A stretch of 63,430 nucleotides of DNA, counting the filler. It is 8 parts of 8 records of this genome, joined end to end, with 100 filler letters (N's around TTAATTAATTAA, not from the genome) between each part and the next. Parts side by side here need not be neighbours in the genome. Positions count along the whole stretch, not along the records: positions 38,384 to 47,301 come from DRR723986_40433; 7 more parts are not named here. The stretch is one strand, 5' to 3'. Of this stretch, positions 1-63,430 are shown piece by piece. Below the pieces are notes generated by a model that was not told the DNA's origin, made no database searches, and was given only the letters and a program-made list of their open reading frames with translations. The first letter of the stretch is position 1; every line of letters starts with the position of its first letter. A program made the position numbers and the translations under genes.

Positions 1-68
1 TCCACCAGCGTGGTTTTGCCGTGGTCAACGTGGGCGATGATCGCGATATTGCGAATGTCTTTGCTCAT
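1..68 (-). CDS. typA: Translational GTPase TypA/BipA, N-terminus only (runs off window)
   Basis: Reverse strand reads [23 protein letters not shown], the TypA G1 motif. Not in the ORF track. Confidence 0.9.
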
Positions 69-194
69 GGTTTTTGCTTTCAGGTGTGGCCGTGTGGGGC
101 GAGCGCGCGTTGCCCAGCCAAATGGCCAAAAACTTAAAAAGAGGCTTCGCGCACCAACTGCGCCAAAAAGCCCCTTCTTCTCAACTTGCGCGCC

Positions 195-1361
195 TTATAG
201 GGGGGATTGCCCCCGCTGGCAAGCCGATAGCGGTATCACCGCCGTTTTTTGTTCAGAGGAGGCAATGTTGCCAGCGGGCGCTTGTACCCGCAGGGCATCA
301 ACAAATTGCCGGGCTACTGTAGGCCAATCATAGTTTTGGGCAAAAGCTGTGCAGTCGTCGCGGTTTAAGGAGAGCGCCTTTTGGGTGGCCGTTTGCAGGT
401 TATTGTCCAGCGCGGCAATTTGTTTGTGCCAATTGGGAAACGGGCCGCAGCCATCTGGTCCCAGCACATCAATTGGGCCTTGAACCGGGTAGGCCGCAAC
501 CGGCGTGCCAGCGGCCAGTGCTTCTATGAGTACCAAGCCGAAAGTGTCGGTTTTGGACGGGAAGACAAATACATCTGCATTGGCGTAAAATTGGGCCAGG
601 TCTTCGCCGTATTGTGCCCCCATGAAGCAGGCGTCAGGGTATTTGGCTTTCAATGCTTCAAGCGCAGGGCCGTCGCCAACAACAACTTTTGAGCCGGGCG
701 TGTCACAGCCTAGAAATGCCTCAATGTTTTTCTCAGTGGCAACCCGGCCTACATAAAGCTGAAGGGGCCGTTTTAGACCGCTAAGCTCCATCATCGGAGC
801 GCGCATGCCCAGCGGTTTGAACAGTGTGGTATCCACACCGCGCGTCCAGGGAATGATGTTGTTGAAACCATTGGCGCGCAGCAAGTTACGTACGGTTTTT
901 GTCGCAACCAAGACGCCGGCGCTGGCCTGATGGAAGTGTCGAAAAGCTGGATAAAACCAACGGGCAGGAAAGGGGCTGCGTGCTGCGATATACTCGGGAA
1001 AAGCCGTATGATAGGCGGTTGTGAAGGCAACATTGTTTTTGATGCACCAGCGCCGTGCCGCCCACCCCAGTGGGCCTTCTGTGGCGATATGAATCGCATC
1101 GAAATCCAGGTCAGACAATAACTGTCTGGTTCTCGCCCTCGCATTGATGCTGAGCCGAATTTCCGGGTAGGTGGGGCAGGGAATGGTCTTGAACAGGCGC
1201 GGTGTCAGCATGGTCACGGCATGGCCGCCAGCTTCCAGCTCATAGCGCAGGTTGTCCAGCGTTCTGACAACGCCGTTAACTTGCGGGTGCCATGCGTCGG
1301 TTATGACGCATATTTTCAAGTTTTGGGCCGGGTTTGACCTCAATTGCTGTGAGCCATCCAT
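195..1361 (-). CDS. GT-B glycosyltransferase, family 4
   Basis: TDAWHPQVNGVVRT N-terminus, HIATEGPLG, FPSKTDTFGLVLIEA (D/E-x7-E motif). Confidence 0.9.
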   Translation of the reverse strand: MDGSQQLRSNPAQNLKICVITDAWHPQVNGVVRTLDNLRYELEAGGHAVTMLTPRLFKTIPCPTYPEIRLSINARARTRQLLSDLDFDAIHIATEGPLGWAARRWCIKNNVAFTTAYHTAFPEYIAARSPFPARWFYPAFRHFHQASAGVLVATKTVRNLLRANGFNNIIPWTRGVDTTLFKPLGMRAPMMELSGLKRPLQLYVGRVATEKNIEAFLGCDTPGSKVVVGDGPALEALKAKYPDACFMGAQYGEDLAQFYANADVFVFPSKTDTFGLVLIEALAAGTPVAAYPVQGPIDVLGPDGCGPFPNWHKQIAALDNNLQTATQKALSLNRDDCTAFAQNYDWPTVARQFVDALRVQAPAGNIASSEQKTAVIPLSACQRGQSPL

Positions 1362-1363
1362 AT

Positions 1364-2221
1364 TTATTCTGCTGCTATTGGAATTGCGGGGATTTGTGGG
1401 GCCTTGAGTTTTTTCTTCTTTTTACCAGGCGATTGGCCGCCGTTGCGGGCGGCAACTTCGTCGGCCCAGTGTAAAATTTCAAAGCGTCCGTCCTTGTGTT
1501 CAACAAGTGCGGTGCAGCTTTCCACCCAGTCGCCGTCATTCATATAAATGATGTCGTCGATGTTGCGGCATTCTGCGTGGTGAATATGACCGCAAATAAC
1601 GCCGTCAACGCCGCGCCTTTTGGCTTCCAGCGCTACTGCTTCCTCGAACCTGCCGATATACTCGACCGCGTTTTTGACCTTGTGTTTCAGGTAGGCGGAC
1701 AAAGACCAGTAATCGTAGCCAAAGAGACGGCGAATACGGTTGAAGTGTGTGTTTAGCCTGAGCAAAAGCGTGTAGGCGCGGTCGCCCACATGGGCCAGCC
1801 ACTTGGCGTATTTCACCACACCATCAAACTGGTCGCCGTGCAACACCCAAAAGCGTTTGCCCGCAGCACCTTCAAAAATCAGTTCTGGCTCCAGGGAAAC
1901 TCCGGCAAGGTCATGCCCTTCAAAGCCCCGCAGCCCTTCGTCGTGATTGCCGGGAACGTAGGTCACCTTCACACCGTGCTTGGCCATTTTAAGCACGCGG
2001 CGGATAACATCATTGTGGGTGGTATCCCAAAACCAGTTTCGCTTTATTTGCCAGCCGTCGATGATGTCGCCAACTAGAAAAAGTTGCTCACAGCGCACGG
2101 TTTTCAGAAAATCAAGCAACAGGTCTACCCGTGCCGCGCGGGTGCCTAAATGGGTGTCGGAAATGAACACGGCGCGGTATGTATGGGGGCGGTTTTTACT
2201 GTCGGTCAATGGTGGAAGCAT
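1364..2221 (-). CDS. Calcineurin-like metallophosphoesterase (UDP-2,3-diacylglucosamine diphosphatase-like)
   Basis: SDTHLG, VGDIIDGW, PGNHD, HGD, GHIH, NDGDWVES motifs. 2-nt gap to the GT4 gene. Confidence 0.88.
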   Translation of the reverse strand: MLPPLTDSKNRPHTYRAVFISDTHLGTRAARVDLLLDFLKTVRCEQLFLVGDIIDGWQIKRNWFWDTTHNDVIRRVLKMAKHGVKVTYVPGNHDEGLRGFEGHDLAGVSLEPELIFEGAAGKRFWVLHGDQFDGVVKYAKWLAHVGDRAYTLLLRLNTHFNRIRRLFGYDYWSLSAYLKHKVKNAVEYIGRFEEAVALEAKRRGVDGVICGHIHHAECRNIDDIIYMNDGDWVESCTALVEHKDGRFEILHWADEVAARNGGQSPGKKKKKLKAPQIPAIPIAAE

Positions 2222-2516
2222 TATGGCGTCACCGTTTGTTTTGTGATGACTTTGTTTGAATCTGGAGTGTGACGATTTGGTTGCGATTAGATGAATCTTT
2301 TTTGAAACAAACGCTTAGGCCGAGTCGCAGGCATATCGGTGAGAGACTGAAATGGGGTTTAAGGAGCATCTCAACACATATGATGAACATCTGCGCCAGT
2401 TTATTTCCAATTAAATGGCTACACGTCAAAGGTTTAAAGCTTGATCACTCGCACATAACATAGTCGTTATGGGGGCTGCCCTTGGAAAATGGGAGGTGAG
2501 GTTTTATCTAATGTAT

Positions 2517-2596
2517 AGGCGAGCATGGCTTGCCTTTGCCCCTAGTGGGCGTTTCCTCCCTGAGCCTGGACCACGTGAAAGCGTGGTCTTTTTTTT
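2517..2596 (+). ncRNA. MmgR/SuhB (alpha-r8)-like small RNA, 5' end approximate
   Basis: Short hairpin GCCC-ctagt-GGGC, then TTTCCTCCCT (2552-2561), then terminator GACCACG-tgaaag-CGTGGTC-T8. Convergent with N-formylglutamate amidohydrolase, the synteny known for this family. Confidence 0.75.
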
Positions 2597-2643
2597 GGCC
2601 GAGGAGAAGTTTAAGAGGAGAAGTTTAACCTGAAAGCTATGGC

Positions 2644-3573
2644 TTACTCAGCAGCCTTTTTTACGGACATGACCTCAAGCTCATCAAACGATTGGATTAT
2701 GTCATGACAAACGCTTGCTACACGCTGCTGGACTTCGTTGAAATGAGGTAGTTTTTCAACTTCTTTCTCGTCCATATAAAGGCTGCGGTTAATTTCTATC
2801 TGCAGGGCGTGGCAGCCTTGTGCTGGCGCGCCGTAATGACGGGTGGCGTAACCGCCTGCATAGGGCACATTGCGCCGTACCTTAAAGCCTGCATCCAGGA
2901 ACAGGCGCTCAACCATGCTGGTTACATCGCGCGCACAGCTGGTGCCCCAGCAGTCACCAAGAACGATGTCCGGTTGCGATTGTGCTCTGCGCCCTAGCTC
3001 TGGGCCAGACGGCATAGAGTGGCAATCTATTAACACAGCCGTACCAAACTGCTTGTGGCGCGCCATAAGCAGGGTTTTTAGGGCCTCATGGTAAGGCTTG
3101 TAAATTTCATCAAGACGCCTGAAGGCTTCGCGTATGGGGATCAAGCCATCATAAATGGGCATGCCTTCGCCGATGATGCGCGGCACAACGCCCAGCCCGG
3201 CCTTTACCCGGTTATTTAAATCAACCTCATAGTCGCCGATGTCTCCGGCAAACATGCTGGGTTCTAGTTCATTGGCGTCGCGGTTCAGATCAAGAAATGA
3301 CCGCGCATAGGTCGCCACCAACTGAGCAGCACCAAATGTTGTAATGTCGTCAAAAAGGTCGTCGACAAAGGCGTCTTCAGACAACCGCAACTGCCGGGTG
3401 TCCAGCTTGGACAGGTCATGAAAACGTTTTGGGTAATGGCGACCACTATGGGGGGCAGCAAACACAAAAGGGTTCCCCATTCCCGCAGGCGCCTTCGCTA
3501 GAAACGCGGGTGGCTCGTCGGATGCGCCCGAGGCGGTAACGGATTGATTTTGAAGCTCTAAATCCTTCTGCAT
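2644..3573 (-). CDS. N-formylglutamate amidohydrolase
   Basis: APHSG, EDAFVD, DLNR, DCHSMPS, NVPYAGG, HALQIEINRSLYMDE motifs. Confidence 0.92.
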   Translation of the reverse strand: MQKDLELQNQSVTASGASDEPPAFLAKAPAGMGNPFVFAAPHSGRHYPKRFHDLSKLDTRQLRLSEDAFVDDLFDDITTFGAAQLVATYARSFLDLNRDANELEPSMFAGDIGDYEVDLNNRVKAGLGVVPRIIGEGMPIYDGLIPIREAFRRLDEIYKPYHEALKTLLMARHKQFGTAVLIDCHSMPSGPELGRRAQSQPDIVLGDCWGTSCARDVTSMVERLFLDAGFKVRRNVPYAGGYATRHYGAPAQGCHALQIEINRSLYMDEKEVEKLPHFNEVQQRVASVCHDIIQSFDELEVMSVKKAAE

Positions 3574-3756
3574 GGGCGCAGGCTAGCGGCTTTTTATCAT
3601 CCTGTCACCTGCAGAAAGCACCGCCGCCCCCAATTGGTTGGTTTGCTTATGCACTCGCCACGCTTTTTATGCGTTCATTCGTGCGAAAAATGCGGCGAGC
3701 CGACAGGACAGATTTACAAGTGATCGTTATAATATACCATTAATACAAATGGTTTT

Positions 3757-6012
3757 ATGGTTTTCGGGAGGGGTGAAATGGGACACATGAATATCAATAG
3801 GCGGTCATTTTTAACATATGGCCTTGCGGCGGGAGCTTTGGTTGTGGCGGCACCTGCGTCTGCACTTGTTCGGTCCATGGATGACCAAGGCGCAGAAAAT
3901 GATGACAGTATTTCACCGCTTATTCAAATTAACCCCGATAACAGCATGGTGTTTTTTAGCCCATCACCGGACATGGGGCAGGGCACGGACACGTCGCTTG
4001 CCATGTTGTTCGCCGAGGAATTGGGCGCAGACTTTGACTATGTCTTCTCCAAGCCCCTGCCGCTGATGCTGCGCCGCAATGAGGATGGCGGTCTCGCTTG
4101 GGCGGTGGCACCCCAGGGTGCTGGCGGCTCTACCAGTATTTCTGATAACTGGACATTGTTGCGCAATGCCGGTGCCACAGCGCGCCAACTGTTGCTGCAG
4201 GCTGCGGCCAAGCATTTTGACGCCGACGTTGGCACACTGAGGGCTGAAAAATCCTTTGTGATTAGTCCGTCTGGTGGTCGTGTTGCCTTCGGCGCACTGT
4301 TGAAAGCCGCAGCAGCAGAAACCTTGCCGGAGGATTTCACACCGTCGCTGAAGGCCCCCGACCAATGGACGGTGATTGGCACATCGGAGAAAAACAAGGT
4401 GGCCCGCGAGATTGTGACCGGCAAACCACTATACGGCATGGATATGGACTATCCGGGAGCAAAAGCTGCGATGATTGAGCGCAGCCCCTATCTGGATGGC
4501 TATGTTGAAAGCGTGGATGACACGGCAGCGCGCGCCTTGCCCGGCGTGCTGGATGTAATTGTATTGGACCGGCCTGACCCAGCGGGGAATTACACGTATC
4601 TCGCGGCGGGCGTGGCTGTGGTGGCCGAGGATGTGTGGACCGCAAAAAAAGCACGCGCGCTATTAAAGATAACCTGGAACAAAGGCCCTCACACCGCCGA
4701 GAGCAGCCAGAGCCTGAATGACCAATGTGAGGAATTGCTAAAAGGCAAGGGCCAGATTGTGCGCAGTGATGGTGACTTTGACGCCGCTGTTGCTGCGGCA
4801 GATAAAGTGATAACCCGGACCTATAAATTACCGCTTGTGTCCCACGCGCAGCTGGAGCCGCAAAATTGCATTGCCCACGTGCGCGAAGACAGCGCCACAG
4901 TGATCGGCCCGTTCCAAAGCCCGTCCGGCGCCTCGCGGTTTGCCAGTGCTATTACCGGTATTGACCGGTTGAGCATTGAGGTGCGCTACACCCGCCTTGG
5001 TGGCGGTTTTGGCCGCAGGCTGACCAGTGACCATGCGGCTGAGGCAGTGACCATTGCCAAGCAGTCTGGCTACCCCATTCGGCTTGTGTGGACACGGGAA
5101 GATGACCTGCAGCACGATTTTTACCGCCCTATGGGCCACCATGAAATGATTGCCGCGGTTGATGAGCGTGGCACTGTTACAGCGTGGGCCCAGCGCCTGG
5201 CTGGGACGCCGAAATATTACCGGCGTGGCAGGCCCGCCGACCAACTGTTTGGCGCCGACTTGTATGTGGATGATTTCCCTGCACGGTTGGTTGATAACCT
5301 GAAGCTTGAATATTTTGTTGCCAAGTCAGGCACGCCGCAAGGAAGCTGGCGCGCACCGGCGCACACCGCCAATGCGTTTGTTGTGCAAAGCTTTATGGAT
5401 GAAATAGCCCAAGAATTGGGCGAGGACCCGCTGGCCTTCCGGTTGCGCATGCTGGGTGCACCGCAGGAGTTTCCTTACGGGCAGCATGGCAGTGATGTGT
5501 ATGACACTGGCCGCCTGCGCGGCGTGCTCGAATTGGCGGCGGAGAAGGCGAACTGGGGCAAGGCCATGCCGGAGGGGCACGCACAGGGCATTGCCGGGCA
5601 TTTCACTTTTGGTGGGTACTGCGCTCATGTAGTTGAGGTGGAGCTGCTGGAAAATGAGAGGTTCAGGGTGCATAAAGTAACGGGTGCCATTGACATCGGA
5701 AGGGTCGTGAACCGCGCGGGTGTAATCGCGCAAATGGAAGGCGGTATTAACGATGGCCTTAACGCCTGCATGGGCCAGCAAGTGCGTATTGAAGGTGGGC
5801 GCATGGTAAACGACAACTTTGACAGCTATCACATGACCCGCATGGCGGATGCGCCGCCTGTGGTTGACACCCACATTGTGGAGAGCACAAAAGACCCGGT
5901 GGGTATGGGCGAAATGTCATTGCCGCCAATGGCCCCAGCGATGATGAACGCGGTGGTGCGGGCAGGCGGCGCGCGCAAGCGGGCGCAGCCATTTTTTAAC
6001 GACGGTGCTTAG
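3757..6012 (+). CDS. Molybdopterin-binding aldehyde/isoquinoline oxidoreductase large subunit (IorB-like), Tat-exported
   Basis: NRRSFL twin-arginine motif, DMGQG, GGSTS, LGGGFGRR, WRAP, QMEGG, GMGE. The true start may be 3778 or 3787. Confidence 0.88.
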   Translation: MVFGRGEMGHMNINRRSFLTYGLAAGALVVAAPASALVRSMDDQGAENDDSISPLIQINPDNSMVFFSPSPDMGQGTDTSLAMLFAEELGADFDYVFSKPLPLMLRRNEDGGLAWAVAPQGAGGSTSISDNWTLLRNAGATARQLLLQAAAKHFDADVGTLRAEKSFVISPSGGRVAFGALLKAAAAETLPEDFTPSLKAPDQWTVIGTSEKNKVAREIVTGKPLYGMDMDYPGAKAAMIERSPYLDGYVESVDDTAARALPGVLDVIVLDRPDPAGNYTYLAAGVAVVAEDVWTAKKARALLKITWNKGPHTAESSQSLNDQCEELLKGKGQIVRSDGDFDAAVAAADKVITRTYKLPLVSHAQLEPQNCIAHVREDSATVIGPFQSPSGASRFASAITGIDRLSIEVRYTRLGGGFGRRLTSDHAAEAVTIAKQSGYPIRLVWTREDDLQHDFYRPMGHHEMIAAVDERGTVTAWAQRLAGTPKYYRRGRPADQLFGADLYVDDFPARLVDNLKLEYFVAKSGTPQGSWRAPAHTANAFVVQSFMDEIAQELGEDPLAFRLRMLGAPQEFPYGQHGSDVYDTGRLRGVLELAAEKANWGKAMPEGHAQGIAGHFTFGGYCAHVVEVELLENERFRVHKVTGAIDIGRVVNRAGVIAQMEGGINDGLNACMGQQVRIEGGRMVNDNFDSYHMTRMADAPPVVDTHIVESTKDPVGMGEMSLPPMAPAMMNAVVRAGGARKRAQPFFNDGA

Positions 6013-6167
6013 CCGCTAATGGCGCCGGAGCCTGTGCACTGACCGTGCGCAATTTTGCAAAGACTTTCCCCTTGCGCGCTCGGAACCGGCGTTGTAAACA
6101 GCGCCTTGTCCGAGCCCAACCTCGGGCTGCGCCGATGTTGACGCGGCGGTTCAATATGAAATGGTGC

Positions 6168-6228
6168 GGTCGGTTAGCTCAGTTGGTAGAGCGCGTCGTT
6201 GACATCGACGAGGTCGCTGGTTCGAGCC
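6168..6228 (+). tRNA. tRNA-Val(GAC), 3' end truncated by contig end
   Basis: GGTCGGTTAGCTCAGTTGGTAGAGC D-arm, anticodon arm CGTCG-TT-GAC-AT-CGACG, GGTTCGAG T-loop. Confidence 0.93.
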
Positions 6229-6328
6229 NNNNNNNNNNNNNNNNNNNNNNNNNNNNNNNNNNNNNNNNNNNNTTAATTAATTAANNNNNNNNNNNNNNNN
6301 NNNNNNNNNNNNNNNNNNNNNNNNNNNN
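6229..6328. other. Artificial contig spacer (also at 16521-16620, 25777-25876, 33078-33177, 38284-38383, 47302-47401, 52411-52510)
   Basis: N44-TTAATTAATTAA-N44 with stops in all frames. Composition and apparent taxon change across most spacers. Confidence 0.98.
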
Positions 6329-6689
6329 TGGTTTTCATGTATCATTTGTAGTGCCAAACGATGCTACAGAAAGAATGAATCAGTTTATAGCAACACATGA
6401 ACAGTTTATGCGGGAGACTCATCACCTGTCTGGTGATCAAGAACCAATTATATTATCTTATTCTGTATTTAAATCCCCAGAATTCAACAATCCTTTCGAT
6501 CCCAATAGTGGAGAAACAGGAAACACTCTTTATGGTTTAACTGAAATATACAGTGGGCCCGAAGGTGTACAAGCACATATGACTTTAGGCCAACAACGTG
6601 AAGCAATGTTTGCTGAGCTAGTGGATTTAACAAACACTTACTGTGTTGCCGGACTTTTAGGGGCGCCAGTTATTGCGGCAATGGAATAA
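6329..6689 (+). CDS. Hypothetical protein, 5'-truncated
   Basis: Frame is open from the contig start and sits in a compact cluster with two downstream small genes. Confidence 0.6.
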
Positions 6690-6699
6690 TTAAATAGCA

Positions 6700-6963
6700 A
6701 TGAATCTAGTAATAAAAGGAAAATGTACGTCAAGTTATGCTGCAGTGCATAAAGACTTCATGAAACTCTCAGAAACAAGAGCGCAATGTTGTGATGAATC
6801 GAAAACTACAATTAGTAAAATAGATGAATATAATTTCATTGTTCTAATGTTTGATGTGGACATGAGTAAGTTGAAAGAATTATTATCTACTCCTGAAAGA
6901 GATGAAGTAATAAAACTGAATGGAATTTCAAATGAAATGTTTCAATTTTCACCTTTAAGTTAG
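6700..6963 (+). CDS. Small hypothetical protein
   Basis: 87-aa ATG ORF, 10 nt after the previous stop. Confidence 0.6.
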   Translation: MNLVIKGKCTSSYAAVHKDFMKLSETRAQCCDESKTTISKIDEYNFIVLMFDVDMSKLKELLSTPERDEVIKLNGISNEMFQFSPLS

Positions 6964-7005
6964 CCCCTAAAGAATTCACATCAAACCGTATAAAACAATG
7001 TAATT

Positions 7006-7314
7006 ATGAAACTAACTGTACTTTATCCTCAGCCGTTAAATCAAGAAAAATTTGAATCAGATTATAATGCTCATCTGAAATTACTCCATGAAAAAACAGG
7101 GATTCCAACTGATGTAAAGCCATACAGCGTTACTAGATTCATATCTGGTCCGGAAGGCAAACCACCGTTCCATCTAATGTTCATCATGCCATTTGAATCG
7201 CAAGAATTACTTGAAAAAACAATGTCTTCCCATGGCATGCAGGAAGTAGCCGCAGATGCAACTAGAATTTCAACCGGAGGTGCACCCACAATTTTGATTG
7301 GACAAACTATTTAA
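7006..7314 (+). CDS. EthD-family (dimeric alpha-beta barrel) protein
   Basis: KLTVLYPQP..FESDYNAHL..F.S…VAADA pattern. Confidence 0.8.
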   Translation: MKLTVLYPQPLNQEKFESDYNAHLKLLHEKTGIPTDVKPYSVTRFISGPEGKPPFHLMFIMPFESQELLEKTMSSHGMQEVAADATRISTGGAPTILIGQTI

Positions 7315-7533
7315 ATCACTGCAGGTTTTACGCCATACACATCCAACTTAAACTTTGTGTGGATTGCGGTAGCAGTTGGTGGACTTCAATTTATAAGTTC
7401 AATGATAAAATTCTGCCCGGTTTATTTCATTCTTAATAAACTAATGCCAAATACTGATCCTATTCAAAATCGTAATTAAAACTTAAGTCACAAATAGATT
7501 TACTTGTGCTGCATCTTTGAATAATAGGGGGGC

Positions 7534-7566
7534 AAAAAAAGCCTGATAGAAATATCAGGCTTTTTT
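7534..7566. terminator. Intrinsic terminator, bidirectional
   Basis: A7-GCCTGAT-agaaat-ATCAGGC-T6. Confidence 0.75.
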
Positions 7567-7658
7567 GTTTTTTGTCTTTCTTATGTTCTTAACTCATAAC
7601 ATCAATATGATGTAAAATATAAATTAAGTAACTTTAAGTAGTTAAATCTAATCCCATA

Positions 7659-9095
7659 ATGAAAAAAGTTCCGAAGCAAATTAAGTTACTTTTTATTTTT
7701 CTGATTGCGTTATCCTTAATTAAACTTAACGCTCAAACACAAATTGGTAATGATATTGATGGCCTCACATCGGGTGATTCTTTTGGACGAAATACAAGTA
7801 TTTCTGCCGATGGTAGTATTGTAGCTATAGCTGGTAATATTGGTGAAGCAGGACCTGGTGGTTCGCCACGCGTTTTCAAAAATATTAACGGCGCTTAGAC
7901 ATTGTATGCTACTGATAGTAGTGGTGGGAATTTTGGAGGAATTGGCTGTTATAGTATAAGTATGTCATCAGATGGAAATACCTTGGCAATCGGTACTTTA
8001 TTCAATGCTATACGAGTTTTTAGTTATGATAGTAACACAGATATTTGGATTCAAAAAGGTGCTGATATTGTTAATACCTCTACTGTAAATCGATATGGTT
8101 ATAGTACTCAGTTATCTTCGGACGGAAATATCATTGCGATTGGTATACCAGACTCTCCTTTTGTGCCAGAAGCAGGAATTACACAAATATATCAATATAA
8201 TACAGGTGCTTGGAGTCAGATAGCGAACAATATAGTTGGGTTATCACCAGCAGAAAATTCTGGAAGGAGTGTGGATTTATCGTCAGATGGAAATACTGTT
8301 GCCATATTGAGTGATAATACACTTCGCGTTTATCAGAATGTTTCAGGAAACTGGACATTGTATGGAAATGAGATACCAGCTACAGGAAGTCAAACTACTA
8401 ATAGTGCAATTAGCTTATCTTCTAACGGGACTATACTAGCATTAGGTGAACCCGATTACACGGGTAATTTTATTCAACAAGATCGTGTTAGAATTTTTAA
8501 ATATAGAGCAGGATTGTGGGAACAGATTGGTGATGACATTATAGGTGAAGTCACTCAATATAGAACCGGTTGGAGTGTGAGCCTGTCTGAGGGAGGTGAT
8601 TTTATTGCTATCGGAGAACCTGGTAGTACAAGTAGCACCACAGATACTGGGCGCATGCGCTTTTTTAAAAATCAAAATGATTCTTGGATTCAGGTTGGGA
8701 ATTCAATATTTGGAGAAGCCAGTGAAGATTACTCAGGTAGAAGTGTTGCTCTATCTTTTGATGCAGGAACAGTAATTATAGGTGCACCAAAGAATGATGA
8801 CGGAGCTGATAATGCAGGACATGCTAGAGTTTATAACCTTAACGACCTATTATCTGTAATTGATATTACTAAACCTAAAGTTGGAATTTTTCCTAATCCA
8901 TCAAGTAATGAATTCACAGTACAACTTACAGGTGACATTAGATTAAATAAAGTGACTATTTTTAATAGTGACGGACAATTAATGAAGTCTACAACATTAC
9001 CTTCTGTTAGTGTTTCAGATTTATCAGCTGACGTTTATATTCTAAAAATATACACTAGCAATGGATTGGATACCGAAAAAATTATTGTTAAATAG
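7659..9095 (+). pseudogene. FG-GAP/beta-propeller protein with T9SS type A CTD, interrupted by in-frame TAG at 7896-7898
   Basis: Signal peptide, repeated GxSVxLSxDG and W.QIG units, C-terminal IFPNPS…KIIVK. The two ORF-track pieces are in one frame, separated by a single TAG where Trp is expected. Confidence 0.8.
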
Positions 9096-9104
9096 CAAAA
9101 AGTT

Positions 9105-10055
9105 TTAAGTATACTTCTTACTTAACTCGCTCAGCATAACTTTAGTCATGGCATCTAAATCAAAATTATGTTGCCAATTCCAATCATTACGTGCTATTGT
9201 ATCATCAATAGATGAAGGCCAACTATCTGCAATTGCCTGCCTAAAATCGGGATTATAACTAATTTCAAAATCTGGCATTAGTGCTTTTATACTTTCAAAA
9301 ATATCTTTAGGTGTAAAAGAAATTGCAGAAAGGTTATAAGAAGATCGTATTGTTAAATTGTTTGCAGGAGCTGTCATTAGATCTATAGTAGCTTTAATAG
9401 CATCATCCATAAACATCATTGGTAAGCTGGTGTTTTCAGATAAAAAGCACTCATATTTACCAGTTTTAATGGCTTCATGATATATCTCTACGGCATAATC
9501 AGTAGTTCCACCTCCAGGCATAGCCTTATGACTTATAATACCAGGATATCTAATACTTCTTACATCAACATCATACTTGTTATGATAATACTCACACCAA
9601 CGTTCTCCAACTTGTTTAGTAATACCATAAACCGTTGTAGGTTCGCAAATGGTATGTTGAGGTGTGTCTTCTCTTGGCGTTGTTGGTCCAAATACTGCAA
9701 TACTACTTGGCCAATACACTTTTTTTATTGTACCACCTTTAGCTAAATTTAAAACATGAAAAAGGGAGTTCATATTTAAATCCCAAGCTTCCATTGGGTA
9801 TTTTTCTCCTGTTGCACTTAATAATGCTGCCATGAGGTAAACCGTATCAATATTATAATTTTTGCAACAATCTTTTATTGCATTAAAATTTTTAGCATCG
9901 ATAATTTCAAATGGTCCAGCGTTGACTAAATCTAGTTTTCTGGTGTTAATATCACTTGCAATTACATTATCTACACCATGTATTTCTCTTAATTTTGCAG
10001 TAAGTTCAGTGCCAATTTGACCGCAAGCGCCAATGATTAAAATTTTAGAAGACAT
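9105..10055 (-). CDS. L-threonine 3-dehydrogenase-like extended SDR (NAD-dependent epimerase/dehydratase)
   Basis: GACGQIG, LLSATGE, PSSIAVFG, YGITK, GGGTTDYA, RQAIADSWP. Confidence 0.88.
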   Translation of the reverse strand: MSSKILIIGACGQIGTELTAKLREIHGVDNVIASDINTRKLDLVNAGPFEIIDAKNFNAIKDCCKNYNIDTVYLMAALLSATGEKYPMEAWDLNMNSLFHVLNLAKGGTIKKVYWPSSIAVFGPTTPREDTPQHTICEPTTVYGITKQVGERWCEYYHNKYDVDVRSIRYPGIISHKAMPGGGTTDYAVEIYHEAIKTGKYECFLSENTSLPMMFMDDAIKATIDLMTAPANNLTIRSSYNLSAISFTPKDIFESIKALMPDFEISYNPDFRQAIADSWPSSIDDTIARNDWNWQHNFDLDAMTKVMLSELSKKYT

Positions 10056-10224
10056 TAGTTGGTTTTAAAATCTTACCAAAAATAGTAAGAATTAGGTCTG
10101 TCAACTATTAAAGTTTTCAGAAAATAGAGGTTTAGTTACTATTTATATAAAACACAAATCATTATGATATACTATAATTACAAATTAATAGTTTAAGTAT
10201 ATTTACAATCAATTTAATTGATAT

Positions 10225-10749
10225 ATGAAAGTCGGATTTATCCTTTTAAATATATGTTTTTTGCTTTTTATGGGCTGTGGTGGTGATAGTAGTCTTCAAG
10301 AAAAGACAGATAAAGAAAACACCAATAAACAGTCTATTATTACTGCAAAAGACATAGAAAACTTTATTTATATCGACTATGCTTTAAGTCCAGAGGGAGA
10401 AGAAGCAGTTTCTCAATGGGAAAAATATCAAGAATTGGCAATTCAAATAACCTATTTAAAAAAAGCAGATCTTTCTTTTTTTAATGGTGATATAGAACTT
10501 TTAAAAAAGTTTGTAACAGAACTAAAAGATAGTGTGCCAGAGCAATTACAGACCAATTCAATTAATTCGAGAGTTTTAGTTATTGAGAATACATTGCTTA
10601 AACTGCATGATGACCTCACATTAAGCAATATTGATGTAAAGGAAAAAAGATTAAGCATAAGAGAGGTATTAGTGGCTTTTTCAAATCTCAATTTGCAAAT
10701 AAACCGAAAACTAGAGTTCGATATTTATAATAAGATACAACCAGAATAG
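10225..10749 (+). CDS. Hypothetical lipoprotein
   Basis: Lipobox-like FMGC after a hydrophobic stretch. Confidence 0.7.
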   Translation: MKVGFILLNICFLLFMGCGGDSSLQEKTDKENTNKQSIITAKDIENFIYIDYALSPEGEEAVSQWEKYQELAIQITYLKKADLSFFNGDIELLKKFVTELKDSVPEQLQTNSINSRVLVIENTLLKLHDDLTLSNIDVKEKRLSIREVLVAFSNLNLQINRKLEFDIYNKIQPE

Positions 10750-10848
10750 AAAAGTTTAACGTATTAACTTTCATTAAGTTGTAACATAAAATAGTTTTTC
10801 AAGTCTTATTTATAATTACTTTATATTCTAATTAACTAAAATCACATT

Positions 10849-12915
10849 ATGAAAACCAATTTTAAACACGTTTTTGCGTTATCAGGTTTGGCACTTATTA
10901 CTGTTTTTGCATGTAAAGAAGAGGCCAAAGAAACTGCTATGGCAGAAGACAAGATTCCAGGTATTATACTGGAAAACATGGACACAACTGTAGATCCAAA
11001 ACAAGACTTTTATAGCTACGTAAATGGAAACTGGATGAAAACCACTACAATTCCTGAAGAGGAAGCGAGTTGGGGAGGATTTGGTGTTTTACGTAAATCT
11101 ACCAGAAATGACGTGTTAGAGATAGTAAGAACTTCTAAAGAATTAGGAACTTATACAGAGGGTTCTGACCAGAAAAAAGCACTTTTATTTTTTGAGTCTG
11201 AATTGGACACTATAGCTAGAAATGAGTTGGGAACAAAACCATTGCAGCCGTTACTAAAGGCAATTGATGGTATAAGTAATATTTCAGATATGCAAGAGGT
11301 ATATGCTAAAAAAACTGGTGTTGGTGCACCATTTTTTAACCTTGCTATATTCCCAGATATCAATGATAGTAGTATTTATGCACCATACATTACTCAAGGA
11401 GGACTAGGTTTGCCAGATAGAGATTATTATGTATTACAAGACGAAAAATCTAAAGAACGTCGTCAACAATACGTGGACCATGTAACCAGAATGATGCAAT
11501 ATATAGATTATAGTGAGGAAGACGCTAAGAAGGCAGCTGAAATGATTCTGGCCTTAGAAACTAAGTTAGCAGAACCACAATTTGATAAGACAGAGAGACG
11601 TAATTTTAATAATTTCAATAATCCTAGAAGTATTGAGCAGCTTACAGAAATGACACCATCAGTAAACTGGAATAAGTTTCTTGAGGATTCTGGTGTAGAG
11701 CAAAAGCTAGATACTGTATTTGTAGTGGAGATAAGATATATGAAAGCTTTACAAGACATCCTTACTTCTACACCTATAGAAGATATTAAAACAATCATGA
11801 AATGGAATACATTAAATGGTGCAACAGGGTATTTATCTACAGAAATTGAAAAAGCCAATTGGGAGTTTTATAGTAAGACTCTGAGAGGGACTGAAACTCA
11901 AAGGCCAGCAGAAGATAGAGCAATGGATAACGTTACAGGACGTGTTGGTGAAGCAATAGGTCAATTGTATGTAGATGCTAAGTTTCCGCCAGAAGCTAAA
12001 GAAAAAGCTGAAAAAATGATAGCTAATGTTATTACAGCATTCAAAGCAAGAATTGACAAGTTAGACTGGATGAGTGCAGAGACAAAAGCAAAAGCTATAG
12101 AAAAACTAGATAAGTTTACAGTTAAGATTGCCTATCCTGATGAGTGGAGAGATTATTCTGAATTAATGATTAAAGAGGGAAATAGCTATGCAGATAATAT
12201 GATGGCTTTTTCTGATTGGAATCTAAAAGAGAGTCTTGCCGATTTAGGTCAGAAGGTAGATAAGACAGAGTGGAATATGCCACCACAAATGGTAAATGCA
12301 TATTTTAATCCATTAAATAACGAGATTGTTTTTCCAGCAGCAATCTTACAACCACCATTTTATAATTGGACTGCAGATGAAGCTGTTAATTATGGCGGTA
12401 TAGGTGCTGTAATTGGACACGAAATTTCGCATGCTTTTGACGATCAAGGATCTCAATTTGATAGTGATGGAAATTTAATTAATTGGTGGACTCCAGAAGA
12501 TTTAACGGAATTTAAAAAACGAGGAGACGCTTTAGTAGAGCAATATTCTGCAATTCAAATGGGTGACAGCTTGTACGTTGATGGAAGAAACACTTTAGGA
12601 GAAAATATAGGTGACTTAGGAGGTGTATTAGGTGCTTATGATGGTTTGCAATTGTACTTTAAGGAAAATGGAAGACCAGAAGATATTGATGGGTTTACAG
12701 CAGAACAGCGCTTCTTTATGTCTTGGGCAACTGTTTGGAGAACATTAAGTAGACCAGATGCCTTGGAAACGCAAATTAAAACAGATCCGCATTCACCTGG
12801 TATTGTAAGAGCAACGCAACCACTAAAAAATATCGATGCATTTTATGAAGCATTTGATATTAAAGAAGGTGATGCCATGTATTTGTCACCAGAGCAAAGA
12901 GTTAGAATTTGGTAA
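10849..12915 (+). CDS. M13 family metallopeptidase (PepO/neprilysin-like) lipoprotein
   Basis: VNAYF, HEISH zinc motif, GENIGD, DPHSP, C-terminal RVRIW, lipobox VFAC. Confidence 0.95.
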   Translation: MKTNFKHVFALSGLALITVFACKEEAKETAMAEDKIPGIILENMDTTVDPKQDFYSYVNGNWMKTTTIPEEEASWGGFGVLRKSTRNDVLEIVRTSKELGTYTEGSDQKKALLFFESELDTIARNELGTKPLQPLLKAIDGISNISDMQEVYAKKTGVGAPFFNLAIFPDINDSSIYAPYITQGGLGLPDRDYYVLQDEKSKERRQQYVDHVTRMMQYIDYSEEDAKKAAEMILALETKLAEPQFDKTERRNFNNFNNPRSIEQLTEMTPSVNWNKFLEDSGVEQKLDTVFVVEIRYMKALQDILTSTPIEDIKTIMKWNTLNGATGYLSTEIEKANWEFYSKTLRGTETQRPAEDRAMDNVTGRVGEAIGQLYVDAKFPPEAKEKAEKMIANVITAFKARIDKLDWMSAETKAKAIEKLDKFTVKIAYPDEWRDYSELMIKEGNSYADNMMAFSDWNLKESLADLGQKVDKTEWNMPPQMVNAYFNPLNNEIVFPAAILQPPFYNWTADEAVNYGGIGAVIGHEISHAFDDQGSQFDSDGNLINWWTPEDLTEFKKRGDALVEQYSAIQMGDSLYVDGRNTLGENIGDLGGVLGAYDGLQLYFKENGRPEDIDGFTAEQRFFMSWATVWRTLSRPDALETQIKTDPHSPGIVRATQPLKNIDAFYEAFDIKEGDAMYLSPEQRVRIW

Positions 12916-12929
12916 TTAAATATTGATAT

Positions 12930-12961
12930 AAAAAAAGCAGCTCATTGAGCTGCTTTTTTTT
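12930..12961. terminator. Bidirectional intrinsic terminator
   Basis: A7-GCAGCTCA/TGAGCTGC-T8 between convergent genes. Confidence 0.85.
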
Positions 12962-12975
12962 GGTGTTATCACTAA

Positions 12976-13680
12976 TTAGTTTTTCGTCTCAGTGGCATTT
13001 TGTGCCTTTTGAGATTCTAACGCCTGACGGCTAATTTTTGCAAGGTTAAATTGTGGATCAATAGCTAAAGCTTCATTCATAAGCTTTAATGCAGCATCTA
13101 TATTAGCGGTCTTGTTTTCTGTAAATGTCATAAGCCCTTTTAAACATAAAAATGCTGCTTTCATTGATGTTTCATAAGGTTGTTGCGTTTCATAAAACGC
13201 ACGTTTCATATCGTCAGTTACATTAGCTAAACCATATTCAATGTTTTCCTTTGCACCAGCAAGATCATTAATTTGAATCTTCATATCAGCCATTTCGTAA
13301 GCTAAATACACGTTAGGATCGCGTTGAAATAATACTTCATAATGTTCTAAAGCCATTTTTGGCTGATTAAGATTTTTTAAAGCCAATGCTTTAACCTCAA
13401 CATTCATATTAGAATCTGATGCATTTTTTTCTATTCCAATAGTATTTAAAGCCTCTCTATATTTACCTTCAGAAAGGTATAAGTAAGCTAAGGTGTCTTT
13501 TCTAGCCACTGAAGGCTCTAAGATATTTAAGTGTGTCATGGCGTTAATAATTCCACGTACGTCACCTTGTTTTTTCATTTCTTTGTAATACGTTTCAAAG
13601 TGTGCTTTTAGCTCAGTATTTGACTGTGCAAAAACACTCACTGAAAATAGCATAACAATTGCAATTGTAATCTGTTTCAT
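12976..13680 (-). CDS. Secreted TPR-repeat protein
   Basis: Signal peptide and helical TPR-like repeats (ALAIDPQF). Confidence 0.7.
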   Translation of the reverse strand: MKQITIAIVMLFSVSVFAQSNTELKAHFETYYKEMKKQGDVRGIINAMTHLNILEPSVARKDTLAYLYLSEGKYREALNTIGIEKNASDSNMNVEVKALALKNLNQPKMALEHYEVLFQRDPNVYLAYEMADMKIQINDLAGAKENIEYGLANVTDDMKRAFYETQQPYETSMKAAFLCLKGLMTFTENKTANIDAALKLMNEALAIDPQFNLAKISRQALESQKAQNATETKN

Positions 13681-13790
13681 TTTTCCTTAATTAATTATTT
13701 CTTAGTTATCTAAAGATTTGTTAGTCCAAAAATTTAAAGGGCTAAAACTATAAAAATTAATAGTAACTGCTCTTAAAAAACTATTAATTA

Positions 13791-14600
13791 TTATGGTGCC
13801 ACTTTAAAATTATAGTTCAAAAGCTGTACCAAGTTTGTGCTTTCTACAATTTTACCTTTACTTTTCTCAGAAGTTTTAAAGTGTGGTAGTTCTAAATTAT
13901 GTTCTTTACAGTACTCAGTATAATATAATTTACGTTCAGGATGATAAGGATATACTGCATTTAGACTCACATTCCACAAATCTTTTTTAAGGACTTCTTC
14001 AATTATTTTAAGACAATCATTTTTATGAATTAGATTTATAGGTGCCCTTGGGTTTGCAATATTGTCTTTGCCTGATAAATAGTTTGCAGGATGTCTTTCA
14101 GAATCAAATAAACCTCCAAATCGAATTATTGTTGTATTGAGTTTAGTTTGTTCTCTTAATAGGTGTTCTATTTTAATGAGTTGCTTAGCTGATGTTGAGG
14201 TGCCATTTGGGTTAGTGTTATTGGTAATTACAGGAAAATTATAATCATCTTTAAAAACAGAAGTAGAGTTTATGTATATAATATTTCTAACTGTAGATTT
14301 CAAAATTTCTTTCAATAACAATCTAATTTCAGCAACATGATTTTTATTTGAGTTTTTTCTTAAGCCAGGCGGAATATTAATTATTATCGTTTCACTAGCG
14401 TTTAAAAAACCAGAAATGTTTCCATTAATTTTAGTTTCACTAAGCTCTATAATAAAAGGTGAAATACTATTTTTTCTTAGTACTGCAAGTTTTTCAGTTG
14501 AAGTGGTGGAGCCATTTACGGCGTAACCAATATCTACAAAAATTTTACCAAGAGGTAAGCCAAGCCAACCGCAACCAATGATGCTAATTTGAGGTTTCAA
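13791..14600 (-). CDS. NAD(P)-binding Rossmann protein, YeeZ-like atypical SDR
   Basis: IIGCGWLG, GSTT, RFGGL, PINLIH. Confidence 0.85.
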   Translation of the reverse strand: MKPQISIIGCGWLGLPLGKIFVDIGYAVNGSTTSTEKLAVLRKNSISPFIIELSETKINGNISGFLNASETIIINIPPGLRKNSNKNHVAEIRLLLKEILKSTVRNIIYINSTSVFKDDYNFPVITNNTNPNGTSTSAKQLIKIEHLLREQTKLNTTIIRFGGLFDSERHPANYLSGKDNIANPRAPINLIHKNDCLKIIEEVLKKDLWNVSLNAVYPYHPERKLYYTEYCKEHNLELPHFKTSEKSKGKIVESTNLVQLLNYNFKVAP

Positions 14601-14712
14601 TAATATTTATATTAATAAAAAACAAAAATACGTCTTCTGAGACATTAAAAAATCAATTTTGCTAAACAATTAAATTTCAGTAACTTTAAGATTAACACTA
14701 AAAATTAACGTT

Positions 14713-15198
14713 ATGGGAATAAAGAGTTTTCAAGGTTCGCGTAAGCAGCAAAATACTTCAGAATCAGTTGCACTAAAAGTAAAGGATTATATGACTACCA
14801 GTCTTATAACGTTTAAACCAGACCAATCTGTACAGGAGGTTGTAGAATCGCTAATAAAGCATAAAATTTCTGGTGGACCAGTTGTAAATAACAAGCATGA
14901 ATTAGTAGGTATTATATCTGAAGGAGACTGCTTAAAACAATTGAGCGAAAGCAGATATTATAATATGCCATTAGAACATGATAACGTGGAAAAACGTATG
15001 GCGAAAGATGTTGAAACCATAGATGGAAATATGGATGTTTTTGATGCCGCAAATAAGTTTTTAAATTCTAAAAGACGACGGTTTCCAATAGTTGAAAACG
15101 GAAAACTTGTTGGCCAGATTAGCCAAAAAGATATTCTAAAAGCGGCTCTGCAGCTAAAAGGTGAAAATTGGAATAGTAAAACAAAGAGTAGTTCTTAA
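14713..15198 (+). CDS. CBS-domain pair protein
   Basis: ISGGPVV..LVGIISEGD and RRFPIV..LVGQIS motifs. Confidence 0.9.
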   Translation: MGIKSFQGSRKQQNTSESVALKVKDYMTTSLITFKPDQSVQEVVESLIKHKISGGPVVNNKHELVGIISEGDCLKQLSESRYYNMPLEHDNVEKRMAKDVETIDGNMDVFDAANKFLNSKRRRFPIVENGKLVGQISQKDILKAALQLKGENWNSKTKSSS

Positions 15199-15545
15199 TC
15201 ATCACGTTTTACTAAAGCATAATAATCTCCTTCTAGAGGCAAATACCCTTGGTCATATACAAAGTAATATATAGTACCAGCTTTGGTAGTATAGATACTT
15301 GTAAAGTAGTTAAAGTCAAAACCTTTTTCAATTAATTTTGCTCTAGAACCTTTTGTCTTTTTGTTTGGATTGAGGGCCTCTAATATTCTATAGTTTTTTC
15401 GTAGTCTATTGTTGGTGTTCCTAATAAGGTTTTTAGAATCTTTATTTACGCGATTATTATATGCGTTTCTGCATCCATCACTACAGAATTTTTTATCAAT
15501 TCTACCAACAATTTTATCTCCACATTCAGGACATTGTTTTTGCAT
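15195..15545 (-). CDS. Conserved Bacteroidota Zn-ribbon protein (DUF2116-like)
   Basis: CPEC…GRIDKKFCSDGCR, then a basic helix and GFDFNYFT. Confidence 0.75.
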   Translation of the reverse strand: MQKQCPECGDKIVGRIDKKFCSDGCRNAYNNRVNKDSKNLIRNTNNRLRKNYRILEALNPNKKTKGSRAKLIEKGFDFNYFTSIYTTKAGTIYYFVYDQGYLPLEGDYYALVKRDD

Positions 15546-15573
15546 AAGTTTTAAATTAAAGGTTTAAAAAATA

Positions 15574-16221
15574 TTATAAGCCATTGGCAATAATTAAAGT
15601 ATTGGTGTTGTTTACTTTTTCATATACAGAGACCTTATAAACTTTAGATTTTAAAAAAGAAATCATTGCATCTAGGTTTGAACTTGACTTGTTGTCTAAT
15701 ACAGCTGCATTAAATATAATATCACCATTTGAAGATTTAGATCTTAAAATTGATTTCCAAAAATCAATAGTTTGAAACTTATCAGGGACTGATAAATCGA
15801 TGAACAAATCAATGATAATAAGATCAAAAAGTTCTTTATTTGTTTCTATAAAATCTATCGCATCTATACAATGAATTTTTAAATTTTCATTTTCTGTAAT
15901 ACCAAATTCAGAAGCTGCAATTTCTATTATTGATGCATCTATTTCTACGGTAGTTATCTTGTTTTGAAAATTAAAATCGTTCCGTAAAGTCTCAATAACA
16001 CTTCCGCCTCCCATGCCTAAAACTAAAACAGAACTAACCTTTTTAAGGTCAATTTTTTCTATTCCAAATTTTAAAATACGTTGTAATGAGCCATAACTAT
16101 AGTTCGCATTTTTTGAATTTAAATGCTTTTTTCCGTTATGCCAAGTAATTTCTAACGTACCACTGTGTTTAGATTCAAAGGTTTTTGTTACAGGATAAAT
16201 ATAGCTCAAAAGTCGCTTCAT
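15574..16221 (-). CDS. Class I SAM-dependent methyltransferase, spermidine-synthase-like
   Basis: VLGMGGGS, VEID, DA, FDLIIIDLF. Confidence 0.82.
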   Translation of the reverse strand: MKRLLSYIYPVTKTFESKHSGTLEITWHNGKKHLNSKNANYSYGSLQRILKFGIEKIDLKKVSSVLVLGMGGGSVIETLRNDFNFQNKITTVEIDASIIEIAASEFGITENENLKIHCIDAIDFIETNKELFDLIIIDLFIDLSVPDKFQTIDFWKSILRSKSSNGDIIFNAAVLDNKSSSNLDAMISFLKSKVYKVSVYEKVNNTNTLIIANGL

Positions 16222-16399
16222 TACTGAGATTATGGTTCTATTGTCTCACAAATATAGTCATTTACAAACGACTACAAACATTTACAAACGAATTTAAATA
16301 GGTAACAACCGAATAAAATTTTGAAGTCGTTACATCTTTGCCAAGTCGAAACATAAGAACTCGATAGTATTAACTGTTAAACATTAAAATTTAGAACAC

Positions 16400-16520
16400 A
16401 TGAACACATTAAGAAACAAAGTACAGTTGATTGGTAATTTAGGAAACAATCCAGAAATCATCAATTTAGAATCAGGGAAGACTTTAGCAAAATTTGCAAT
16501 TGCAACTAATGAAAGTTATA
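16400..16520 (+). CDS. ssb: Single-stranded DNA-binding protein, partial
   Basis: MNTLRNKVQLIGNLGNNPE…FAIATNESY. Not in the ORF track. Confidence 0.9.
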
Positions 16521-16620
16521 NNNNNNNNNNNNNNNNNNNNNNNNNNNNNNNNNNNNNNNNNNNNTTAATTAATTAANNNNNNNNNNNNNNNNNNNNNNNN
16601 NNNNNNNNNNNNNNNNNNNN

Positions 16621-17239
16621 TGGTGTCGAAGTGAATTATCATGTTAAATCGGGATCTATCTTTACCGATATCGCTGCAGCGGCAACTGAACTACACGCCT
16701 CATTAATCATAATGGGAACACACGGTTCAAAAGGAATTCAACAAAAAATGTTTGGTTCTTTTGCCCTGAAGGTAATTACCAGTACTCATGTTCCGTTTTT
16801 AGTTGTTCAAGACGACTTAAAAAGTACGAACATGGATAAAATTGCGGTTCCAATTGATGAATCACAAGAGAGTTTGCAAATTGAACAAGTTACCTCTGGT
16901 TTAGCAGAAATACTAAAATCTGAGGTACATATTTTGACGGAGAAAAAAGTAGATTCTAACTTGAAATTAAAAGTTGCCGTTCACTCTGGACTGTTATCAA
17001 AACAATTTAAAGAAGCCGGCATCACTTATGTAACAGAAGTTTTACCAAAGGTAAAAGGTTATTCTACTGATATAGTAAATTATGCTGTAAAAAGTGGATG
17101 TAATCTGATTGCTTTCGCTTATCATAGCGACAGCTTATTGCCTCAATTTGACACTTTTGCGCAAAGCCTAATCACTAACAAACAAGGTGTACCAGTTTTG
17201 ATTGTTAACTCTAAAGAAGCAGGAAACTATTTCTTCTAG
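16621..17239 (+). CDS. Universal stress protein, 5'-truncated
   Basis: LIIMGTHG..G…FGSFA..V….HVPFLVV motif and a second USP domain. Confidence 0.85.
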
Positions 17240-17256
17240 ACACAAATATTCTAAAT

Positions 17257-17291
17257 AAAAAAGGGGCTTGAAATTCAAGCCCCTTTTTTTT
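17257..17291. terminator. Bidirectional intrinsic terminator
   Basis: A6-GGGGCTTGAA/TTCAAGCCCC-T8 between convergent genes. Confidence 0.85.
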
Positions 17292-17304
17292 ATCTCTTTA
17301 ATTT

Positions 17305-18426
17305 TTATCCTCCAAAGAAATCTTTCATTTTATTGAAGAAGCCTTGTTCTTTTTTACCTGGTTTAGGTTTAAAGTTTTCTGAATTATCTAGTTTTTCTAG
17401 CATTGCCTTCTCTTCAGAAGAAAGCTTTTTAGGTGTCCAAACATTGATGTGAACAAATAAATCGCCAGAACCATAGCTTTGAATTGAAGGTAAACCTTTA
17501 CCTCTCAATCGCAACATTTTCCCAGATTGTGTTCCGGCTTCAACTTTGATCTTAGCTTTTCCTTCCACCAATGGCACTTCAAGAGTTGCCCCTAACGCAG
17601 CCTGGCTAAAACTCACATATGCTTCATAGTGTAAGTTCACACCATCTCTCTGCAACAAGTCGTTTTTCTCCTCTTCAATCACCACCAATAAATCGCCTGG
17701 AACTCCATCAAATGGTCCGGCATTACCTTTACCGCCAACCTTTAGTTGCATGCCCTCTTCTACTCCTGCAGGAATATTAATTTCAACCAATTCTTCCTGA
17801 CGTTTTAAGCCTTGTGCATCTACGCCAGATGGTTTTTTGCCAATTATTTTTCCTGTTCCATGACAAGTTTGACAGGTGCTTTGCGTTTGCATGGCACCTA
17901 ACATGGTTTGTTGCACTCTTAATACACGCCCCTGACCATTACAAGTTGAGCAAGTTGAATAAGTCACACCTTCGGCATTGACCAACTTGTTCACTTTTAT
18001 TTTTTTCTTAACTCCGGTCGCTACTTCTTTCAAATTCAGTTTGATTTTAATCCTCAAATCTGAACCTCTCGCCACACGTTGGCGTCCACCACTTCTTGCT
18101 CTACCGCCGCTAAATGCGCCACCAAAAATATCTCCGAATTGATCGAAAATATCGTCCATATTCATGCCGCCGAAGCCACCGCCTCCGCCGCCACTTGCTC
18201 CACCTACACCTTGGTGCCCAAATCGGTCGTATCTAGCACGCTTATCTGCATCCGACAAAATCTCATAAGCTTCTGCAGCCTCTTTAAATTTTTCCTCAGC
18301 CTCTTTATCATCTGGATTTCTATCTGGGTGATATTGCAATGCAATTTTTCGATAGGCTTTTTTTATCGCCTTTTCATCTGCAGTTTTTTCAACCCCTAAT
18401 ATGTCGTAATAATCTCTTTTACTCAT
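17305..18426 (-). CDS. dnaJ: Chaperone DnaJ
   Basis: J domain with HPD, G/F region, CxxCxGxG motifs, C-terminal domain. Confidence 0.97.
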
Positions 18427-18432
18427 TGTTTT

Positions 18433-18513
18433 TTAGATGTTAGATTCTAGAATTTAGAAGCTAGACGGTCTTTACAAACGCTTTGTCTAATCTCTAAATT
18501 CTTGATTCTAAAT
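18433..18513. repeat. Inverted arrays of 7-bp tandem repeats
   Basis: Five (T/C)TAGAnn units at 18433-18467 and four complementary TCT(A/T)nnn units at 18486-18513. Confidence 0.7.
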
Positions 18514-18518
18514 TCTTT

Positions 18519-19088
18519 TTATTGGCCTACGACTACTTTTGCGTAGCGCAGTACATGACCTTTTAAATTATACCCTCTTTCAACTACATCAAGTACTTTT
18601 CCTACATCATCTTTTGAAGGAGCAGGAATTTGAGTAATTGCTTCATGCTTGTCTGGATCAAAAGTTTCACCCTTTGCATCCATAGGTTCCAAGCCCTTCT
18701 GAACTAATGTATTTCTAAATTTATTGTGAATCAATCCGAATCCCTCCTTCAACGCTGTAGGATCATCAACTTTCTCATTATTGGCTATGGCTCTTTCAAA
18801 ATCATCTAAAACACCTAATAAATCTTTAATCACAGATCCACTTGCTGTGCTGATAATTTCAGCTTTTTCTTTAATGGTTCGTTTTCTATAATTATCAAAA
18901 TCAGAATAAAGCAATAAATATTTCTTATTCAATTCATCAAATTGAGCTTGAAGATTATCTTCTGCTGGCGTTTCAGCTGCCACTTCTGATTCTTCATTTT
19001 GTGCTTCTGTTGTTGTTGAATCTTCAGTTGCAGTTTTTTCTTGATTGATTTGCTCTTCGCCTTCTATTGGTTCGTCTTTTTCAGTCAT
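18519..19088 (-). CDS. grpE: Nucleotide exchange factor GrpE
   Basis: DFDNYRKR, FDPDKHEAI, GY.L…VLRYAKVVVG. Adjacent to dnaJ. Confidence 0.96.
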   Translation of the reverse strand: MTEKDEPIEGEEQINQEKTATEDSTTTEAQNEESEVAAETPAEDNLQAQFDELNKKYLLLYSDFDNYRKRTIKEKAEIISTASGSVIKDLLGVLDDFERAIANNEKVDDPTALKEGFGLIHNKFRNTLVQKGLEPMDAKGETFDPDKHEAITQIPAPSKDDVGKVLDVVERGYNLKGHVLRYAKVVVGQ

Positions 19089-19258
19089 TCTAATTCTAAT
19101 TTCTTTTGCCTATTCAAAAACACTGCCAATACTGACATTCAGACATTGTGTCACAGAATGTCATTAAATGAGAAAATAAAGGCTGCAATATTGACAAAAA
19201 TGTGGACTCCTCTTTTCAAGATTATAAAATAGCCAGTGTATAAATCTAAAAATGAGTG

Positions 19259-20881
19259 CTACTTTTTGGCAACTTTTGACCAAACACCGGTCTTTTTAAG
19301 TCGCTCTACAATAGCATAAATCAGCATAGCGATTGATAAATAACAAGCAATTCTTCCTATGAAATCTCCATATTTTGTAAAAAAAGTGATTTCATCATTC
19401 TTATTGATCTCTGCTTGCAAGGCCCCGTATTCATTCCAACCCAATTCAGAAATAATTTCACCTCGTTGATCAATAAAACAAGAGATTCCTGTATTCGCCG
19501 ATCGGGCAACTGATCGTCTATTTTCAATGGCTCTGATTTGGGAGAACATTCTATGTTGCTTATAGCCAGGAGTGTCTTTCCACCATCCATCATTAGTAAT
19601 AACACATAAAACCTGCGCTCCCTTTCTTACAAACATAGAAGCATAATCACTGTAGACCGATTCATAACAAATAAGAGGGGCATACACTACTCCCTTTGCT
19701 TCGAACACAATGGGCTCGTCTCCAACTCCTAATAAACCCGAGGTTCCGCCTAACTCAACTGAATATTCTTCTAGAAAAGGAAACATGGAAATAAAAGGTA
19801 ATTTCTCTCCACCCAACACCAGTTTAGACTTGTGATATTTTGCTATTGGTACGTTTGGCTGTAGCATTAAAGCAGTATTGTAATTCTCGTACCATTGATT
19901 TAAGTATGGTCGCGAGGCCACAGATTGTTTACTATCAAAAAACTCATAGGTGTCCGCACCAATTAACATGGATAAATTACCTTGATCTTTAAGGAAATCC
20001 ATCAATAACAAAATGGATTGATTAGAATCCAATGATGACTCTGTCATCCCATAAGGTATGGCAGTTTCAGGGCAAACGATTAAATCAGTTTCATTAGCTA
20101 TTTTTTCTTTTGCGGCAGTAAGTATTTTGAACAACTGAAACTCAGTTGGCAGGGTAAATTTCTCGGTATGCGCTTCGATATTGGGCTGCACTACTGTGAT
20201 ATTTACTGGATCCTTTTTCTCTTCATAGCCATAATAAATCACCAAACTTGAGATAATTGGAATTACAAGCGCTAAACCTGCAAACAATAAATTCGGCGTT
20301 TGAATTTTTAGCGATTCGCCCTTTATTTTGACGTTACGTAAAACAATATAAATGATCACATTCATCACCAACACCCAGAAAGTTCCGCCCATTACGCCTG
20401 AATACTCATACCATTGGATCAACTTGGGTGAATTTCCAAAAACATGTCCAAGATTTAACCAGGGCCATGACAATTCCCATCTAAAGTGTAAAAATTCAAA
20501 GCACATCCAAAATACCATTAAAGCCAACAATCCCTTGTTTTCACCTAAATGTTTGGTAACGAATCCGGCCAAAAAGAAGGGGAGTATCATCAAGATAGAA
20601 TTGGCTAAAACAGCCATGTACATACCTCCTTCGGAAGCATGATAAATCCACCAGGTTGTGACCACATTGAAAATCAGAAAGTAAATGTAATTGGTGCCGA
20701 GTCTAAGCAGAAATTTGCCTTTGGAAGCTTTATTAATCTCGGCATTCACGATAATCAAAGGGACAATGGCAATAAAAACTAAAGGGAATAATCCACCGGT
20801 AAAAGGGAAACTTAAGCCCAGTAAAAGTCCGCCAAGAATGGACAATAAAAATAAATGCGAGACCTTTAATTTCATTACCAC
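19259..20881 (-). CDS. lnt: Apolipoprotein N-acyltransferase
   Basis: TM region, VQPNI, PETA, YHKSKLV, ICYES, ITNDGWW, RSANTGIS. Confidence 0.95.
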   Translation of the reverse strand: MVMKLKVSHLFLLSILGGLLLGLSFPFTGGLFPLVFIAIVPLIIVNAEINKASKGKFLLRLGTNYIYFLIFNVVTTWWIYHASEGGMYMAVLANSILMILPFFLAGFVTKHLGENKGLLALMVFWMCFEFLHFRWELSWPWLNLGHVFGNSPKLIQWYEYSGVMGGTFWVLVMNVIIYIVLRNVKIKGESLKIQTPNLLFAGLALVIPIISSLVIYYGYEEKKDPVNITVVQPNIEAHTEKFTLPTEFQLFKILTAAKEKIANETDLIVCPETAIPYGMTESSLDSNQSILLLMDFLKDQGNLSMLIGADTYEFFDSKQSVASRPYLNQWYENYNTALMLQPNVPIAKYHKSKLVLGGEKLPFISMFPFLEEYSVELGGTSGLLGVGDEPIVFEAKGVVYAPLICYESVYSDYASMFVRKGAQVLCVITNDGWWKDTPGYKQHRMFSQIRAIENRRSVARSANTGISCFIDQRGEIISELGWNEYGALQAEINKNDEITFFTKYGDFIGRIACYLSIAMLIYAIVERLKKTGVWSKVAKK

Positions 20882-20973
20882 AAATTTAATTGAATAAGTT
20901 AGACCACAATATCCTGCCGGTTTTTTGAAACAAAATCATTGATTATCAGTATAATTCTTTATCACTTTGACCT

Positions 20974-22083
20974 ATGTCTAAAAAAAGAAAATTACATTAC
21001 AAGGACACCGATTTCATGCGATTTATTGCATTCGTGCCTATTTTTCTATATTGCGCATTATTCTTATTGAATGTTGAGGAAGGAATAATTGCTGATGCCA
21101 CAATCATACTCGAATCTTTAAAAGCAAACTCTTTTGATTTTTTCTTTTTCTTATCTGCATTTTTATTGGGATCACATGCCTTGAGAGAATTCAAATACAA
21201 CAAAAAATTCCAATTACGGAATTTTTACATAAGAAGAATTCTAAAAATATTTCCTGTACTAATTCCAGCGCTAATTTTCGGATTTTTGATTCATCCTTGG
21301 ATTATAAACGTTCTGAAATTAACTGAAGTTACCATACCAAAAATGACGAGTCATTTCATAATGTTCCCTCGAGATTACAGCTACTTTTCTCAGGAACAAT
21401 TCATTTATTTTGCCGTGCTTTGGTCAATTATCATGTTCTTAATTTATTACCTATTTATCGGAGTGATATTTAAATTTTTTAAAGATTATTTAAAAATAAT
21501 CTCATATGGACTCATCATAGTCGGGTTGGGCACAAGAGCCTTCTACTTTTTATCTGAAAGCACCTTCGAATTTAACCTTTTATCATTTGGAGTACCTGTT
21601 GGTTTTGGCTTAATTATGGCAGAAATTGTAAGAAACAGCAATCGAATTTCGGACATCTTTAAAGATCTCAATAAAAGAAACCATGCCGCTATTTATTTAG
21701 TAGGAATTCCAGCTATACTCCTGGGTTATTTTTTTACCAAAAACACAGTGTTTTCACTTGTCGTCCCGCTAATTACTTGTGCCTTTTATGGGTATGCAAT
21801 TCTTGAACAGACTTATTCAAAAGATTCAATATTAAAATTTAGAAAACTTAAAATATTATCAAAACTCGGCAGGATATCCTACGGACTTATTGTTTATCAG
21901 TCAATTGTTTTAGTGATTACTTTAATTTCATTCGAATCATTAGAGTTAGACGTCTCAAGCCTTTTCTTGAAGGTATTGTTTTTTGTAATAGGACTGATTC
22001 TAACTTATCTGGTTGCTAATTTTTCTTATCGAGTTATAGAAAAAGCTGCACTTACAATTAGACGAGAGTTTAAGAACTCTTAG
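20974..22083 (+). CDS. Acyltransferase-3 family membrane protein (divergent)
   Basis: D.MRFIA, FFFLSAFLL, FYIRRILKIFP, LGRISYGL motifs. Confidence 0.8.
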   Translation: MSKKRKLHYKDTDFMRFIAFVPIFLYCALFLLNVEEGIIADATIILESLKANSFDFFFFLSAFLLGSHALREFKYNKKFQLRNFYIRRILKIFPVLIPALIFGFLIHPWIINVLKLTEVTIPKMTSHFIMFPRDYSYFSQEQFIYFAVLWSIIMFLIYYLFIGVIFKFFKDYLKIISYGLIIVGLGTRAFYFLSESTFEFNLLSFGVPVGFGLIMAEIVRNSNRISDIFKDLNKRNHAAIYLVGIPAILLGYFFTKNTVFSLVVPLITCAFYGYAILEQTYSKDSILKFRKLKILSKLGRISYGLIVYQSIVLVITLISFESLELDVSSLFLKVLFFVIGLILTYLVANFSYRVIEKAALTIRREFKNS

Positions 22084-23992
22084 ATTTCAATGATTCAAGT
22101 TCTTCAGCAGATTCTTCCCACACAAGCATTTCTTGATCAAGTTTTTCTTTAATCTTATTTAATTCGTTCACCAAATTGGTATAACTTTCGTTTTCTTGGT
22201 AACCTAGTTCTTCGAGCTCTTTTGTTTTCAAGGCCAATTCAGTTTCACAAGTTTCAATTTCGCGCTCAGCTTTTTTGATTCTATTTTCCAGTTTTTTGAT
22301 TCTAGATTTCTCTTCTTTTGAAGCCTGATAATCTGACTTAGGTTTTTCTTTAATTTTTGGTTTATCATTCTCGGCAACAATATCCATTTCATTGAAACGC
22401 TCCAAAAATTCATTCACTCCGAAATAATGTGTTTTTACATTATCCGGATGAATTTCCCAAATTTTATTACTTAAACCGTCTAGGAAATCACGATCGTGCG
22501 ACACTAACAACAACGTGCCTTCATAGTTTTTCAAGGCATCTTTCAATATCTCCTTTGATTGGATATCCAAGTGATTGGTAGGCTCATCCATGATCAATAA
22601 ATTGAAATCCTCAAATAACAATTTACATATTGCTAATCTTGTTCGCTCTCCACCAGATAAGACTTTCACATATTTATCCGCATCCTCCCCACTGAATAAA
22701 AACGCTCCTAAAATTGCTCGTATATCCTTTCTTTTTTCTCCTTTGGCTATTGCGTCAATGGTATCGAAAACTGTGGCGTTACCATCTAGTTTTTCAGCTG
22801 AATCTTGAGCAAAATACCCAATTGAAACATTATGGCCGAATTCAATATTCCCTTCAAAAGGAATATCCCCAGTAACGCATTTAATCAAGGTGGATTTTCC
22901 AACACCGTTTGGTCCTAGCAAGGCTATTTTTTCACCTCTTGAAAGCAATACCTCTAATCCACTAAAAATTTGTTTATCCCCGTATGTTTTAGATAAATTT
23001 TGGATATCCAGCACCCTTTTTCCTGAAGGATTATCTAGCGTAAATTTCACATTAAAGCCTGATCGCTCAATTGTATCAATTTCAATACGCTCAACTTTGT
23101 CTAACTTTTTTATTAAACTTTGGGCGAACGCAGCTTTATTGGCTTTCGCACGATACTTATTGATCAGATCTTCGGTTCGCTTAATCTCTTTTTCTTGATT
23201 CTTTTTGGCAGCCATTGCACGCTCCATTTCTTCAGCGTGAAGCACCAAATACTTGGAATAGTTGCATTTATAATCGTACAATCTTTGATTGGCGATTTCA
23301 ACCGTTCGATTCGTCACATTATCTAAAAATCGTTTGTCGTGAGAGATCAAAACCAATCCTCCCTTAAAATTCTTTAGATAATTCTCTAACCATTGAATAG
23401 AAACAATATCTAGGTGATTCGTAGGCTCATCAATTAGCAACACGTCTGGATTATTTACCAGAAGCTTTGCCAACTCTATTCTCATCTGCCAACCTCCACT
23501 AAAACTTCCTATCAAATTATCGAACTCATTCAATTTAAATCCCAAGCCTTTTAAAACTTGTTCAATTTTTTCAGCAATTGAATGGGCATCCAAAATTGTT
23601 AAACGCTCATTTAGTTCAGTGACTTCTTGAATCAATTCTGAATACGCTTCAGATTCGTAATCGGTTCTCGTGGTTAATTCGTTATTGACAAAATCTAATC
23701 TCTTTTGGATACTTGTGACTTCAACGTTTGATTGCTCAATATACGCTCTGGCAGAAATGTCTTTTCGAATTTCAATATCTTGCGTTAAATAACCAATTGA
23801 AACACCTTTTTCTACGACAACAGTTCCTTCGGTTGGTGTGATTTGTTTTGAAATCAATCCCAAAAGGGTCGATTTTCCGACACCATTTTTACCCGTCAAA
23901 CCAATTTTGTCTCCACGATCAATGAAAAGAGAAATGCTCTTATAAAGAAACCCTTGAGGAAGATGATATGATAAATTACCTATTCTAACCAT
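22070..23992 (-). CDS. ABC-F family ATP-binding protein
   Basis: Two ABC cassettes (GKNGVGKST/FSGGW/DEPTNHLD and GPNGVGKST/LSGGE), C-terminal coiled coil, no TM domain. Confidence 0.95.
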   Translation of the reverse strand: MVRIGNLSYHLPQGFLYKSISLFIDRGDKIGLTGKNGVGKSTLLGLISKQITPTEGTVVVEKGVSIGYLTQDIEIRKDISARAYIEQSNVEVTSIQKRLDFVNNELTTRTDYESEAYSELIQEVTELNERLTILDAHSIAEKIEQVLKGLGFKLNEFDNLIGSFSGGWQMRIELAKLLVNNPDVLLIDEPTNHLDIVSIQWLENYLKNFKGGLVLISHDKRFLDNVTNRTVEIANQRLYDYKCNYSKYLVLHAEEMERAMAAKKNQEKEIKRTEDLINKYRAKANKAAFAQSLIKKLDKVERIEIDTIERSGFNVKFTLDNPSGKRVLDIQNLSKTYGDKQIFSGLEVLLSRGEKIALLGPNGVGKSTLIKCVTGDIPFEGNIEFGHNVSIGYFAQDSAEKLDGNATVFDTIDAIAKGEKRKDIRAILGAFLFSGEDADKYVKVLSGGERTRLAICKLLFEDFNLLIMDEPTNHLDIQSKEILKDALKNYEGTLLLVSHDRDFLDGLSNKIWEIHPDNVKTHYFGVNEFLERFNEMDIVAENDKPKIKEKPKSDYQASKEEKSRIKKLENRIKKAEREIETCETELALKTKELEELGYQENESYTNLVNELNKIKEKLDQEMLVWEESAEELESLKSKSS

Positions 23993-24068
23993 ACTTTGCG
24001 GCCACAAAGGTACTAAGTAAAAAAGAAACTCCCGATTAACTTTCGTATGAATCGGGAGTCATGTTTAA

Positions 24069-25775
24069 TTAAGGTCTTACTTTTATTGTGAATCCGGTTT
24101 TTTTTGTTGTTCGAGATTGATCTTGATAATTGACAATCATAGTTACCGTTTTGCCTCTAGATTGACGTAAACGCTTCGTGCACTCTGCGTCTAGATTTCC
24201 GCCTGATAAAATATTCCCTTTTCCTGTAATGCCGCTCACCTCCAGCGTGCCTCCTAAAATGGTAAACTTACTATCTAGATTGACACCTTGCGGGAATTTC
24301 ACATCTACTTTTCTTAGAGAAGTTATCCAATTATAGGCAACTTCATCACCAGAAGTTACATTTCCAATTTTGACTTGAGCATCTGGTAAAGGCACACATT
24401 TGTAGGTATACGAACCGACTGATACTGTTGACCCATCAGGATTTTGACCTTTAACCGTAATAGATGCATTTCTTGTTCCTCTACTTACTTCTGCTATGTA
24501 CTTGTCTCCTTTTTTTACAATTCTGCATCCCGAACCAGACATAGAAACGTTTTCAGGAGGAAAACCGGATGCCGTGGCCTCAACCACATTGTCGTAACCG
24601 ATATACAGCACTCGCATGTCAGGCTGTGCAACAACGCCCATTGGTTGACCAACGGTATAATCGAATTCCCAATTTTTCCATTTTATTTCGCCTCTTTCAC
24701 GCACACCAATTGCGCCCTTTACTTTGTGAGTTCCAGGTTCTGCTCCGCTCAAGTTAATACCACCTGATACTTCTTGCCATTTCTCTGGTAAGGTGTCAGC
24801 ATCCATTCCCCAACGAATCATAGACACTTGGTTTGAATCGTATGCAGCAATTTGAACATTCAATGGTAACGAATCTCCCTGATTGATGTAAGCAGACCCT
24901 GCCAAGGTCATAGGTTCGATTTTATTAAAGTTAAATATGGGTGCCTTAATTTTATCCACGATATACTCAGCTACCATTGTTTCGGCATTTTGTACGTCAA
25001 GGCGCAACGAAGTGAACATGGCAGCAGCAGCAACTATTGGTGCATGATCGAAGGTTACTGATGCCCAAGGAAGCATGTCGGCTTCGCCATGAGCATGTAA
25101 TTTCTCAGGAATTGTTAATGTTCTATAGAATTGCGCAATCGCAGAACTGTCCTCCTCGTTACAAGTTGTTAAAGCCTCACTTAATCCTTCAATTGAACTT
25201 GGTGCCGTGAAAGAAAAATTCTTAGTTCCAGTAGAATAGGTCCCCATTAATTCACAGACAACATCTCTATACGTATGGATTTTAGTAATGATTTGTTGAC
25301 CTCTTTCATTTGGGTTTTCTGGATTTCCTCCCACAAACATATTGGTTGGAATATCATAATTATCCATTCCTTGAATACCATCAAGAGGTTTTAACTTTAC
25401 AATATTATCGTTTTCATCTCTTTCCTCAACCCAATCAACACCCTCGGACATGGCGATCATATCATTGCTTTCACCGAGTAAAAAATCAATTAATGAACTG
25501 GTCTCAGTTTTTAATTGTTGCGATTTACTTTCCCAAATTTTAAACTCTTCTAAGCTGCCACCAACGGCCACAATACCCGCTCGTTTTTTATCTATTTCGC
25601 CATAGGCCTCCAGTGTTTTGTTTTGAATAACACTTGCGCTATTTTCTAATTTATTATTAATCGTAATAAACGCGGATACAATTTGTTTGGAAACATTGAG
25701 CGCTAATAAAGCGGTCAGCACCAAATACATCATTCCGATCATTTTTTGTCTTGGGGTTTCTTTTCCTCCTGCCAT
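24069..25775 (-). CDS. gldM: GldM/PorM-family protein
   Basis: MAGGKETPRQKMIGMMYLVLTALLALNVS N-terminus, DNYDIPT, MRVLYIGYDN. Confidence 0.85.
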   Translation of the reverse strand: MAGGKETPRQKMIGMMYLVLTALLALNVSKQIVSAFITINNKLENSASVIQNKTLEAYGEIDKKRAGIVAVGGSLEEFKIWESKSQQLKTETSSLIDFLLGESNDMIAMSEGVDWVEERDENDNIVKLKPLDGIQGMDNYDIPTNMFVGGNPENPNERGQQIITKIHTYRDVVCELMGTYSTGTKNFSFTAPSSIEGLSEALTTCNEEDSSAIAQFYRTLTIPEKLHAHGEADMLPWASVTFDHAPIVAAAAMFTSLRLDVQNAETMVAEYIVDKIKAPIFNFNKIEPMTLAGSAYINQGDSLPLNVQIAAYDSNQVSMIRWGMDADTLPEKWQEVSGGINLSGAEPGTHKVKGAIGVRERGEIKWKNWEFDYTVGQPMGVVAQPDMRVLYIGYDNVVEATASGFPPENVSMSGSGCRIVKKGDKYIAEVSRGTRNASITVKGQNPDGSTVSVGSYTYKCVPLPDAQVKIGNVTSGDEVAYNWITSLRKVDVKFPQGVNLDSKFTILGGTLEVSGITGKGNILSGGNLDAECTKRLRQSRGKTVTMIVNYQDQSRTTKKTGFTIKVRP

Positions 25776-25876
25776 GNNNNNNNNNNNNNNNNNNNNNNNN
25801 NNNNNNNNNNNNNNNNNNNNTTAATTAATTAANNNNNNNNNNNNNNNNNNNNNNNNNNNNNNNNNNNNNNNNNNNN

Positions 25877-26381
25877 TCGTAATTACGAAAGGATGTTTTT
25901 CATCTCGTTCAACTTCAAAATAGGCTTGTCCTTCATTAAGGTTTAAGGATCTGTTTTCTTCAAAATTTGAAGCATATTCTAAACTAGAATTTGATGCCAA
26001 CCACACGGTAGTGCCATCTGGCAACTTCACTTCTTTTGCCTGAGCAGTATTATTTGTAACCTCAATCATACCTGCTCCGCTAAACATCCACATAAAACCA
26101 AGACCAACAACCAAAACCGCGCAAGCAGCTGCGGCCCATTTAACAACCGTCTGCAGTTGAAAAACTTTCGTTTGTTCTGATTTGAAATTGCCCTCAATTT
26201 TTGACCATGCTTTATCCTCATCATAATTATGCGAGCTGAATTCTGGCACAACATTCCATGCCTCAGAAAGCAATTTGTACTCGTCTGCGTTAGCGACTTT
26301 CCAATCAGCAATCTTCAACTCTTCTTCTGGAGATGCTTCTCCTGAAAAGTGCTTGGCTAATATGTCATTTATATCCTTCAT
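25877..26381 (-). CDS. FecR-family anti-sigma factor, 3'-truncated
   Basis: N-terminal helical domain, one TM, LPDGTTVWL..NS, GQAYFEV..D..HPF. Confidence 0.9.
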
Positions 26382-26391
26382 TCTATCATAA

Positions 26392-26420
26392 GTCGGTCTT
26401 CATTCTATATCCCCCTATTC
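26392..26420 (-). promoter_or_regulatory. Putative ECF-sigma promoter of fecR (GAATAGGGG-N16-CGAC)
   Basis: Same motif and spacing as at 27044-27072. Confidence 0.6.
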
Positions 26421-26945
26421 CATCCACAGAAAAAATAGTAAAATGAGTAAATCTTTATAATCTTTAAGTTTTTCTCTTAACATCTTAAATGCTCGCCCCA
26501 TCTGGTTTTCAACCGTTTTGGGTGAGATGCCTAATTGGTCCGCAATTTCTTTATAACTCATCCCTTCTAGCTTAGAAAGTCTGAAAACTTCTTGCGTTTT
26601 TTCAGGTAATTGACCAATAGACAGGTTGATTAAATCCTTCAAAGCAGGATTTTCTTGATTATCCTCTTCATCAAATTGTGATTGTTCATGAATAGCCGCA
26701 GCTTCGTATTTTCTTTTTACTACTTGTTTTCTGTGAAAATCAATGCATTTGAATTTTACCGATCTGATTAAGTAATTTTCAAACTGAGCAGAAATATCAT
26801 CCTTATCTTCCTTATTCCAGAAATCAACAAATACTCCTTGAACAATGTCTTCAGCATCTTCATGACTTTTAACAATAGCAAAAGCATAATTACACATTGA
26901 ATTGTAATGCGTTTTAAACAGTATATGATATTCTTCTTTTGTCAT
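26415..26945 (-). CDS. ECF RNA polymerase sigma-70 factor
   Basis: DAEDIVQ..F…W region 2 and GMSYKEIADQLGISPKTVENQM region 4. Confidence 0.93.
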   Translation of the reverse strand: MTKEEYHILFKTHYNSMCNYAFAIVKSHEDAEDIVQGVFVDFWNKEDKDDISAQFENYLIRSVKFKCIDFHRKQVVKRKYEAAAIHEQSQFDEEDNQENPALKDLINLSIGQLPEKTQEVFRLSKLEGMSYKEIADQLGISPKTVENQMGRAFKMLREKLKDYKDLLILLFFLWME

Positions 26946-27043
26946 TGGCAGCTGCACCTCAAAGCTATAAATATATTTTTTATTCGTTTTTGAAAAACAT
27001 CTGCTATGCAGATGAAATCTCAAATCAAACTTTTCTTTTCTAT

Positions 27044-27072
27044 GAATAGGGGTGTTTTGTTTTCAAAACGAC
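27044..27072 (+). promoter_or_regulatory. Putative ECF-sigma promoter of the LVIVD operon (GAATAGGGG-N16-CGAC)
   Basis: Matches the motif upstream of fecR. Confidence 0.6.
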
Positions 27073-27104
27073 ATTAGGATGAAATCAAACTAAAAAAATT
27101 ATTT

Positions 27105-27623
27105 ATGAAAAAAACGATCATGATATTGACGGTTCTGATTGGCGCAGTGGCTCTTAGCTCTTGCAAAAAGAAAGAAGACAATAGCAAGGTAGAAGGCTGG
27201 AAGCCGATCTACTCTACAACTCAAAATAGTGAAGTTGAAACTAAAGCAAGTCAGCCCTTACAAAATCCAGGAAGGATTTATGTGTATGAAAACCTATTGT
27301 TGGTCAACGAAAAAGCGAAAGGAATTCATATTTATGACAATTCGAATACCAATTCCCCGGTTGAATTATCATTTATTTCGATTCCTGGAAATCTAGATTT
27401 TTCAGTTAATGACGGAAAACTTTACGCGGATAATATCAACGATATGGTGATTGTGGATATCTCAAATCCAACAGCTCCAAATTATGTGAACCGCATTGAG
27501 GATATATTCCCAACACAACAATTTCCGGATGAATTTGGAGCGTTTGAATGTGTTGACCCTTCAAAAGGTCAAGTTGTAGGATGGGAAAAAGCAATGCTTG
27601 TCAATCCTAAATGTTTTAGATAA
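27105..27623 (+). CDS. LVIVD-repeat lipoprotein
   Basis: Lipobox LSSC, GIHIYDNS, IPGN.D, LYADN..DMVIVDISNP. Confidence 0.8.
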   Translation: MKKTIMILTVLIGAVALSSCKKKEDNSKVEGWKPIYSTTQNSEVETKASQPLQNPGRIYVYENLLLVNEKAKGIHIYDNSNTNSPVELSFISIPGNLDFSVNDGKLYADNINDMVIVDISNPTAPNYVNRIEDIFPTQQFPDEFGAFECVDPSKGQVVGWEKAMLVNPKCFR

Positions 27624-27641
27624 TCCTTAAAAAAATTAACA

Positions 27642-28439
27642 ATGAAAAATTTAAAAAACATATTGGCTGTTGCGTGCATTTCTGCCGCAATTATTAGCTG
27701 TGAAAAAGAAGAAGTTACTCCGGTAGAGGATTCTTCTACACCTGTTGCAACTACCAAGAATGCACAAGCCGGACCTGGAATTGGTGGGTCTTTGGCTCAA
27801 TTCACAATCGTTGAAGGGTACTTGTACACGATAGACTATAAAACTCTAAATATTTTCAGTTTGTCAAATCCTGATATGCCCTCGTTGAGCGAAAAAATCG
27901 ACATGGGTGTAGGAATGGAAACTGTTTTTCACCAAGATGGATACCTATACATAGGTGCAAATGACGGCGTTCATATTTATGACATTTCTAATCCTAGATC
28001 TCCAATGGAAGTTTCTGATTACGAGCATGTCACAAGTTGTGATCCTGTTGTTGCAAATGGTGATATTGCCGTTGCTACTTTAAGAGGTGGAACAGAATGC
28101 GGAGGAAACTTGAGTCAGTTGGATGTTATTGACATCAGCAATATTTATTCGCCTGAATTAGTTGGTGAGGTAGAATTATCAAACCCTTATGGTTTAGGAT
28201 TTTCATCTTCTAACGCTAACATTGTTTATGTATGTGACGGTTATGATGGATTGAAAGCTTACGATATTTCAAACATTACAGATCCTCAATTAATTATGAC
28301 TATGAGTAATTTAGAAGCTTTAGACATTATTTCTACTGCCGATAATAACTTGATTGTATTGACAACAACTGGAGTTCACCAGTTTGATGCAACAAATCCT
28401 ACTCAACTGGTTGAAAAATCAGTTATACAAATTCAATAA
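27642..28439 (+). CDS. LVIVD-repeat lipoprotein
   Basis: Lipobox IISC, GIGGSLAQF, repeated YDISNP/IDISN units, SCDPVV. Confidence 0.82.
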   Translation: MKNLKNILAVACISAAIISCEKEEVTPVEDSSTPVATTKNAQAGPGIGGSLAQFTIVEGYLYTIDYKTLNIFSLSNPDMPSLSEKIDMGVGMETVFHQDGYLYIGANDGVHIYDISNPRSPMEVSDYEHVTSCDPVVANGDIAVATLRGGTECGGNLSQLDVIDISNIYSPELVGEVELSNPYGLGFSSSNANIVYVCDGYDGLKAYDISNITDPQLIMTMSNLEALDIISTADNNLIVLTTTGVHQFDATNPTQLVEKSVIQIQ

Positions 28440-28446
28440 TCACACA

Positions 28447-29184
28447 ATGAAAAAAGCAATCTTAATTTTATTCATGTGCGCTGGAATTGTTTACGCACAG
28501 GATAGCACAAAAAATGTTGTAGAAGAAGAAAAATTTGAATACAACGCATTTAAAGAAAAAGTTTACTTCTGGCAATTAGAAAAGAATTGGAAAGTGACTC
28601 CTCTTGAGGTGGTATCAGCTGTACCGACATTTGGTATTGATTTAGAAACTACCATGAAAGAGCGCATGAGTTTTCAATATGGAGCTGCAGTTATTCCTTC
28701 TTTTTTTCAGCCTGCTGTTGGAGACAATCCGAATCAATTTGATAGAATGAATGGTTACAAATTACGCTTTGAAGGAAGAATTTATCCATTCAAAAAGGAG
28801 ACGCGTTATTTTTCAAGCGAATTGTCATTCCGTCATTTAATTATAAGAGATGAGATGGCTGTTGGACAGGAACCTGATATGAATGGAAACTTTGCTTACT
28901 TCACTACCGAGGATGTTAGAGCACACAGATTTTCTACTCAATTGAACTTAAAAATGGGGATTCAAAAAGTTTACGAAAACCGTTTTGTACTTGATTTCTA
29001 TTGGGGATTGAGTTTGAGAAACAATTCTGTAGCCGGCTTAAACACATTGGCTGATGATGCTGAAGTTCAAGGCGACTGGAACAGTATGGGTTGGGTGATC
29101 GAAAGAGGTCATGTCAGAAACTACGCCGTTCCAATGGTAGGAATTAAATTAGGATTCCATACTCCTGCCAAGAAGAATTTATAA
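28447..29184 (+). CDS. Hypothetical exported protein, possibly outer-membrane beta-barrel
   Basis: Signal peptide and alternating beta-strand pattern (VLDFYWGLSLR, GIKLGF). Confidence 0.6.
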   Translation: MKKAILILFMCAGIVYAQDSTKNVVEEEKFEYNAFKEKVYFWQLEKNWKVTPLEVVSAVPTFGIDLETTMKERMSFQYGAAVIPSFFQPAVGDNPNQFDRMNGYKLRFEGRIYPFKKETRYFSSELSFRHLIIRDEMAVGQEPDMNGNFAYFTTEDVRAHRFSTQLNLKMGIQKVYENRFVLDFYWGLSLRNNSVAGLNTLADDAEVQGDWNSMGWVIERGHVRNYAVPMVGIKLGFHTPAKKNL

Positions 29185-29373
29185 GAAAATTAAGATTGCT
29201 TTTAGGAAAGGCGAACCGGTTTAGGCTGGTTCGTCTTTTTTAGTTTAATACGCTAGCGTTTTAGTGCCGCAGCAGGTTTGACAAAAGGACAAAGGATAAT
29301 AATCTCGCAGCGAGTACTGTGAATAAGGAGATAAAAAAAGCCTTGATGAAATCATCAAGGCTTAAGATCTTTT

Positions 29374-31152
29374 TTACATATCCCTTAAAATATGAACATC
29401 CATATTCAAAGTATGTGGCATGGATGAGGCATCATAATAGGTTCCGACCATGGTTAAATCTAAATAGCTCCCTACTTGAGGGTAATTAACCATATTTACA
29501 GCTACTGTTGGTGCAATTGTAAAATCCACATTTGGAGCTGCATTGGTGAAAAAAGAAAATCCTGTCATTGATTGAACATCCTGAACTAAGCTATATGCTC
29601 CAGGAGTAATAGTTGACCCAGTAATATAAATGTAATCTCCGGTAGGCGTATCTCCATCAATATTGATAAAAAATTGTCCTGTGGTATCCGTTTGATAACA
29701 ATCCATTGAGACAATAAAATTATTAGTATTTCCATCTACTGTTAAGGTGATGTACTCAGCAGACGGTGTACAGGCCATTATCGTTCCAATATTTGCATTA
29801 TTACCGATTACAGGTACATTCGAAATTTGACCTTGTGTTAAAGTGGCATAATCAGTAACTACAACATCAATAGATGCTGGAAGAACACAATTTAATAGAA
29901 TAACATTTACTGTTCCATTTGAGATGGGGTAGAAATACGAATTTGAACCTATTATCACCTCAATAACTCCATTGGTAATTGGGTTAGATTGACAATCGTT
30001 CACCGTACCTGTTACAACTAAAGAATTTGTAGTTTGACTTGCAACTAAAACTTCCGTATTCATAGTGTTTGCAGAATAAGGACCAACTGTTTGAGTCATC
30101 AATTGATTTCCACATTCATCAGTTACTTCAAAAGTGATTGTTTGATTAGCCGGAACATAAGTACAAAATGAACCATCAGACCCTGTTGTACCAGTTGTCG
30201 TTGCATTGGCTGTTATTATTGTCACTTGTGCGTTAGGAAAAGTATTGCCGGCAGCATCTTCAACTGAACCACAAACTTGTGCATCAACAGTAAAAGCATC
30301 ACAATTCCAAAAAGAAAAATGATCAACTACGCCGACATATTCACCATTTTCCAATGTTGCCTCACCTTCTTCAACCCAATAACCCACTGCCGCGTCAAAA
30401 TACCATAATGGAATAGTCGCTGGTGCATTTGCTAGTTGACTTGCATCTACAGGAACATGAATAGTCGCATCTGAGCCTGCAGCAATTTGCAGTTTTTGCC
30501 CAGAGTTACCAAACAATTCAACCGCAATCATACCGTACGTTTCTAAAGCACCAGATTCTCCATTTGAGTTTTGAGCATAGAGCATTCCAGGCATTTGAGA
30601 TCCAGTATTAGGATCAGATCCTGGTAAAAATTTCATTGCTACTTCAACTTGACCCGAATAAAGATTTCCAACTGCATCTACATACTGACCCTTTAAATCA
30701 ACTGCTGCTCCGTTTGTTGATACAGTAACATTTTTATTGGAGCTAATAATTCCCACAACTTCTAATTCAAGCATGGTAATTTTAATTGCATTGGTTGAGC
30801 TTTGACTTGGAATTAGAGATCTTGAACCAGAAAAATATCCCGTTTTCTCAGCTTGTACATAGGCCAATTCTTCATCCACACTGGCACCAAATATTGAAAA
30901 AATACCGTTTGCATCTGTTGTTTCTGTTTTATCACCAATGGTTACGGTAACATCAGAAAGAGCTTGACCATTTTCATCTCTTATTTCTCCGTGAAAATCT
31001 GCTGTCACTTTACTTCCTAAATTAAGTGATCCGGATGCCGCTTCATTTACGGCCTCAGTTGGCATGTCATCTTCGGGTTTCTCTTTTTTACATGAAGTCA
31101 ATACAACTGTAAAGCCTATCAGCAAGGCAAAAATTAGCTTGAAGTTTTTCAT
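29374..31152 (-). CDS. Lipoprotein with carboxypeptidase-regulatory-like beta domains
   Basis: Lipobox LTSC, TTDANG.F, IPLWYFD…G.W.EEG, HFSFWNCD. Confidence 0.78.
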   Translation of the reverse strand: MKNFKLIFALLIGFTVVLTSCKKEKPEDDMPTEAVNEAASGSLNLGSKVTADFHGEIRDENGQALSDVTVTIGDKTETTDANGIFSIFGASVDEELAYVQAEKTGYFSGSRSLIPSQSSTNAIKITMLELEVVGIISSNKNVTVSTNGAAVDLKGQYVDAVGNLYSGQVEVAMKFLPGSDPNTGSQMPGMLYAQNSNGESGALETYGMIAVELFGNSGQKLQIAAGSDATIHVPVDASQLANAPATIPLWYFDAAVGYWVEEGEATLENGEYVGVVDHFSFWNCDAFTVDAQVCGSVEDAAGNTFPNAQVTIITANATTTGTTGSDGSFCTYVPANQTITFEVTDECGNQLMTQTVGPYSANTMNTEVLVASQTTNSLVVTGTVNDCQSNPITNGVIEVIIGSNSYFYPISNGTVNVILLNCVLPASIDVVVTDYATLTQGQISNVPVIGNNANIGTIMACTPSAEYITLTVDGNTNNFIVSMDCYQTDTTGQFFINIDGDTPTGDYIYITGSTITPGAYSLVQDVQSMTGFSFFTNAAPNVDFTIAPTVAVNMVNYPQVGSYLDLTMVGTYYDASSMPHTLNMDVHILRDM

Positions 31153-31287
31153 TCTGTTAGTTTTGGTACTTAGGTAGTTATAATACGGCACTCTAGCTTA
31201 AAAGGTTAGGTGTGCTCTGATAGTGATCTATTCCCATTCTATAAAATCCAATTCAAGATTTCATCCGTAAATAAATAAAACACAGAC

Positions 31288-33048
31288 ATGAGAAAGCAAT
31301 TCACCTACCTACTTTTCCTAACCTTACTTTTTAGCTGCGGCAGTTCCGAATCGGACAAACAAGGAAATCAAATTCCAGAAACCAGTGAAATTGAATGGAA
31401 ATCTTTTACCCCAGAAGTTTTTGATGAAGCCAAAGCGCAAAACAAATTGGTGTTATTAGAAGTTGGTGCAAATTGGTGTCATTGGTGCCATGTGATGGAT
31501 GATAGCACTTACTCCAATCCTGAAGTACAAGCCTATCTTCATGAAAATTTCATTTTAGTAAGAGAAGATCAGGATTCGAGACCTGACCTGTATGCCGCTT
31601 ACAAAACTTGGGGTTGGCCGGCAATTATCGTTATGAATGAAGAGGGGCAAGATGTCAAGCGTTTGAAAGGATATCAAAAAAGAGGTAAATTCTTGAAAAT
31701 TCTCAAAGAAGTCAGAGCAAATCCTATTGCGATTCCTGATGATTTGGTAAGTTCAGGAGATTCAAAACCATATTCAGCTAATTCGAGCAGTCTTTACAAT
31801 GCATTTTTAAAGCGAGTTGACCACGAAAAGGGTGCTTATCACTGGTCAAATAAGTACTTGCATCTACCAGGATTTATGCATGGCTTGAAATACTTTCACA
31901 AAAACGACAGCCTAAAAAACTGGACTGATAAAACAGTGAAGGGATCTTATAATCTAGTTGATCCAGCATGGAGTGGTGTTTACCAATATTCTGCCAAAAA
32001 AAGTTGGACGAATCAACACTATGAAAAACTCCTGAGAGTTCAGGCTAATTACATTCAGGCTTACGCCTTGTATGGCGCAATAACCGGAGATAAAACTGCC
32101 ATACAAACCGCCGAAGAAATCGTAGCTTACTGTGAACGATTTTTCGGAAACGCCTCATCACTTTACTACAACAGTCAGAATGCAGATCTTGTTTCAGGTG
32201 TTCATTCTGAAGAATATTATCAGTTGAATGAAAAAGAGCGATTAAAAGAAGGGACTCCCTCAGTTGATAAAAGCATTTACTTGAAAGAAAATTGTCAAAT
32301 GGCTAAGAGTCTATTCTATTTGTGGGCCTCAAGTAACAAAGAAATCTACTTTACGAAAGCCATTCAAATCACTAATGAAATTCTGGCCGATTATTCGAAT
32401 GCTGAAGGTATATATATGCGAGAAAAAGGCAAAAATGAAATTCTTTCATTTTCAGATAATCGTCATTTATTAGACTTGTTAATGATGGCTTATCAGGCCA
32501 CAGGTAAAAAAGAATACCTGCGAAAAGCGAAAAAATTGGGATTTGCTATTCAAACTACTTTTCTTGAAGATTATGGATTCGCTTCTGCAAAAGGCAATCT
32601 GGCAAAGGCAGCGGCTAAAGTGGAGCTAGATAACTTACTGAGTGTTTTAACTTTCAATCAACTATCTCAAGTAACAGGTGATAAAGTGTTTCATGATTTA
32701 GCCGAACAAGTTTATGAAACAACCGATAAAGCATATTTATTTACTAAGGTAGGTTACGTTCCTTTGCTGCAATTGGCTGATGAACAATTGAATGAAGAGG
32801 CCTATCATGCAGTGTTTTTAACTGATGGAACGAACGATAAATTGGGAAGGGAATTTTATAAAAAGATCTTGTTGCATCCGAGTCAATATTTTGTGTTTGA
32901 GTATCTCCCAATGGATGAAATGAATGAAGATCAACAAATGATGTATGGCGGTTTGCCGGCAGGGACTTTGTTTATGTGCACCTCTTCGTATTGCTCGGCG
33001 CCTATGTATGAGGTTAAGGATTTAGAGCAGTTTTTGAAAACGATTTAG
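31288..33048 (+). CDS. Thioredoxin-domain (DUF255/YyaL-like) lipoprotein
   Basis: WCHWCHVMD..TY, RPDL, GWP, HYEKLL, C-terminal C….CSAP. Confidence 0.85.
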   Translation: MRKQFTYLLFLTLLFSCGSSESDKQGNQIPETSEIEWKSFTPEVFDEAKAQNKLVLLEVGANWCHWCHVMDDSTYSNPEVQAYLHENFILVREDQDSRPDLYAAYKTWGWPAIIVMNEEGQDVKRLKGYQKRGKFLKILKEVRANPIAIPDDLVSSGDSKPYSANSSSLYNAFLKRVDHEKGAYHWSNKYLHLPGFMHGLKYFHKNDSLKNWTDKTVKGSYNLVDPAWSGVYQYSAKKSWTNQHYEKLLRVQANYIQAYALYGAITGDKTAIQTAEEIVAYCERFFGNASSLYYNSQNADLVSGVHSEEYYQLNEKERLKEGTPSVDKSIYLKENCQMAKSLFYLWASSNKEIYFTKAIQITNEILADYSNAEGIYMREKGKNEILSFSDNRHLLDLLMMAYQATGKKEYLRKAKKLGFAIQTTFLEDYGFASAKGNLAKAAAKVELDNLLSVLTFNQLSQVTGDKVFHDLAEQVYETTDKAYLFTKVGYVPLLQLADEQLNEEAYHAVFLTDGTNDKLGREFYKKILLHPSQYFVFEYLPMDEMNEDQQMMYGGLPAGTLFMCTSSYCSAPMYEVKDLEQFLKTI

Positions 33049-33345
33049 TGATTGGTTTTTGGTTTTTGGTTTTTGGTNNNNNNNNNNNNNNNNNNNNNNN
33101 NNNNNNNNNNNNNNNNNNNNNTTAATTAATTAANNNNNNNNNNNNNNNNNNNNNNNNNNNNNNNNNNNNNNNNNNNNCATGGCGACTTTTCGCGATTGGG
33201 ATGATGGCCAAAAGGTATCGCGAAATCATAAAAATACAAGCGTTTCAATGTTTTGTGGTCAGTATCGACGTGTTCGCAGCGCCGCGAAAATCTGCGCACG
33301 CGCTGCGTTCCCTCAATGGGCGTCGTAGCCTCTTCCAGACGCGAA

Positions 33346-34278
33346 TCAGCGCGCATCGCCGCCCATGAACTTGTCGAACGTGTCGAGTTCCGGCTCTTCC
33401 TCGAGCTGAGCCATCTCCCATGGCGACGGCGCGCGGTCGGGATAGAGCAGCAGCGAAATCGACATCTCGTTGCCGGGCGAGAACACGGTCATTTCGCGCA
33501 CCGGCTCGGAACCGGCCCAGACACCTGCTGGGTGGTGATGGCCGTGACGGCCGGTATCCCAGTCCACTTCCTGCGCGGCCAGAGAGGCTGGCGGCAATTC
33601 GGTCACTTCTTGCCGCGCGCGATAGAACACGCCGGATTTCAACAGCTGCTCGCTGGACCATGCCCAGTCGATGAAGCCTTCCTTGCCGACCACGATCATA
33701 GCGCGCTTGTCGGTGATGGTCATCCACTTCAGGATCGCCGCGGTCAGCGACACGGCATAGCGGTCCGATAAATCGGTCATCACGTCGATGTCGATGGACC
33801 GGCCCTTGATCTGGGCGCGGAAGTCATCCAGCGGCATCAGCAGGTACGAGGCAAAGGTGTTGGCCTCACCTTCGATCTTGTTCCTCGCCTCATCCCAATC
33901 AGCCATGTTGCGGTTGGTGCATTTGAGGCCGCCGGGATGGGCGCGTCTGTGGAGCAGATAGTGGCCCAGTTCATGCGCTAGTGTGAAGTTGCGCCGCCCC
34001 GGGGACTGGATGGTCTCATTGTAGATGATGCCCCATTCGCCTGATCCGCCCGGACGCGGCATCAACATGCCTTCGACGCCTTTGGAGAGATCCAGCCCCC
34101 CGACCATCGTGATCGGTGCGTCCGGAAAGACCTGCTGCGAGAAGTCCTGGGCCAGTGCCGCCACGTCGATGGGGAAGCGCGGGAGCCCGTGCACAGCCTG
34201 ATGCACGGACAAGATCTTCGTCAGGCGGTTGGCCCAACTCTGAGGCGTCGCAGGCAGACTCAATCCTTTTTCCCCCAC
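33346..34278 (-). CDS. ImmA/IrrE-family Zn metallopeptidase, CapP-like
   Basis: RRNFTLAHELGH, EGEANTFASYLLMP, YAVSLTAAIL HTH, C-terminal GAF-like region. Start may be TTG at 34263, overlapping the XRE stop. Confidence 0.88.
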   Translation of the reverse strand: MGEKGLSLPATPQSWANRLTKILSVHQAVHGLPRFPIDVAALAQDFSQQVFPDAPITMVGGLDLSKGVEGMLMPRPGGSGEWGIIYNETIQSPGRRNFTLAHELGHYLLHRRAHPGGLKCTNRNMADWDEARNKIEGEANTFASYLLMPLDDFRAQIKGRSIDIDVMTDLSDRYAVSLTAAILKWMTITDKRAMIVVGKEGFIDWAWSSEQLLKSGVFYRARQEVTELPPASLAAQEVDWDTGRHGHHHPAGVWAGSEPVREMTVFSPGNEMSISLLLYPDRAPSPWEMAQLEEEPELDTFDKFMGGDAR

Positions 34279-34580
34279 ATGTCGATCATCTGGTTGATCT
34301 TCTGCTGGTCCTCGGGGGCAAGCTTGCTGAACTTTCGGAAGAAGGCTTCCTTCAGCACCTGGTCACTGGGCTCCTCGCTGTCGTCGAGCAGGTAATCGGT
34401 CGTGACCTCGAGGGCTTGGGCGATGCGGGTCAGCTTCTCCCCGGAGGGTTTTCTGGTGTCTCGGTTCTCCAGTTCCCAGATGTAGCTCTTGCTCGAGTCG
34501 GTCAGCTCGGCGAGCTTGTCGAGGGAGTATCCCTTTTCCTGGCGGTGGCGCTTGATCTTCGCGCCGAGGGACGTGGTCAT
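34260..34580 (-). CDS. XRE-family HTH repressor, CapH-like
   Basis: LGAKIK..R…GYSLDKLAELT.SSKSYIWELEN HTH and C-terminal AFFRKF segment. Confidence 0.88.
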   Translation of the reverse strand: MTTSLGAKIKRHRQEKGYSLDKLAELTDSSKSYIWELENRDTRKPSGEKLTRIAQALEVTTDYLLDDSEEPSDQVLKEAFFRKFSKLAPEDQQKINQMIDMWGKKD

Positions 34581-34614
34581 CGTTTCATCCTTGTTTTCCT
34601 TGGGTTCAGGACAC

Positions 34615-34683
34615 TTGTTCGATATGCCGAACAAAAACGTGCCGCGCAAGTAGACTCGGCGATTTGTTCGGTATATATCGAAC
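34615..34683. promoter_or_regulatory. Two GTTCG…CGAAC palindromes in the divergent promoter region
   Basis: TTGTTCG-ATATGC-CGAACAA (34615-34634) and TTGTTCG-GTATATAT-CGAAC (34664-34683). Confidence 0.6.
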
Positions 34684-34738
34684 GCCTGCGTATCGCGATG
34701 CGCCGATTCTCCCTCCTCCCGGTCACGAAAGGTCTCCC

Positions 34739-35962
34739 ATGACTGCTATCTCCGCCTTCTTCCGCAAAACCCCCGTCCTTCGCCTGAAGGAGTATTTCAC
34801 CTCCGGCGGGTTCACTTCGCTCGCTCCCTTCGATTGGACCAAGCCAGAGGCCGATGTCGTCGAACCGCTGATCAAGGCGGTCGATGGCATGACGGATGAC
34901 GAAAGGCAGCGTGTCGTCCTCGACGCAGGTCGTGTCGCGGCTCTCGCCGACGAACCCGGCCAGAACGCGTTGCAGAACGTCGTCCTGAACCGCGCGATCT
35001 TCGATACGTTGGAGGGGGCCAACAACCGCTCGCTCTGGGTCTTTCTGAACGAGAACGACCGTTTCCGCCTTGCGGAAGAGGTGCGCTACAACGACGAGCG
35101 CCGTCGGACGCGGTCGTGGAACGGCTTCGAGGTCGAGAAGGACTGCTCCGTTCGCCGCGATCCGATTTCTGTTGCCGCCTTTACCAAGGCGATCCGCGAC
35201 CGTTTCGACACCCCGCACGTGCATGTCGATATTTTCGACCGGCACCGCGTCATCCTCGAAGATCAGGAATGCGACCTGGTTCAGGTCGCCGTTTACCGGG
35301 AAGGCCGCCCCGAGGACATTCTGGGGTTCGACGCGAACAGCACGCTGTCGCGCCGGATCTTGAAACCGGTGTTTGAAGCGTCGCTGACCTATGAGGCGGA
35401 TACCGGCGTCATCGAGGTTGTGGCCAATACGCTGGAAGACCGGAGGGATCTGACCGCCTATATGGCGCGGGACCTGCTTGGCATCGATTTCAAGGAAAAG
35501 CCGATCCCGCTTCGGGAATACGATCTCAGCATGTTGCTGAAGCCCTTCGACTTCCCGACGGACGTCGAAGACGGAATCGTCGACGTTACCGTAAAAGAAC
35601 TGCGCTTGATGGAGGTCGGCCAGCCCAACGAGCGGATCATTCTCGAATCCATGTCGGGTGCCGACCGCACTGTCTGGGAAATGGCCGAAGAGCGCATCGG
35701 GCTCGAGATCGGCAGCACCGGGCATGTCCTGTCGATCGCGTCGGAGATGCCGGAATGGATCGTTACCCGCGCCCGGTTCACGATTAAGTTCCAACCCGGC
35801 CCTGGTGGTGGGCGTGGCAAATCCCTGACGCTGACCGTGACCATGCCACACGGCTGCAACCTCAAGGACATGACCCCGCATGAGCGGTTGATCGGTGAGA
35901 AGTATCTGCGCCGCTGGGGCATCCTGACCGACACCGCTGATCTCGGTGATCTCATTGAGTAA
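34739..35962 (+). CDS. Hypothetical protein of mobile element
   Basis: Long ORF with GAAAGG upstream of ATG 34739. Overlaps the next gene. Confidence 0.8.
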   Translation: MTAISAFFRKTPVLRLKEYFTSGGFTSLAPFDWTKPEADVVEPLIKAVDGMTDDERQRVVLDAGRVAALADEPGQNALQNVVLNRAIFDTLEGANNRSLWVFLNENDRFRLAEEVRYNDERRRTRSWNGFEVEKDCSVRRDPISVAAFTKAIRDRFDTPHVHVDIFDRHRVILEDQECDLVQVAVYREGRPEDILGFDANSTLSRRILKPVFEASLTYEADTGVIEVVANTLEDRRDLTAYMARDLLGIDFKEKPIPLREYDLSMLLKPFDFPTDVEDGIVDVTVKELRLMEVGQPNERIILESMSGADRTVWEMAEERIGLEIGSTGHVLSIASEMPEWIVTRARFTIKFQPGPGGGRGKSLTLTVTMPHGCNLKDMTPHERLIGEKYLRRWGILTDTADLGDLIE

Positions 35963-36884
35963 GCGGGCCGTCGATATGCTGCTGCAGGTGATGGAAACCC
36001 GCACAGCCAAGGTGCAGGCAGCGACCTTGCGGCAAGTGTCACCTCGGGCGACGGATCAGTTGCTTGAGGCCGAACTTCTGGTGGCGTCCGGGCATATCCC
36101 GGTCGTCACTGCGATGGACAACTTCGAAGACGAACCCATTCCGGCCGAATGGTGCGCCGAGCGCAGGCAGTACGGCTACACCAACAGCGTGGGCCGGTGG
36201 GTCGCGGTCGATGCCGCTGAGATCGCTGCCTTGGCAGTCGATTATCAGAGGGTGTTCGCCAAGATGCTGGTCGGCTTCGAACGCGTTGCCCCTGCGCGCC
36301 CTGTGCCTCTGATCGATGGCATTGCATGGGACATCGGCACCATTCGGCTCGCTGGGGCCAAATCGCCGGTGCCTGTCTGGTTTGCCCGGCGCATGGCTGA
36401 CCCTGCCGTCTGGCAGGCTGTCGATTCCCGGTTCGCGCGCCAACAACCAGACGAGGTGCGCGTCATCCTGACGTCTACACCGGGCGATCGTATCCCGATC
36501 ACCGTGAACAAGCGAAATGTCGTCATCAGCGTGGCCGATGTTGCAAGCGCCCCCGGTAAGCTTGCGATTTCACCACATGCGCTTGGTGCGCGGGTTTTTC
36601 CGGGTCATGTCCAGCGCAAGTTCCCGATCGACCATTCGGATGGTTGTGGCATCGTATGGCATAGGGGTGAAACGCTGACTTTTGGCGGGGACAAGCAGCG
36701 TCTGCTCTTGCAACTACTCTTCGCAGCCTATGAGGCCAAGTCACCGGTCCTTCGCGTAGCGCACGTTCTTGAAGAGGCTGGGTATGGTGGTCAGGTGAAT
36801 ACTCTGAAGAAGGCTTTTGGCCGTCGTACCGATTGGCAGCGGTTCATCAAATTCGACGACGGAAATTGCTGGATCGAACCTTGA
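35946..36884 (+). CDS. Hypothetical protein with probable C-terminal winged-HTH
   Basis: C-terminus GETLTFGGDKQRLLLQLL…LRVAHVLEEAG…LKKAF…FIKFDDGNCWI resembles an OmpR-type wHTH. Confidence 0.65.
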   Translation: MISLSKRAVDMLLQVMETRTAKVQAATLRQVSPRATDQLLEAELLVASGHIPVVTAMDNFEDEPIPAEWCAERRQYGYTNSVGRWVAVDAAEIAALAVDYQRVFAKMLVGFERVAPARPVPLIDGIAWDIGTIRLAGAKSPVPVWFARRMADPAVWQAVDSRFARQQPDEVRVILTSTPGDRIPITVNKRNVVISVADVASAPGKLAISPHALGARVFPGHVQRKFPIDHSDGCGIVWHRGETLTFGGDKQRLLLQLLFAAYEAKSPVLRVAHVLEEAGYGGQVNTLKKAFGRRTDWQRFIKFDDGNCWIEP

Positions 36885-36906
36885 TCTTGCCCTGCGCGTT
36901 TCAATG

Positions 36907-36936
36907 AAAAGGCCGTCCTTCGGGGCGGCCTTTTTT
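36907..36936 (+). terminator. Intrinsic terminator
   Basis: AAAAGGCCGTCC-TTCG-GGGCGGCC-T6. Confidence 0.85.
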
Positions 36937-36959
36937 CTTTTTCGGGCATCAATATGCGC

Positions 36960-37010
36960 TGCCTCCCGTTTTGCCTCCCGGCTGCCTCCACGGTGCCTCC
37001 CACGCCCTCC
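36960..37010 (+). repeat. Phased direct repeats TGCCTCC
   Basis: Copies start at 36960, 36972, 36983, 36994, with a degenerate fifth at about 37004. Confidence 0.8.
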
Positions 37011-37057
37011 GCCATGGTGATCCCGCAAGTGTTCGCGCAAATCCCAAGGAGGTTCAC

Positions 37058-37267
37058 ATGGCGATCAGGCACCTTTCCCAGATCGAGCTGGCGGCTCGCT
37101 GGAATATCTCGCACCGCACGCTGGAACGCTGGCGGTGGACGGGCGAAGGCCCGAAATTCATCAAGCTCGGCGGCCGGGTGATCTACCGGCTCGAGGATGT
37201 CGAGGCCTTCGAGGCCGAACAGATCCGCGGCGCGGATCATGAACCCCATCGCCCGATGTCGGCGTGA
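37058..37267 (+). CDS. AlpA/excisionase-like HTH DNA-binding protein
   Basis: HLSQIELAARWNISHRTLERWR..G.GPKFIKLGGRVIYR. AAGGAGG RBS. Confidence 0.88.
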   Translation: MAIRHLSQIELAARWNISHRTLERWRWTGEGPKFIKLGGRVIYRLEDVEAFEAEQIRGADHEPHRPMSA

Positions 37268-37278
37268 GGGGGGACGAC

Positions 37279-37764
37279 ATGACAATTTCAAACCACATCA
37301 CCCTGGCCGAAATCCACCGCATGCCGGTGGGCCAGATCGCGGCGCTACCCGCCGATCAGCTCGCGCTGCTGAAAGACGCAGCCGATCAGCAACTGGCACA
37401 AGCCAAGTCCCTCGCGGACTGGCTCGATGGTGCCATTTCCCTGAAATACGCGGACCGCGCTCAGACAACGCGCCATGGCGCAGGCAAGGACACAGGCACC
37501 ATCCGGTTCGAGGATGACGGCGTCACCGTCATCGCAGAACTGCCCAAGCGCATCGACTGGGACCAGGCCAAACTCGCCCAGATCGCTGCAAACATCGCAT
37601 CCGCTGGCGAAGACCCGGCCGAATTCATCGATACGAAGCTGTCGGTCTCCGATCGTAAATACGGTGCCCTGCCGGAAAGCTGGCGCAAGGGGTTCGAGCC
37701 CGCGCGCACGGTCCGCACCGGCAAGCCGAAGTTCCGTCTGGTACTGAACGGAGGTGCGTCGTGA
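37279..37764 (+). CDS. Phage-type hypothetical protein
   Basis: 161-aa ORF with RBS, directly after the excisionase-like gene. Confidence 0.7.
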   Translation: MTISNHITLAEIHRMPVGQIAALPADQLALLKDAADQQLAQAKSLADWLDGAISLKYADRAQTTRHGAGKDTGTIRFEDDGVTVIAELPKRIDWDQAKLAQIAANIASAGEDPAEFIDTKLSVSDRKYGALPESWRKGFEPARTVRTGKPKFRLVLNGGAS

Positions 37765-38283
37765 CGGCACTTCTTCCCATCCCCCAGGGCGATCCGAGCC
37801 TTCCCGGTTTGATTGATCGTGCCGCAACCATGCTTTCGAATGCGAAGACCTCGGCGGAAGTCCTCGAAGCCCGTGAGGCCGCAGGGCTTGCCTACGATGT
37901 CGCAAAGCGTGCCGCGCGCCTCAGTCGGGCCAAGACCGCGCATGATGATCTGATTGCGGCCGCCCATCGCGCACAGGCTGATGCTCTGGAAATCGAAGCC
38001 GCTGCCAAACGTCGCCTCGCCGATGAATATGACATGGCACAGGCGCAAGGTGAGGTCGGCAAGAGCGGGGTACGGACGGACCTCGTTTCGCAGGGGAACG
38101 AGGTCGTTCCTTCCGCCGCAGACATCGGCCTTTCACGCAAAGCCATTCACGATGCGCGACTGATCCGCGACGCGGAAGAGGCTGACCCGGGCATCGTACG
38201 CCGAACCCTCGACGAGAAACTCGATCGTGGTGAGGAGCCAAACCGGGCGGCGTTGCGCAAGATGGTGGTCGATGCCGCCATGC
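37761..38283 (+). CDS. Phage-type hypothetical protein, 3'-truncated
   Basis: GTGA overlap with the previous gene. Helical region and HTH-like ADIGLSRKAIH. Confidence 0.65.
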
Positions 38284-38383
38284 NNNNNNNNNNNNNNNNN
38301 NNNNNNNNNNNNNNNNNNNNNNNNNNNTTAATTAATTAANNNNNNNNNNNNNNNNNNNNNNNNNNNNNNNNNNNNNNNNNNNN

Positions 38384-38433
<50 letters not shown>

Positions 38434-38441
38434 ACAAAAAG

Positions 38442-38477
38442 AAAGGCAGATCAGCTACTTAGCGATCTGCCTTTTTT
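38442..38477 (+). terminator. Intrinsic terminator after the tRNA
   Basis: AAAGGCAGATC…GATCTGCC-T6. Confidence 0.75.
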
Positions 38478-38582
38478 CATTCTATACCTTCAGAAACTTC
38501 CTGTGACATATCTGTGACACATATGTGCCAATTCCACGCCGGCACAAATTCTACCGATCCAAATTCCGACCTTAAGGCTGCG

Positions 38583-38653
38583 GGCTCTACCCCATTATCG
38601 GGGGATGGCACTCATCCAACCGGCTCTACCCAATAAACGGGAGACGGCACTCA
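38583..38653. repeat. Two imperfect 32-bp direct repeats
   Basis: GGCTCTACCCCATTATCGGGGGATGGCACTCA (38583) and GGCTCTACCCAATAAACGGGAGACGGCACTCA (38622); 27 of 32 positions identical. Confidence 0.8.
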
Positions 38654-38969
38654 GCTCCCGCCTGCCTATAAGACATCACAACCACAATCGGTCTAGATCA
38701 TATCGCATCAGCTTGGTTTATATGGTGGATTCAAGCGATCGACGCAAAATCAGTCTAATGAATGCCGGTGCCCCCCATTTATGATGAAGAGCCAAATGTG
38801 GTCCACGTACTTCTCATGCTGAATACAGACACTGAAAAGTAACCGTCACGCCTGCCGAGCGGATAAGTCTCTCACGCCAGATCCAGCTAGAATAACTACC
38901 GTTGGAAAATTTACAGCCAACTATGCCTCCCGCTGGGAGGGGCTGACACGCCCTGATTTAAACAAAGGC

Positions 38970-39479
38970 CTATCCGTAAGGCTCGGAGCGATTCGCTTGT
39001 CTAGATAATGTGAAAAACGCCCCATTGCACCATGAAACACTGAGACTCTCTTCCACAGGGCGGGTCCCCACAACCACAAGGATGAGCCCGGGGCCGGGAT
39101 CGATAGAAGTCCTAAAAATGTCCTGAATAGCTTCGCGGTCTTCTGATGAAGGCTTGGCGATTGGTTCTGGATGAGTATGCCAATCCCCTAATAAATAAAA
39201 ACCCTTTTCATAGTGTTCATCGATTTCCGTTTGTTCTTTATTCGGGTCGGCCTTATAGGATGTGCGGGTGCGGAGATCCGTTCGCCTGGGGCCGGTGATT
39301 GCGCCTACGCGTTTGTGTCCGCTCTGAGTGTATTCCCAAAATAGCTGTCCACCGGCTTCCCTATGCCATCTCCGCTTTTGCTGATATTTTTCAAAATGCG
39401 CAAGAATAGAAGGGGTAAATTCAATTTCCCCGAAACTTGGAATATGGTACCAGAGTGAGCTTCTATTCAATGTGGTCAT
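38970..39479 (-). CDS. Prokaryotic JAB/JAMM (Mov34) metalloprotease, Cap3-like
   Basis: EAGGQL catalytic Glu and GDWHTHPE….PSSED (HxH-x7-S-x2-D). Confidence 0.92.
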   Translation of the reverse strand: MTTLNRSSLWYHIPSFGEIEFTPSILAHFEKYQQKRRWHREAGGQLFWEYTQSGHKRVGAITGPRRTDLRTRTSYKADPNKEQTEIDEHYEKGFYLLGDWHTHPEPIAKPSSEDREAIQDIFRTSIDPGPGLILVVVGTRPVEESLSVSWCNGAFFTLSRQANRSEPYG

Positions 39480-41224
39480 TGGCAGTTATGGCATTCACCA
39501 CACGGATCAACAACGGAAGTATATTCAAATGGGCCCTCGTATCCATCTGGGCGGTGACCCTTATGATAATCGGTCCATTCTCCGCCCAATTCATGCAGAT
39601 CCTCACTAGAGCAAGCGTAAACCTTATGGTGCGGAGCGGATACTTTGCCAGTCAGGATATCAATTGTCGCTCGCGTAACAAGAAGTTCAACCTGTCCTGC
39701 TGCTAATGGTCCGTAGGGCTGAAACTCAGTTCCGCAAGCTGGTTCTGCCCGCCGCCGATCATCACCTCGGAAGTCAGTGTCGGGGCACTTTAAAAATCCG
39801 TCCAAGTCGAAGAAACAGGACAGCGCGGAAACGCCGGCTTTCAAAGCAAGGGCGTGGCCTGTCGTGCCCTGCGTACCCAGCCATCCATACACGATTGGAG
39901 TATCTGCGAATGCTCCAGACTGATGTCGGGAGTCCAAGGCAAGATCCTGATCTGCCTCTCCCATGCAACTTACCACGATATCCGCTTCTTCGAATATCTC
40001 GGGGTAGTTTCGCAATACGTCCTGCCACCCAGTTGGGTAGCCCGTGAACCTCCCATGCGGGTATCGCTCCGACAATAACAAAGCCAAAGACTTCGCTTTA
40101 TTGGCATTAATGCTCGTCATGCCCAATGCATGGCGCCCCACGTTTGCAGGATCCAGCGCCTCCGGATCTACAATACTGATTCGTCCAAGCCCTGCCTGTG
40201 CTAGACGGGATGCGATTTGCGAGCCTAAAGAACCAGCCCCCAAAAGGAGCGCGTGGCTTGCAGACAAGGTCGCATGACCTTCGTTATCCTGGTCCCGCCC
40301 ATGAATCCATCCGCTGTCTGCCCGATTTACTCGAACAGGCGAGTAGCCGCTCACGGAACCCCATATTTGCTTTAGTTGTGCTGCCTTTCTAATGCTTCTG
40401 AAACCGCGCTTTGGTGCCGCGTGCATTTTGGTACCGAATAGTGCAACGCCATTGTCCGATTTTGAGGCGAGGATCACCAAAGTTGATTCGAACGGAGAGA
40501 GTGTGCCTAAAAATCCGTTGAGCGCTGGAGCTTGGTTTAATAGCTCGCAGACAAATTGTCGAGTTGTTCGGGGTAAAGGTATTGCGGGTGGCTCGTCAAT
40601 AAATGCGAAAACTGCCTGAATGCTAGGGCCGCTTTCTTCGACACCTGAATTTACGAGCCAATCTTCAATCTGTTCGTCACTTTCGCCAACGAGATAGTGA
40701 CCGTTATATAGCTTGGCGGATATTTTTCTGGCCTTCGTGTTTCTTGGGTCAATAATGCTAACTGCAGATAGCTTCTTGTCCTGACGGCCCCAGTAAGTTA
40801 GAAATTCCCGTTCCGACTCCGATTTTATAAATTCCTCTGATTGGCAGTTCGTGATCAAATCTGTGGCTTGTGATAAGCGCTGGGAAATACTATGTTCAAG
40901 ATTTTCACAGGGGCGCCAACCCTCATCGGGAAGGCACAGGAAGTTGTGTTCTTCGATGTGAGGCCACTGTAAATACCTGCTGTCCCCATGGTAGGCGATC
41001 TGGATCCTAGAAAAAGGGAAGGAATCGTTTAGGAGTACGAAAAGCTGCGTATCGGAATCGGGCAGCCGAATTTGCCATCCAGCCACCACTTTTTTCCATG
41101 CATATTTTTCGACGTCCTCAAACGTTAGAGCTCTAACATCGCACACATGGGTATGCAGCCAGCTGCTAAGCTGGCGCTGGTACCGAGCGAATTCACTCTC
41201 ATAGCCGGGTCGTGAAGCGGGCAT
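39476..41224 (-). CDS. E2-E1 (ThiF) fusion, Cap2-like
   Basis: E2-like FPF…WPHIEEHNFLCL. E1 GAGSLGS, DPEALDPANVGRH, EPACGTEFQPYG catalytic-Cys motif, C-terminal CGECHNC. Confidence 0.9.
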   Translation of the reverse strand: MPASRPGYESEFARYQRQLSSWLHTHVCDVRALTFEDVEKYAWKKVVAGWQIRLPDSDTQLFVLLNDSFPFSRIQIAYHGDSRYLQWPHIEEHNFLCLPDEGWRPCENLEHSISQRLSQATDLITNCQSEEFIKSESEREFLTYWGRQDKKLSAVSIIDPRNTKARKISAKLYNGHYLVGESDEQIEDWLVNSGVEESGPSIQAVFAFIDEPPAIPLPRTTRQFVCELLNQAPALNGFLGTLSPFESTLVILASKSDNGVALFGTKMHAAPKRGFRSIRKAAQLKQIWGSVSGYSPVRVNRADSGWIHGRDQDNEGHATLSASHALLLGAGSLGSQIASRLAQAGLGRISIVDPEALDPANVGRHALGMTSINANKAKSLALLLSERYPHGRFTGYPTGWQDVLRNYPEIFEEADIVVSCMGEADQDLALDSRHQSGAFADTPIVYGWLGTQGTTGHALALKAGVSALSCFFDLDGFLKCPDTDFRGDDRRRAEPACGTEFQPYGPLAAGQVELLVTRATIDILTGKVSAPHHKVYACSSEDLHELGGEWTDYHKGHRPDGYEGPFEYTSVVDPCGECHNCQ

Positions 41225-42419
41225 ATGACTTTTCTGTGGTACCTTTTTGGGTTTTGGGCGGAACGGCAGGAATTGGCCCCTTTTTGCGTGGTGATTCAGG
41301 CCCGCGCTCGGTAATTTCGAGTTTCAAGGGCTCGTCCTTGGAATCCGTCATCGTGCCAAGGAACTTGCCATTAGCATTTTCGGCTATAGCTTCGTAGAGT
41401 CGTTTAGCTAGGTCTTTCCCGCTCTTTTCTGCAGGCTCCTCGCTGCTAGCGACGATATATGCTGCAGTTTCTGCTTGCGACAGAGCCGAGTATGCTTCTT
41501 TATCGATATCGCATTCCTCGCCTTTTCCCTGTTTCCCGGCTTGGTCGTTATAGTTGTCGTAAGACAGGGCGCCCAGAGAGCAGTGATGCGGTGTCTGGAG
41601 AATATGGTAAGCGAGATTTTGAGTGGTTTCCTCATTGCGGTGCCAGATGCGTTTCCAGATGTTAATCTCGGCATCGCCGCCAGTAAGGAACCGTGTGGCT
41701 GTCTTCTTATCTAGGGTGCTGTCACTCGGTGAAAAACTGAACTGCATGACAATACTAGAATTATTCTTGCCGGGAAGCGCATCTGCCTCTTCCTCTGTGA
41801 CGACCTTTGGTGAAAGCAAGAGCGCTGAGAATGAAGGGTCCGCCTGCCCGCATATCGTATTTGTGGATTCACCGACCTTCTGAATGAGATGTTCGATGCC
41901 TTCAGTTTTGTCGTGGTGAACGTCTTCGCCCATGATTTTGATCAAGTTCCCTAGCTCATTGGCGGATGCCTCACCGTCCTTGGCCAGTTTTACACGCCTC
42001 TTCGCCTCTTTTTTCCAGGCTTCTGCATTCGGAACGAGATTGCCGTCTACCCTATCGGCGCGGCGAAAGGTAAGGGGAGCGGACCACATTTCGTGTATTA
42101 AGATTTTTTCGAGTTCCTCGCCCTCGGGCTTTTTCCATGTGGATGGGGCGCCAAGATGGAAGTGGTTCTGCAGGCCGCCACAATGGTCCTGGTCTGGATG
42201 TGTCAGGACAAATGCATCAACGTACAGCCTATTATCGTTGTCGGCATCGCGCTCGAGCCGGTCCTTAAGCATTTTGGCGACGTCCGGGTAGTCGTGCTTA
42301 TTCTGATCATCGGCGTCGTTCCTGATGTTGATGTCAATCAGAATCGTCCTACCAGTGGCGAGGCGGATAAGGGTCATATCCCCGTTACCTACTGGGAAGA
42401 ACTCTATGCTGGCTGTCAT
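41199..42419 (-). CDS. Metallo-beta-lactamase-fold hydrolase (ComEC-like)
   Basis: FFPVGNGD, THPDQDHCGG, NNSSIV, GDAE, PHHCS. Low-complexity Pro/Lys C-terminal tail. Confidence 0.88.
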   Translation of the reverse strand: MTASIEFFPVGNGDMTLIRLATGRTILIDINIRNDADDQNKHDYPDVAKMLKDRLERDADNDNRLYVDAFVLTHPDQDHCGGLQNHFHLGAPSTWKKPEGEELEKILIHEMWSAPLTFRRADRVDGNLVPNAEAWKKEAKRRVKLAKDGEASANELGNLIKIMGEDVHHDKTEGIEHLIQKVGESTNTICGQADPSFSALLLSPKVVTEEEADALPGKNNSSIVMQFSFSPSDSTLDKKTATRFLTGGDAEINIWKRIWHRNEETTQNLAYHILQTPHHCSLGALSYDNYNDQAGKQGKGEECDIDKEAYSALSQAETAAYIVASSEEPAEKSGKDLAKRLYEAIAENANGKFLGTMTDSKDEPLKLEITERGPESPRKKGPIPAVPPKTQKGTTEKSYARFTTRL

Positions 42420-43102
42420 TGGTCACCCCCAATGTGTTGAGTGTTCGAGAAGTTTGCGATTGCTCCTGCGACCATCCTGTTTCCCGCCACATTCGCAGCG
42501 ATCATAGCTAGGCCGAGGTAGGCTAGAAGTACTAGATAGGCTGGCCCGAAGATTAGGGGCTCCCCGAGAATAAGCCTGCTTCCAAGGTCGGTGAGGCTTG
42601 AGAGAACGATGACCAGCGCGACACCTGCAGATGTGTCCCGGTGAAGCAGGTACTGCCGATGACTATTTAAAATAGCCGGGGCATTGCTCACTGGGCGGTA
42701 GATATCACGATACCAGCGCGCGTTTCGCTCCTTGGGGGATAAGGACCTATCTCTTAGGGCCTCGACCTCCGGAGGTAAATTTGCAAGATCGACCCTGGCA
42801 TCCCTCGCCATTATTTGATCACAGCGACTTCCCGGCAGGGGGTTGCTCCAGCGAAGATGGACAAGTCGTTCCTTCCACTGGGGGGCAATCACGCTGGCAA
42901 GTAGCAAGAGGACCGCCTTCAGGCATAGCAGCGGGCCGATACCTATTACGGCGAGCTGGCTAAAAGCTATCCATGGCTGGCTTTCAGCAACTTGCAGGAG
43001 CCGCTCTCCTTGGGCAATTGCCAATGAAACGTAAATCGGTACTACGGCGACCAGCAGATATGTCATCAACGCCTTTTCGTTTTCTTTCTTTAAGTCGACC
43101 AC
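42416..43102 (-). CDS. Uncharacterised membrane protein, about 4 TM helices
   Basis: Two N-terminal and two C-terminal hydrophobic segments around a soluble loop (RWSNPLPGSR…NARWY…HRQYLLHRD). GAGG RBS before GTG. ATGA overlap with the MBL gene. Confidence 0.78.
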   Translation of the reverse strand: MVDLKKENEKALMTYLLVAVVPIYVSLAIAQGERLLQVAESQPWIAFSQLAVIGIGPLLCLKAVLLLLASVIAPQWKERLVHLRWSNPLPGSRCDQIMARDARVDLANLPPEVEALRDRSLSPKERNARWYRDIYRPVSNAPAILNSHRQYLLHRDTSAGVALVIVLSSLTDLGSRLILGEPLIFGPAYLVLLAYLGLAMIAANVAGNRMVAGAIANFSNTQHIGGDQ

Positions 43103-43408
43103 AATCGGATTAGCCTCTTGCTTTAAAGTACATCAATATTCTCGCAGCGGACGTCTGTTTGGTACCAGAGGCGGAGGCGGATCGAAGTAGCAGCGATGCT
43201 GGCTTCGAGCTGTTACCTGCCATATTGATCCAGGCCAGCCGTCCGCTTATTACCATTGCCCCCCATTCTGAGCACGAAAGGTAATCGGGTTTAAGGGGAC
43301 TACGAACAAAGCCAAAACCCTTAACTTCTCGAGGTCGCAAGTTCAGACGCGATGACTCACATATTCACAAGCTTTCTATAACTAATACCGCGTTACCCAG
43401 ATGAATCG

Positions 43409-43612
43409 CTAATCTTCTACATACTCCAATAAATCTCCGACTCCACATCCAAATAATTTGCATAGCCTCTCTAGCGCATCCAAGTCGATACGCTGGCTGG
43501 TTTCTTTATACAGAAGGGTCACAGTATTTCGGTTCAAACCCGTTTCTCTGGCTACGTCGACAATTTTCATCTTACGTTCGCCCATGAGCCTGGCTAGGTG
43601 GCACTTAATCAC
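43409..43612 (-). CDS. Cro/CI-type XRE HTH regulator
   Basis: HLARLMGERKMKIVDVARETGLNRNTV…LERLC.LF.C.VGDLLEY. GGAG RBS before GTG. Confidence 0.88.
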   Translation of the reverse strand: MIKCHLARLMGERKMKIVDVARETGLNRNTVTLLYKETSQRIDLDALERLCKLFGCGVGDLLEYVED

Positions 43613-43763
43613 CAATGCTTCTCCAGATATAAAAAATTCACCCAGAATCGCAAAAAATACTTGCGGGTGGCATTTTGCTGTGTAAAATGTCACTCAGGAT
43701 GGCATTTTGATATTAAGAATGTCTTTTCGCCACTTAGAATACCTGACGTCGAGGCTAATTGCG

Positions 43764-44006
43764 ATGACTGATTCATATACATATCTCACGACGGAAGAGC
43801 TCGCCAGCCGTATCAAATATGACTGCCGGACAATCCGCCAGCGCCTAAAAGATAGCGTTCTTCTTGAGGGCAAGCATTACATCAAACCCTTCGGCGGCCG
43901 AAAGATTCTGTTTCTTTGGGAGGCCGTTGAACAGGAGATGCTTAGGACCGCTAATGATAGGGGCGCGCTCATTCCCATGGCCAGCGGAGGCTACTGCAAT
44001 GGGTAA
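43764..44006 (+). CDS. Excisionase-like HTH protein
   Basis: YLTTEELASRIKY..RTIR…HYIKPFGGRKILF. Overlaps the integrase start. Confidence 0.75.
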   Translation: MTDSYTYLTTEELASRIKYDCRTIRQRLKDSVLLEGKHYIKPFGGRKILFLWEAVEQEMLRTANDRGALIPMASGGYCNG

Positions 44007-45255
44007 AGTGAGAGCGCGAAAGGAGACCGGGAAGCTCTACATGGACTTCTTCTATTTGGGAGTACGCTGCCGTGAACAGACAGCGTTGACGGATACCTCT
44101 CAGAATAGAGCTCGTGTAGAAAAGCTTCTTCAACGTATTGAGGCAAAAATACTGTTAGGAGAGTTCGAGTACTCGGAGTTCTTTCCAGAAAGCCCAAATG
44201 CCAGGAAGTTTGCCGCCCAAGAGGCCGGCTTATCAACCAGTACAGGCGTAGCATCAACCCCTACCTTTAGGGAATTCACGGATCTGTGGTTCGCTGAAAT
44301 GAAAGTCCAGTGGCGGGCATCCCATACCCGCAATGTTGAGTCGATCCTGGAAAGCTCCCTTAAGCCCGCCTTCAAGAATAAACGCGTCGGCGAGATCACC
44401 AAAGCGGAAATCCTGAAATTTCGCGGCCAACTCGCCGCCAAGAAAGGCCGAGGCACCAATACGACCTTGTCACCCAAAACCGTCAATAACCATATGCTGA
44501 TACTGAGTTTGATTCTGGACGAGGCGGCTGAACGGTTCGGTTTTGAGTCCCCCTACAAGAATATCAAACCGCTCAGGCTCAAAAAGCAGCATATCGAACC
44601 CTTGTCGCTGCAGGAAGTGGAGCTGTTTATCGAGCGTGTTCGCCCGGATTTCAAGCATTACTACACCGTTCGGTTCTACACGGGACTGCGCACAGGCGAA
44701 ATCCACGGGCTGAAGTGGAAGCATGTGGATTTTGAGCGCAAAGAGATACTAGTGCGCGAGACCCTGATCAGGGGCGAAACCGAGTATACGAAAACAGACG
44801 GATCCCAGCGGGAAATCCCGATGATGGGGCCGGTGTTTGAGGCGCTCAAAGCCCAGTATCAAGCGACCGGAAAGCTTTCCGGGTATGTGTTCTGTAATAA
44901 AGAAGGCCAACCTCTGGATAACTGCAACGTCACGAATCGCGTGTGGTATCCGATGTTGCGCTACTTAGGGCTAAACAAACGGCGCCCTTACCAGTCCCGG
45001 CATACCGCTGCCACGTTGTTGCTGGCTTCCGGGGAGAACGCCGAATGGGTAGCTCGTGTATTGGGCCATTCATCAACGGAGATGCTCTTCAAAGTCTACT
45101 CCCGCTATATCCCCAACCTTACTCGCCAGGACGGATCTGCATTTGAGCGGCTATTGGCATCCCGATTTCCTACCGCGCTATCAGCAACTGGGCAGAATGG
45201 GGTCAACCACAACGAAAACCCCACGGAGGCTACAAACGATGAGCAAAGATCCTAA
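43999..45255 (+). CDS. Tyrosine recombinase/integrase with N-terminal arm-binding domain
   Basis: LYMDFFY.GVRCREQT arm domain, TGLRTGE, YQSRHTAA, LGH…Y catalytic set. Confidence 0.95.
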   Translation: MGKVRARKETGKLYMDFFYLGVRCREQTALTDTSQNRARVEKLLQRIEAKILLGEFEYSEFFPESPNARKFAAQEAGLSTSTGVASTPTFREFTDLWFAEMKVQWRASHTRNVESILESSLKPAFKNKRVGEITKAEILKFRGQLAAKKGRGTNTTLSPKTVNNHMLILSLILDEAAERFGFESPYKNIKPLRLKKQHIEPLSLQEVELFIERVRPDFKHYYTVRFYTGLRTGEIHGLKWKHVDFERKEILVRETLIRGETEYTKTDGSQREIPMMGPVFEALKAQYQATGKLSGYVFCNKEGQPLDNCNVTNRVWYPMLRYLGLNKRRPYQSRHTAATLLLASGENAEWVARVLGHSSTEMLFKVYSRYIPNLTRQDGSAFERLLASRFPTALSATGQNGVNHNENPTEATNDEQRS

Positions 45256-45718
45256 AGACGCATTGGAGGCACTTGCCGGTGGCGACATACCCATCTTCAC
45301 GGTTGGCGATATGCGGCTGTTGAACCTAAAAATCCCCAAGCAGCTGGCGGATGCTGCAGATGACGACGTCATGGTCGCCCCCCGGGCTGTGGCTGAGAAC
45401 ATGTTCTCTAAAGCCCTCGTGCGCTGGCGCATACCCGAAGAGGAAGCGGCTGATTTTACATTGACAGCCGGCGCCATCGAAATCATGCGTGTACTGCAGA
45501 TTCACCATTATCTTCGCCTGGTCTTTCCCAACACAAAGCCCGACTCCTTTGTCTGGCTTCACACGCAAAACAGTGCATTCGAGGACAAGACCCCGTGGTC
45601 CGTCATTCGCGACGGGGGTATCAACACCGTCTTTCAATACCTCGACGACTTCGTGTTTGGTGGTTGGTCGCCTTATATCAACCCCATGCCGACGCCCCGG
45701 GAGGCCGATGATGAGTAA
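45239..45718 (+). CDS. Protein with MbcA/ParS/Xre antitoxin-like C-terminal domain
   Basis: VF…..WLHTQNSAFEDKTPWSVI..GG…V.QYL pattern. GGAGG RBS. Confidence 0.65.
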   Translation: MSKDPKDALEALAGGDIPIFTVGDMRLLNLKIPKQLADAADDDVMVAPRAVAENMFSKALVRWRIPEEEAADFTLTAGAIEIMRVLQIHHYLRLVFPNTKPDSFVWLHTQNSAFEDKTPWSVIRDGGINTVFQYLDDFVFGGWSPYINPMPTPREADDE

Positions 45719-46232
45719 AGAAAAACCGAACACCGCGCATAAATCTGGCACGGCGCGGCACTTCAATCCCGAGAGCCGCCGCATCTACATCGATATGGAC
45801 GACACCTTGTGTGATTTCGTCGGCCACTACCACAAGATTAAGACTCAATTCCCGGAGTTGGCCTACCCGCAAAGCCTGCCGGGCTTCTTTCTGGATTTAG
45901 AGCCATTACCGGGGGCCATAGAAGCCTTTGATAACCTCAGTCGGGCACCCAACACTGAGGTCTTCATATTGACCGCCCCCTCCGTCCTGAACCCCCACAG
46001 CTATACGGAGAAGCGCTTGTGGATAGAAGCCCACCTCGGGCTTGAAGCTGCCTACCGACTAATTCTTAGCCCGAACAAGGGCTTACTTCAGGGCGATTTC
46101 CTGATTGATGACTTGAGCGAGGGCAAAGGCCAGGAGTTCTTTGCCGGAGAGCTCATCCACTTTGGCTCAGCTCGCTATCCAGACTGGACCAGCGTGCTGT
46201 TTCATCCTGATTTTGGCCTTTTCTCAGAGTAA
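45708..46232 (+). CDS. HAD-family 5'(3')-deoxyribonucleotidase (NT5C-like)
   Basis: IYIDMDDTLCDF, FF.DLEPLPGA, ILTAP, EKRLW, K.LL.GDFLIDD. Confidence 0.9.
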   Translation: MMSKEKPNTAHKSGTARHFNPESRRIYIDMDDTLCDFVGHYHKIKTQFPELAYPQSLPGFFLDLEPLPGAIEAFDNLSRAPNTEVFILTAPSVLNPHSYTEKRLWIEAHLGLEAAYRLILSPNKGLLQGDFLIDDLSEGKGQEFFAGELIHFGSARYPDWTSVLFHPDFGLFSE

Positions 46233-46249
46233 ACCGCGAGGTACATAAC

Positions 46250-46834
46250 ATGGTACATACCACATCACCCACCATTGAAGTCATTGCAGTACTCTTGGCG
46301 CGACACTATCGAGGTGCCTTTAAAGACGGTTTGGTCATGCGCATCGGTGAAGGCTGGGAGGTCAATAATGCGGAAGCTATTGCCTCCTGGATTCAGGCTC
46401 GCTACGAATGCCAACGACTTTATATTGACCTGGGAGAGGAACAAGACCCCTTCAGCCGCGACGTCACGATTGCTATAGGGCTCGAGCAAGAAAAACTGAC
46501 CGAGGTGCTACGGAGCCAATCAGAGCAGGTCTGGGAGCGCCTGAGCTGCCCATCCCCAAAGGGCCATTCATTTCTCCCCCAGCGGGCACTCACTGCCGAC
46601 GAGTGCCGAAAGATGGCGCACGCCCTTCTCGAGTTGCTGGCCACCTGGCAAGCTCCTCAATCCTTGGAAGCTGATTGTGCAAGGGGCCTGCCTGGGGAGG
46701 GCGGGGGTGTAAGAAAACTTACAGACTGGATCGAACAACAAGGCGCTCTCTATACACACCACCCGTCCGAGCTTACAAACCCACTAGCGCATGAGCTGGT
46801 TCGGATTTTGTATCCCGACTGCGTACCCGATTGA
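46250..46834 (+). CDS. Hypothetical protein
   Basis: 194-aa ATG ORF with GAGG RBS, co-oriented in the island operon. Confidence 0.6.
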   Translation: MVHTTSPTIEVIAVLLARHYRGAFKDGLVMRIGEGWEVNNAEAIASWIQARYECQRLYIDLGEEQDPFSRDVTIAIGLEQEKLTEVLRSQSEQVWERLSCPSPKGHSFLPQRALTADECRKMAHALLELLATWQAPQSLEADCARGLPGEGGGVRKLTDWIEQQGALYTHHPSELTNPLAHELVRILYPDCVPD

Positions 46835-46904
46835 CGCGCAGGCTACGGACAACACCATAGGGCAAGGACATATAACCGACAACTAGTAACGAAAGGATTA
46901 CTTC

Positions 46905-47141
46905 ATGAAAACACATACCCAATTACAGCTAAACCTGAACTTTATCAGCGACATTATCGATGAGTTTCTGGGGTCAGTAGGTGCCACACCGACCGGAATA
47001 GCTCTTGTTCCGATATTCGGTGAAGGATACGAATCAGATAACTGGGAAGCGCTATACTATTTTCTGGACCAGCAGGATGGCCGGGTTACTGCAAATCCTA
47101 GTCGCCTGTTTAAACTTATAAACGACCGCATTAACAGGTGA
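46905..47141 (+). CDS. Small hypothetical protein
   Basis: 78-aa ATG ORF with AAGGA RBS. Confidence 0.5.
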   Translation: MKTHTQLQLNLNFISDIIDEFLGSVGATPTGIALVPIFGEGYESDNWEALYYFLDQQDGRVTANPSRLFKLINDRINR

Positions 47142-47555
47142 CACAACTTACTGCAAAGGATAGGTACATGAAAAAAATAATGAATCCGACCGCCAAATAC
47201 AGATAATACGACTTGGCGAGCTAAAGATGCTTGGTATCGAACCACCTGATGCTGTGCGTGATGCGCCTGACGAGGATATGCTCACCATGCCTCGACCTGC
47301 CNNNNNNNNNNNNNNNNNNNNNNNNNNNNNNNNNNNNNNNNNNNNTTAATTAATTAANNNNNNNNNNNNNNNNNNNNNNNNNNNNNNNNNNNNNNNNNNN
47401 NGAGGGACCTTCCGCCGGCGGCGACCCAAAAAGCGTCCAAGGCATTTGCCTTGCCTAATGTTTGCCATGTTCCTGCCCGATTTGAAAGTTCAAATTTGGA
47501 AACAATTTTACCGGATCTGGGAAACGATCAACGCTTTTGGGTCAATCCCTCGGGT

Positions 47556-48341
47556 TTACTGGTCCCAATCGGGGTCGCGCTTCTCGATAAAGGCGGCGAT
47601 TCCTTCTTCGGTATCACGATACAGCATGTTTTCGACCATTACGTCACCGGTATAGGCATAGGCCTGATCCAGCGGCATTTGAATCTGTTCGTAAAACGCC
47701 TGTTTGCCTATTTTGACAGCAGCGCCCAACTTACTTGCCAATGTTTCTGCAAGCGCGCGCGTTTCCTGCTCCAGATCTTGCGCCGGAACAGCCCGGTTGA
47801 TCAGACCCAGTTCGGCGGCGCGCGATGCATCAATGAATTGCCCGGTTGAAAGCATTTCAAACGCTTGTTTGCGGGAAATGTTGCGCGACAAAGCCACCAT
47901 CGGTGTAGAGCAGAACAGGCCAATGTTCACACCATTCACGCCAAACCGGGTGCCTTCGGCAGCAATGGCCAAATCGCATGACGCCACCATCTGACACCCC
48001 GCGGCTGTGGCAATGCCATGGACCTGCGCGATAACGGGTTGTGGCAGCGCTTGAATCGACATCATCATGCGGGCGCAACGATCAAACAGATCTTTAAAAT
48101 AGGCCTTGCCGCCGTCTTCGGATTGGCGTCCGGCGGTCATCTGTTTCAGGTCATGGCCGGCACAAAACGCCTTGCCTTCGCCTGACAGGATAACCACGCG
48201 AATGGTCGTGTCTGTTTTGAGCAGATCAAATTGCTCTTGCAAGGCTGCCAACATTTCATCGGACAAGGCGTTGATGCGCTCTGGTGCATTTAATTTCAGA
48301 TGGGCAATGGCGCCTGTGTCGCGACGTTCCAAAATTGTCAT
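47556..48341 (-). CDS. Enoyl-CoA hydratase/isomerase
   Basis: AFCAGHDL, ATAAGCQ, IGLFCSTP, EGIAAF.EKR.P.W. Confidence 0.93.
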   Translation of the reverse strand: MTILERRDTGAIAHLKLNAPERINALSDEMLAALQEQFDLLKTDTTIRVVILSGEGKAFCAGHDLKQMTAGRQSEDGGKAYFKDLFDRCARMMMSIQALPQPVIAQVHGIATAAGCQMVASCDLAIAAEGTRFGVNGVNIGLFCSTPMVALSRNISRKQAFEMLSTGQFIDASRAAELGLINRAVPAQDLEQETRALAETLASKLGAAVKIGKQAFYEQIQMPLDQAYAYTGDVMVENMLYRDTEEGIAAFIEKRDPDWDQ

Positions 48342-48399
48342 CTTGCTCTCCCGTTTAATATTGGCCCAACTCTAAAAGGAAGAGGCGAGGAGGAAAAGT

Positions 48400-48843
48400 A
48401 TGCCATTGGCATTAAACAAAGAAGAATTGATGGCCTATCTGTCCGAAGTGTTTCCGCAGGTGGCGGATGACTTTGCGCTGGATGCATTGTCCGAGGATCG
48501 GTTGACCATGCGTTTGCTGGTGGCGGATCGACATTTGCGCCCGGGTGGTACGGTTTCCGGCCCATCCATGTTCGCACTCGCAGACTGTGCGACCTATGCG
48601 ATGGTTCTGGCGCGTGTGGGGCGGCAGGCGTTGGCAGTCACCACCGGGTGCTCGATGGATTTCATGCGCAAGCCGGATGGGTCGGTGGATATGATTGCAG
48701 AAATCCGACTGTTGAAACTAGGGCGTTCTTTAGCCGTCGGGGATATTTTATTGTTTTCCGAAGGCAACGACAAACCTGTTGCTCGTGCAACAATGACCTA
48801 TTCCATCCCTCCGCAGGGGTCAGCCGCCTCTGCTGCGGGTTGA
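48400..48843 (+). CDS. PaaI-family hotdog thioesterase
   Basis: LRPGGTVSGP.MF.LAD, AVTT….DFMRKP. Confidence 0.92.
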   Translation: MPLALNKEELMAYLSEVFPQVADDFALDALSEDRLTMRLLVADRHLRPGGTVSGPSMFALADCATYAMVLARVGRQALAVTTGCSMDFMRKPDGSVDMIAEIRLLKLGRSLAVGDILLFSEGNDKPVARATMTYSIPPQGSAASAAG

Positions 48844-48922
48844 TACAATTTAAACGATCAACAAAAAAAGGCCGGGGGCAGGCCCCGGCCAGTGAAGAGG
48901 TCCGTTTCCGGACGGGGATGTC

Positions 48923-49150
48923 TTAGAGCTGCCAGAACCTGAGCGCGCGTTCGCGATCCGCCTCAAGGCGGGAAACGCCAATGTCTTTTAACAGGCGTAT
49001 ATCCAGCTTTTTCAGTTGTTTTCTCGTGCGTTGGCGGGTGTCCCACTCTGTGACTGCATAAGCAAAACGGACTGCCAGCGTTGCCACCAAAGGCAGCCGT
49101 GGGCTTGCGCTGAGCAGGGACAGATCGTGGGCCGAGATTGCACGTGTCAT
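48923..49150 (-). CDS. DUF1127 small protein
   Basis: W..RQRTRKQL..LD..LLKDIGVSR…FW. Confidence 0.88.
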   Translation of the reverse strand: MTRAISAHDLSLLSASPRLPLVATLAVRFAYAVTEWDTRQRTRKQLKKLDIRLLKDIGVSRLEADRERALRFWQL

Positions 49151-49248
49151 AGTGGGGTCCTTTTCATATTGTATTGACACAATGTTGTGACTTAAGTACA
49201 TTTGATTGATACATTGCGAATTGTGTCGAAATCAAAGGAAAGATTGTA

Positions 49249-50643
49249 ATGGGTACAATTTGGCCTGACGCCTTGCCGAGCTCAAAGGGTCCGAAATACA
49301 AAGCCGTCGCTGAAACCATCCGAGGGGCCATAGAAGGTGGCTCTTTGACAGAAGGCACAAAGTTACCCCCTGTGCGCGAACTGGCCTATCAGTTGGGCAT
49401 AACACCGGGCACCGTAGCGCGCGCCTATACAGTTTTGACCGACGAAGGCTTGCTAGAAGCCGGTGTTGGCCGCGGAACCTTTGTTGCGCCGCCCAAAACT
49501 TCGTTATTGGACGATGTCTGGGCCAGACAAACTGAACCGCCTAAAACCCATAACGTCAGCTTGTTCAGTCCTCGACTTATTGATGTGGGGCAGGTGGCTG
49601 CCATCAAAGATGCAGTGCGTCAGGTTGCCGAGGCCGACCCATGGTTGTTTCTCAATTACCCAACTCGGGACGCCTATAAACCCGTGCGACAAGCGGTTGT
49701 CGACTGGTTGTCGGATTTGCCGCTGGGATCTTTAGGGCCGGAGGATGTCGTCCTGACACATGGTGGACAGAACGGATTGTGTGTGGTGTTTCAGGCCGTT
49801 TTACGTGGTCAACGCCCTGTCGTTCTGGTCGAGGATCTGTCCTATGCCGGATTTCGGCGCGCCGCAGAATTAATGCGCGCTGAAGTTGTCGGGATTGAGA
49901 TGGACCAATATGGCGTTGTTCCGGAAGCTTTGGATGCAGCTGCACGTCAACATGGCGCGCAATTGTTGTGTGTCTCACCAGAAGTGCAGAACCCAACCGG
50001 CGGCCACACCCCCTTGTTTCGACGCAAAGAAATTGTGGATGTGGCGAAGCGTCATGATCTGCAAATTCTCGAAGACGACTGTTACCGGATGGGCGAAGCT
50101 CGTGCGCCCAGCTTTCGGGCCTTGGCACCGGAACGGGGCTGGCATGTGTCCTCGATCTCCAAAACACTGACACCTGCTTTGCGCGTTGGCTTCGCCATTG
50201 CACCACAAGGAAGAAGTACCGATCTTAGGCGCGCCGCAGAGTATGGGTTTTTCGGCTTGGCACAGCCGTTGGCGGAATTGACCCGAATTCTTCTGACTGA
50301 CCCCAGAACGCCTGAGCTGGCGAGGAAAATACGGCAGTCGATGGCTGAATATGTCCGCGTTGCTGTGAATGCCTTGGGTGGTTTTGATTTGAACTGGGAC
50401 CCGGAGGTGCCATTTGTCTGGCTCAAGTTACCGTCAGGATGGCGCGCAGCTGCGTTTTGTCGCGCTGCCGAAGGGCAGGGCGTTCAAATCCGGTCTGCAG
50501 ATGAATTCGCCCTGCGCGATGGGCGCGCGCCTCATGCGGTTCGGATCGCGATGAATGGTCATGTTTCGCTTGAGGCGTTTGAGGGCGCGATGATGCGCTT
50601 GCGTTCGTTACTGGACAATCCACCTGAGCAGATCAGCGTTTGA
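49249..50643 (+). CDS. MocR/GabR-family GntR regulator with PLP-aminotransferase domain
   Basis: KLPPVRELA..LGITPGTVARAY, QNPTG, EDDCY, SISK…PALRVG. Confidence 0.93.
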   Translation: MGTIWPDALPSSKGPKYKAVAETIRGAIEGGSLTEGTKLPPVRELAYQLGITPGTVARAYTVLTDEGLLEAGVGRGTFVAPPKTSLLDDVWARQTEPPKTHNVSLFSPRLIDVGQVAAIKDAVRQVAEADPWLFLNYPTRDAYKPVRQAVVDWLSDLPLGSLGPEDVVLTHGGQNGLCVVFQAVLRGQRPVVLVEDLSYAGFRRAAELMRAEVVGIEMDQYGVVPEALDAAARQHGAQLLCVSPEVQNPTGGHTPLFRRKEIVDVAKRHDLQILEDDCYRMGEARAPSFRALAPERGWHVSSISKTLTPALRVGFAIAPQGRSTDLRRAAEYGFFGLAQPLAELTRILLTDPRTPELARKIRQSMAEYVRVAVNALGGFDLNWDPEVPFVWLKLPSGWRAAAFCRAAEGQGVQIRSADEFALRDGRAPHAVRIAMNGHVSLEAFEGAMMRLRSLLDNPPEQISV

Positions 50644-51082
50644 ACCAGCTCAGCAAACCCTTCTTCTTGTTCAATGGCTCCGGGTCCCCAAAAAACCCAA
50701 CCAATTGTACGATCCGGCCGTCTTGATCCAGAGTTGCAAAGTCATGCCCCTTTAACAGGGGAATACCACCCACAGCCACCATGGCCCACGTGAAATGCGC
50801 AACCTCGTGATGTGGATTGGGCTGGCTGGTTACAACGATCTTCGCGCCTTTGGCCTGTTCGTGAAAAGCATCCATGTAAGCAGCTAGCCCATCCCGGCCA
50901 GCCACATCCCCGTTGGGATCAACATATCGACCGTTTTCGGCCCAGCAGGTTTCCAAATGTGCCATGCGCTTTTGTGGATCGCGCTCGTGCCATGCAGCAC
51001 CATAAGCGGTTAGGACAGTATCAAGTGAATTCATGTTCGCATACTCATAGAGATGCGCAAAAGATTGCATGAACTCAATCAC
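50633..51082 (-). CDS. SnoaL/NTF2-like protein
   Basis: Y..AW.E.D…R…L…W…..YVDP, F.W, G.D….DGRI..L.GFFG. Start may be 51034. Confidence 0.82.
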   Translation of the reverse strand: MIEFMQSFAHLYEYANMNSLDTVLTAYGAAWHERDPQKRMAHLETCWAENGRYVDPNGDVAGRDGLAAYMDAFHEQAKGAKIVVTSQPNPHHEVAHFTWAMVAVGGIPLLKGHDFATLDQDGRIVQLVGFFGDPEPLNKKKGLLSWFKR

Positions 51083-51117
51083 TGAGTAAAGTTAATTGTC
51101 CAAAATGGCAGTGAAAA

Positions 51118-51688
51118 TCAGCTGCAATCTGGCGATCGCGGCAGAGGTTTAAGTGGCTTACTTTTTTCGAGCTCGATCCAAACGGTAATATCGTTGGTGC
51201 CATAGGTCCAGCTGTCCTTACTAACAGCAACAGCGGTTGAGACAGTGGCAGCGACCAAGCCAGCAACAGATGGCCCAGCGGCAATAGCCCCCTCTAATTG
51301 TGGCTTAACTTCGAAATCAGTTTTCAAGTCACGCTGTTGGCAATTTATACGCAGTTTCGTTGGCTTGCCCCTAAACTTTGGGACGCGCAAAGCTGCAGGC
51401 ATTGTAAAGCTCGCGCTGAGTTCTCCGGAATCGAGCACACATAATGCACCAACGATTTCAATATTTTTGCTGCTGTTAACGGCGACATCGCCTGCGCCCG
51501 AAAAACCTTGCTGGGAGCTTTCTTTTTCTTCCCAGTTAAAAGTGTTCGGTCACGCCCAGAATGCGCTGTTGGTTGACGCTTGCATTCTTCAATCACACCT
51601 CGACGGGCGGGGTTTTGATTGAAATCGCGTCTGTGCAAGCCCCACGGGCAAGGATGGCAACAACTGAAACTTTGGAGAAGATGTTCAT
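51118..51688 (-). pseudogene. Degraded lipoprotein gene
   Basis: From ATG 51688: MNIFSKVSVVAILARGAC…PPVEV*, in-frame TGA, then a frameshift near 51550 into the frame of ORF 51118-51438. Confidence 0.55.
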
Positions 51689-51987
51689 TTACATTCAGCT
51701 TTCTTAATGTTTTTCAGCCACGTAGTCCTTAAAGGTGAGTGGGTTCAGTTACTAATCGCGGTAATTGAGGTGCGTCCCTTTGGCATGGTGAAATTGCATA
51801 AAAGAGAGCGACATGCGGATGTGAGAATTTGGGGTATTACTATACCTATTTGCTAAGTGTTTGTTTTAAAGCATTTAATTAACGCGCTTGTGGGTTGACC
51901 CGGTTAAGCTGGGACCCTAAAACCACCAAATCGAATTCGGACCGTTCCATCGGGCCGGTCTAACACATCAAACAGGACTCTCCTGAC

Positions 51988-52410
51988 ATGAAAACCTTTT
52001 CTGCGACCCCTGCAGATATCGATAAGAAATGGATCCTGATCGACGCTGAAGGCGTTGTTCTAGGCCGTCTTGCTTCGATCATTGCCATGCGTCTGCGCGG
52101 CAAACACAAAGCAACCTTCACGCCGCACATGGATATGGGCGACAACGTCATCATCATCAACGCCGACAAGGTACAGATGACTGGCAAGAAGCGTGAAGAA
52201 AACTTCTACTGGCACACTGGCCACCCGGGTGGGATCAAATCCCGCACCAAGCAGCAGATCCTCGACGGTGCACACCCCGAGCGTGTTGTGACCCAGGCCG
52301 TCAAGCGTATGCTGCCAGGCAACCGCCTGAGCCGCGTTCAGATGACTAACCTGCGCGTTTATGCTGGTGCTGAGCACCCCCACGAGGCGCAAAGCCCCGA
52401 AGTTCTGGAC
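51988..52410 (+). CDS. rplM: 50S ribosomal protein L13, 3'-truncated
   Basis: [37 protein letters not shown]. Confidence 0.97.
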
Positions 52411-52510
52411 NNNNNNNNNNNNNNNNNNNNNNNNNNNNNNNNNNNNNNNNNNNNTTAATTAATTAANNNNNNNNNNNNNNNNNNNNNNNNNNNNNNNNNN
52501 NNNNNNNNNN

Positions 52511-52958
52511 CCATGTCACTTTCGGTTTTATCCAAAACCTCCGTCTTCCACCCCCGCGATTCCGCATAATGGAGATACATGCGCAGGAGATCGGCGGCAA
52601 ACAAGGCGCTTTCTTCGCCGCCCTCGCCACCTTTGATGTCCATGATGACATCCCGACCATCGTCAGGGTCACGAGGAATCAGCAGTGATCGCAAGCTTTC
52701 GGTTGCCTCGACAAGAGCCTGCTCTAATCCTGGAACCTCTGCTGCCATCGATTCGTCTTCGCTGGCGAACTCTTTGGCCGCTGCTACGTCTTCGGTGAGA
52801 CCCACCATCCGCTCGTGAGCAGCAATGATTTTGGAGAGCTCCGCAAACCGACGATTGAGTTTTTTCGAGAGACCTGCATCAGCGTGGACCGCGGGGTCGC
52901 CAAGCCTGACTTGAAGCTCGGCGTGCTCCGCGATCAACGCATCAACAGAATCAAACAT
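52511..52958 (-). CDS. prfA: Peptide chain release factor 1, partial
   Basis: [30 protein letters not shown]. Confidence 0.95.
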
Positions 52959-52966
52959 GATCAGTC

Positions 52967-54520
52967 TTAGTTGCTAGTACTGGCTTGTTTGCCCATAGCA
53001 ACAAGGAACTCCACGTTAGACGAGGACTTCTTCATGGCCTCCAGTGCCACGTTGAGAGCCGCAGAGGTGTCCAAGGAGCCCATCGACTTCCGGATTCCAG
53101 CAATAGCGGCCGCTTCGTCCGAAGCCAACAGCAAATCATCCCGCTTAGTGCGAGTTGCCGCAATATCCACAGCAGGGAACATTCTCGAGCTGGCGCATCC
53201 GGCATCCAAGTGGAGCTCCCAGGTGGCGGTGCTCGAGATTTCGCTAGCGACAACGTCATCTACAGCCAAACCGGTTCCCGTTACCAGGGTTCCCAGAATA
53301 GTCAGCGATCCGCCGCCATCTACATTGCGAGCCGCACCGAAGAGCTTCTTGGTGGGGTGCACCCACGCGGTGTCACTACCTCCGCGACTCGTGCCACCAA
53401 TGCTCTGCTGGTATGCCCGGGCCAGTCTGGTCAAGGAATCAAAGAGCACGACAACGTCGTGGCCAAGCTCCACCAAACGCTTGGCGCGCTCGATAGCGAG
53501 CTCTGCGATGGTGCTGTGATCATCCGAGGACCGATCGAAGGTCGAGGCAATAACTTCGCCTTTGGCTTCCCGCGCGATTTCGGTAATGGCTTCAGGCTGC
53601 TCGTCTACCAAGACCATCATGATGTGAGCATCAGGAGCATTCACCGCCACAGCGTGAGCCAGGGAATTCAGCAGCGTCGACTTACCGCTTCCCGCGGCAC
53701 CAATGACGACACCTCGTTGTCCCTTACCCACCGGAGCAAAGACATCCACCATGCGACCCGACGTCTCATCGGAGGTGGTCTCCATCAAGTAACGCTGCGT
53801 GGGATACACCGCGCTCAGCGCAGAAAACTCGACTCTGCTGGCAGCTTCGTCCACGGTTTGGCCATTGACACTGTCAATGCTGACCAGAGCGTTGTACTTC
53901 TGTCGCCCTTGGTGTTCTCCTTCACGCGGCTGACGAATTGCACCGATCACGGCGTCACCCTTGCGGAGGTTATATTTCTTGACCTGGCCTAGGGAGACAT
54001 ACACATCGGTAGGTCCTGGCAAGTAACCCTGAGTGCGAACAAACGCATAGTTATCCAGGACGTCCAAGATTCCTCCGATAGGAATCAAGACATCGTCATC
54101 GGAAATTTCGGGTTCGCCATCTTCGCTGTATCCACCGCGTCCACGCCGACGATCACGGCCGCGTCCACGACCTCGGTTGCGGTTATAGCCGCCACCTTCG
54201 CCATTGTCCTCAGAGTTATCATCTCCGTTATCGGATTCTGGGGAAGCGTCGTTCGCTTCTGATTTGGGCTCAGACTTATCGTCTTTAGTCGAGCCAGATG
54301 CTCGCCTGCGGCGAGGTCGCTCGGGCGCGCCTTCGGCAGGAGCATCGCTGCTCTTCGCGTCGGGTGCCGCGGCGGGGGTGCTTTCTTGGTTGGTAGCTTC
54401 TGAAGAGTCAGTGGCCTTGGTGGCCAGAGTCTCAGAATTTACTCTGCGTGGAGCTCGTTTGCGGGGAGCTGATTTTTCAGCTTCTGGCGCACCATTCGAG
54501 TCCGTGTTATCTAAATCCAT
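52967..54520 (-). CDS. rho: Transcription termination factor Rho with N-terminal disordered region and degenerate ATPase domain
   Basis: [62 protein letters not shown] before ATG 54520. thrB-rho-prfA synteny. Confidence 0.9.
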
Positions 54521-54684
54521 GTTTCTCCTTATAAAGCGCCGCAGATGCGGCAACCGATGGTTGCCTCTCCACTGCGTAGTGAGCCAGAGGGCCTGTGGGA
54601 TTTACTCCCCTGTCACGAATGACCCTCGCGCCGTTTAACATGCGTGGCGTTGCAATGATGAGGCTTCTCCCAGCGCCAACTGGT

Positions 54685-55629
54685 TCAGTCGGCGAGCGTG
54701 GGAACTTCCTCCACTGTAGCACCTCGTTCGTCGACGGTGAGCATATGGCTAGCCCACGACCCACCGCCATGACTCTCCACAATGCCGGCTACTTCCGCGC
54801 GTTGAGAGGGATCCGAGCACAAAATCAACACCGAGGGACCAGCCCCCGAGACCACCGCGGCAAAACCCTGTTTGCGCAATTTTTGGAGCAAATCATCGGT
54901 GTCTTGCATCGCACTCGCCCGATAGGTCTGGTGCAATTTATCTTCCGTCGCCTCAAAAAGTAGCTCAGGGCTTTGAATCAAGGCAGCAATGAGCAGAGCC
55001 GATCGAGACAGGTTGAAGATCGCGTCCTGGTGTGGCACGGTATCAGGCTGCAGACTTCTCGCCAGTTGGGTCGACATGCTGGCTTCCTGGGGAACGGCCA
55101 CCACTAAGGAAACTCCGCGGTGGACGCTGAGCTTTTTATGTTTGGGGCCCTGATCTGTCATCCAGGCAATAGTGAGTCCCCCGAACAGTGAGGGCGCAAT
55201 GTTATCCGGGTGCCCTTCCATCTCCGTGGCGATCGCGAGCAGCTCTGAGGCGTCGAAGCTTTCAAAACCCTCCAACAAACCTTTTGCCGCCATCACACCC
55301 GCAACAATTGCTGCACCCGAGGAACCCAGTCCTCGACCGTGAGGGATGGTGTTGTGGGCAACAAGGTGCAGAGCTGGTGCCGTTACTCCCTTGGCGGCAA
55401 ACGCATGAAGAAGTGACTTGGCGATCAGGTTTGTTTCATCAGTGGGAACTTCACCTTCGCCAACGCCGTGCACCTCAACCGTGATGCCAGTGCCCTCCAC
55501 CACGGTGGCACTGAGACGATCCCCCATGGTCAGGGCCATACCTAAGGTGTCAAAGCCTGGACCTAGATTGGCTGTCGTCGCCGGAACAGAAACCTCGACG
55601 GAGCGCCCGAGTGGGATGGCGTGAGTCAT
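54685..55629 (-). CDS. thrB: Homoserine kinase
   Basis: [34 protein letters not shown]. Confidence 0.96.
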
Positions 55630-56765
55630 GAGCTACTCCCCAGTCCCAACACCTGAGCGATGTGGGCAGAATCAATCGGAACTTTGGTGGGTTGTGCGTC
55701 GCTACCATCGGCGTTCTTGAGAGCCCAAGCGGGGTCTTTCAAGCCGTGACCAGTCACGGTGAGAACGACAGTCGCACCCTTATCCAACACGCCCGCCTCA
55801 GATCGCTCCAACAACCCCGCGACACTAATGGCGGATGAGGGTTCCACAAAGACACCGACGGTCTGGGAAAGGAGGCGATGGGCTGCGAGAATCCCGGCGT
55901 CATCGATCTCACCGAAATAGCCGTTGCTATCGGCCTGCGCAGCCAGCGCAAGATCCCACGAAGCAGGATTACCGATACGAATAGCGGTCGCGATGGTGTC
56001 GGGGTTTTTCACCCGTTCACCCCGAACAAAAGGCGCCGATCCCGAGGCCTGGAAGCCAAACATTCGAGGAATTCTGTTGGTAGCACCGCGACGGGCTTCT
56101 TCGGAATATCCGCGGTGATATGCGGTGTAGTTTCCGGCATTTCCAACCGGAAGGAAGTGGTAGTCCGGTGCTTGTCCCAGGACTTCAACTACTTCAAAAG
56201 CCGCCGTCTTCTGGCCTTCGATGCGGTCATTATTGACGGAGTTCACCAAATGAATGGGGTAGTTATCAGCCAAATCCCTAGCCAAATCGAGGCAATCATC
56301 AAAGTTGCCGTTGACTTGCAAAACGTGAGCATTATGGGCGATGGCCTGGGAAAGTTTGCCCATGGAAATCTTTCCATCAGGAACCAGCACTGCTGAGGTG
56401 AGCCCGCCATAAGCCGCATACGCAGCAGCCGAGGCCGAAGTATTTCCCGTCGAAGCGCAAATGACCACTTGGGCGCCGCGCTCTTTGGCCTTGGTCACCG
56501 CCATAGTCATACCGCGGTCTTTGAATGACCCAGTGGGGTTCATCCCCTCAAATTTCACGAACACGCGAAGCCCAGTCATCTCCGAGAGGCTGTGGGCCTC
56601 AATCAGGGGAGTGCCGCCCTCGCCCAAGGTGACCACCGGGGTGGCTTTACTCACATCGAGACGATCTGCGTATTCATGAAGAACACCGCGCCACTGTCGT
56701 GAACCGCGTGCGTGCCGGGGGCCTACGGGCTTGGAGCCTCGAAAAAAACCGCGTTTGCTTGCCAT
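55626..56765 (-). CDS. thrC: Threonine synthase
   Basis: [32 protein letters not shown]. Confidence 0.96.
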
Positions 56766-56770
56766 GGTTA

Positions 56771-58090
56771 CTATCCCTCTACTCGCAACACACCGGCAAT
56801 ACTCACGACCACGGGGTGTTTGCCTAACGCTTCAATCGTGGCCTGGCCCCTGGCTTCAGAGGCTAAGTGCGTTTGAATAACCAGCGTAGCGGTCTGCTCA
56901 CTGCCTTCCGGGCCCATTGCGCCACTTTGGTGCAGCGTTTCGACCGAAACATCGTGATCGCTGAAGACACCCGCAATTGCTGCCAAAACACCGGGCTGGT
57001 CTTTCACGACGACACTGATTTGCAGGCGTGAATTGACATGGGCAAGAGGAATGCTCGGCAGGTCGGCGTGGGTACTCTCCCCCACACCGGGACCGCCCAC
57101 CACGTGACGCCTAGCAGCGGAGACAATATCTCCCAATACCGCTGAGGCTGTTTCTAATCCACCAGCGCCTGCGCCATAGAACATGAGCGGGCCAGCGGCC
57201 TCGGCTTCCACATAGACCGCGTTGTTGGCGCCATGTGCTGCTGCCAAGGGGTGGGTCCTAGGAATCAAGGTGGGGTGAACCCTGGTGCTGACACCTTCGC
57301 GGTGAGTGACGGGATCGACCAGTCGTTCACAAATGGCCAACAACTTGATGACATGTCCCGAGCGTTTTGCCGCGTCCATTTCGGCACTGGTTACCCCGGT
57401 GATTCCTTCCCGATGCACGTCCTCCAACGGAACGGCAGTGTGAAAGGCAAGCGAGGACAAGATGCAGGCTTTTTGAGCCGCGTCATAGCCTTCAATATCT
57501 GCCGTGGGGTCTGCTTCGGCATATCCCAGATCCGATGCGGCCGAAAGCGCTTCGTCAAAGCTCAATCCCTTGGTGTCCATCTCATCCAGGATGTAGTTAG
57601 TCGTGCCGTTGACGATTCCCATGATTTTTGTCACGTGATCGCCCGCGAGTGAATCACGCAGGGGACGAATGATCGGGATCGCGGCAGCAACCGCCGCTTC
57701 GTAATACAGTTGCGCCCCCACTTTGGCGGCAGCGGCGAACAGTTCTGGGCCATGCTCGGCTAAGAGCGCCTTATTTGCGGTGATCACATCCGCACCGGAT
57801 TGCAATGCCTTCAGAATTAGGGTGCGTGCTGGTTCAATCCCCCCCATCAACTCCACCACGATGTCAGCTCCCACCAACAAGGCCTCAGCATCGGTGGTGA
57901 GCAAGTCTTTCGGAATGGGCGTACTTCGTGGGGCGGTGAGGTCTCGAACGGCAACTCCAATGAGTTGCAGACCAGCACCACTGCGTTGACCGAGTTCCTC
58001 TCCCGCTTCCAAGAGACGATGAGCGACCTGGGCGCCCACCGTGCCCCCACCCAAAATGGCAACCCTGAGGTCGCGATAGTTTTCCCGCAT
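56771..58090 (-). CDS. hom: Homoserine dehydrogenase with ACT domain
   Basis: GGGTVG, TANK, YEAAV, NGTTN, GYAEADP, DQPGVLA. Confidence 0.95.
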
Positions 58091-59529
58091 TAGTGTGCTC
58101 CTCGTTTGGTGGAACCCAGCCCACGGTCCCGTGCGATGAGATTAGCTACCGTTTCGCCTTCGACCATAAGTTCGTGGGTGCCTTGGTTTACCGCAACAAC
58201 GCTGGGGCGCCCGACCGCGTTGTAGTTACTGGAGAGTGAGTAGCAATAGGCCCCCGTGGCCGCCACGGCCAGGATGTCACCGGGGGCAACATCGCCGGGT
58301 AGGAAATCAGCATCGACGACAATGTCGCCACTTTCACAATGCTTGCCCACCACTCGAACAAGCGCGGGCGGAGCATCCGAAACCCTAGAGACGATGCGCG
58401 CGCTGTAGTGCGCTCCATACAACGCCGGCCTGGCATTGTCACTCATTCCACCATCGACACTCACATAGAGCCTGGTGGCCACAGAGGAATCGGGGAGGGT
58501 AACCGCCACGGGTTTGACCACACCCACGCGATACAGGGTGATTCCCGCGGGCCCGGAAATGATTCGGCCTGGTTCAAACGCGAGGTGTGGCATCGGTAGT
58601 CCGCGAGACGATGTTTCGTGGGCCACATGATCCACTATTTGAGGAATCAAATCAGCGATATCCATCGGGTCATCCGCCTCGGTATAGGCGATGCCAAAAC
58701 CGCCCCCGAGATTCATAGTCGGCACCTCGCCTGTTTCGAGAAGTCGCGCGTAGAGATCCACAAGCCTTGTTGCGGATTCCACAAAGCCTTCCACGGCAAA
58801 AATTTGGGAACCGATGTGAGAGTGCAGACCCACGAATTCGAGATTCGGAAGTTCACGCGCCCGCTGAGCTAGGTCGAATGCTTCACTAGGCGAGAGGCCA
58901 AACTTTTGATCCTCGCGCGCAGTAGCCAAGTAATCATGAGTATCGGCGTGGACTCCCGTGTTCACCCGAACCATCACCGCTTGAACAACTCCCAGCTCCT
59001 GGGCTATGGCGTTGATGCGATCCGCTTCAATAGGAGCATCCATCACGATGGCCCCCACCCCCGCAGAGATCGCCTGGCGGATTTCCTCCAGAGATTTGTT
59101 GTTGCCCTGAAATTCCAGCGAGGAAGCAGGCGCACCACCGGCAAGCGCAATGGCGAGTTCCCCACCCGTTGCGACGTCAAAGCCCAATCCCGCCTGCGCT
59201 AACCAGGAGATCACGTGACCAGAAAGAAACGACTTAGTGGCGTAGTACACGCTTCCCGTGGTGCCGTGTGCGTCGCACGCACTCTCCACGACAGATTTCA
59301 TCTTTGTTGCCCGGGCAACCAACTCAGCTTGATCCATCACATACAGCGGGGTGCCATAGCTCTCCACCAGCTCTGAAATGCCCACACCTGAAATCTCCAT
59401 GTCGTGGTGATTCCTGGCCATGTGAGCAGGCCACACACCCGCATGCAGTGCATTCGGATCACGGGGAGCCTGACGCCATGAAGGGGCCAGGGGATGAGCA
59501 GTAGTGATGACGGTCACCTCACGAGTCAA
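58090..59529 (-). CDS. lysA: Diaminopimelate decarboxylase
   Basis: YATK, HSHIGSQ, NLGGG, EPGR, HCESGD, TGAY. Confidence 0.96.
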   Translation of the reverse strand: MTREVTVITTAHPLAPSWRQAPRDPNALHAGVWPAHMARNHHDMEISGVGISELVESYGTPLYVMDQAELVARATKMKSVVESACDAHGTTGSVYYATKSFLSGHVISWLAQAGLGFDVATGGELAIALAGGAPASSLEFQGNNKSLEEIRQAISAGVGAIVMDAPIEADRINAIAQELGVVQAVMVRVNTGVHADTHDYLATAREDQKFGLSPSEAFDLAQRARELPNLEFVGLHSHIGSQIFAVEGFVESATRLVDLYARLLETGEVPTMNLGGGFGIAYTEADDPMDIADLIPQIVDHVAHETSSRGLPMPHLAFEPGRIISGPAGITLYRVGVVKPVAVTLPDSSVATRLYVSVDGGMSDNARPALYGAHYSARIVSRVSDAPPALVRVVGKHCESGDIVVDADFLPGDVAPGDILAVAATGAYCYSLSSNYNAVGRPSVVAVNQGTHELMVEGETVANLIARDRGLGSTKRGAH

Positions 59530-59609
59530 AAGTTGTGTGTGAGGCGAGCGAACCCGGATTGGTCCCTGAAGCCACCATCAGAATAGCGAAAGCTGTGTTG
59601 ACGGCGCTA

Positions 59610-61280
59610 CTACATCCGCTCTGGAGCACTAACACCGACGAGGTCTAAACCGTTTCTCAGTACTTGACCGGTGGCATCGTTGAGCCACAAGCGTGTGTGG
59701 TGAACAGGTTCGACGGCGTTGTCACCCTGCGGGGTCACGCGGCAAGCGTCATACCAGCGGTGATACACGCTGGCCACTTCCTCGAGATACCGTGCCACCC
59801 GATGGGGCTCACGCAATTCAGCCGCTTGGGCCACAACGCGGGGAAAATCACCAAGAGAGGCGATGAGTGCCGCCTCGCTGGGGTGGGTCAGCAGTGAAGG
59901 GTCACAAACATCTCGAGTGACCCCTGCATCGCTCGCATTCCGCGCCACCTGGTGTGTTCTGGCATGGGCATATTGAACATAAAAAACGGGGTTGTCGTTT
60001 GTGCGCTTAGTCAATATTTCGGAATCCAGCGTCAGCGGTGAATCAGCGGGATAGCGCGCCAGGGAATAGCGCAAAGCATCCGTCCCAAGCCACTCGCGCA
60101 GATCATCTAACTCAATAATGTTGCCGGCTCTCTTTGAGAGTTTCGCGCCATTGATACTCACCAGCTGGCCAATGAGGACCTCAACATTAAATTCTGGGTC
60201 TTCGCCCGCTGCTCCGGCTAGGGCTTTGAGGCGGTGAACATAGCCGTGGTGATCCGCACCGAGAAGGTAAATCTTTTGGGTGAACCCGCGGTCAGTTTTG
60301 GATAGGTAGTAGGCGGCATCAGCGGCGAAATAGGTAAAGACACCATTCGCCCGGCGAATCACGCGGTCTTTGTCATCGCCAAAATCTGTGGTGCGAACCC
60401 ACAGTGCACCGTCTTCTTCAAATACGTGACCTGTCGCCCTTAAGCGCTCAATGGATTGCTCAATGGCGCTCTGCGGACCCGATGATGGCCCATCCTGACT
60501 GGCGTGAAGTGTGCGCTCGGAGAACCACACGTCAAAGTGCACACGGAAGGACTCTAAGGATTCTTGAATATCGCCAAGCTGGAGTTGATACGCACTCTCG
60601 GTGGCCAGCGCTAGGCCATCATCTGTGGAGGTGCTGGCAAGCTCGGGGTGCTGGGCCAGGACTCGCTGCGCTAAAGCGGCAATGTATTCACCCTGGTATC
60701 CACCCTCGGGGGGCGGATTGCCTAGGACGCTGGCAAGCACAGACGCGCCAAAAAGCTCCATTTGAGCTCCCGCATCATTGATATAGAACTCGCTGGTGAC
60801 CGATGCGCCAGCGGCTCGGAGAACCCGAACTAACGAGTCCCCCAATGCTGCCCATCGGGTGTGCCCGATGTGCAGGGGCCCGGTGGGGTTGGCGGAGACG
60901 AATTCGACGTTAAAGCTGTGACCCTCAAGCTCGGCACTAGTGCCATAGGCGCTCCCCGCTTTGAGGATCGTGACGACAAGCTCACCGGCGGCTCCGGCAT
61001 CGAGGGTGATGTTGATAAATCCTGGACCTGCCACCTCTGCGGAGTGAACTCCCTCTTCGAGGCGCAATTCAGATGCCAAGGTTTCAGCAAACTCCCGCGG
61101 ATTAAGATTCAATGCCTTGGCGAACTTCATGGCCACCGAGGTTGACCAATCACCGTGATCACGGTTGCGCGGTCTCTCCAAGGCCACCTCAGCGCCGGTG
61201 GGGACCGACTCCACTGCGCCAGCAGTGAGGTGGCGCGCCGCTATTCGCGCGACAGTGTCAGCAAGCGCCCGGGGATCCAC
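59610..61280 (-). CDS. argS: Arginine--tRNA ligase
   Basis: SANPTGPLHIGH, GDDKDR, GADHHGY, LSKRAG, YVQYAHAR, APERM. Confidence 0.97.
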   Translation of the reverse strand: MDPRALADTVARIAARHLTAGAVESVPTGAEVALERPRNRDHGDWSTSVAMKFAKALNLNPREFAETLASELRLEEGVHSAEVAGPGFINITLDAGAAGELVVTILKAGSAYGTSAELEGHSFNVEFVSANPTGPLHIGHTRWAALGDSLVRVLRAAGASVTSEFYINDAGAQMELFGASVLASVLGNPPPEGGYQGEYIAALAQRVLAQHPELASTSTDDGLALATESAYQLQLGDIQESLESFRVHFDVWFSERTLHASQDGPSSGPQSAIEQSIERLRATGHVFEEDGALWVRTTDFGDDKDRVIRRANGVFTYFAADAAYYLSKTDRGFTQKIYLLGADHHGYVHRLKALAGAAGEDPEFNVEVLIGQLVSINGAKLSKRAGNIIELDDLREWLGTDALRYSLARYPADSPLTLDSEILTKRTNDNPVFYVQYAHARTHQVARNASDAGVTRDVCDPSLLTHPSEAALIASLGDFPRVVAQAAELREPHRVARYLEEVASVYHRWYDACRVTPQGDNAVEPVHHTRLWLNDATGQVLRNGLDLVGVSAPERM

Positions 61281-61348
61281 AACTGGCCATCCTACTAGCG
61301 CGTCGAGGAAGCGATGCGTGAGGTTGTAACCTTGTCATGCCCTATCGA

Positions 61349-61421
61349 GCCCCCATAGCTCAGGGGATAGAGCGTCTGCCTCCGGAGCAGAAGGCCGCAG
61401 GTTCGAATCCTGCTGGGGGCA
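61349..61421 (+). tRNA. tRNA-Arg(CCG)
   Basis: GCCCCCA/TGGGGGC acceptor stem, TCTGC-CT-CCG-GA-GCAGA anticodon arm, GGTTCGAATCC. CCA not encoded. Divergent from argS. Confidence 0.95.
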
Positions 61422-61437
61422 CTGGGTTCGTAAGACA

Positions 61438-62895
61438 TCACGAGGCACCCGTTTCTCGGTAGTCGGGGCTTTCGTGCACTTCGAGGAATTCGAAGAGTTC
61501 AATGTCATCCACACCGGGGAACATCCCTCCACGCAAAGGCGAGAGAACGTGCGCGTGGAGGCGAGCGCTAGTCCAGGCCTTGCCCGACCATTTAGTCAGC
61601 AGCCCTTGGTCTGGGCGGCGGCAACACTCCGAATCCGGGCACCGGGAGACTTTTCGCTGCGTCGTATCGCGACCTCTAAACCACTTTGCGTCTTCAAATT
61701 TCACGCCAACGGTGATGGAAAACTCATCAGCGAGTGAGGTTCCGATTTGGGTGGACTCCCAGAAGGTTCCCTCGGGGGTGTCGGTGTATTGGTAGTACTC
61801 CGTTGTTCGGTTTTTCCTCACGAACGCTTCCCTGGCACTCCAGTGGCGACAGACAATCTGTCCTTCGGTGGAACCGGTGACGTCCTCGGGTAGGGCTAAT
61901 CCATCGTTTTCATAGGCCTTATAGATCGCGCCATCATCGCCAACGCGGAGGAAGTGCAGCGGAAGCTCCAAATGTTTCGTGGCCAGGTTCATAAAACGCA
62001 ACCCAGCAGCCTCGTGGGTAACCCCGAAAGCATCCCTAAAGTCCTCTACCGCAAGGTTTTTTGATTTCTTCGCTGCCCTCAAAAACTCCAGCGCGGGCGT
62101 GAGTGGCATCAGACACGCTGCGGCGAAATAGTTGATATCGAGGCGTTGTTGGAGGAATTCTTCATAGGTCTTGGGGACGGGGTGTCCCAGTATTTGGTGC
62201 GCAATGGCTTGCAGCGCCAAGGAGCGCAACCCGTGCCCGCCCGGAATCGAGGCGGGTGGGAGATAAATTCGACCGTTTTCTAAATCGGTCACACTCCTCG
62301 CACTACGCGGGAGATCCCCCGCGTGGACTATCTCAAGGCCCAAGGAGTTCGCCATGAGGGCGACCTCTCGGTGTGTGAGAGCGCCGGTGGAGGTGTGCCC
62401 CACTGACCTCACAAGATCTTCAGCAAGTTTTTCTAAATCAGGGCGATAGTTATCCAAATCGCGCATCGCCAGTCGCAATTCAGTATTGGCTCGACGGGCT
62501 TCCTCTGGAGTGGCGAGAGCTCTTTTTTCCCTTCGAACAAGTTCCTGATAGAGCCCCACCAGGACTCGCAGATGGTCATCACTCACACTTTTTGACACAC
62601 GAATCGGCGGCAAACCCAGCGCTGTCACCATCGAACTGGACTGTGCCCCCGCCCACTCTCGCTCAAGTTTGGCCCGCTCGCTCGGGGGTTCCTGGTCCAA
62701 AAGCTGAGCCATCTCGACTCCGAGAGTCTCCGCCAGCGCTGAGAGCAAGCCAATTTTGGCTTCGCGCTTCCCGGTTTCCACCAGAGACAGTTGGCTGGCG
62801 GTTACTCCTACCTGGGCGCTGAGCTCATCCAAAGTCAATCCAGCACGGGTTCGAAAGTGGCGAACCCGTTGTCCTAACGCCAAAATTTCTACCAT
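61438..62895 (-). CDS. XRE-family regulator of the RamB/PrpR (short-chain fatty acyl-CoA regulator) type
   Basis: N-terminal XRE HTH, IrrE-like middle ([10 protein letters not shown]), C-terminal CPDSECC cluster. Confidence 0.8.
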
Positions 62896-63002
62896 TGTCT
62901 GACAATATCGCAAAAACAGCGTTTTTTGACAAGCTATTTGGTCATGTTCCTACCGACTTCTTGACAATAGTGGAGGTACCCACCAGGCAAAGGAGCACTG
63001 TC

Positions 63003-63430
63003 ATGACCCCCACCATTGATGCCCCCACCCGCACCTCCCAGACATCTAGCGCTGTGAGTGCCCCGGTAGAAGTGCTTGAGTGGGTTCATGAGGCAGCAGC
63101 GTGGCTCACACCTCGCGAGGTCGTGTGGTGCGATGGTTCCCCCGCGGAGGCTCAACGGCTGACCGCAACACTGGTCGAATCAGGAACCTTCACACCCCTC
63201 AACCCCGAGAAACGCCCTGGCAGCTACCTGGCACGAAGTGAGCCCAGTGACGTAGCCCGAGTGGAATCTCGCACGTTTGTCTGCACCACCGACCCCCTCG
63301 ATGCCGGGCCGACCAACAATTGGGTGGACCCCCAGGAGATGAAGGACACCCTGCGGGAAGTCGCTCGGGGCAGCATGGCAGGCCGCACGCTCTATGTTGT
63401 GCCCTTCTCCATGGGACCTCTGGATTCACC
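63003..63430 (+). CDS. pckG: GTP-dependent phosphoenolpyruvate carboxykinase, partial
   Basis: [54 protein letters not shown]. Not in the ORF track. Confidence 0.95.

Follow-up and report, generated by a model that had tools for sequence, protein, structure and literature searches.

The closest described relative of the locus analyzed here is the 6A-MBL system, which corresponds to operon type 6a of Iyer, Burroughs and Aravind (2006; PMC1779556) and is represented in NCBIfam by NF058524 and NF058523. It has been named as a phage-defence system, and phage protection is reported for a Pseudomonas aeruginosa version (PMC13276650; 10.1101/2025.09.30.679545), while the Discussion of PMC11601596 already proposes tail-based conjugation for 'MBL pathways'. 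In type II CBASS, the preprint of Ledvina et al. (10.1101/2022.03.31.486616) reports the cyclase C-terminus to be joined to AMP within the E1 site of Cap2 (the E. cloacae structure used a tail ending in ...TGRFA) and a cyclase-GFP fusion cut by Cap3 exactly after the last residue of the cyclase. In the Bil/Bub pathways, the JAB cleaves a pre-protein, exposing a reactive C-terminus ahead of E1 adenylation (10.1101/2023.09.26.559546; PMC11601596). Both the system and the notion that its enzyme is conjugated via the tail can already be found in the literature, and what we describe is chiefly a confirmation, on new DNA, of a design already known; what is new here is a small twist, namely a tag capped by six residues in a member of a known system. 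The primary paper on the 6A-MBL system is reportedly that of van den Berg et al. 2024.

The window, i.e., the whole stretch of 63,430 nucleotides that was analyzed, carries four translationally coupled genes on its minus strand. These code for a 4-TM membrane protein (42416..43102; 228 aa), an MBL-fold hydrolase (41199-42419; 406 aa), a Cap2-like E2-E1 fusion (39476..41224; 582 aa) and a Cap3-like JAB/JAMM peptidase (38970..39479; 169 aa). The membrane protein gene and the start of the MBL gene share 4 nt; the MBL gene, co-oriented and immediately upstream, overlaps the E2-E1 gene by 26 nt, and the latter overlaps the JAB gene by 4 nt.

The folded domain of the hydrolase (41303..42419, minus strand; about residues 1-372) scores 324.8 bits against the NCBIfam model NF058524 ('6A-MBL_enzyme') over residues 7-373, above the cut-off of 220, which assigns it to the 6A-MBL enzyme family. 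The residues D29, H74, D78, H79, E138, R142, D249 and H278 are invariant across 125 sequences. The AlphaFold2 model (mean pLDDT 93.7, pTM 0.90) has the ComEC MBL domain as its best PDB fold match (9ic4, E 1.4e-11); a PDB sequence search with the hydrolase returned nothing significant, and its top match, again the ComEC MBL domain, had an E of 0.054. The locus shares with 6A-MBL this hydrolase above the equivalog cut-off, directly upstream of E2, E1 and JAB activities, as well as a disordered tail with a terminal small residue preceded by an aromatic residue or His.

Both partner enzymes retain their catalytic residues. The E2-E1 protein combines the Pfam domains Prok-E2_B and ThiF, matches the PADLOC E1-E2 model PDLC00836 (9.8e-117), and finds the Cap2 entries 7tsq and 7to3 as its best PDB sequence matches. 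The E2 Cys, the E1 Cys and the adenylation residues of the Cap2 type are all present, with H89, C97, G329, G331, G334, D353, R364, K376 and C497 conserved in 59/59 sequences. The JAB matches Pfam Prok-JAB and PADLOC JAB (2.1e-46), its JAMM residues E41, H101, H103, S111 and D114 being conserved in 19/19 sequences, but scores 52.2 bits against the NCBIfam Cap3 equivalog, below its cut-off of 200. Unlike in 6A-MBL, the E2-E1 and JAB of the window are separate genes rather than one fused cap2_3 protein: against NF058523 (cap2_3, cut-off 320) they score 60.5 and 25.9 bits, respectively, both below the cut-off, and their likeness to the fused 6A protein is weak (E 1e-5 to 1e-8). We recovered the same two-gene arrangement at 19 other unique split-type loci, the related loci having been drawn from genome searches and a metagenome scan with alignment. 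Further differences from 6A-MBL are the Tyr-Ala terminus of the window hydrolase, as against His/Tyr-Gly, the 4-TM gene ahead of the MBL gene, and the six-residue read-through discussed below.

In several of these respects the locus resembles type II CBASS (10.1101/2022.03.31.486616; Jenson et al., PMC10097602), with its E2-E1 falling in the CBASS Cap2 subfamily PDLC00836 and the gene order matching, namely effector-like membrane protein, enzyme, Cap2 and Cap3. Unlike in CBASS, the cyclase position is taken by the MBL hydrolase and a CD-NTase is absent: PADLOC gave no Cyclase match in the five operon proteins, and a domain search of six neighbouring proteins did not turn one up either. Hence, no cyclic-nucleotide signal is implied. 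The membrane protein, which sits where CBASS operons place the effector, has hydrophobic segments at residues 9-33, 43-77 and 160-208 and an all-helical AlphaFold2 model (pLDDT 89.4). It has no family match in Pfam, PADLOC or NCBIfam, no match to PDB folds at E<=0.001, and falls into unnamed clusters only in the protein atlas. Its homologues are present at 11/20 split-type and 7/41 fused-type loci.

Beyond the folded domain, the hydrolase continues into the tail GPESPRKKGPIPAVPPKTQKGTTEKSYA (41220..41302, minus strand; residues 373-400), whose last two residues are the conserved Tyr399-Ala400 and which we propose to be a conjugation tag. The C-terminus of the protein reads ...GPESPRKKGPIPAVPPKTQKGTTEKSYARFTTRL, with TEKSYA followed by RFTTRL. 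The AlphaFold2 model is devoid of secondary structure beyond residue 375 and its pLDDT drops to 57-69 over residues 381-406, indicating that the tail is flexible. Among the 119 full-length proteins in the top 120 matches, 110 end exactly in [YFHW][GA], 8 show the motif plus 1-6 extra residues, and 1 lacks it, although these counts are not phylogenetically independent. In a more diverse set of 150 representatives from 50%-identity clusters, 54 of the 86 full-length ones have the exact terminus, 23 have [YFHW][GA] followed by 1-8 residues, and 9 have none or another ending (these counts, too, are not phylogenetically independent). Against a background of 316/31761 non-tail positions (1.0%) with such a dipeptide, the terminal motif is far above chance. 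The initial annotation had described a flexible tail ending in TEKSYA and then RFTTRL, which the ORF and the predicted disorder bear out; the comparison of homologue C-termini that it proposed indeed returned a conserved aromatic/His-[GA], often with short variable extensions after it. Across 30 clade-1 sequences K389, K392, Y399 and A400 vary little or not at all, and the tails of MBL clade 2 read ...EKKGGGRYA. The hydrolase thus possesses the feature of Cap2/Cap3 substrates, a disordered tail with a conserved terminal Gly/Ala, and in the window version the conserved Ala sits six residues before the actual end.

The conservation of Tyr-Ala might, in principle, have a cause outside the protein. 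Tyr399-Ala400 is encoded by TAT GCC (41225-41220), and the ATG of the E2-E1 gene (41224-41222) takes two bases from the end of TAT and one from the start of GCC, such that the pair could be kept only because TATGCC holds the downstream start codon, i.e., by a constraint on DNA or translational coupling. The same TAT GCC plus stop with the embedded ATG does recur at 19/21 other split-type junctions. However, two loci (L032 and L036) use TAC GCC, without an ATG, and yet end in YA, and the fused clade has HG, YG or FG as its terminus, the codons for which cannot contain ATG. On these grounds we rejected a mere start-codon constraint. The residues of KG..E..YA and GGGRYA conserved upstream, beyond the overlap, and the presence of the same tail on cyclases likewise speak against it, making it a very improbable explanation.

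The cyclases in question come from the neighborhoods of the six nearest non-MBL relatives of the E2-E1 protein, which are CBASS Cap2 proteins (E 1e-45 to 8e-61), each directly downstream of a CD-NTase; the two that were scanned (L103 and L105) match PDLC00836, as does the window E2-E1. Three of the six CD-NTases match the PADLOC Cyclase model (e-139 to e-147), and the remaining three share 41-52% identity with these. Their tails, ...GGGRYG, ...GGGRHA, ...GGRYA+5, ...GGGRYA, ...NNEYA and ...GGGRYA, resemble those of MBL clade 2, a likeness based on six cyclase loci; the type II CBASS tail motif common to the window family can be written as ...GGGR[YH][AG] / ...[KR]xYA. A more distant Cap2 (L107) has one verified cyclase, which ends in ...RGLA without an aromatic residue. 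The occurrence of one tail on both the MBL hydrolases and the cyclases of one Cap2 subfamily argues that the tail, and not the fold, sets substrate specificity. Taken with the conserved terminus and the intact catalytic residues of E2-E1 and JAB, this makes the identification of the hydrolase tail as a Cap2-type conjugation tag well supported. A similar tail-plus-Cap2/3 module is found in the Thoeris operons with Cap2/Cap3 (10.64898/2025.12.03.692087), and is hence portable; the enzyme there has another fold, and the account of these operons drawn on here does not describe an extension.

The tail could alternatively serve as a non-covalent docking or autoinhibitory peptide for the E1 or the JAB, with the hydrolase never being ligated. 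This would sit easily with the literature covered, which reports no MBL adduct and in which Cap2 targets are called unknown (PMC11601596), but a disordered tail with a terminal small residue is the documented signature of a Cap2 E1 substrate (10.1101/2022.03.31.486616), and we consider a purely non-covalent role improbable.

The peculiarity of the window hydrolase lies past the tag, where the read-through extension RFTTRL and its TGA stop occupy 41199..41219 on the minus strand, six codons that lie within the overlap with the E2-E1 gene. Read in the MBL frame, the overlap (41199-41224) codes for RFTTRL and the stop; the earlier placement of the E2-E1 ATG within TATGCC and of RFTTRL in the overlap agrees with these coordinates. 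A stop directly follows the Ala codon at 21/22 of the split-type junctions examined: the 21 others have TGA (18), TAA (2) or TAG (1), while the window lineage has CGC at this point. The stop after Ala400 has been lost, and translation therefore continues six codons into the overlap. The exact protein of the window is recorded from 64 contigs, and RFTTRL is also present in two point variants, F87Y and N350S; hence, the extension does not stem from an error in sequencing. An extension of this type was seen in 1/20 unique split-type MBLs, in the window lineage only. RFTTRL thus represents a lineage-specific stop-codon loss, by all appearances a recent accident in one lineage, and, given that it is unique within the split-type clade, such an allele could have no effect or even be slightly detrimental. 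We rejected a conserved pro-peptide, since the 21 other split-type junctions stop right after Ala. Of the masked conjugation tag put forward in the initial annotation, then, the tag stands by virtue of its conserved terminus, whereas RFTTRL as an evolved mask does not, given the stop loss and its restriction to that one MBL. Among the fused-type MBLs, 18/41 unique sequences keep the internal [YH]G and continue for another 1-6 varied residues; one of these is encoded by a plasmid from a cultured Sagittula strain.

The same rarity raises the prospect that losing the stop was a defect that has gone uncorrected, in which case RFTTRL stays in place, the tail is blocked and cannot be adenylated, and the hydrolase either functions without conjugation or does not function. 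The peptide is nothing more than the E2-E1 N-terminus read in the +1 frame, and so bears no sign of selection for RFTTRL. Against such a defect, all four genes are intact with their catalytic residues in place, the allele is not only spread over its many contigs but also older than the two point variants, the fused clade is often extended with its internal motif still conserved, and peptide-linked C-terminal fusions are cleaved by Cap3 (10.1101/2022.03.31.486616). We regard a defect as unlikely, though deserving of serious attention. Trimming by the JAB after Ala400 is plausible, given that Cap3 cuts right after the cyclase C-terminus and that many fused-clade proteins have short extensions.

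Our preferred reading, to which we assign a probability of about 0.6, is that the locus represents an anti-phage operon of the 6A-MBL type whose hydrolase is used like ubiquitin, the hydrolase tail being the tag for the E2-E1 and RFTTRL a cap trimmed by the JAB. The roughly 30-residue disordered tail up to Tyr399-Ala400 would serve the adjacent Cap2-like E2-E1 as a tag for recognition and attachment, with RFTTRL capping it in this lineage. The Cap3-like JAB would first cleave after Ala400, and later also reverse conjugates. The freed carboxylate would then be adenylated by the E1 domain, the hydrolase would move as a thioester to C497 and then C97, and it would finally be ligated to one or more targets, whereby this phosphodiesterase/nuclease-like enzyme might be primed or positioned. 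We infer all of these chemical steps, cleavage by the JAB among them, by analogy with Cap2/Cap3, and the same holds for the target and for any influence on activity. The role proposed for the window JAB on RFTTRL is the one its counterpart has in Bil/Bub; the substrates there are beta-grasp Ubls with conserved precursor forms in the accounts cited above, whereas here the substrate would be a 400-residue enzyme with a lineage-specific extension.

A further proposition, which we advance tentatively, is that the stop loss has made the JAB of this lineage an obligatory maturase, rather than a pure antagonist of conjugation, and that the tail alone decides the enzyme on which Cap2 acts. In that event, the hydrolase would be a natural pro-enzyme, with priming possible only after trimming, and the near-identical ...EK[KRQ]GGGRYA on unrelated MBL and CD-NTase enzymes of one Cap2 subfamily would constitute a transferable tail module. 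A natural allele capped by six residues offers a ready test of whether Cap3-type peptidases mature substrates besides deconjugating them.

As regards the surroundings of the operon, no tRNA gene was found on its contig. Upstream, on the same strand, lies a gene for a Cro/C1-type HTH protein (43409..43693; Pfam HTH_26, 1.7e-21). It may act as a local regulator, but we rejected it as a component of the system, as L023, a locus identical to that of the window, was the only one of 91 loci in which a homologue was found.

The operon comprises four minus-strand genes in a head-to-tail overlapping arrangement (38970-43102), coding in order for a membrane protein of 228 aa (42416-43102), the MBL-fold protein of 406 aa (41199-42419), an E2-E1 fusion of 582 aa (39476-41224) and a JAB peptidase of 169 aa (38970-39479), with successive overlaps of 4, 26 and 4 nt. 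The MBL protein scores 324.8 bits against NF058524 ("anti-phage 6A-MBL system MBL-fold protein"), passing the NCBIfam equivalog cut-off of 220; this profile ends at residue 373, leaving the tail outside its coverage. The E2-E1 protein combines Prok-E2_B and ThiF domains, matches the PADLOC CBASS E1-E2 model PDLC00836 (9.8e-117) and has Cap2 as its top PDB sequence match. Its H89 and C97 (E2), G329/G331/G334, D353, R364 and K376 (adenylation) and C497 (E1 cysteine) are conserved in 59/59 aligned sequences, and the JAMM residues of the JAB peptidase (E41, H101, H103, S111, D114) are present and kept in 19/19 sequences. The operon belongs to a known system, in a split Cap2/Cap3 arrangement; "6A-MBL" is listed among the phage-defence systems of Pseudomonas aeruginosa in a review (PMC13276650) and a 2025 preprint (10.1101/2025.09.30.679545).

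The MBL protein ends in ...GPESPRKKGPIPAVPPKTQKGTTEKSYARFTTRL, and the coding strand of its junction with the E2-E1 gene reads TAT GCC CGC TTC ACG ACC CGG CTA TGA, in which the E2-E1 ATG takes its AT from TAT and its G from GCC. Thus, the ORFs and the junction sequence bear out exactly the initial annotation of a tail ...TEKSYA-RFTTRL with the E2-E1 start inside TATGCC. An AlphaFold2 model of the protein (pLDDT 93.7, pTM 0.90) is confident up to residue 375, past which there is no secondary structure (pLDDT 57-69 over 381-406).

A database search recovered 2208 MBL homologues at E<=0.001. Among the best 120 of these, 119 are full length (340-470 aa): [YFHW][GA] is the exact end in 110, is followed by 1-6 residues in eight and is absent in one. 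The same was seen in a more diverse set of 150 cluster representatives (50% identity; 495 matches, E<=0.001): 54 of the 86 full-length proteins end exactly in the motif, 23 carry 1-8 residues beyond it and nine lack it or end otherwise (e.g., ...PRAG), against a background for the dipeptide of 1.0% of non-tail positions. The expectation of a conserved aromatic-[GA] end, in some homologues followed by a short extension, therefore held, with His also accepted at the first position. The 91 loci fetched fall into two architectures: type A, with split E2-E1 (~590 aa) and JAB (~170 aa) and an MBL protein ending in Tyr-Ala (20 unique MBLs), and type B, with a classical fused E2-E1-JAB (~750-800 aa) and mostly a His-Gly end (41 unique MBLs); a further 19 unique MBLs at contig ends were left out of these classes.

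We compared 22 type-A junctions, 21 of them distinct from the window-identical locus. TAT GCC is found in 19 of these 21, which makes an ATG within these codons the usual state. It is nevertheless hardly credible that this start codon conserves Tyr-Ala purely through DNA-level constraint: loci with TAC GCC still end in YA, the HG, YG and FG termini cannot hold an ATG, conserved residues also lie upstream of the overlap, and cyclases carry like tails.

The cyclases emerged when the window E2-E1 was used as query against two sets of 401 genomes, one drawn from a single phylum and the other from a single class. Its six closest non-MBL relatives (E 1e-45 to 8e-61, against only 1e-5 to 1e-8 for fused 6A proteins) all lie directly downstream of a CD-NTase, and the two of the six that were scanned (L103 and L105) match PDLC00836, as the window protein does. 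Three of the CD-NTases match PADLOC Cyclase models (e-139 to e-147), and the remaining three share 41-52% identity with these. The six C-termini are ...VNKQGGGRYG, ...SSAGGGRHA, ...VEKREGGRYA then GSALP, ...VEKQGGGRYA, ...VNKQGNNEYA and ...VDKRGGGRYA, matching the tails of MBL clade 2 (e.g., ...MVEKKGGGRYA); the MBL and CD-NTase folds have no detectable similarity. The only verified cyclase whose Cap2 partner is more distant (L107) ends in ...RGLA, without an aromatic residue. On these sequence comparisons, it is the Cap2 subfamily, not the enzyme fold, that the tail follows, as expected of a recognition and attachment tag. A preprint by Ledvina et al. (10.1101/2022.03.31.486616) describes the disordered C-terminus of a CBASS cyclase AMP-linked in the Cap2 E1 site, an E. 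cloacae cyclase tail ending ...TGRFA used for crystallography, and a requirement of conjugation for the adenylation site and both cysteines. We consider that the MBL tail is a conjugation tag with a probability of about 85%. Non-covalent docking of the tail is improbable, as it leaves the invariant catalytic cysteines unexplained.

In all 21 other type-A junctions a stop directly follows the Ala codon (18 TGA, 2 TAA, 1 TAG). The window has CGC at this position, with the next in-frame TGA six codons on; in the E2-E1 frame the change keeps Pro2 and gives Ala in place of the usual Asp at residue 3. Hence, RFTTRL is a read-through into the part encoding the E2-E1 N-terminus, in its +1 frame, and a conserved pro-peptide is ruled out. 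The allele is nonetheless real and established, since the exact protein occurs on 64 contigs and the point variants F87Y and N350S carry the same extension. Of the masked tag initially proposed, the tag stands on tail conservation and the cyclase tails, whereas the mask arose through loss of the stop codon in this lineage and is no designed pro-sequence.

Several observations count for trimming of this extension. Cap3 is reported to cut a cyclase-GFP fusion exactly after the last cyclase residue (10.1101/2022.03.31.486616), and JAB peptidases to mature pre-Ubls in the Bil and Bub pathways (10.1101/2023.09.26.559546, PMC11601596). In the fused clade, 18/41 unique MBLs keep an internal [YH]G followed by 1-6 unrelated residues (including AS, TR, LR, DDD, RADGSR and CRNKDS); an MBL of a cultured Sagittula strain, encoded on a conjugative plasmid, reads ...AHAHG then CGSDLA, and one of the six cyclases is likewise extended. 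That a motif stays conserved away from the end is understandable only if it is later brought back to the end. Against trimming, within the window's own clade this lineage alone has the extension, which may be just tolerated or may block the tag; that the stop loss is uncorrected, with RFTTRL blocking adenylation of the tail, is a lesser but appreciable possibility. By analogy, JAB trimming of RFTTRL in this lineage is slightly favoured, and the whole chain of tag, stop loss, JAB trimming and conjugation is on balance probable. The tail-conjugation interpretation is largely right and already anticipated in print (PMC11601596, citing Ledvina 2023, Jenson 2023 and van den Berg 2024); the split Cap2/Cap3 arrangement and the membrane partner are features worth recording.

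The nearest solved fold to the MBL model is the ComEC MBL domain (9ic4, E 1.4e-11, TM 0.70 on target), with a phosphorylcholine esterase and the RNase J/CPSF73/Integrator nucleases also among the nearest, from which our best guess is a phosphodiesterase or nuclease activity. In an alignment of 125 homologues the metal-site residues H74, D78, H79, D249 and H278 are invariant, and D76 and H279 at least 90% conserved.

The MBL system is accompanied in both architectures by the conserved membrane protein, whose homologues lie upstream of the MBL gene in 11/20 type-A loci and mostly downstream of it in 7/41 type-B loci (homologues: L001, L016, L024-L033, L054, L057, L071, L075, L078, L095, L102); more distant look-alikes occur in L034 and L045 of the GGGRYA subclade. 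The protein is built entirely of helices, about four of them hydrophobic, and carries the N-terminal motif LKxQN and a conserved loop, WKERLxHxRWxxPLPGxRA. Searches of Pfam, PADLOC and NCBIfam gave no family match, and a PDB fold search no relative. The operon mirrors the type II CBASS order of membrane protein, enzyme, Cap2 and Cap3; the membrane protein may plausibly act as an effector or an anchor.

On the operon contig (38384-47301), in which no tRNA gene was found, the plus strand at 43864-46232 codes for a tyrosine integrase that includes an Arm DNA-binding domain, a protein whose C-terminal domain is of the Xre/MbcA/ParS antitoxin type, and a 5'-nucleotidase of the NT5C type. The MBL family is present on 254 plasmid records (Klebsiella 125, Clostridium 31, Escherichia 25), 129 of them predicted conjugative, where the annotation of these genes goes no further than "metallohydrolase" and "ThiF family adenylyltransferase"; one such locus is L113 (NZ_CP126151.1 64263-73339). 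This spread on plasmids fits a mobile defence module.

The window is a chain of separate contigs, so genes across a spacer should not be taken for neighbours. Seven spacers, each N44-TTAATTAATTAA-N44, lie at 6229-6328, 16521-16620, 25777-25876, 33078-33177, 38284-38383, 47302-47401 and 52411-52510, and GC jumps at several of them (e.g., from 0.58 to 0.37 at about 6.2 kb and from 0.63 to 0.49 at about 38.3 kb); the bin is possibly mixed.

Among the fetched metagenome loci, the E2-E1 or fused E2-E1-JAB is in two or three overlapping ORFs in L095 (5181-6931), L054 (5174-7455), L055 (1396-3724) and L093 (1579-3857), which may be frameshifts, pseudogenes or assembly errors. The split-type locus L088 has a second MBL-like gene directly 3' of JAB (7505-8668, plus strand; 387 aa), whose product ends in ...RVENYE, without a [YH][GA] tail. 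Upstream of the MBL gene in the GGGRYA-type loci L034 (2946-3848, minus strand) and L088 (3008-3913, minus strand) lies a divergently oriented gene for a protein of ~300 aa that, by eye, looks like an HTH-WYL regulator, a type also seen beside CBASS.
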